Assembly (NCBI GenBank): GCA_964016885.1
Contig: OZ024756.1
Location: 1,302,001-1,366,000, forward strand
From: Eledone cirrhosa
Taxonomy: Eukaryota
Direction: 5' to 3'
DNA length: 64,000 nt
How positions within the stretch are numbered: the first letter of the stretch is position 1; each line of letters opens with the position of its first letter. The notes under the pieces are model-generated. The model was not told the DNA's origin. It worked only from the letters and a program-made list of their open reading frames with translations, and searched no databases. Of this stretch, positions 1 through 64,000 are shown piece by piece. The position numbers were made by a program, and so were the translations under genes.

Positions 1-2215
1 GTAAACGCAGAAGTGGATATTTCAAAAAACGTTGCAACCGGAGGAAGACAGAAAGACGATACTTTGGTTCGTGGAAACGTTCCCGGACAAAGAACGGGAG
101 AAAACGAATAATACGTCATTAATAGGAGCGGTGAAAAACAATTACGCGCAAAGACAGAGCCACGTTTATGGTATAAAAGAGGTCGTAGACTAATGTTCTC
201 TTAGGTGGTGCATAGAGACGTTCTCTGGCAATGAACGAAAAAACGAAGATAATACGTCATATGTGGAACGTGGAGAACAATAGCACGCAAAGACAAAACC
301 ACGTAAATGGTATAGCAGAAGTCGTAGACTAAAATTCTAACTAGGAGACCAAATGAATCTCCGCTACAGAGTTAAGAACAAAGTAAATAAATACAATACA
401 GAAGTAATAGAAATAAATAAATACATACACGCAAACAGATACGTACATACACAAGCATACGCAAAACCTTACCATAGGTATACAACCACGCACATATAAA
501 TATGTGTGTGTGTGTATGCTTGTGTACAAATAAATAAATAATTAGATAAACGTATATAAGTAAATAAATACGTATATAACAAGCGCACACACATACCTAC
601 ATATAAATACACGAATGTTCGGAGACGTAAGTCAACTAAAACAAGAAGTACACATATACACACACCCACCATACGTACGAACCTGCCTACTCACGCAGAC
701 GCAAAACTCCCGTATACACATAGCCAAACCCTAAATACCTGAATATATAAACAGTATACGCCATAACAATCAAATATACGTACGAGAAGGTATACATACC
801 TTCACAAAACATACGGGTAATATATACTTACCTATGCAAATAAGTAAAGGAATAAACAAAACATATACTTAGCTCCCACATCAAGACGTAAAATATCCAC
901 GTATAGATCGTACTATCCGTTAGGATATAACGTGGGGCTGTAATACCGGAAAGTTTTGTGCAATTTATGTTTACAAGCCGAAATTGCCTCAGATTTTTTG
1001 TTTTAGATGTGGTCTGTGGCGTAGAGTATTTCCAGGGCCTCAGCGGCGCAGAGGTCACATGGTCTTTTAATCCGTTATACGATCTAGCCCTAGCTAGGGT
1101 CTCCCAGTATAACTTATATTGGGTGTGGTTGTCTTTTAGACTCCAGATATAAGCTGAAAGTGACGTCATATTCATTCTTAGAGGGTAACGAAAAGAAAGG
1201 GTATGCATGTAAAGACGCTGCTTGAAACTACTGGCGGTTAACCCTATGTAGGCCCTACGGGACGTGGGTCTTACAACCTTACATTTGTAGACAATGTTAC
1301 AGGAGAGGCATTTCCCGGATAGGGGGCAATCAGCCCGATTCCTACAATTACAGTTAGTACTAACTACAGGGTTGCAGGTGTTACTACGGCTAGGTAGTTT
1401 AGCTAAATTTGAAGCTGTGATGTTATGTGCAAGGTTAGGAGTCGTAGAGTAAGAAATTTTAATAGTATTTCTATTAAAAATGTTACTATATTTATGTGTA
1501 GGGGGAAAATGCTTCGTAATAAGGGAAAGAAAGGTCTTAGCTAATGGTGTGGCCACCTCCATATTATATGGTCGGTTAAACCAACAAATGCGACGGGATC
1601 TATTTCTTCTAGGTCTATTTTCGTACTCTGTATATGCTACCTTATCGACAAATCCACTTCGAGCAAGAGCTTCATTGTAATAAGTGGAATGGTCGTTGAA
1701 AATCCGCTCGTTGGTGGAAAGACGGGAAAGCCTCAACGAAACGTTTCTTACCAGGTTCTTGGTTATGCTGGCAGGATGGTTGGAATGCTTACTTATGTAA
1801 TTAAGCGTATCATTCGGCTTTCTATACGGGTAATACAACCCATTCAATAAATTGAGGGTAACGTTGAGGTAATTAACGACCGAGAGATTGGCCTCAACCT
1901 GTATAGAGAGGTTGAAGCCTTTAAAGAAGGCTGTGAGTTCTTTTCTGAACCTTTCGCAAGCACGAGGTCCACACTTAGTCATGGTTAAAAGACCATCGTC
2001 ACGGTACAAACCACCGCCCGCGTTGGGGAATTCGTCCTTGATAGAGAAAAGAAGGAAAAGGCCAATAAGATCAGTAACCTCCGCAGAGTCACTGGCGCCC
2101 ATACTCACGTCGAATGGGGTACTATTGGATTTTTTAATCCAAATAGAGTCGTCGAAATTAATCACCGACTTTCGGGCATTAAGGATGACATCAACTTCGA
2201 AATCCTTTTGGATAT
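1..2215 (-). mobile_element. Penelope-like retroelement, 5'-truncated (RT C-terminal half + GIY-YIG endonuclease + long 3' region); runs off the window start
   Basis: ORF 828-2165 has RT motifs FDVSMGASDSAE and LYRDDGL, a Cys linker CNCRNRADCPLSGKC, and GIY-YIG NIVYKC...AYIGLT. A frameshift near 1068 is shown by the second copy at 43.7-44.1 kb, which continues NKRPCDLCAAEALEIL. Confidence 0.9.
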
Positions 2216-4721
2216 AAAATACCGTTTTCTTTTGTTCTGGCAGCGGTTCGTTTGTCCACCCATTTCGCCTGCCTTTTGGTGTATGTGATGCTAGGTGTGT
2301 GTGTTATTTTTCTTTTTTCCTTTCCCTTTTCTTACTTTTTATTTGTAATATTATGATGTCGGTTATGTTGACAAATGAGGTTTAATATTATAAATAGAAG
2401 AATAAAAGACGTGTAGAATGTGAGTGATGGTTAGAAGAAGTATTGCTATGTTTCGTAATTACTTACCGCCACAGATCTTGCATATTCCACATTTCGCATG
2501 AGGTTATAGAATCCTCTGAAGAGTCCAGTACCGTACTGATACCCACCAGGGTTAGCATTGTTTGATGTTGGTGATGTGAGGCCACCAAGAAGGTTTTCAC
2601 TTAATAATCGTGGTAATGAACTTAGTGTCTTTTCTACTATATCAGACATATCTTTTCTTGCTAAGCTATTTATTTCACATTAACCTTTTTTTTACATTAA
2701 ACCGCCGTCAATGCTGAACAAATTATATAAAACATTGCGAAAAAACACAATCAACTTTTTAATAGAAATAAAAATACGAACTGGAATCCATGTCCAAAAA
2801 CAATAACATCAGCAACTTCCGGTACAAGTCATGTGTATATCATGACTGCCTATATGTGTGTATATGTATATTATGACTGTTTATATGTGGATATCATGAC
2901 TGCCTGTATGTGTATCATAACTTCCTGTGTGCTGTATATATGTGTTAGTCAGCTGCTTTAGTGGCAATAACAATGGTAGACAACTCTGTATGACTATATG
3001 TGAAATATATTCAGTGCCAATGAAGAATGATAATCTCCCATCGAACAGAGCCTTCACAAGACAAACTAAACATAGGGAACATATGTATATCTTTGCCTAA
3101 TACACTGGTCCTACCCACTTTCTGGTTTTCCTGTCGGTCTAGGTGAGCCCCCTAGGTTATAATTCTAAACGCATAACTTATTACACATGTAATTACGAAT
3201 CCTTAACTACAACAACGTAAAGAACACGCTTAATCTCTAATAAGACTAGAAGTTAAGACCAATCTCTTGTTTATTTAAAAAATATAATATTTCGGATAAA
3301 ATGGCAACTGCATCTAAAAAAAGTGTAGCCAATATTCCTTCGAATAAAAACGTTAATTTTTTTTACTTGCTTTCCCTACATCTTATTTAGTTGAGTCAGG
3401 TTTCAGTCAGGTGATGCATCTGCTTTCAAAAAGTCAAAATCGCCTTGATATAGAAAGAAGAGGTGATTTACGACTCTCTCTAACGGCTTTCACACTAAAC
3501 ATTGATAAATTAGTAGCCTTGCATCAATCACAGGGATCTCATTAAAAACCGATAATTATATTCTTTGATTTTTAAATATAAATATTGATATAAATATAAA
3601 TATTGAATCAACATGAGATCGATTATTACTCGAGTATATCATATATATAATTATATATAAAGTTGAAGTATGTCAGACATATCAACATATATATTATAAC
3701 CTTTAATAGCTACATGACATTCTGTGTATATCTTCCAATATAAAGATAACCTACTTTATTAGAGAATGTTATGTTATCATGTGTAAGATATATACATGTA
3801 AACTGGTAAATTACAGATATTGAAAAAATTATTTCTAATTATTATTATTTATTTGTATTATTCACAAGATTTTGTGAAGCTGATTATCTTTATGGCTTAG
3901 TTAGATAAAACTGAAATTGTTTATGACTGTCTACATAACCTCCTTCAAGGTTTACAATTTGTTGTAGTGATTTGTTTAGCTGTTATAATCAAATATAAAC
4001 CAAGATATAAAAAAAACTTGGATATGCAATAAAATATAACATGAACATGAATTGTAGGGCTTATACAAATAGATGTGTGTTTTGGTAGTTTGGGGAGAAA
4101 AATGTAATTATTGGGGGATGGCATGCTTAAAAGAATAAAGTGACAACAGCTTGGGGTCCTTCACTCCCATTTAGCTTACTATGCGTCCTGACACCAGCCA
4201 GGGCAATTTATAAGTTCCTATGCACTGATTGGTTGTCCAATTCAGAAATGCTATCACCGCCCCTGACATGTGCTGAGGAGTCCTATGTTTGGAGTGTTGT
4301 CTCTTGTAGTTATTCTCTTTAAATTGCAATCTATTTTAGTTTTATTTATTTTCTTCTTCACATGAATATTCTTTATCTGGAGTTGTACCCTCCTCTTCCT
4401 GTTGCTCCTCCCCTCGCCTCCCCTTCCTCTTCCTCCTTAGATCTCTATTGTTCCATGTATTGAATGCAAATTTTGTCCGAGTTTAAATTTTCTTATTTAT
4501 TTTCTTTACAACAAACATCTTTCTCTGTAGTTACACCCTTCTCCACTCCCCATGTTATTTATTCTATATAATATAGTGTGCAATGTTGACCTGCTTCACA
4601 TCATTACAACATTTTATGTTTATATACCACGTTTGGTAAATATACTAATATTATCGTTTAGTTTAAAATTATTACCTCTTTATATTGAACCATTACATTT
4701 CACATTTCGTTGGCAATAGTT

Positions 4722-4814
4722 CTGTTGCAGCAGGTACTGATTTAATTACACCTGTTTCAGTACATACTGATTAAATTACACCTCTTGCAGTAGATACTGA
4801 TTGAATTATACCTG
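4722..4814. repeat. 3 x 30-bp tandem repeat just upstream of the CYP start codon
   Basis: TACTGA recurs at 4735, 4765 and 4795; unit is approximately GTTGCAGYAGRTACTGATTNAATTAYACCT. Confidence 0.85.
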
Positions 4815-4875
4815 GATTTTGTCAAACTATTTTCTGGGGTCAATCACTTAACAACACTGAGACAAACAGATAACC

Positions 4876-21726
<16,851 letters not shown>

Positions 21727-21747
21727 TTATAAAAGATGTGTTTGATG

Positions 21748-21836
21748 AATAAAATGATAAAAATATTTTCCAGTAGAAGAGATTGGAACATTCTTTTAAT
21801 GTTGTGTAATTCTGATTTGTAACTGTATAAAATAAA
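21748..21836 (+). terminator. Candidate CYP polyadenylation signals (AATAAA at 21748 and 21831)
   Basis: Canonical hexamers shortly after the stop codon, in AT-rich context. Confidence 0.5.
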
Positions 21837-21910
21837 ATCTGTCAATTTTACATTATTTGTTAATATTGATACTTATTTGTTAATATGGATACTAATATAT
21901 ATATATGTAC

Positions 21911-24836
21911 ACACAAGCCAAGTAGATTATATCCTTACCAGGAGACGTGACAGAGTGTCTGTTGTAAACACTAAATCCCTCCCCCATGAAGAATGCACCT
22001 CTCAACATAGACTCATAATTAGCGACCTCATAGTCAGGACGAGACATATTCGACAACAGAAGAGGACTATCCTCAGGAGAGAAATATGGAAATTAAAGGA
22101 CCCCACAGCCAGTAATAAATTTAAAAGCATATTACTTGATGCATTTGATAGTAAGGAAGAGCAATTAGAGTTGTACAATATAGAGGAACAGTGGGAATTC
22201 CTGAAAGCTAACTTGCTGAAGGCGACAGATGAAACCTGTGGCTGGAGCAGGCCTATAGGCAGGAGGAGAGTAACTTGGTGGTGGAACAGTAAGGTGGAGA
22301 GGTCAATCAAGGCCAAAAAAGCAGGCTTGGAAAGCATGGCGGGATGGGGGAAGTAGAGAAGACTATCAAGTGGCCAGGAGGGAAGCTAGGAGACAAGTGT
22401 ACTTCGCAAGAAGGGAAGCAGAGCAAAGAAAGTTCAAGCATGTTCTACAACGCGAGGACCAAAAACGTGAGGTGTTCAGGATTGCTAGGCAATGTGTCAA
22501 GGAAAACAGTGATATTGTCGGGGAGAAGTATGTCCTTAATGATGATGGTGTACTTGCCATCACTGACGCTGATAAGAAGGTAGCTTGGAAGTGTCACTAC
22601 GAAAGGCTACTAAATGAGGAGAATAATTGGGAGAAAGACAGTCTCCCCCACATCGACCCAATAGAGGGACCAGCAGTGCAAGTTGAAGGTAGTATAATAA
22701 GTAAGGCGATCAAAGACATGAAGACGGGCAAGGCGGCCGGGCCTTCGGAAATAGTTGCCGAAATGCTGAAAGCATCTGGAACGGTGGGACGCACTATGGT
22801 CACCCGGATAGTAAACCAAGTCATACGGAATGGGGTCGTTCCGAAGGACTGGCGCAGCAGCATCATCATTAACTGCTACAAGGGTAAAGGTGATGCTCTA
22901 GATAGGGGAAACTATAGAGGCATTAAATTAATTGACCAGGTCATGAAGGTCACAGAAAAAGTAATAGCGCAACTAATCAGAGAGCGAATTGATCTAGACT
23001 ATATGCAGTTCGGTTTTGTGTCAGGTAAAAGTACAACAGACGCTCTTTTCATTGTACAAGAACTACAGCAGAAGTACCTAGCTAAAAGTAAACCCCTATA
23101 CTTAGTTTTTGTGGACTTGGAGAAAGCCTTTGACAGAGTACCCAGCTCGATTATCTGGTGGGCCCTTAGAAAACTAGGTGTTGATGAATGGCTTGTGAGA
23201 GCTATACAAGCCATGTATAAAGAAACAGTCAGCAAGGTTAGAATTAACAACGTATATAGTGAAGAGTTTAGCGTAAAAGTTGGTGTTTATCAGGGCTCCG
23301 TCCTTAGCCCCCTACTATTTATTATTGCCCTTCAGGCTATAACAGAGGAGTTCAAGACCGGCTGCCCATGGGAACTCCTATATGCAGATGACCTAACGCT
23401 CATAGCTAAATCAATGTCTGAACTAGAGAAGAAATTCCAAACATCGAAGCATGGCCTAGAATCAAAAGGCCTTAAAGTTAACTTGTCTAAGACTAAAGTT
23501 CTAGTTTGTAGGAAGGAAAATAGGGCACCGGTCCCATCTGGGAAATGGCCATGCTCAGTGTGTAGGAAAGGAGTAGGTAGAAACTCCATTTTATGTCCCA
23601 AATGCAAAGTATGGGTACATAAAAGATGTAGTGGGATCACAGGTAAGCTAACTAAGAATATAGATTTTATATGTGGCCGGTGCTCTGGTGCAATAAGTAG
23701 CAGCAAGTGCCCACAGAATACTAACTCATTCCATTGCACAGATGGTTCTATAGAAATAGTGGATAGCTTCCGTTACCTGGGTGACAAAATCAGCAGTGGG
23801 GGAGGGTGCTCTGAAAGTACAGTAGCTAGAGTCAGAACGGGATGGAAAAAGTTCAGAGAGCTTATACCACTATTGGCCGCTAAAGGGTTCTCTCTAAAAG
23901 TGAAAGGCAAGCTGTATGATGCCTGCATACAAACAGCAATGTTACATGGCAGTGAGACCTGGGCATTGTGTGCAGAGGATATACGCAGACTGGAGAGAAA
24001 CGAAGCTTGCATGCTCCGCTGGATGTGTAATAGTAATATACGTGAACGGCAAAGCATAAACGACCTAAGGGAGAAATTAGGAATAAGAGGGATCAGATGT
24101 TGTTTACTCGAGAGAAGACTACGTTGGTATGGTCACGTGATGCGCATGAAAGACGACAGCTGTATAAAAAAGTGCAGGGCAATAAAAATAGACGGTAGCC
24201 ACGGAGTAGGCAGACCAAGAAAAACCTGGGACGACTTGTTAAATTCCGACCTCACACACTTACACCTCTCCAAGACAATGTCACTGGACCGAGATCTTTG
24301 GCGCTACACAGTAATAGAGAAGACCCGCCTTACCTAAGTGCAAAGTGAAACCTACTACAGTCAGTAGGCACCTCTAACAAAATACCCCCCCCCCCTACCC
24401 TACCCCCCTTAAATGTGAAGTTATGTTGGTACCACAACATCCAGTCCGAAACAAATGAGGTCGTGTAGGTGATACGACAAAAAACACACAGTCCACGCTG
24501 TAATGTGGCCGTGTAGGTAACACGGTAAAAACCTCCCAGTCCACACTGAAAACGTGGTTGGTGTTGGGAAGGGCACCCAGCCGTAGAAAACCCGCCAGAC
24601 GTGTAGGTGTCAGGACAAAAAAACACACAGTCCACGCTGTAATGAGGCCGTATAGGTAACACGGTAAAAACCTCCCAGTCCAAAGTGGTTGGTGTTAGGA
24701 AGGGCATCCAGCCGTAGAAAGCCCGCCAGACAGTCCTATACGAGCAGGACAACAAATCTTGCCTCAAGTGGGAAAACTCCCGTCCAAACCCATGGAAGCG
24801 TGGAAGATAGACGTTAAACGATGATGATGATGATGA
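21911..24836 (+). mobile_element. RTE-clade LINE, 5'-truncated (end of APE domain + RT), with 3' UTR
   Basis: ORFs 21877-22356 (SQVDYIL...SQHRLI) and 22370-24337 (FVDLEKAFDRV, LLYADDL). The 3' UTR contains a ~140-bp duplication and ends GACGTTAAAC(GAT)n, then (TA)n. Confidence 0.93.
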
Positions 24837-24850
24837 TATATATATGTATA

Positions 24851-24890
<40 letters not shown>

Positions 24891-24934
24891 CGGAGGAGAC
24901 AATATGTCTATTTTATCTGTCTCCTCAAACTTAA

Positions 24935-25755
24935 AATCGCCAGTGGTTTCGACAATTTAACTAAAATAAAAAAATTAAATTAAATATAATTAAATAAATA
25001 GGGGTTCTCTTTTTCAAAGAGATATAGAAGGAAAATTAAAAAAGAATAATATGACACCTTACGTGTATCTCATGGGCCAGGATTGAACCTCAGTCCTCGT
25101 TTCAACCCTCACACCACAATTGAACACCCAGACCAGGATCTCACCATCTCTGGTACTTCTCACTAAGCTACAGAGACTGATACAAAGACTTAGTGAAAAT
25201 TAATATTTATAAACCTACTTTCAAAATAAAATAAATTAAATTAAATTATATTAAAAATAAAATGAAATAAATGGACATTACGGTTTTAAATTATAATATG
25301 TATATATATATATATTCCTTTGACATCTTTTAGAAAAAAAAATTGAAAAAGTTTCGTGAGAACCCCAATGTCTATTTATTTTATTTTATTCTTAAATAAA
25401 ATTAATTTTATTTTGAAAGTAGGCTTATAAATATTAATTTTCAGTAGACCTTGGTAGCAGTCTCGGTGGCTTAGTAGGAAGTACCAGCGATGGTGAGATC
25501 CTAGTCTGTAGGTTCAATCGTTGCTGGGAGACACATCTATTGATTCCAGTTCCTCAGAGAAATAACAACCCAACCAGGAACTGGGCATATCAGTGTATTG
25601 ACGAAGTTAAACACCTCAACAACATGTGTACTCGTCTCTACCACACTAATTCGGACTGCCTGAAGAGGTCACAGCCAAAGATGGCTGTCAACAAAATATA
25701 TATAGCAGAAATAAACAAAGCCAAATTTTAAATATTTGACTTATTTATTTTATTT

Positions 25756-25793
<38 letters not shown>

Positions 25794-26210
25794 TATTCCT
25801 TTGACATTTCTTAGAAAAAAAAAATGAAAAAGTTTCGTGAGTACCCCAGTGTCTATTTATTTTATTTTATTTTTAAATAAAATTAATAAAATTAATATTA
25901 TTTTGAAAGTAGGTTTATAGATATTAATTTTCAGTCGACCTTTGTAGCAGTCTTGGTGGCTTAGTGGGAAGTACCAGAGATGGTGAGATCCTTGTCTGTA
26001 AGTTCAATCCAGGACTCGGGTTTAATCCTTGCTTAGAGACATGTCTAATGTGTCCTATTAATCTTTTTTTAATTTTCCTTTTACATCTCTTAGAAAAAAC
26101 AGAAAATCTTTGGTGAGAACCCCAATATCTATTTATCTAATATAATTTAATTAATTCAATTTAATTTAATTTTTATTTTAGTTAAATTGTCGAAACCACT
26201 GGCGATTTTC
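24935..26210. mobile_element. Non-coding tandem (~481 bp) + inverted element with a tRNA-like module and a degenerate HHR
   Basis: Outer arms 24935-25270 and about 25860-26210 are inverted. TATATTCCTTTGACAT recurs at 25311 and 25792. tRNA-like module at 25460-25533; HHR-like motif at 25656-25708. Confidence 0.7.
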
Positions 26211-26645
26211 TTTAACTTTTTCTTTCTAAATTATTGTTCCATTTTTATAAATATATCGAGAACGATACTTTCTTTTAATTACTACACTCCCTTACCTCTT
26301 TTACTTCCGCATATAAGTGTACGTTGTGTGGGTGTGTTTATACGCGGGCCTTCATATTCTTATGATGTATCTATTGCCAAACAGAAAACCACATCATGTC
26401 TGTCTGTATTTTACAGACACACAGATACATTTGCCCTAAAATATATATTTACGCACACTTTTTCACTATACGTATACATTTGTACATACACATATATGCA
26501 CATCTGTGAGCGTATATACATACATATACACACACCTAACTATATTTCTTGAAAGATTTTTATATATTTCATATTGTAATTCATTTGTCTATATTTTTTT
26601 TGGCTTTTCTTGATGAGACTTTCCAAGTATTTAGCCATGTTTTAT

Positions 26646-26723
26646 ATTGCCTCGTCTGACGAACGAATGAAGACGTTTCTTTCGTATTCGCCTCATTCGG
26701 GAAACCTCTGGTAATGAGGTAAT
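26646..26723 (+). ncRNA. Type I hammerhead ribozyme
   Basis: Stem I ATTGCCTCGT/ATGAGGTAAT; core CTGACGA; stem II CGAATGA/TCATTCG; GAAA; stem III CC-tct-GG; GUA cleavage triplet. Confidence 0.8.
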
Positions 26724-26820
26724 TATATTGTATTGATTTTTATACATTAAATTTTGCTCTGGTACTTATATAGAGCACTCTTCACTTCTATGACCTTTTC
26801 TGTTTTCAACGGAAATTTCA

Positions 26821-27027
<207 letters not shown>

Positions 27028-27644
27028 CATATAGAGAGAATTGAGGTTGTTAATGGCACATGGAATATATAAGAGACAGAATACTTTTTTGTGAAAAAAC
27101 ATATTATTTTATAAGGTAAGGAAAGAATAAAAAGTTTCAATTTGAATGGGAAATTCCTGTTTCATCGATTTTCTCCGTAACCATGGAAGCTTGTACCTAA
27201 AAGTCGACCCAACACCTCCTCGGGTCATTCAGCATAACTGTGTAAATTTTCGCTGCATTCCACCAAGCCATTTCGACGTTTATCCGACTACACTTACTTA
27301 CTTACTTAAATATACAACGTCCGACCACTTCCAATTTATATAGTAGATATATATATAATATATTATATATATATAGTATATATATTATATATATATATTG
27401 AATATTATATATATATATATATATATTGAATATTATATATATATATTACAAATCTCAAATTTTAACTCTTCTTATTATACATTTTTCTTAACATTAATCA
27501 ACATTTCAAAAGATAGCTTTTGCAGACCCATCGAAACCGGTCATTTTTTATACCCTTTATTCTTTCCTTACCTTATAAAATAATGTTTTTTCACAAAAAA
27601 GTATTCTGTCTCTTATATATTCCATGTGCCATTACCAACCTCAA

Positions 27645-27750
<106 letters not shown>

Positions 27751-28045
27751 TGAAACAAAATGAAAACGAAATTTCATTTCTCACTCTTAGTATGGCACTT
27801 ACTTAAATGTAAGTATGCATGTATACGTACATACATATATGTATACAGACGTACAGTAGCATGCACATATATATATATATACATATATACATACATATGC
27901 ATACAGGTACACATACATATATGCACGTATCAGTTTAGCGGCGCTAACGTCGCTTTGTTCGTTTGTAAACAAACTGAACAGCCTGAATTTATGCCATACG
28001 GTGTTAAGGCAACCACGTCACCTTTTTGTTCAACACTGACACAGG

Positions 28046-28090
28046 AACGATGTACTAGTTTCAAGCTTGTTAGCTATCATCAGCACCGTT
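28046..28090 (-). ncRNA. Minimal type I hammerhead (464-bp unit)
   Basis: AACGGTG-CTGATGA-tAGCtaacaaGCTt-GAAA-CTAG-TA-CATCGTT. Confidence 0.85.
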
Positions 28091-28509
28091 TACCCATCTG
28101 CCAGATAGTTGAACGTTCGAAAGTATATACTTTCCTTATGAAAATTAACGGCTGAGCAGCCTAATTTGCATATTGAGTGAGTTAAATCGGTCAGGCATAC
28201 CGAAAACGATAAATTGAAACAAAATGAAAACGAAATTTCATTTCTCACTCTTAGTATGGCACTTACTTAAATGTAAGTATGCATGTATACGTACATACAT
28301 ATATGTATACAGACGTACAGTAGCATGCACATATATATATATATACATATATACATACATATGCATACAGGTACACATACATATATGCACGTATCAGTTT
28401 AGCGGCGCTAACGTCGCTTTGTTCGTTTGTAAACAAACTGAACAGCCTGAATTTATGCCATACGGTGTTAAGGCAACCACGTCACCTTTTTGTTCAACAC
28501 TGACACAGG

Positions 28510-28554
28510 AACGATGTACTAGTTTCAAGCTTGTTAGCTATCATCAGCACCGTT
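28510..28554 (-). ncRNA. Minimal type I hammerhead (464-bp unit)
   Basis: Identical motif, one unit downstream. Confidence 0.85.
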
Positions 28555-29092
28555 TACCCATCTGCCAGATAGTTGAACGTTCGAAAGTATATACTTTCCT
28601 TATGAAAATTAACGGCTGAGCAGCCTAATTTGCATATTGAGTGAGTTAAATCGGTCAGGCATACCGAAAACGATAAATTGAAACAAAATGAAAACGAAAT
28701 TTCATTTCTCACTCTTAGTATGGCACTTACTTAAATGTAAGTATGCATGTATACGTACATACATATATGTATACAGACGTACAGTAGCATGCACATATAT
28801 ACATATATACCTGTATGCATATGTATGTATATATGTATATATATATATATATGTGCATGCTACTGTACGTCTGTATACATATATGTATGTACGTATACAT
28901 GCATACTTACATTTAAGTAAGTGCCATACTAAGAGTGAGAAATGAAATTTCGTTTTCATTTTGTTTCAATTTATCGTTTTCGGTATGCCTGACCGATTTA
29001 ACTCACTCAATATGCAAATTAGGCTGCTCAGCCGTTAATTTTCATAAGGAAAGTATATACTTTCGAACGTTCAACTATCTGGCAGTTGGGTA

Positions 29093-29137
29093 AACGGTGC
29101 TGATGATAGCTAACAAGCTTGAAACTAGTACATCGTT
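29093..29137 (+). ncRNA. Minimal type I hammerhead (464-bp unit, inverted arm)
   Basis: CTGATGA 29100-29106, GAAA 29121-29124, CTAG, TA, stem I AACGGTG/CATCGTT. Confidence 0.85.
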
Positions 29138-29556
29138 CCTGTGTCAGTGTTGAACAAAAAGGTGACGTGGTTGCCTTAACACCGTATGGCATAAATTCAG
29201 GCTGTTCAGTTTGTTTACAAACGAACAAAGCGACGTTAGCGTCACTAAACTGATACGTGCATATATGTATGTGTACCTGTATGCATATGTATGTATATAT
29301 GTATATATATATATATGTGCATGCTACTGTACGTCTGTATACATATATGTATGTACGTATACATGCATACTTACATTTAAGTAAGTGCCATACTAAGAGT
29401 GAGAAATGAAATTTCGTTTTCATTTTGTTTCAATTTATCGTTTTCGGTATGCCTGACCGATTTAACTCACTCAATATGCAAATTAGGCTGCTCAGCCGTT
29501 AATTTTCATAAGGAAAGTATATACTTTCGAACGTTCAACTATCTGGCAGATGGGTA

Positions 29557-29601
29557 AACGGTGCTGATGATAGCTAACAAGCTTGAAACTAGTACATCGT
29601 T
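29557..29601 (+). ncRNA. Minimal type I hammerhead (464-bp unit, inverted arm)
   Basis: CTGATGA at 29564, same fold. Confidence 0.85.
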
Positions 29602-29833
29602 CCTGTGTCAGTGTTGAACAAAAAGGTGACGTGGTTGCCTTAACACCGTATGGCATAAATTCAGGCTGTTCAGTTTGTTTACAAACGAACAAAGCGACGT
29701 TAGCGCCGCTAAACTGATACGTGCATATATGTATGTGTACCTGTATGCATATGTATGTATATATGTATATATATATATATGTGCATGCTACTGTACGTCT
29801 GTATACATATATGTATGTACGTATACATGCATA

Positions 29834-29970
<137 letters not shown>

Positions 29971-30553
29971 TTGAGGTTGGTAATGGCACATGGAATATAT
30001 AAGAGACAGATTACTTTTTTGTGAAAAAACATAATTTTATAAGGTAAGGAAATAATAAAGGGTATAAAAAATGACCGGTTTCGATGGGTCTGCAAAAGCC
30101 ATCTTTTCAAATGTTGATTAATATTAAGAAAAATTAATAATACGAAGAGTTAAAATTTGAGACTTGAAAATTCAAGTATAAATTTCATTGTGGGATTTCA
30201 TAGCAGTTTTCATCTAGGTAGCAACAACAGGTTGACTGCTGTGTCCCTTTCTGGTAGTGAATGAGAAGTTATTTGGGGTGTGGGTTATTTTATAAAGGTG
30301 AGATTTAGCAATCACCAACTGGCCAGCTGCTGGTCAGTGAGGGGGTGGAAGCAATATACATACACATCTTCCTGTGATGGGTAGGAGAGTGGAGCGTGAT
30401 AGAAAGGGATTTAGTGCACTTACACCTATATATACACACATACCTACATCCACACATACATACATATACATATACATATATATATATACATATATATACA
30501 TATACACACATACATATACATACACACATACACACACACACATATATACACAT

Positions 30554-30620
<67 letters not shown>

Positions 30621-30659
30621 TATATATACATACACATACATCCAGATACACACATACAT

Positions 30660-30733
<74 letters not shown>

Positions 30734-30755
30734 CCCCACACATACATACACACAC

Positions 30756-30791
<36 letters not shown>

Positions 30792-31139
30792 GCATATATA
30801 TATATATATACACATACGCATACATCCAGATACCCACATACATACACACACACACACACACGCACACACAATACATACATCCACATGCACACACATACAC
30901 ACACACACACATATACACATACATACACCCACACACAGAGAAATGGCCTTCAAATATATATATATATATACATACAGACACATATATTTTTTCCATAATA
31001 TAAGAAGTTGGGGCAGTGAAATTAAAATAGAAGTCATTCTGATCACATTGAGTTCTTCATGTAGATTGGGCCCCGCAACCGACAGTGGTGAATTCTGTGT
31101 GCGCATATATATATAGATATATGTGTGTGCACGTGCAGG

Positions 31140-34100
31140 GTTTAACATGGATGTGTTGGTCACACAAAGGCATGGTCTGTCAATGAATAAACCTGATTCT
31201 ACAGAATTGGTCTCTGGTCTTTAATAGTAGTGATTCCGTGCGTATGTGTGTTTATATTTTATGACAATTCTATTGGGGTGATAACCCGTTTAGTTTTGGT
31301 TTAAATTTGTTGAGGAATAGATTTTCTTTGTTTATTCTTTGTTGCTGTGTGAACGAATCTGAGCACTTGTAGAAGGGGAAGATTTTAAAGTTGGGTAGTG
31401 TCATTCCTGCGCAGTTCGTAATATGGCTGCTCAAGGGGATTTTTCTTGTGTTAGCGTCCCGGATTTGTTGGCGGTGGATGGTCATTCTTTTGCGTAATGA
31501 GGTGCCCGTCTGTCCTATGTAGTTGTGTTTGCACCCACCGCAAGTTATTGCGTAAATCAAATTCTCCGAGTTGCAGGTGAAATTGTTTTTTACTGTAAAT
31601 GTTTGGCCATCTTTGAATGTAAATGTTTGTCCTTCAGTGAGGTAGAGGCACGTTCCACAGTTTGTTCTACCACATTTGGTAACTGTAGGGTTGAGGATTG
31701 GTTTGGGTATATTTGGTCCAGTGAGAATGCGTTTAAGTGATTTGGGTTGTCTTTTACTTTTAAGGATCTTGTGTGTTTCAAGAATAGACTTCATTTTTAC
31801 ATCTTTAAGTAGGATGGGGAGGTTTTTGTGTAGGTGATCAAACATTTCGGTATTTCTGGGGTTGAAAGTGGATACATATAGCAGGGTGTTGAGTGTGGTT
31901 TTCTGTTTTGGATTGTTAAGTTGATGGGGATTTAGGTGTTTTGCCCTGTCTATTCCATTGTTGATTATTTCAAGTGGAAAGGCTCTTAAGATAAGGGTGT
32001 CTTTTAGTTCCTTTAGTCTTTGCTCCCGTTTAGGTGGATCTGATACTATGGTACATATACGTTTGGCCAAATTGTAAGGAATGTTAAGTTTTGTATGTTT
32101 TGGGTGACTTGATGTGAAAAAGAGGTATTGCTTGGAATCTGTGGGTTTATAGAATATATCTGTATCTAATTTCCCGTCTATTACAGAGATGAGAATATCC
32201 AAGAAGGCTAATTCCTTAGGATTGGATTCCATTGTGAATTGTATGTTATTATCTATGTTGTTTATCATGTTTTTAAACGTAGTAAGTGAGTTCATGTCTT
32301 CTTGCCATAGGATAAAGCAGTCGTCTAGATATCTTTTCCAATTGGCTTTGAGGTGTGTGTGGAAAGAGTCTCCAAATAAGAGAAGGGACTGACTGTATAT
32401 TTGTTGTTCATGGAATCTCATGACTAGGTTGGCATATGTGGGTGCTACTTTCGTGCCCATTGCCGTACCTGATACTTGTCTGTATGTTGAACCATTGAAT
32501 GTGAAGTAGTTATTTTGTAGGATAAAGCGGAGTCCGTCAGTGATAAAATCTGTGTTGATGCGTGTCGGTATTTCTGATGGGTGTGTGTTAAGCCAGTATT
32601 GGACTGCTGTTATTCCATAGTTGTGAGGTATGTTTGTGTAGAGGTTTATTACGTCAAAGGAGACAAGAATTGTATTTGCACTTACTGTTTTAGGGAGGTG
32701 TTTCAGCATGTCAAGGTCATCTCGTATGTAGCTCTGTATATGTTGTAGAAAGGGTTTCAGTAGGATGTCCAGAAAGTTGCTAAGTCTGTGGGTTTCACAT
32801 GTAGGGCCTGCTATAATTGGCCTGAGTTTTAGGTCTTCTGGTGGTGTTAGTTCAATGTAATTGTTGGTTGAGGTGTCACATGCATCGTTTATGGGTTTAC
32901 ATTTGTGAAGTTTCGGTAAGCCGTAAAAAGAGCTTGTATTGCATTTGAAGTGGCTTATATAGTTAAACTCTTTTGTGGTTAAGCTGTTGCGGTATTTATT
33001 CAGTAAGGTCAAAAGGTTCCCCATTGTTTTGGTGTGTTTGTAGTTTTCTGTTTTTTCATAGTATGTGTTGTTTTCTAAAATGTTAAGTGCGAGGGTCCTA
33101 TAGTAGTCCGTATTCATAATCACAACAGTACTGCCTTTATCGGCTTCTTTGATAGTTATCTCAGGGTTGTTTCTAAGTGTGAATAATTCTTCCCATTCGT
33201 GTGTAGATAGGTTTGATTTCGTGTGTTTATTTGTAATTTTTTCATAGGGAAAGTTGGTGATGTGTTCGCAGTACGTGTCCAGTGCTTTATTTCTTCCCTT
33301 TTGTGGGCAGAAATTGCTTTTATTTCTAACCAGTGATTCGTCTTCAGTGTTGGTGTCGTTGTGGAAGAATTCCGTTAGTCGCAGCTTTCGGCAGTATTCC
33401 ATGATGTCATCCTTCATTTCGGGGAAGTTTGGTTTACGTGGTGTAGGTGTAAATTTCAGGCCCTTACTTAAAATGTTGATTTGTGTGTTGGTTAGAGGTG
33501 TCTTTGAGAGGTTGATTATTTTTGGTTTCTCCTGAGGGGGGGGGGGGGGGGGGCATCGAGTATCCTGGTATTTCAGGCTTTTCCCTAAAAAAGGAATGTA
33601 GTTTTGTGTGTGATTATATTTTGTTGGTCTGTTGCGTGTGGGTCTGTAGCTTGTTGTTTCATGAGGGTGAATGTGATGGTGGGGGGTGGTATGTGTTGTG
33701 GTTGTTGATGAGCAAGGGTTCTGTTGTTGGTTCATGTGGTCTGGGTGCGTTATTTCTGTGGTACAGAGTGTTGAGGCTGGGGGGTTGTCTTTTGTTGGAT
33801 TGAGGGTGATGTCTGGTGTGGTTGTGGGTAAGTTCTGTTGTGATTTCAAGTGGTCTGGGTGGATTTCTTCTGAGGAATGTGGTGTGTGTGTTGTGAGTTG
33901 GATCTATGTTATTTCGTCGTTGGTTTATGTAGGAGGCATTTCTACGGAAACCTGTGTTGTGGTGGTTGGGTGTGTTTCTTTTGGTGTAGTTGGCCGTATT
34001 TGGTTTGTGTTGGTGGGGGATGTGCCTGTGGTTAGTGTGTGTTGGGTTTGGTGGTGTAAATGTGTCTGTTGTAGTTCTTGTTATGTTCAAATGCTTTATA

Positions 34101-34274
34101 AAGGGGTTACCTGTTTGGTGCGTCCTTTTAAAGTCTTCTTCATATTTGAGGAACCAGTTTTCGGATTTTTCCCACCGTTTAAGGGAAATAGTTTCTGCAT
34201 TCTCGCAGTCCTGTTTCCACGATTTGATTAAATTTTGTAGGGTTGTTCCCTCGGCCTTTTTAGTGCATTCTTCC
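31140..34274 (-). mobile_element. Penelope-like element; N-terminal region frameshifted or truncated at (TA)n
   Basis: RT-EN ORF is open; upstream frame 33659-34090 and beyond is interrupted; the 5' end abuts (TA)n. The 3' boundary is approximate. Confidence 0.85.
31270..33849 (-). CDS. Penelope-like (Neptune-type) RT + GIY-YIG polyprotein ORF, 859 aa
   Basis: IINLSK, ITIKEADKGS, FYGLPKLHK, SFDVINLYTNI, GTAMGTKVAPTYANL, WKRYLDDCF, Zn linker CGRTNCGTC, LIYAITCGGC..NYIGQTG. Confidence 0.93.
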   Translation of the reverse strand: MKSQQNLPTTTPDITLNPTKDNPPASTLCTTEITHPDHMNQQQNPCSSTTTTHTTPHHHIHPHETTSYRPTRNRPTKYNHTQNYIPFLGKSLKYQDTRCPPPPPPQEKPKIINLSKTPLTNTQINILSKGLKFTPTPRKPNFPEMKDDIMEYCRKLRLTEFFHNDTNTEDESLVRNKSNFCPQKGRNKALDTYCEHITNFPYEKITNKHTKSNLSTHEWEELFTLRNNPEITIKEADKGSTVVIMNTDYYRTLALNILENNTYYEKTENYKHTKTMGNLLTLLNKYRNSLTTKEFNYISHFKCNTSSFYGLPKLHKCKPINDACDTSTNNYIELTPPEDLKLRPIIAGPTCETHRLSNFLDILLKPFLQHIQSYIRDDLDMLKHLPKTVSANTILVSFDVINLYTNIPHNYGITAVQYWLNTHPSEIPTRINTDFITDGLRFILQNNYFTFNGSTYRQVSGTAMGTKVAPTYANLVMRFHEQQIYSQSLLLFGDSFHTHLKANWKRYLDDCFILWQEDMNSLTTFKNMINNIDNNIQFTMESNPKELAFLDILISVIDGKLDTDIFYKPTDSKQYLFFTSSHPKHTKLNIPYNLAKRICTIVSDPPKREQRLKELKDTLILRAFPLEIINNGIDRAKHLNPHQLNNPKQKTTLNTLLYVSTFNPRNTEMFDHLHKNLPILLKDVKMKSILETHKILKSKRQPKSLKRILTGPNIPKPILNPTVTKCGRTNCGTCLYLTEGQTFTFKDGQTFTVKNNFTCNSENLIYAITCGGCKHNYIGQTGTSLRKRMTIHRQQIRDANTRKIPLSSHITNCAGMTLPNFKIFPFYKCSDSFTQQQRINKENLFLNKFKPKLNGLSPQ

Positions 34275-34363
34275 TATATATATATATACGGATGACTTCC
34301 AAAAACAATGGTTGCATTTTAATAGAGTACGTCAAAGCTTATTTGTAAAACTGTTATATATTG

Positions 34364-34428
34364 TATTTTGTCTGATGAAGGCATACCATAATCTAATTTG
34401 GTATCCCTGAAATATGTATAATGAAATA
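34364..34428 (+). ncRNA. Type I hammerhead in a ~260-bp non-coding element between (TA)n tracts
   Basis: TATTTTGT-CTGATGA-stem II (ATACCA/TGGTAT)-GAAA-TATGTA-TA-ATGAAATA. Relatives at 46529 and 55815. Confidence 0.8.
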
Positions 34429-34553
34429 AATATGGTTTTATAAATATAGTTTCCATTTATTAATATCGTATATCTACTCCAAATACTTGTCGAGTGCTTT
34501 ATATCAGTTATGAAAATATTTACTTGTATCCCAACAATTTTAAATAGAACTTT

Positions 34554-34637
<84 letters not shown>

Positions 34638-34700
34638 TGTATATATATGAGAGACGTAAAATAAGAAAATTATAAAATTAACTTACTTACTAGAATTTCA

Positions 34701-34780
34701 CTTCCAACTAATTAGTTTCTGAAATGGAATAAATATACTTTCCGAAGAAAATAAAGAGAAGCATTTCGTCGTCAGGGAAG
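34701..34780 (-). ncRNA. Type I hammerhead with a long loop II
   Basis: Mirror image of 35442-35521. Confidence 0.65.
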
Positions 34781-35441
34781 ACTATTCTCAGCTAAGTATC
34801 CAGGCAATGCGTGGACTCTGGAAACTTATTCAAAAATAATTCAGTGGATAGAAAATAGCGAAGCGTGGACTGAATTCCTAGCCATTGAGAAAATCACTGC
34901 CTCTGCGTCGGTGGCAAATTCAAAAAGAATCAATCACGTGACATCGAGGTCAATCAGTCGAAAGTGGTTTGTTAATAAGACAGCGGCCTGCCTGCTACCA
35001 TAGCAGCAGTCTTGGTCAATATTGCTCGACAAATAATTTGGAGATAATTATAAAGAATTAATATCTAGTAACATATATATACATACAGATGCATATCAAT
35101 GCTAGCAAATATATAGGTTTTGTCTTAGTAACTTTGTGGTTCAATGCATGGGGTTGCAGAACAATAATATGAGAGACGTAAAATAAGAAAATTATAAAAT
35201 TAACTTACTTACTAAAATTTATGGTAGCAGGCAGGCCGCTGTCTTATTAACAAACCACTTTCCACTGATTGACCTCGATGTCACGTGATTGATTCTTTTC
35301 GAATTTGCCACCGACGCAGAGGCAGTGATTTTCTCAATGGCTAGGAATTCAGTCCACGCTTCGCTATTTTCTATCCACTGAATTATTTTTGAATAAGTTT
35401 CCAGAGTCCACGCTTTGCCTGGATACTTAGCTGAGAATAGT

Positions 35442-35521
35442 CTTCCCTGACGACGAAATGCTTCTCTTTATTTTCTTCAGAAAGTATATTTATTCCATTT
35501 CAGAAACTAATTAGTTGGAAG
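35442..35521 (+). ncRNA. Type I hammerhead with a long loop II
   Basis: CTTCC-CTGACGA-c-GAAATG...CATTTC-a-GAAA-CTAATTAG-TT-GGAAG. Confidence 0.65.
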
Positions 35522-35681
35522 TGAAATTTTAGTAAGTTAATTTTATAATTTTCTTATTTTACGTCTCTCATATTATTGTTCTGCAACCCCATGCATTGAA
35601 CCACAAAGTTACTAAGACAAAACCTATATATTTGCTAGCATTGATATGCATCTGTATGTATATATATGTTACTAGATATTA

Positions 35682-35762
<81 letters not shown>

Positions 35763-35774
35763 ATATATATATTG

Positions 35775-38068
35775 TTATACTTTGGGAGGGTCATGTTGCC
35801 AATAAGAAACACACGCACCAGTTGCTTTCACTTCAATTTCTTATAATAAATTTATAAATTTAGGAATTTATAAATTTCCGGTTTGTTGGTTGGTTCCACA
35901 ACCAGATGATTGTTTATATATTGTCAAAGTTCTTTCGTCACACATTCTGTGACCTCTTCAGTGACTGGGGATTCTTTTCTTTGTTTTTGTGCCTCTCCTT
36001 TGTTCTGTCCTACGCCATTTTGTTTCTGTGTGTGTGTTGTGTGCTCAGTCTGCGCATGCGCCACATCCGGGTGTCTGTGTGTGTTTATATTCGTTTATTT
36101 ATTTGTTTATTTACATGTTACAGGTTGGTTGTTTGTTCTATGTGCGTGTGTGTTTTCATTTTGTCCTTAATTGTAAGTTGTGATGCTGCTGTTCCACTTA
36201 TGTTTTCTATTTAATTTTGGTTGTAATTCTCTTATGTTCATTGCCTCTGTGATTTGTCTAAACATTGCGTCTTTTCTGTGTGTAGATTCTATTTTTATTT
36301 CTGTTCTCTAATTTACCCTTATGTTCTATTTTAGCATGTTGGTAGAGTACAGATGATTTTTACTATCTTGAAGGTCTCGCCAGTGTTCATTTATCCGTTC
36401 CCCTACCCTACACTACGAGCTGTCTCACCTATGTACACTATATTTTTGTCTCTACATTGTCCTTCAGTACATCTTATGCTATATACTACATTTCTAGTTT
36501 TACAGTTAATATGGGGGCTTAATTTACAGGTTATATATTTCTTATCTATACAGGGGGGTCTTTGAAAAGGGTATGTCTTGCTAATAAGTGTTTTTACGGA
36601 GGTACCTGGTCTTTCTACTATCTTAATATTGAGTTTATGTTTATCTAGGGCCCTTCTAAATTTGTAAGCTAATTCACCTCTAGGGGTTGTATCGATGAAC
36701 TTTACACTTTGGTATTTATTGCTATCATACCATGAGTTTATTCTATTAGCCTTATTCCTAGTTCTTTCTATTCTATTCCAAAATTTGCTCCTATACAAGG
36801 GGCAGGTCCCATTTGTGTCATTGTTTACCATTTTTTCCCATTTGGTTCTGGCTCCTCTATACACTCTGATTTTATCTCTCTGATTGTAACCAGAGAACTG
36901 CATATGGTGGATGAAGTGTTGTATGTGTCTCTCTAGTTCTTCGGGGTTGCACATGCGGGACACGTTTCTCATCACCCGTACCAAATCCGCAATCAGTATG
37001 TTGATTTTGGTATGGTCCGAAACAGCTGAGTTTCGGTGGATCAGATATTTGGAAGTCATGGGTTTGGCATAATGGGAATGGAGGATTTGTTTTTTTGTTA
37101 TTAATGGTATCTAACCAAAGCTCTGTGTCTAGTACAGGTAATCGATGGTTCGGGTGTTTACTTGGGTAGTCTATAGTAACTCTAATACTCTTGTGGATGG
37201 AGTTAGCTATTTACTGGATGCTTTCCATTGTGTTTTTCTCTACTTCCTGACTGTTCTCTAGTGGGGGTGTTTTAACTACGATGTTTATATCATCAACGTA
37301 GCGGGAGTACATTATCTGGGTTAAGGGGTCTTCTAATTGTTCTTTAAGTTTAAGTTTAAGTCTATTGTCCCACCATACCATGAATAAGTTAGCTATGCCG
37401 CCTGCAATGCTAACACCAATGGCTGCTCCTTCCTCTTGGGCATATGTTTTTCCATTAAATTTGAACATATGTTCCTTAAGGGTTAATTTTATGCTGGCCC
37501 CCACCGCATGTGCAATCATTTTCTTTAGTTCATCGTGGTTTTCGGGTGTCCGTATGGCTCTGGTCCACCCGTTCCATCTATCTGTGTGGGTTTTCTTGGC
37601 CATTGAGGTAATGGTAGGTGGTCTGCTTCTCGCTGGTCTTGTAGGGCACAGGTTGCTAAGGTCATATGTGTCTAGGTAATTATTACTATAGGTAAGTTTA
37701 AGTAGGAGTCCCAGCTCACTGGTATCAATCCCACGGAACTCAACATTGCTCTCACTGATCATTTCTACGCATTTCTCCACAGCAAAATCCACGTCAATAG
37801 ATGGATACAGGGACAAAACATCCATACTACCTATTATGTAGTTTGTAGGTCCCTAGATCGATTACTCTCGCCGATTCTGCTGAGGAGGTCCTCTGTGCTG
37901 TCACATACATCTGGGGACATTTCAATGATGGGGCGTATGACCAGGGAGAGGAAGTAGGACAGTCTGTAGTTACTAGCAATGTTAGCTCCACAGACTGGCC
38001 GTGTTGGTGGTCCCGTGACAGGGTCACTGCCCATTTTATGGTCTTTTCGAAGCCCATACAACGCCGTT
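35775..38068 (-). mobile_element. Degenerate Penelope-like element (third lineage), 5'-truncated, in (TA)n
   Basis: Fragmented ORFs: LYGLRKDHK..TRPVC, MDVLSLYPSID, YSRYVDDI, NVVYSIRC...VYIGETARS. HHR in the 3' region. Confidence 0.88.
35923..35965 (-). ncRNA. Minimal hammerhead in the 3' terminal region of the Penelope-like element (sense orientation)
   Basis: GTCA-CTGAAGA-g-GTCACA-gaatg-TGTGAC-GAAA-GAAC-TT-TGAC. Confidence 0.8.
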
Positions 38069-38403
38069 GTATATATATATATATATATATATGTATATGT
38101 AGATAAATCTACCAAGAGTTTACGGTAGTGTCCAATCCGTATGAAGAACTCAATGTAATCCGGATATCATGGAAAGAAGAGATGCAATGAAAATAATTTT
38201 GTATAATTTTGTACATAGATCTGTTGAATATGCATGCCAATTCTAACACATATATATCCTAGAAACGATCGTTAAATAATGAACTTTTTTTGTTTAATAT
38301 AAGGAACTGTTTCATTGTTTTATTCATTATTTTTTTAATATTTTATATATGTATATATATATATGTATATATATATATGTATATATATGTATATATATAT
38401 GTA

Positions 38404-39803
38404 TATTAGAAAGATCGAGTATCGAAAAATCGGCGCACGAGTTCACGATAAACAAAATTCGAAATGAGCGGCAGAGGGCTCAATAATTCAGATGAATCAG
38501 AGCTATAACTATCGTTAAAATACCGTCACATATAGAACAAGTCTACAATCAACCATACGATAAAAAATCGATAATAGAAGATTCGGGACAAACAGATAAA
38601 AAATATCAATAAAACAATACATCAATAATTTAAATGAATGTAAAATCATACCCGGACCCACTAGAAAGGTGTTAAATCTAGCTTCTTGGGTTTCTGTAAA
38701 TCCTTAGACTGTACTCTATCAGCTCACATATAAATATAAAAGCCTACTAGAGCAAGAGGAACGGAGTTTACTTTCTCAACGAGCTTTTTTCCTAGCGGAA
38801 AAGGGGCTAACCACCAGTGAAAAACGCACATGGCATTAGACAAGGGAGATAACCTCTACATCCGCGAAAACTATTCGAGGAAATGTGGAAATACACATAT
38901 CGAATAAGAGTGCTCAATAGACATGTTAAAATAAAACAAAAGCTATTCATCACTCAATAGAATCGACAAAAAAATGAGCAATAAAATTAACTGGTGGATA
39001 GCTATGTCCAGAGCTAAAAATATTAGAAAGATCGAGTATCGAAAAATCGGCGCACGAGTTCACGATAAACAAAATTCGAAATGAGCGGCAGAGGGCTCAA
39101 TAATTCAGATGAATCAGAGCTATAACTATCGTTAAAATACCGTCACATATAGAACAAGTCTACAATCAACCATACGATAAAAAATCGATAATAGAAGATT
39201 CGGGACAAACAGATAAAAAATATCAATAAAACAATACATCAATAATTTAAATGAATGTAAAATCATACCCGGACCCACTAGAAAGGTGTTAAATCTAGCT
39301 TCTTGGGTTTCTGTAAATCCTTAGACTGTACTCTATCAGCTCACATATAAATATAAAAGCCTACTAGAGCAAGAGGAACGGAGTTTACTTTCTCAACGAG
39401 CTTTTTTCCTAGCGGAAAAGGGGCTAACCACCAGTGAAAAACGCACATGGCATTAGACAAGGGAGATAACCTCTACATCCGCGAAAACTATTCGAGGAAA
39501 TGTGGAAATACACATATCGAATAAGAGTGCTCAATAGACATGTTAAAATAAAACAAAAGCTATTCATCACTCAATAGAATCGACAAAAAATGAGCAATAA
39601 AATTAACTGGTGGATAGCTATGTCCAGAGCTAAAAATATTAGAAAGATCGAGTATCGAAAAATCGGCGCACGAGTTCACGATAAACAAAATTCGAAATGA
39701 GCGGCAGAGGGCTCAATAATTCAGATGAATCAGAGCTATAACTATCGTTAAAATACCGTCACATATAGAACAAGTCTACAATCAACCATACGATAAAAAA
39801 TCG
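38404..39803. repeat. 617-bp non-coding tandem repeat, about 2.3 near-identical copies, in (TA)n
   Basis: TATTAGAAAGATCGAG at 38404, 39021 and 39637. Confidence 0.93.
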
Positions 39804-39804
39804 A

Positions 39805-39855
39805 AGATTCCTGATGATTTCTAAAGAATGTAACAGTTCTAGTCCTGTAGAATCT
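39805..39855 (+). ncRNA. Hammerhead-like motif with a GAAA>GTAA lesion
   Basis: AGATTC-CTGATGA-tTTCtaaaGAAt-GTAA-CAG-ttctagtc-CTG-TA-GAATCT; all three stems pair. Confidence 0.6.
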
Positions 39856-39960
39856 CATCTATATTAAAACTATATATGTATATATATATATGTGTGTGTG
39901 GTGTGTGTATGTGTATATATATGTATATATATATATATGTGTGTGTGTGTGTGGTGTGTG

Positions 39961-40032
<72 letters not shown>

Positions 40033-40044
40033 TAAGTGTGTGTG

Positions 40045-40089
<45 letters not shown>

Positions 40090-40199
40090 CACCATCCATG
40101 CCGTTATCCAATCCACAGCCCCGCCAACTAGAAAACTTTCAGTTGATTCTCTAACTAAACAAACAGCTGTTAAAAAGAGACTTCCAGAAGGGGGGGGTT

Positions 40200-40880
40200 G
40201 TAGAGACAGGGGGTGAGGTGGGACGTAGAGACAGGGGGCGTAGGGACAAATGGAGGGGAGAGGGTGGGGTGGGGGAGATGTAGAGACAAAGTAAGGGGTG
40301 AGGAGGTGGGGGAGAGGTGGGTAAGAATTACACAAGTTAAAATGAGATGCGAAAGGGAGAGAAGCTATGAGAGACAAAGAGAGAGAGTGTGAGAGAGAGA
40401 GGGGCGAGGGAGAGAAAGGCAGAGAGAGATGTGTAGAGAGAGACGGTAGAGAGAGATGTAGAGAGAGAGGGGGAGGGAGAGAGAGATAGGCAGAGTGAAA
40501 GGGAGAGAGAGAGAGGGGGAGATAGATGTAGAGAGAGAGAGAGGGAGAGAGAGGCAGAGAGAGAGGGGGAGAGATAGGGGTGGATAGAGAGGGACAGAGA
40601 TAGGGAAATAGGGAAAGAGAGAGGCGGAGGAGAAAGAGTGAGAGGAGGGGGAAGAGAGAGGGTTGAGAGAGAGGAGAGAAAGAGAGAGAAAGAGGAGTGA
40701 GAGTGAGAGGAGCGGGAAGAGAGGTGGAAAAGAGGGGGTAGCGAGAGAAGAGAGAGGGGGAGAGGGAAGAGAGAGAAGGGTAAGAGAAAGAGGGAGGAGA
40801 GGAAGGGAGAGGGAGGGAGAGAGCGAGAGAAGGGAGAGAGAGATGGAGAGAGAGAGTGTGAGTAGGGGGAAGAGAGTTAG
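40200..40880. repeat. Polypurine (GA-rich) low-complexity tract
   Basis: Nearly pure G/A on the + strand. Confidence 0.9.
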
Positions 40881-41041
40881 ATCGTGTAAGACATTCAAAA
40901 TTAAATATTTTTAAAATGATTATAAAAAGCCTATTGTTTCTTCTTGTTCACATCTGCCCCCTCCCCCTCCCCTGCTCCTCCTCTACCTCCTCATCATCAT
41001 CATACGTCCGCTGTATACACACACGCACACGCACACACACA

Positions 41042-41114
<73 letters not shown>

Positions 41115-41224
41115 GTGTGCCTAAATATTTGTGTGCCTATGCTCGTATATATATATATATATATATATTCATATATATTCATATATATATTTATATGAAT
41201 ATTCATATGAGTACAATATATATA

Positions 41225-41288
<64 letters not shown>

Positions 41289-41340
41289 CTAATCATAATA
41301 TTAATATAATGTAAGTATTGTTTCATATCTATCATTATCA

Positions 41341-41426
<86 letters not shown>

Positions 41427-41799
41427 CTTCTGTATTATTCCTCTTCCAAATTCTGTGAATGTAAGCAACTTTTTAGTTACTTTCTTTTCTTTTTAATTAT
41501 TATTCTCGGCGGAAATGTTTATAGTTTTATAAACTACGGCAAATCTTTTCTCTCGCCATTTTTACATCTCTTTGTTCCTTTTTATTTTTATGAAAGTAAA
41601 TAAACTATATATGTTTCTCGCTATATTGTTTTTAAAAGTCTTTCAGTCGTTAGATCGCGGTCATGCTGGGACGACATTTTGATTTAGTTATTCCATGACT
41701 CTAATTCTCTATAACGTGTTTCATCGACAGACTGTGGCCATGCTGGGGCACTGCCATCGATGTAACACTTTCTATAGCCAGCTTTCCTTGGTTGGCCAT

Positions 41800-42140
41800 T
41801 GATACATAAGGGTGTTTGTTGTTGCTGCCCTTATTTGTGCATCACCTCGAGATGTGGTTTTATCCAGGATCTTGGCCTCTAGAACGTCGAGATGTCTCTT
41901 GAAATCATCTACATGGACACCAAAATCTCTCAGGTTTTTTTGGCAGCTTATTACAGAGCTGGGGTCCCTTGAACCCCAGGTTCTTGCAGAATGTGTTCCT
42001 CACACTTGATGCGACGGATGGGACCTCTGACACTATAGAGTAGGGTATTAAAGAGCTGGGGTCCCTTGAACCCCAGGCTATTGCAGTATGTGGTCCTTAC
42101 ACTTGACACGATGGATGGGACCTCTGACACTATAGAGTGA
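41800..42140 (-). mobile_element. CR1/L2-like LINE 3' fragment with a local ~97-bp duplication
   Basis: Translates as FKGPQLCNKLPKNLRD...DDFKRHLD, typical of a CR1-type C-terminus. Confidence 0.55.
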
Positions 42141-42627
42141 CCTCCTGTTCGTGGGTTGGTTCTGCCGTCAATGCCAAAGTTTGGGGATTTACTCTTTCCT
42201 TTGTTTCAGTCATCAGATTGCGGCCATGCTGGGGCACCACCTTGATTTAGTTCACCAAATTGACTCTAGTACTTATTTATTTATTTATTTTATTTCAAAT
42301 TTGTTACTTCTTTTAATGAGCACTAGTTTGTCGAACCGCTAAGTTACGAGGCATAAACACACAGAGACAGAAAAGCAGAGAGTGACATACACACACACAC
42401 ACATTCACACACACCCACACCCACACCCACACACAACACACACACTCTCTCTCATACATACATATACACATCCACAGACATATGACGGGCTCATGCAGTT
42501 TCCGACTACCATATTCTACTCACAAGACATTGGTCAACCCGAGGATATAGTTAACCATGATGTCATAGTAGGAAAAGCACTCGACGTTACGCAAGTCATC
42601 CATCTTTGATGTTGAATCCTAAATGTA

Positions 42628-42818
42628 CATAATTGTTTCTACTTTAGGCACAAGGCCAGCAATTACCCAGTGCATTACTGGTACTTTATTTTATCGACCC
42701 CGTAAGGATGAAAGGCAAAGTCAACCTCGGCGGGATTTGAACTCAGATCGTAAAGGGACGTAACTATGCTGGAAAGCATGGCGTCCGACCCTCAACCGAT
42801 ACTGCCAATACACCGCCC
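42628..42818 (-). mobile_element. Meta-like SINE
   Basis: Near-identical to 16945-17129. Confidence 0.85.
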
Positions 42819-42867
42819 TAAATGTACATAATGTTAGCAGGAATAAAAATTTGAAGGAATTTCACTG

Positions 42868-44553
42868 GCAAAGAACGGGAAAAAAACGAATAATACGTCA
42901 TTAATAGGAGCGGTGAAAAACAATTACGCGCAAAGACAGAACCACGTTTATGGTATAAAAGAGGTCGTATACTAATGTTCTTTTAGGTGGTGCATAGAGA
43001 CGTTCTCTGGCAATGAACGCAAAAAACGAAGATAATAAGTCATATGTGGAGCGTGGAGAACAATAGCACGCAAAGATAAAACCACGTAAATGGTATAGCA
43101 GAAGTCGTAGACTAAAATTCTAACTAGGAGACCAAATGAATCTCCGCTACAGAGTTAAGAACAAAGTAAGTAAATACAATACAGAAGTAATAGAAACAAA
43201 TAAATACATACACGCAAACAGATACGTACATACACAAGCATACGCAAAACCTTACCATAGGTATACAAAACCACGCACATATAAATATGTGTGTGTGTGC
43301 TTGTGTACAAATAAGTAAGTAATTATATAAACGTATATAAGTAAATAAATACGTATATAACAAGCGCACACACATACCTACAAATAAATACACGAATGTT
43401 CAGAGACGTAAGTCAACCAAAACAAGAAGTACACATATACACACACCCACCATACGTACGAACCTGCTTACTCACGCAGACGCAAAACTCCCGTATACAC
43501 ATAGCCAAACTCTAAATTCCAGAATATGTAAAAATTATACGCCATAACAGTCAAATATACGTACGAGAAGGTATACATACCTTCACAAAACATACGGGTA
43601 ATATATACTTACCTATGCAAATAAGTAAAGGAATAAACAAAACATATACTTAGTTCCCACATCAAGACGTAAAATATGCACGTATAGATCGTACTATCCG
43701 TTAGGGTATAACGTGGGGCTGTAATACAGGAAAGTTTTGTGCAATTTATGTTTACAAGCCGAAATTGCCTCAGATTTTTTGTTTAAGATGTGGTCTGTGG
43801 CGTAGAGTATTTCCAGGGCCTCAGCGGCGCAGAGGTCACATGGTCTTTTATTTCCGTTATACGATCTAGCCCTAGCTAGGATCTCCCAGTGTAACTTATA
43901 TTGGGTGTGGTTGTCTTTTAGACTCCAGATATAAGCTGAAAGTGACGTCATATTCCTTCTTAGAGGGTAACGAAAAGAATGGGTATGCATGTAAAGACGC
44001 TGCTTGAAACTATTGGCGGTTAACCCTATGTAGGCCCTACGCGACGTGGGTGTTACAACCTTACATTTGTAGACAATGTTACTAGAGAGGCATTGCGTGC
44101 TATTGTTCTCCCCGCTCCACATATGACTTATTATCTTCGTTTTTTCGTTCTTTGCCAGAGAACGTCTCTATGAACCACCTAAGAGAAAATTAGTCTACGA
44201 CCTCTTTTATACCATAAACGTGGTTCTGTCTTTGCGCGTAATTGTTTTTCACCGCTCCTATTAATGACGTATTATTCATTTTTTCCCGTTCTTTGCCAGC
44301 GAACGTTTCCACGAACCAAAGTATTGTCTTCCTGTCTTCCTCCGGTTGCAACGTTTTTTGAAATATCCAGTTCTGCGTTTACAGATTGACTTTGTTAGTT
44401 TCAGAAGATCCCGTTAAGGATGAAAGCAGCGATTCTTTGCTTAAACTTTAATCTGTTATTTTAATAAATATTTGCTCTACGGTTCTTATATATTTGATAT
44501 ATATTTTCCTTATCGAGCCCTCTTTGGATTTTAGTCTTCAATTTTATTATTAT

Positions 44554-44555
<2 letters not shown>
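42868..44555 (-). mobile_element. Second, shorter copy of the Penelope-like element at 1-2215, with an inverted 3'-terminal segment (about 44095-44555)
   Basis: 42870-44095 closely matches about 90-1310 (GIY-YIG ORF 43694-44122). 44095-44382 is the reverse complement of 1-290, and the segment ends in (TA)n. Confidence 0.9.
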
Positions 44556-44632
<77 letters not shown>

Positions 44633-44679
44633 TATCAAGTAAGTATGTTTTGAAACAGTGAGCAGGTTTGAAATTAGAA

Positions 44680-44987
44680 AATAGAATAGCTTTCACCGTA
44701 TCTTTGACTAAAGCAATTTTAGCCTGATGGAAAAAGATGGGTATTGACGTACATGGGATTCGAACACACATCTTTGGTTATCGCGACCACTGTGCTACCA
44801 TTACACCAACACATCATGGGTGATGTGTTGGTGTAATGGTAGCACAGTGGTCGCGATAACCAAAGATGTGGATTCGACTCCCATGTACGTCAATACCCAT
44901 CTTTTTCCATTTATCTGAAGGTTCTAAACTCTAAACCCCATTATCAGGGTAAAATTCCTTTAGTCAAAAATACGGTCAAAGCTATTC

Positions 44988-44992
<5 letters not shown>
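44680..44992. repeat. Palindromic pair of tRNA-like sequences (44746-44816 on -, 44822-44892 on +) in a (TA)n-flanked element
   Basis: A-box TGGTGTAATGG, B-box-like TTCGACTCC, cloverleaf-like stems, downstream TTTTT; anticodon loop is non-canonical. Confidence 0.75.
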
Positions 44993-45018
<26 letters not shown>

Positions 45019-45132
45019 CATAGAATATTCGAAAATATTCTGTATGTTTATAATAAACATTTTGAAGACCTAATCGCTATAGAATAGAATACGTCACGTA
45101 TTACAATTAGATTCTCGACAAAAGCAAGGGAA

Positions 45133-45175
45133 GTAATCTACGCGTTTCATTCTTATTAGAAATCTTCAGGACTAC
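45133..45175 (-). ncRNA. Minimal type I hammerhead (inverted unit)
   Basis: Reverse complement of the 45305 motif. Confidence 0.85.
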
Positions 45176-45304
45176 ATATCCAGTGCTTTTATCGAGAATG
45201 ACACAGCTAGAGACTTATAGAATACTTAGCTGTGTACAGGAACTGGTTTGAAAGAGCGGTTGCCGGTCCGGCAGAAATTAGAAATTGGAATAAATGCTCT
45301 GAAT

Positions 45305-45347
45305 GTAGTCCTGAAGATTTCTAATAAGAATGAAACGCGTAGATTAC
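45305..45347 (+). ncRNA. Minimal type I hammerhead; identical copies at 45615, 45925 and 46235
   Basis: GTAGTC-CTGAAGA-tTTCTaataAGAAt-GAAA-CGCG-TA-GATTAC. Confidence 0.87.
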
Positions 45348-46434
45348 TTCCCTTGCTTTTGTCGAGAATCTAATTGTAATACGTGACGTATTCTATTCTA
45401 TAGCGATTAGGTCTTCAAAATGTTTATTATAAACATACAGAATATTTTCGAATATTCTATGTCTATATTCACATATATATCGCTATTTCAGAGCATTTAT
45501 TCCAATTTCTAATTTCTGCCGGACCGGCAACCGCTCTTTCAAACCAGTTCCTGTACACAGCTAAGTATTCTATAAGTCTCTAGCTGTGTCATTCTCGATA
45601 AAAGCACTGGATATGTAGTCCTGAAGATTTCTAATAAGAATGAAACGCGTAGATTACTTCCCTTGCTTTTGTCGAGAATCTAATTGTAATACGTGACGTA
45701 TTCTATTCTATAGCGATTAGGTCTTCAAAATGTTTATTATAAACATACAGAATATTTTCGAATATTCTATGTCTATATTCACATATATATCGCTATTTCA
45801 GAGCATTTATTCCAATTTCTAATTTCTGCCGGACCGGCAACCGCTCTTTCAAACCAGTTCCTGTACACAGCTAAGTATTCTATAAGTCTCTAGCTGTGTC
45901 ATTCTCGATAAAAGCACTGGATATGTAGTCCTGAAGATTTCTAATAAGAATGAAACGCGTAGATTACTTCCCTTGCTTTTGTCGAGAATCTAATTGTAAT
46001 ACGTGACGTATTCTATTCTATAGCGATTAGGTCTTCAAAATGTTTATTATAAACATACAGAATATTTTCGAATATTCTATGTCTATATTCACATATATAT
46101 CGCTATTTCAGAGCATTTATTCCAATTTCTAATTTCTGCCGGACCGGCAACCGCTCTTTCAAACCAGTTCCTGTACACAGCTAAGTATTCTATAAGTCTC
46201 TAGCTGTGTCATTCTCGATAAAAGCACTGGATATGTAGTCCTGAAGATTTCTAATAAGAATGAAACGCGTAGATTACTTCCCTTGCTATTGTCGAGAATC
46301 TAATTGTAATACGTGACGTATTCTATTCTATAGCGATTAGGTCTTCAAAATGTTTATTATAAACATACAGAATATTTTCGAATATTCTGTGTCTATATTC
46401 ACATATATATCGCTATTTCAGAGCATTTATTCCA

Positions 46435-46490
<56 letters not shown>

Positions 46491-46528
46491 ATATTAATAA
46501 ATGGAAACTATATTTATAAAACCATAAT

Positions 46529-46594
46529 TATTTTATTATATATATTTCAAGGGCAACCAAGGCAAATTATGGTACGCGCTCATCAGATAAAATA
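46529..46594 (-). ncRNA. Type I hammerhead (family of the 34364 motif)
   Basis: TATTTTAT-CTGATGA-imperfect stem II-GAAA-TATATA-TA-ATAAAATA; flanks are homologous to 34330-34470. Confidence 0.72.
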
Positions 46595-46699
46595 CAGATT
46601 TGTTTTATAAATAAATATTGACATACCCGGAAAAAATACAATCTTAACGGTTGAAGTTCCCCGGATAGTGGAGATAATATCTTATTGAGGGTGATACAA

Positions 46700-48505
46700 T
46701 CTCCCTCTCAATATTTTTTCTCGTTGAAATCAATGGCCATATCGTCCGTCTCAAGACTCCTTTGGAAATGATCCAAAATACGGTAAATTGAACTGTGACT
46801 ACCGTGTTATTGGATTAAAAAGTAAACAAATTGAAAGAGCTACAGAAGCTGAAATTGGAGTCAGTCTGGACCAAAAAGATTTATATTGAAAGAGGCAGAG
46901 GTTTCGGCCCGGTAGATGTGAAAGTTAAGACCGAAGAAGAGGCAAAATCTCATTCCCTCAAGCCCCTACAAAATGAGGAAATTCTGCTAATCCCATTCTA
47001 CTGTGGAATGAGATTGGTAAGAATCAAATTAAACAATATTACACCGGAACTAGATATTTCTTGGCTATTAGCTGCCTTGATGTTTACCAAAGAAGCAAGG
47101 ACAATTGGTCGGGGATGGCATTGGAAGTTTTACTGCAAACCACACAAAAAAGTATAGAAGCCATCCCGGAACAACTTACACCTTTTGTGCGGTATAGTAT
47201 TACCCATAAAAGTTGAAAGGGCGAAAAGCTAGATGTCATATCTGCCTCTCCACAAAACACCTGAGAACACTCTGTCCTTCTCAAAAAACAAACATAAAGA
47301 AACCTCCGCTCCTACCAACACCAAAAAACCACAACAAGAACTACTACTAGAAGACAAACATCTATTAAAACAACACCAACACCAGTGGCAGCAATGTTGC
47401 TCCAGATGCATGTTGTGCCAGCTCGTATCCTTAACGGAGCTACAGTCCTGGATCAAGCGGAGACCGAGGGAGACGCTTGGAAAATGGAATGTCTCCAGGC
47501 GCTTACAGCCCTTCAACAATCGGGAAATATGTTCGGTTGAAACACCACCTTAACATTCTATAGAGAGTTAGTGGCAGATAAAAGCGAAGACGTTCTTAGG
47601 GAAATTCTAGACATTGACGAAAATCAACTAGTTACTCTTTTCGGAAGGATTTTCAGGCCGGGGCCCATGAATAATTTCCAGAAATCCCTGGTATGGCAGT
47701 GCTACCGAGGAGCTTTGCCAGTTCGAGATAAACTCCACAGAGATGGAAGTGCCGTCAGCCGGGCATGTCCGAGATGCGCGCAGCACAACGAAACCGTCCT
47801 TCACGCAATCGTCGATTGTCCGAGTATTACTGACTTGTGGGTTCATGTCGAACACCTGCTGTCGCGTGTAGGACAAATTCGATTATTAACCGAGTCCATT
47901 GTGAAGATTGTCCCGCCGCCTTCTTTTGGCCAAGAAGGGCAGACCGTTTTTATATGTCATGTCGCCGTGGCGAAAGAGGATGTAAGGTGGACACGCTTGA
48001 AACGTTTGAAGATGAGCACTTTCCTCTTTGTAGATACCCTGATTAACTTCTTCAGATTCCATTCGAGGAGGAAAATCAGGGTAGAGAGAGAAGTGCTGCC
48101 TTCAAAGTAATTTGTTAAAAGGTGGGTGAGAGAAGCAAGCATGGCCTGAGTAAATGGGCCCACTCTGAGTGTGAACCTGTAGATTGGAGGAGTACAGCTG
48201 GGACAGAGCACTTACCCTAAAGATCAGAGCATCCGTTGTTTTATGGGGTTTTTTGCACAACTGACCCTCAAACATCTCCTTATTGAGTAACCTTCTTTGT
48301 TTTAATTTTATTATCATCTTTTTTAACATTGTTAAAATTTGGTTACACGCAAAACCCACACACCAACATACACACACACACACACACACTCACACACACA
48401 CACACACACACACCAACACACACAATCTCTCTCTGTCTGTATGTTTTCGTCCTGTACTGTCATAATGTTTTTCTTGATGTGGACCCTTTGTGGTTAATAA
48501 AGAAA
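46700..48505 (+). mobile_element. Degenerate, internally deleted L1/Tx1-like element
   Basis: zf-RVT-like LVWQCYRGALPVRDKL...CPRC...ETVLHAIVDCP in ORF 47571-48110; AATAAA followed by a (TTA)n tail. Confidence 0.7.
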
Positions 48506-48531
48506 TTATTATTATTATTATTATTATTATT

Positions 48532-48716
48532 AAGGGCGGTGAATTGATAGAGGGTCAGACATGCTTTACAGCGTAGTTACGTCCCTTTACGATCTGAGTT
48601 CAAATCCCGCCGAGGTTAACTTTGCCTTTCATCCTTACGGGGTCGATAAAATAAAGTACCAGTAATGTACTGGGTAATTGCTTGCCTTGTGCCAAAAGTA
48701 GAAGCAGTTATTATTA
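48532..48716 (+). mobile_element. Meta-like SINE in (TTA)n
   Basis: Same B-box and core as the 8364 copy. Confidence 0.85.
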
Positions 48717-48721
48717 TTGTT

Positions 48722-48880
48722 ATTCTTTGAGTCTCAGTCATTGATGTTATTTAACTGGAAAGTTTGTTGAAATTAATATCAAGCCGCTACCTGCAGCCTC
48801 AGATATTCAGGACGTATCGGAGGGTTCTTGCTGTTCCCAGCAAGCATGCCCTTTGAAGTGTTCCAAAAAGCGGGGCTGGA
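48722..48880 (-). mobile_element. Severely 5'-truncated second R4/Dong-family element
   Basis: Translates as GTLQRACLLGTARTLRYVLNI*, paralleling IQKIVLMGTAHILRKILSI of the large copy; flanked by (TAA)n. Confidence 0.65.
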
Positions 48881-48912
48881 CTAATTATTATTATTATTAT
48901 TATTATTATTAT

Positions 48913-51900
48913 AGTTGCATTTATCTTGCTTTATGTTCATACGAGTTATCACCAAGTCACAACCAGTGACCTCAAGAGACAACAAGGTCCGCCATGTTCA
49001 AGAAATACACATGCATCTTTAGGTGTTTAGACTTGTGATGTACTTATATTGACAGAATCTTCCTTAGTATATGGGCAGTTCCCATTAGTACTATCTTTTG
49101 TATTTCTCCTATACGCGGGTTTCCTGGGATTTGCGATATGTAATCATTGGACCCCTTAGGTATCATTCCTAGAGCGCCTACAACCACTGGTATTGTTTTA
49201 GTTCTCAATTTCCACATTTTTCCAATTTCTATCTCCAGGTCCTTATACTTGCTCAATTTTACAAATGTTTTTATAGATACATTCTTGTCTAGTGGAACGG
49301 GCATATCAATTAGCAGGCATACCCTCTTTTTAAAGTCCTTCAGTATTATATCAGGTCTATTTGCATTTATTTTTCGGTCTGTTTGGATGCTAAAGTTCCA
49401 CAAGATTGAGATGTGATCTTTTTCAAGTATGGGAGGTGGTTGATGCTCCCACCAATTCTTTTGATGGGGCAGGTCAAAATGCTTACACATTATCCACTGT
49501 ATGTATTGTGCAGCTCTGTCATGCCTGTTTAGGTATTCGGTTGGAGCTATAGGACTGCACATTGAAATTATATGATCAATGGTCTCTGGTTGATTTTTTA
49601 CATACACGGCATAATGGGTTGCATCCAGTTTTTATTATGTTGGCTTGGTAATTTTTTGTTGGCAGACACTGATATTGTTCTGATATAATCAGTCCTTCAG
49701 TCTCCGATTTCAGTCCAGAGGATGCCAACCACTGATGGGTTAAAGTTTTGTCAACATCAGGATTGTTAGCTCGCTCTGGGTATTTTCAATACAGAGGCTT
49801 TTCTTGTCATTTCTTAGCCAGTTTCTGTAGCAGTTCTTTCTTTGCAGTTACTTTTACCCGCTTTGCTTTTTCTGTGTTTTCCATTTCAGCAGTAAATGGG
49901 ACTTCTGAAATTTGTAGTCCATTACTGTATCTTTGTGCATCTTTTGTAATGGAGTATGATCTTTTGATGCTTTCGTGTTTCAAAACGAGTTTGATCATCC
50001 AATCATGTGATTCCCTTAGATATGTAGATAATCCAATTGTTGCAGTTTTCAACGCAATATCTAACTGGATTATCCCACGTCCTCCTTCTTTCCTAGGGAG
50101 ATATATTCTATCTGTATCTACCTTAGGGTGATGCATTCTGTGCATGGTAAAGAATTTTATAATTTTTGTATCGAGCCTGTGTATCTCTGTGCTTGACCAG
50201 TTGATGACATTGTAACTGTAGGTTACTACTGGTATGGCAAGCGTGTTTATGGCATCGATCCTATTCTTTGCATTCAATTCCATTCTTAAGATTGCTCTTA
50301 CTCTGTGGTAAAATTCCTTCCTTATCCATTCCCTCATTGTCGAGTGCTTGATTCCGTTTCCTTCACAAACACCTAGATATTTGTAAGTTTCCTCTTGATC
50401 AAGTTCTCTTATCACATTCCCCCGATCAAGATTAATGTCTGAACTTTTCAGCAGCTTTCCTCTGGTGAACGTTGCTTTGGCGCATTTATCTAGTCCAAAC
50501 TCCATTTTAATGTCATCACTGAACTGCTCCACAGTGGATAATAGCCCTTGCAATTGATCATCATTTTTTGCAAATAGTTTCAGGTCATCCATGTAGAACA
50601 AGTGATTAATGGTTTTGTCATAGAGTTTATATCCATGTTTTGTTTCATTGAGCATTTTACTTAATGGTATAAGTGCGATGCAGAATAAAAGCGGTGATAA
50701 AAAGTCACCCTGAAAAATTCCACAATTAATATTAACTTCTCCAGCTTCCAGTGATTCTTTTTCACTATTCAAAAGGAGTGTCGTTTTCCATGTCTTCATA
50801 CTGAATGACAAGAACCTCCTGTCAACGGGAGATATTTTGAAAATCTCTAAACATTTTTCAATCCAACTGTGTGGCAAAATATCGAATGCTTTTTTATAAT
50901 CTATCCAAGCAATTGATAGATTTTTGTGTCTATTATGACAATCTTCCAGTATCATTTTGTTAACCAAAAACTGATCCTTACAGCCATATGAGCCTCGTTT
51001 ACACCCTTTCTGCTCTAGGTCATTTGTTATCAGGTGGTCATATGTATATTCAGTTAGGACTGATGTTAACATTTTATACATTGTGGTCAAGCAAGTTATC
51101 GGTCTGTAATTTTTGGGATTGTTTGTCTCATCATTCTTCGGAAGCAGGAATGTAATGCCGTTAACTAGCCATGATGGTATCTTTTCTGGCTCCTTAACTA
51201 TTTCATTGTAAAGTTGGGCTAACAGCTCATGAGACTCTGTGAAGGCATTTATCCAAAAATTTGGTATTTTGTCTTTTCCTGGGGATTTCCATTTGCTGGT
51301 TTTTCTAAGAGCCAATCGCAACTGTTCAACTGTTATATTTTCCCATATTTGTTCCTCAAGGGGAGCTGTATCTTTCATTTGTCTGTCTATCCATGGGGCA
51401 TGTATATTATAAACTTTTTCTTCGGCCCATATCTTTTCCCAGAATTCTTGCACTTCCTCCTTGGGTGGTATTGATTTAGCAGTTATTGTTGACATGCCAA
51501 ATTTTCTGTAGAAGTTTCTTTGGTTGTTTTTGAACATATTATTGTCCTTATAGAATCTAGATCGTTTTTCAAAGCGCCTTATACGAACAGCTTTGGCCGA
51601 CACTTTTTGCTTGATTATTTCTATCAGCATGTCTATGTCACTTGCTGATTTTATACTGTATTTTCTTTTCAATTTTCTAGATTTAGTTTGTTTAACATGT
51701 TCACCAACTTTGTAGTTTGTTAAAATGTCTATGAGAAGGAGAAGGTTTATTTGGAGATTAATGTTCTCTTGCCAAGTAGATGTCTTGTAGGAATTCTTTT
51801 GTTTTTTCATCTTCACTCCACATAAGTGAGTGGTGACTTTAGCCGATGCATAATAGAGATGATTTAAATCAGTAATGTTTAGTTTGTTTGTGATGATAAT

Positions 51901-52838
51901 GTTTTTGAGAATTATGTTAGTCTTGTGTATGATCTTTTGGTTCTGTTTGGAGTTCTGGATCTTAGGGAGGGTGTCTCGTTCCCCCATGTCAGATTCTTTC
52001 ATTTTCATCCATTCGATCATAATTTCATTCTTCAAGTTGGCAAGTTCATTCTCATTCATTTCTTTATCATTTACGATCTCATTGTTTTCATTTTGAGTTT
52101 CATCTTGAGCATGCACTCCCTCCACTTTTTCGATCCTTTCTTTAATTTGTTCTGTTGTCAGTGATTCCGCCCCAACCCTGGGATTCGAAGTGTTACAATT
52201 TACCTCGTTTTCACTGACACATGTTTCATTTTCCCTTCACTGACTTTGTGCTAATAGCTTGATCTGATCAATTTCTATATCAGTTAGTAACTTTTTTTTA
52301 ACAATAATTCTTCGTATATTGGCTAGTTTGTTACTGTCAATATAGCCTCTGTTTTCAGGATGTTTCTTTTTCCAGTTGATATATGTCTGTTCTGTATTCG
52401 ATCTATTTGATGGGTAGTACATGGCAGTGTAGAAAGCCTCAAGGACTTCTTTATTGTCTTCCCTTGACCATTTTTCTCTCTTTTTCTTTGGATTCCTTGG
52501 TGGTGAGCATGGTTGGCCAACAGTAGGAGTATTCCGGTTATGGGAGGTTTCCAGCTCCGAAGTGATGGGAAGATTTGAACCATTAGCTGATTTTTCGACC
52601 CCAGTCTGGTTCCTCTCTGAGGGACGCGGCCCTTTTTTACCCGGGTGACGGCCGATCCGGTATGAGATTTTATCATTAGACATTTACTTTATTTCGTCGC
52701 GTTTTATCCTTATCCGCCAAGGGGTAATCATTTCGTGTTACCACTTCTAGAACGAGTGTCAACCAAGACTAGAGGGGTCGTTCTCCCCTAGAGACATGGC
52801 TATTCCCCGCCGGCCGCCATCCCGGTATTTCTTGGTCA
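48913..52838 (-). mobile_element. Near-full-length R4/Dong-clade non-LTR retrotransposon (RT + RLE), disrupted
   Basis: N-terminal KWSREDNKEVLEAFY; RT motifs WIDYKKAFD, GIFQGDFLSPLLF, HLFYMDDLKL; CCHC/RLE ETIDHII..C, RHD, NRPDII, KLSKYKDL. (TAA)n on both sides. Confidence 0.92.
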
Positions 52839-52851
52839 TAATTATTATTAC

Positions 52852-52906
<55 letters not shown>

Positions 52907-53440
52907 TTCTTCTTCTTCTTCTTCTTCTTCTTCTTCTTCTTCTTCTTCTTCTTCTTCTTCTTCTTCTTTCTTCTTCTTCTTCTTCTTCTTCTTCTTCTTC
53001 TTCTTCTTCTTCTTCTTCTTCCCAGCAGCTTCTAATGTCTGAAGATAAAAGACAATAGTTACCATTGTTTAGAGTTAGACAGAAGGCAGAAGAAATCTAT
53101 GTCTATTAATACAAGTACTGCAGTGTTAGGTGGTTTTATCGGCCGTTCGGCAGAGGGCCTCACACTAGCTGACACCTACAGGCTTTATACTATATATACT
53201 ATAGAGTTTATACTAGCACTTTAGATGTGATGAAACCAACATCTGATTGCTTCTGTGCGTGGAGGATATATTTTTATCTGTATTATGTCTGTGTATGGGG
53301 AGATTAATGGAAATATAATAACAAAACCACTCAGACACACACACAAAGACATACACACACACAAACACACAGGCATACACACACAGACAGACACACGCAG
53401 ACACAGACAGACACAGACACATGTATATATATATATATAA

Positions 53441-53526
<86 letters not shown>

Positions 53527-54009
53527 ATATATATATATGTTACGCACTTAACAAACATACTGACTTACATATCAATATATATCCGTATTTATACGGATAT
53601 ACAAGTATTTATATTTATGTAGTCGCGTATGAGTACATAATTTATCTCATATATATATACACAAATACTTACATATATACATACGTACATACATACAAAC
53701 GTACACACATACATACAAATATACATACATACAGAGACACATACATACATGCATACATACATGATGGCTGCAAACTCTGCTAAAAGTATTGCAATCATAC
53801 AGAGACACATACATACATACATATATATATATTTATACATACATACATATATACAGAGACACATACATACATATATACATACATATATACATACATATAT
53901 ACATACATAGATACATACATACAGAGACACATACATATATACATAATATATACATACATACAGTGACACATGCATACATACACATATACATACATACATA
54001 TAAACATGG

Positions 54010-54612
54010 TGGCTGCCAACTCGTTTTCGAGTACGGCCACTACTTTATATCCATGTAGGAGAACCCCTAGCGATGCGCTGAACGAGTGTGACTTTTTAGT
54101 CCAGCCAGCGACTTGAAAACTCTGGTACAAACACTACACTTGTGACAATTATTGACACATAGTGCTGGGCCCATGGTACCATGTGACGACAAGTGCAGAG
54201 AGATCTCCAGATATAAAGCAATGCCTGTGCCGTGAAGCTTTTATAGTGAGCAAAGGCACTGCACAAAGCCAGTCCCACTCTCTTAACCAAGATGATATTT
54301 ACCAAAAAGAAGAACAAGTTAACATCATTGGATACCATCAGAGTTGCAGGTGTTATATCAGAGTTTTCCTTCTCCTAGAATTCTGCCTTGACAAAGGCTA
54401 CTGGGTCATCTCTCCCGGTGATTTTGGATGGCCATTGACTCTTAAGAGGTCCTTTGCCCTTTGACATGTTTTGTTTTTAGTCCTGCAGGATGTCCAAAGT
54501 CACCCTCCTCACCAAGAAACCTTGGTGGGGTTGCCAGTTTAGTCGCCAACGACCCGACCATGAGACAGGTTGTACTGGGATACATGTTACCAGTTGCACC
54601 AACTGGTGACCT
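54010..54612 (-). mobile_element. Decayed LINE 5' fragment (RTE-like UTR and start of APE domain)
   Basis: GC-richer island between microsatellites; weak APE-like translation (ALCSAFAHYK...). Confidence 0.35.
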
Positions 54613-54716
54613 GACATACACATATATATACATACACACATACATACATACATACATACAGTGACACATGCATACATACACATATACATACACACATTTA
54701 TACATACATACATATA

Positions 54717-54750
<34 letters not shown>

Positions 54751-54765
54751 CATACAAACATACAC

Positions 54766-54798
<33 letters not shown>

Positions 54799-55814
54799 CA
54801 AACATACATACATACAAACATACAAACATACATACACACATGCAAGCGTATATACAGACATACATACATACAAATCCAGACATGCACTCACATACAGATA
54901 TATGTACATATGTGTACATATATCTACGTGTGCATATGTACATATATGTGTGTATGTGCATGTGTGAGTATGTGCATGTGTGTATATGTTCATGTGTGTG
55001 TGTATGTGCATGTGTGTATGTGCATGTGTGTGTATGTACATATATGTCTGTATGTGCATGTGTGTATGTGCATGTGTGTGTATGTGCGTGTGTGTGTGTG
55101 CATGTGTGTGTATGTACATGTATGTATATGTACATGTATGTGTATGTACATCTATGTGTGTATGTGCATGTGTGTGTATGTGTGCGTTTTTGTACATGTG
55201 TGTATATGTACATGTGTGTATATGTTCATGTGTGTGTGTATGTGCATGTGTGTATATGTACATGTATGTATATGTACATGTATGTGTATGTACTTATATG
55301 TGTGCATGTGCATGTGTGTATCTGTAAATATATGTGTATGTACATATATGTGTGCATGTGCATGTGTCTATGTGCATGTGTGTATGTGCACGTGTGTATA
55401 TGTACACGTGTGTATATGTACACTGCAATAAACCTTAACACAAACACACCTCACACTAAAGCGATGATATATAACAATTGACTATATAAACTAGAACGTA
55501 TAAAAGACTAATATACATTTTGTTTGTTTATTTCACTATAGTTATATGTTTAGATGAGACGCCGTGGCTAAATAGATAAAGCTCTCTAATCTCTAGATAT
55601 ACACAGAAGCTAGTGTAGTTATTTAGTACATATGTACCAGAGACAGCACGACATTATGTCTTCTTAACACCACTGTCAGTTTACATACAAGATGTCTTAC
55701 TGCGTTCTATTGAAAGTTGAAGACGTGTCGTTTATACACGGCTCCACCATGAGATGTTAAATGATTAAGATTTACTACCTTAACCATTTAACATCTCAGG
55801 GTATGTCATGTATT

Positions 55815-55877
55815 ATTATATTTTGTCTGATGAGGACGTACTGTTTTACATCCGAAATATGTTTAATAAAATGTAAT
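55815..55877 (+). ncRNA. Type I hammerhead (family of the 34364 motif)
   Basis: ATTATATTTTGT-CTGATGA-GGACGTA-ctgttt-TACATCC-GAAA-TATGTT-TA-ATAAAATGTAAT. Confidence 0.75.

Positions 55878-64000: not shown

Follow-up and report, generated by a model that had tools for sequence, protein, structure and literature searches.

Head-to-head insertion of a 522-nt hammerhead repeat in Eledone cirrhosa, a likely non-LTR retrozyme mobilised by a PLE

We examined a 64,000-nt stretch of the Eledone cirrhosa genome, referred to here as the window, and found in it one insertion of a 522-nt repeat. The repeat is non-coding, occurs in high copy number and bears a hammerhead ribozyme (HHR) motif; it is probably a non-LTR retrozyme mobilised in trans by a Penelope-like element (PLE). 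The element is likely an ordinary insertion of this type, which alone is no proof of a circular template RNA, and its general architecture is already known. The insertion consists of two arms of the same unit between two (TA)n runs, as follows.

34557..34648, no strand: (TA)n target, left; ATAT is common to the (TA)n and the arm end
34645..35220, minus strand: left arm, 1.10 turns by alignment to the unit; 3' end at (TA)n
34649..35170, minus strand: one full 522-nt unit; GC 0.35, no ORF of at least 90 aa
35167..35220, minus strand: re-entry repeat of 34645-34698; recurrent 3'-end phase
35219..35220, no strand: head-to-head centre junction; 1-nt microhomology, non-palindromic
35220..35691, plus strand: right arm, 0.91 turns by alignment to the unit; 3' end at (TA)n
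35686..35772, no strand: (TA)n target, right; repeat seen in the sequence

An earlier, sequence-only reading had described a 522-bp cyclic unit in two differently phased arms, and this was borne out by the direct and inverted repeats and by alignment to a doubled unit. A 54-nt direct repeat (34645-34698 and 35167-35220, 98% identity) has a spacing of 522, two inverted matches link the arms (34680-35002 with 35220-35542, 323 nt; 35044-35209 with 35531-35696, 166 nt; both 98%), and the doubled 522-nt unit gave an unbroken alignment to the right arm with 467/476 identities. With phases numbered from the predicted HHR cut, the left arm runs on the minus strand from phase 8 through 522 to 61, and the right arm on the plus strand from phase 226 through 522 to about 174-179. 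The sense 3' ends of both arms point outward, each abutting (TA)n and having TA-type bases in common with the microsatellite, inside which a target-site duplication is unreadable; the two 3'-end phases are 113-118 nt apart. The unit has a GC content of 0.352, and no ORF with RT and GIY-YIG domains lies inside the element. The same reading had placed the start of the unit at 34649, a position that on the HHR strand proved to be the left arm's 3' boundary with (TA)n. It had further taken the read-through at 34649/35171 as a sign of a circular or concatemeric template. Because this point is an insertion end and not a ligation point, it is no evidence of a circle; a ribozyme-made circle would close without a scar at the HHR cut (34705/34706). 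What survived of the proposed circular or concatemeric template is that it was of RNA type, cyclic or tandem, and longer than one unit.

The unit or part of it was found in 13 of 17 listed sequencing runs, none recorded as RNA. The stretch 34649-35219, which excludes the head-to-head centre, was compared with four runs, giving matches in 2535 contigs of X1, 29 contigs of X4, 6547 RAD reads of X15 and 4086 RAD reads of X17, with most copies 90-99% identical to the unit. The 522-nt unit is thus a high-copy, diverged family, and its cyclic order is family-wide, since the X1 contigs cover 29/29 bins of the unit. The 24 loose-end entries listed include two junctions with the microsatellite. At 35167, the end phase of the left arm, 16 X1 contigs pass into (AT)n; at 35049, no more than 5 nt from where the right arm ends, one X4 contig passes into (TA)n. 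With 437 entries outside the listing, further (TA)n termini may exist. The X4 terminus is an independent event, because the right arm's junction base is missing there, and X4 coverage is zero in the three bins directly 5' of it (34989-35048), as 5' truncation predicts. The random phases expected of a circle are not supported, as both 3' termini recur in independent copies among the loose ends listed; in these, the 3' ends look preferred and the 5' truncation variable. Recurrent 3' ends are expected from the internal RT start sites described for a PLE (PMC11167929). No clear ORF sequence was seen at the loose ends listed, and a 28-nt pattern from the element had 0 matches in metagenome and viral contigs. 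Read-end pile-ups in the RAD runs X15 and X17 at 34710, 34838-41 and 35193 coincide with AATT sites, and these, along with others at 34917-20, 35056 and 35165, were rejected as element ends and read as restriction or read-length artefacts. Also rejected was a frame across 34649 reading LQPHALN, which we take to resemble the GIY-YIG C-terminal motif; it was considered as a C-terminal remnant and has no bounding ORF.

The two arms differ by 5 substitutions and one 4-nt indel or slip. Phases 180-225 are in the left arm and absent from the right, and the contiguous 522 to 179 read of the right arm is not contiguous in the left. With such arm-specific sequence or order on both sides, simple fold-back copying of one arm into the other is excluded, and since each arm crosses an intact HHR cut, the RNA template would have been longer than one unit. 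This bears on an unlikely alternative in which the unit is the pseudo-LTR (pLTR) of an autonomous PLE, with truncated pLTR tandems and a self-primed fold-back producing the inverted pair. PLEs are described as forming pLTR tandems and inverted pLTRs, with self-priming proposed for head-to-head junctions (PMC3846280), and HHRs are located in pLTRs (PMC4209133); against this, the centre is non-palindromic, the arms are not contiguous copies of each other, the 522 nt are without an ORF end, and contigs and reads of one organism (A) cover 29/29 unit bins with no clear ORF among the loose ends listed. The asymmetry of the arms, their sequence differences, their unrelated outer flanks and the recurrence of one terminus in another organism also speak against an assembly or fold-back read artefact, which we regard as very improbable even though inverted repeats beside long (TA)n runs are error-prone and the centre junction lies outside the compared stretch. 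In L1 twin priming, both target strands prime cDNA and give a head-to-head inversion with a microhomology junction. The arms of an L1 inversion come from separate, non-overlapping stretches of a single linear poly(A) RNA; the two arms here each span almost all of the cyclic unit and carry no poly(A).

Each arm carries one HHR core (CTGACGA...GAAA), the left one on the minus strand at 34775 and the right one on the plus strand at 35447; the two form an opposite-strand pair 672 bp apart.

34700..34781, minus strand: type I HHR motif, left copy; GUU site, with the cut predicted to fall between 34706 and 34705
35441..35522, plus strand: type I HHR motif, right copy; predicted cut after 35516
34737..34753, minus strand: 7-bp hairpin capped by UUCG, predicted by folding within 'loop II'

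An HHR with a helix III and a GUU site had been read from the sequence, and in each arm we recovered the core with its three helices. Helix I is 5 bp long, helix II is 6 bp long with a basal C.A mismatch, and helix III lies within the 10-nt palindrome ACTAATTAGT (= ACUAAUUAGU), with a self-pairing energy of -9.0 kcal/mol. GUU is an allowed but weaker hammerhead cleavage site. Loop II had been called unusually long at about 36 nt. It measures 35 nt, but folding predicts an internal loop of 8/9 nt and a hairpin of 7 bp within it, which would make it a structured extension of helix II; the predicted tetraloop is UUCG in the left copy and UUCA in the right. A motif scan for HHRs returned 15 matches in the window, compared with none in any of 10 block-shuffled versions of it. 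Rfam gave no hammerhead match at gathering score and none at E<=10 over 34500-35800, where only miRNA-type chance matches were returned, mostly on TA runs. The 82-nt motif folds unconstrained into a three-way junction, with a stability no better than that of shuffles (z -0.6), and helix I has P<=0.21 in 6/6 longer sequence contexts and is weak even without the blocker described below.

Several natural variants fall in these helices. The variant 34781 A>T (399/628 X15 reads) extends helix I to 6 bp, ACUCC, a 5' strand seen at loose ends in each of the four runs, would pair with GGAGU, a 3' strand found in one X4 contig, and one X4 contig has a different sequence in loop II that still gives a 7-bp hairpin. 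Judged from their sequences, which were read by hand among those listed, with 135 variant rows outside the listing, the natural variants keep the predicted HHR helices. The isolated fold and these helix-keeping variants support the modelled HHR structure; given the shuffle-like stability and the weak helix I, self-cleavage is a prediction. A palindromic helix III is also described for dimer-acting HHRs (PMC4209133), and 8 of 9 retrozyme dimers tested in a Xenopus study did not cleave (bioRxiv 10.64898/2026.07.22.740005). Beside the motif, it was noted that a splice-acceptor-like TTTTCTTCAG lies at 35471-35480, inside the right arm's helix II extension, and a donor-like GTAAGT at 35532, just past the HHR cut; PLE introns overlap HHRs in Drosophila. 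Both splice-like motifs were rejected, their frequency being within chance expectation.

Phases 262-277 of the unit are complementary to 16 nt around the HHR cut, and this segment was identified as a candidate antisense blocker or splint in both arms.

34951..34966, minus strand: antisense blocker/splint, left copy; predicted pairing with 34699-34714 across the cut
35256..35271, plus strand: antisense blocker/splint, right copy; family-type C opposite the cut

In a monomer released by cleavage, the splint should pair with the two ends at once (predicted P 0.76-1.0 per pair), which would place the nick mid-helix. The duplex ranks 3 among 522 positions. The left-copy energy of -20.1 was reached by 1/2000 shuffles and the right-copy, family-type energy of -16.2 by 20/2000, the weaker right-copy figure being the fair one because the right copy has the family allele at 34959; an energy of -16.4 was reached by 0/294 window tiles. 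Pairing across the cleavage site thus has p of about 0.01 to 0.0005. Forcing the HHR in the circular fold costs 13.5 kcal/mol, a predicted off state. A variant blocker, CACUCCU (18 X1 contigs, 619 X15 reads and 425 X17 reads), and a variant target, GGGAGUG (34703 T>C; 22 X1 contigs, 25/38 X15 reads and 13/19 X17 reads), fit in register; if linked, these variants would represent one two-sided and two one-sided changes. The splint is apparently viroid-like and covarying with its cut-site target. Blocking of the HHR by a complementary segment is described as typical of plant retrozymes and viroids, and as rare in animal retrozymes except some from mussel (PMC7229834).

The insertion has the geometry of PLE-type integration, being head-to-head, 5'-truncated and placed in an AT-rich microsatellite target. 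PLE insertions are described as tandem or inverted, with tails and a (TA)n bias (PMC8557442, PMC8969392), head-to-head being the commonest inverted form (PMC3846280) and HHR pairs lying on opposite strands 100-700 bp apart (PMC4209133). Work with a purified PLE protein showed cleavage of AT-rich DNA, extension on both strands and two internal start sites on the RNA, with uncut RNA as the main substrate (PMC11167929). Against the fit, the end offset of 113-118 nt is longer than the PLE tail of 30-40 nt, and the right terminus recurs in one contig. Under the PLE-mobilised retrozyme reading that we prefer, a tandem locus would give a transcript longer than one unit, in which the HHR may be held mostly off by the 16-nt antisense segment and the weak palindromic helix III. 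A PLE reverse transcriptase-endonuclease would then nick both strands of the (TA)n, and cDNA synthesis would be primed from each nick, starting at one of two favoured positions inside the RNA, some 57-61 and 174-179 nt beyond the HHR cut, with help from TA microhomology. Each cDNA would pass an uncut or ligated HHR and stop at a variable point, and microhomology would join the two cDNA ends into the head-to-head structure. The differing phases of the arms would follow from the two start sites together with variable 5' truncation. Retrozymes are reported to derive from PLEs, with units of 51-972 bp (Li et al. 2026, bioRxiv 10.64898/2026.07.22.740005), and circRNA has already been proposed as a source of PLE copies of more than unit length (PMC4209133, PMC7229834).

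Within the PLE model, there is about an even chance that the template was an uncut or partly cut tandem transcript, and a somewhat smaller one that it was a closed circle; the 522-nt unit probably also makes circRNA. A linear 1.3-unit RNA starting at the cut site would be enough for both arms, and a circle likewise. The more specific proposal, a subset of the PLE-retrozyme reading, has as its template a covalently closed circular RNA of 522 nt, which reverse transcription starting at both nicks would have copied in rolling-circle fashion; we hold this to be possible and do not favour it. The predicted pairing of the splint with both ends of a released monomer is in keeping with it, but a linear tandem RNA would form the same helix, and the 310- and 464-nt units of the window (see below), in which a splint-like helix is absent (rank 158/310 and 400/464), still give multi-turn arms. 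These arms, of up to 3.67 units with differences of at most 0.5%, are themselves a point for the circle. The circular fold is strand-specific (z -4.5 on the HHR strand, +1.1 on the opposite strand), but one of 16 control windows folds equally well (z -4.7). Retrozyme circRNAs have been demonstrated in coral, mussel and axolotl (PMC7229834), while the PLE RT is reported to prefer uncut RNA in vitro (PMC11167929). The left arm stops 7 nt short of the HHR cut site, which resembles the 5' end of a cleaved linear RNA, but this is the case in only 1/6 arms compared and is not significant. The arms also differ at 34808, a common family polymorphism, which weakly suggests two templates. Unit-specific variants were compared by turn in the three HHR families, and none common to them separates a circle from a tandem.

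The element shares with the metazoan non-LTR retrozymes, as these are described (Cervera & de la Pena 2020, PMC7229834; Li et al. 2026, bioRxiv 10.64898/2026.07.22.740005), a non-coding sequence, GC below 50%, high copy number, co-occurrence with PLEs, and a unit, apparently tandem, with one type I HHR and a palindromic helix III; axolotl HHR_Amex2 likewise has a mismatch at the base of helix II. Its 522 nt are above the 150-450 bp given in one account (PMC7229834) and inside the 51-972 bp of another (bioRxiv 10.64898/2026.07.22.740005). It differs in its extended helix II and GUU site, is known here from DNA alone, and has an HHR that is predicted to be blocked, whereas most animal retrozymes are described as unblocked, some from mussel excepted (PMC7229834). 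The strict retrozyme rule of Li et al. is two HHRs (bioRxiv 10.64898/2026.07.22.740005); two full HHRs in tandem are present in neither arm at 34645-35691. Plant LTR retrozymes and HHR viroids carry a type III HHR (PMC7229834), whereas this unit is of type I, has no evident LTR, PBS or PPT, and is a genomic DNA element in an animal. With PLE insertions (PMC8557442, PMC3846280, PMC11167929, PMC4209133), the likeness extends to the partial tandem with a 5'-truncated inverted head-to-head copy, the microsatellite or AT-rich target, a microhomology 5' junction, opposite-strand HHR pairs and, apparently, two alternative 3' ends. The 522-nt element departs from them in having no ORF, a non-palindromic centre and an end offset of 113-118 instead of 30-40 nt.

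The insertion is also TA-flanked, non-coding and of high copy, as a DNA-level element with a chance HHR-like motif would be, either a MITE or a non-autonomous Helitron-like rolling-circle array. Rolling-circle DNA elements also make tandems. The sequence-only reading had named fixed termini with TIRs or TSDs, as in a MITE, as what would overturn its proposal; the termini here are different phases of the unit and not inverted repeats of each other. Together with the strand-specific folding signal, the preservation of the HHR helices in variants, and the three unrelated families in the window with an HHR and 3' ends outward, this makes a DNA-level origin highly unlikely.

We found no description of cephalopod retrozymes in the literature searched, although supplements of retrozyme papers may list some, or further blocked HHRs; the giant squid genome paper gives only a count of 235 hammerhead-1 motifs. 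A further and rather doubtful possibility is that this is a cephalopod retrozyme with a viroid-like 522-nt circle, in which the covarying 16-nt splint would aid ligation and then lock the ribozyme off, and a dimeric PLE enzyme would copy the circle from both TA-repeat strands at two fixed start sites. If so, such insertions would be direct genomic footprints of rolling-circle retrotransposition, and PLE head-to-head structures would be explained without self-priming. The route of tandem and inverted PLE insertion, and the movement of retrozymes via circRNA and PLE enzymes, are described as open questions (PMC8557442, PMC7229834, PMC11167929). In the 522-nt element, it is the anatomy of the insertion (two start sites, use of both strands and a TA target), and not pLTR phylogeny, that connects a unit of retrozyme type with the mechanics of PLEs. 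Being short, the element could enter the existing in vitro PLE assay as a compact template in circular or linear form, and its predicted splint is open to testing as an RNA feature for which there are few reports from animal retrozymes.

PLEs are present in the same genome as the unit, and two lie next to the insertion.

31270..33903, minus strand: PLE ORF with RT and GIY-YIG protein-domain matches; no DNA similarity to the 522-nt unit
35773..37852, minus strand: second PLE-like element, in pieces; RT-bearing at 36403-37852, ending at the same (TA)n run as the right arm

The second of these has an HHR at 35961 (minus strand). No autonomous partner emerged among the sequences compared, which counts against the retrozyme reading: the unit has no DNA similarity to the two neighbouring PLEs or to 5 of 6 other repeats tested, and the sixth gave only a 21-nt match resembling an AT microsatellite. 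It was noted that the PLE ORF at 31270-33903 contains a CxxxxCxxC linker like that described for Neptune elements, and that further PLE-like ORFs or pieces lie at 828-2303 and 43694-44167.

Two other HHR units in the window have a similar layout. A 310-nt unit at 45012-46439 is arranged head-to-head with 0.94 and 3.67 turns and 3' ends 41 nt apart, a spacing that equals a typical PLE tail length. A 464-nt unit at 27745-29837 is arranged head-to-head between (TA)n runs with 2.30 and 2.22 turns and ends 65 nt apart. The 522-, 310- and 464-nt families are unrelated in sequence, and all combine an HHR with 3' ends pointing outward. The 464-nt pair is nested in an older inverted pair at about 27449-30169, and its circular fold has z -8.7.

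Several other features were observed in the window. An older (TA)n-flanked inverted pair at 13229-14054 is 67-74% like the 310-nt family and has a degenerate HHR core. At 38403-39804, a 617-nt tandem unit makes 2.27 turns with one end at (TA)n; the motif scan found no HHR in it, and Rfam, searched over 38410-39100, gave no match at E<=5. HHR-like motifs also occur singly, in several cases with a long helix II, at 26656, 34372 and 55827 (plus strand), all three upstream of (TA)n runs, and at 46586 and 35961 (minus strand); the segment 34362-34466 matches 46491-46596. Between (TA)n runs at 44727-44910 is an inverted tRNA-like pair (44745-44815 minus, 44822-44892 plus), possibly a tRNA-derived SINE with the same head-to-head layout. 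A 116-nt imperfect palindrome at 10389-10504 directly follows a (TA)n run, and 88-1312 is duplicated at 42869-44094 with 96% identity. Outside the element, 6482-21723 holds exons of a CYP3A-like (cytochrome P450) gene, whose best match is from Octopus vulgaris (74%) and which contains a 77-bp tandem array at 18834-19285, and LINE-type RT ORFs were seen at 11069-12778, 22274-24337 and 49807-52236.
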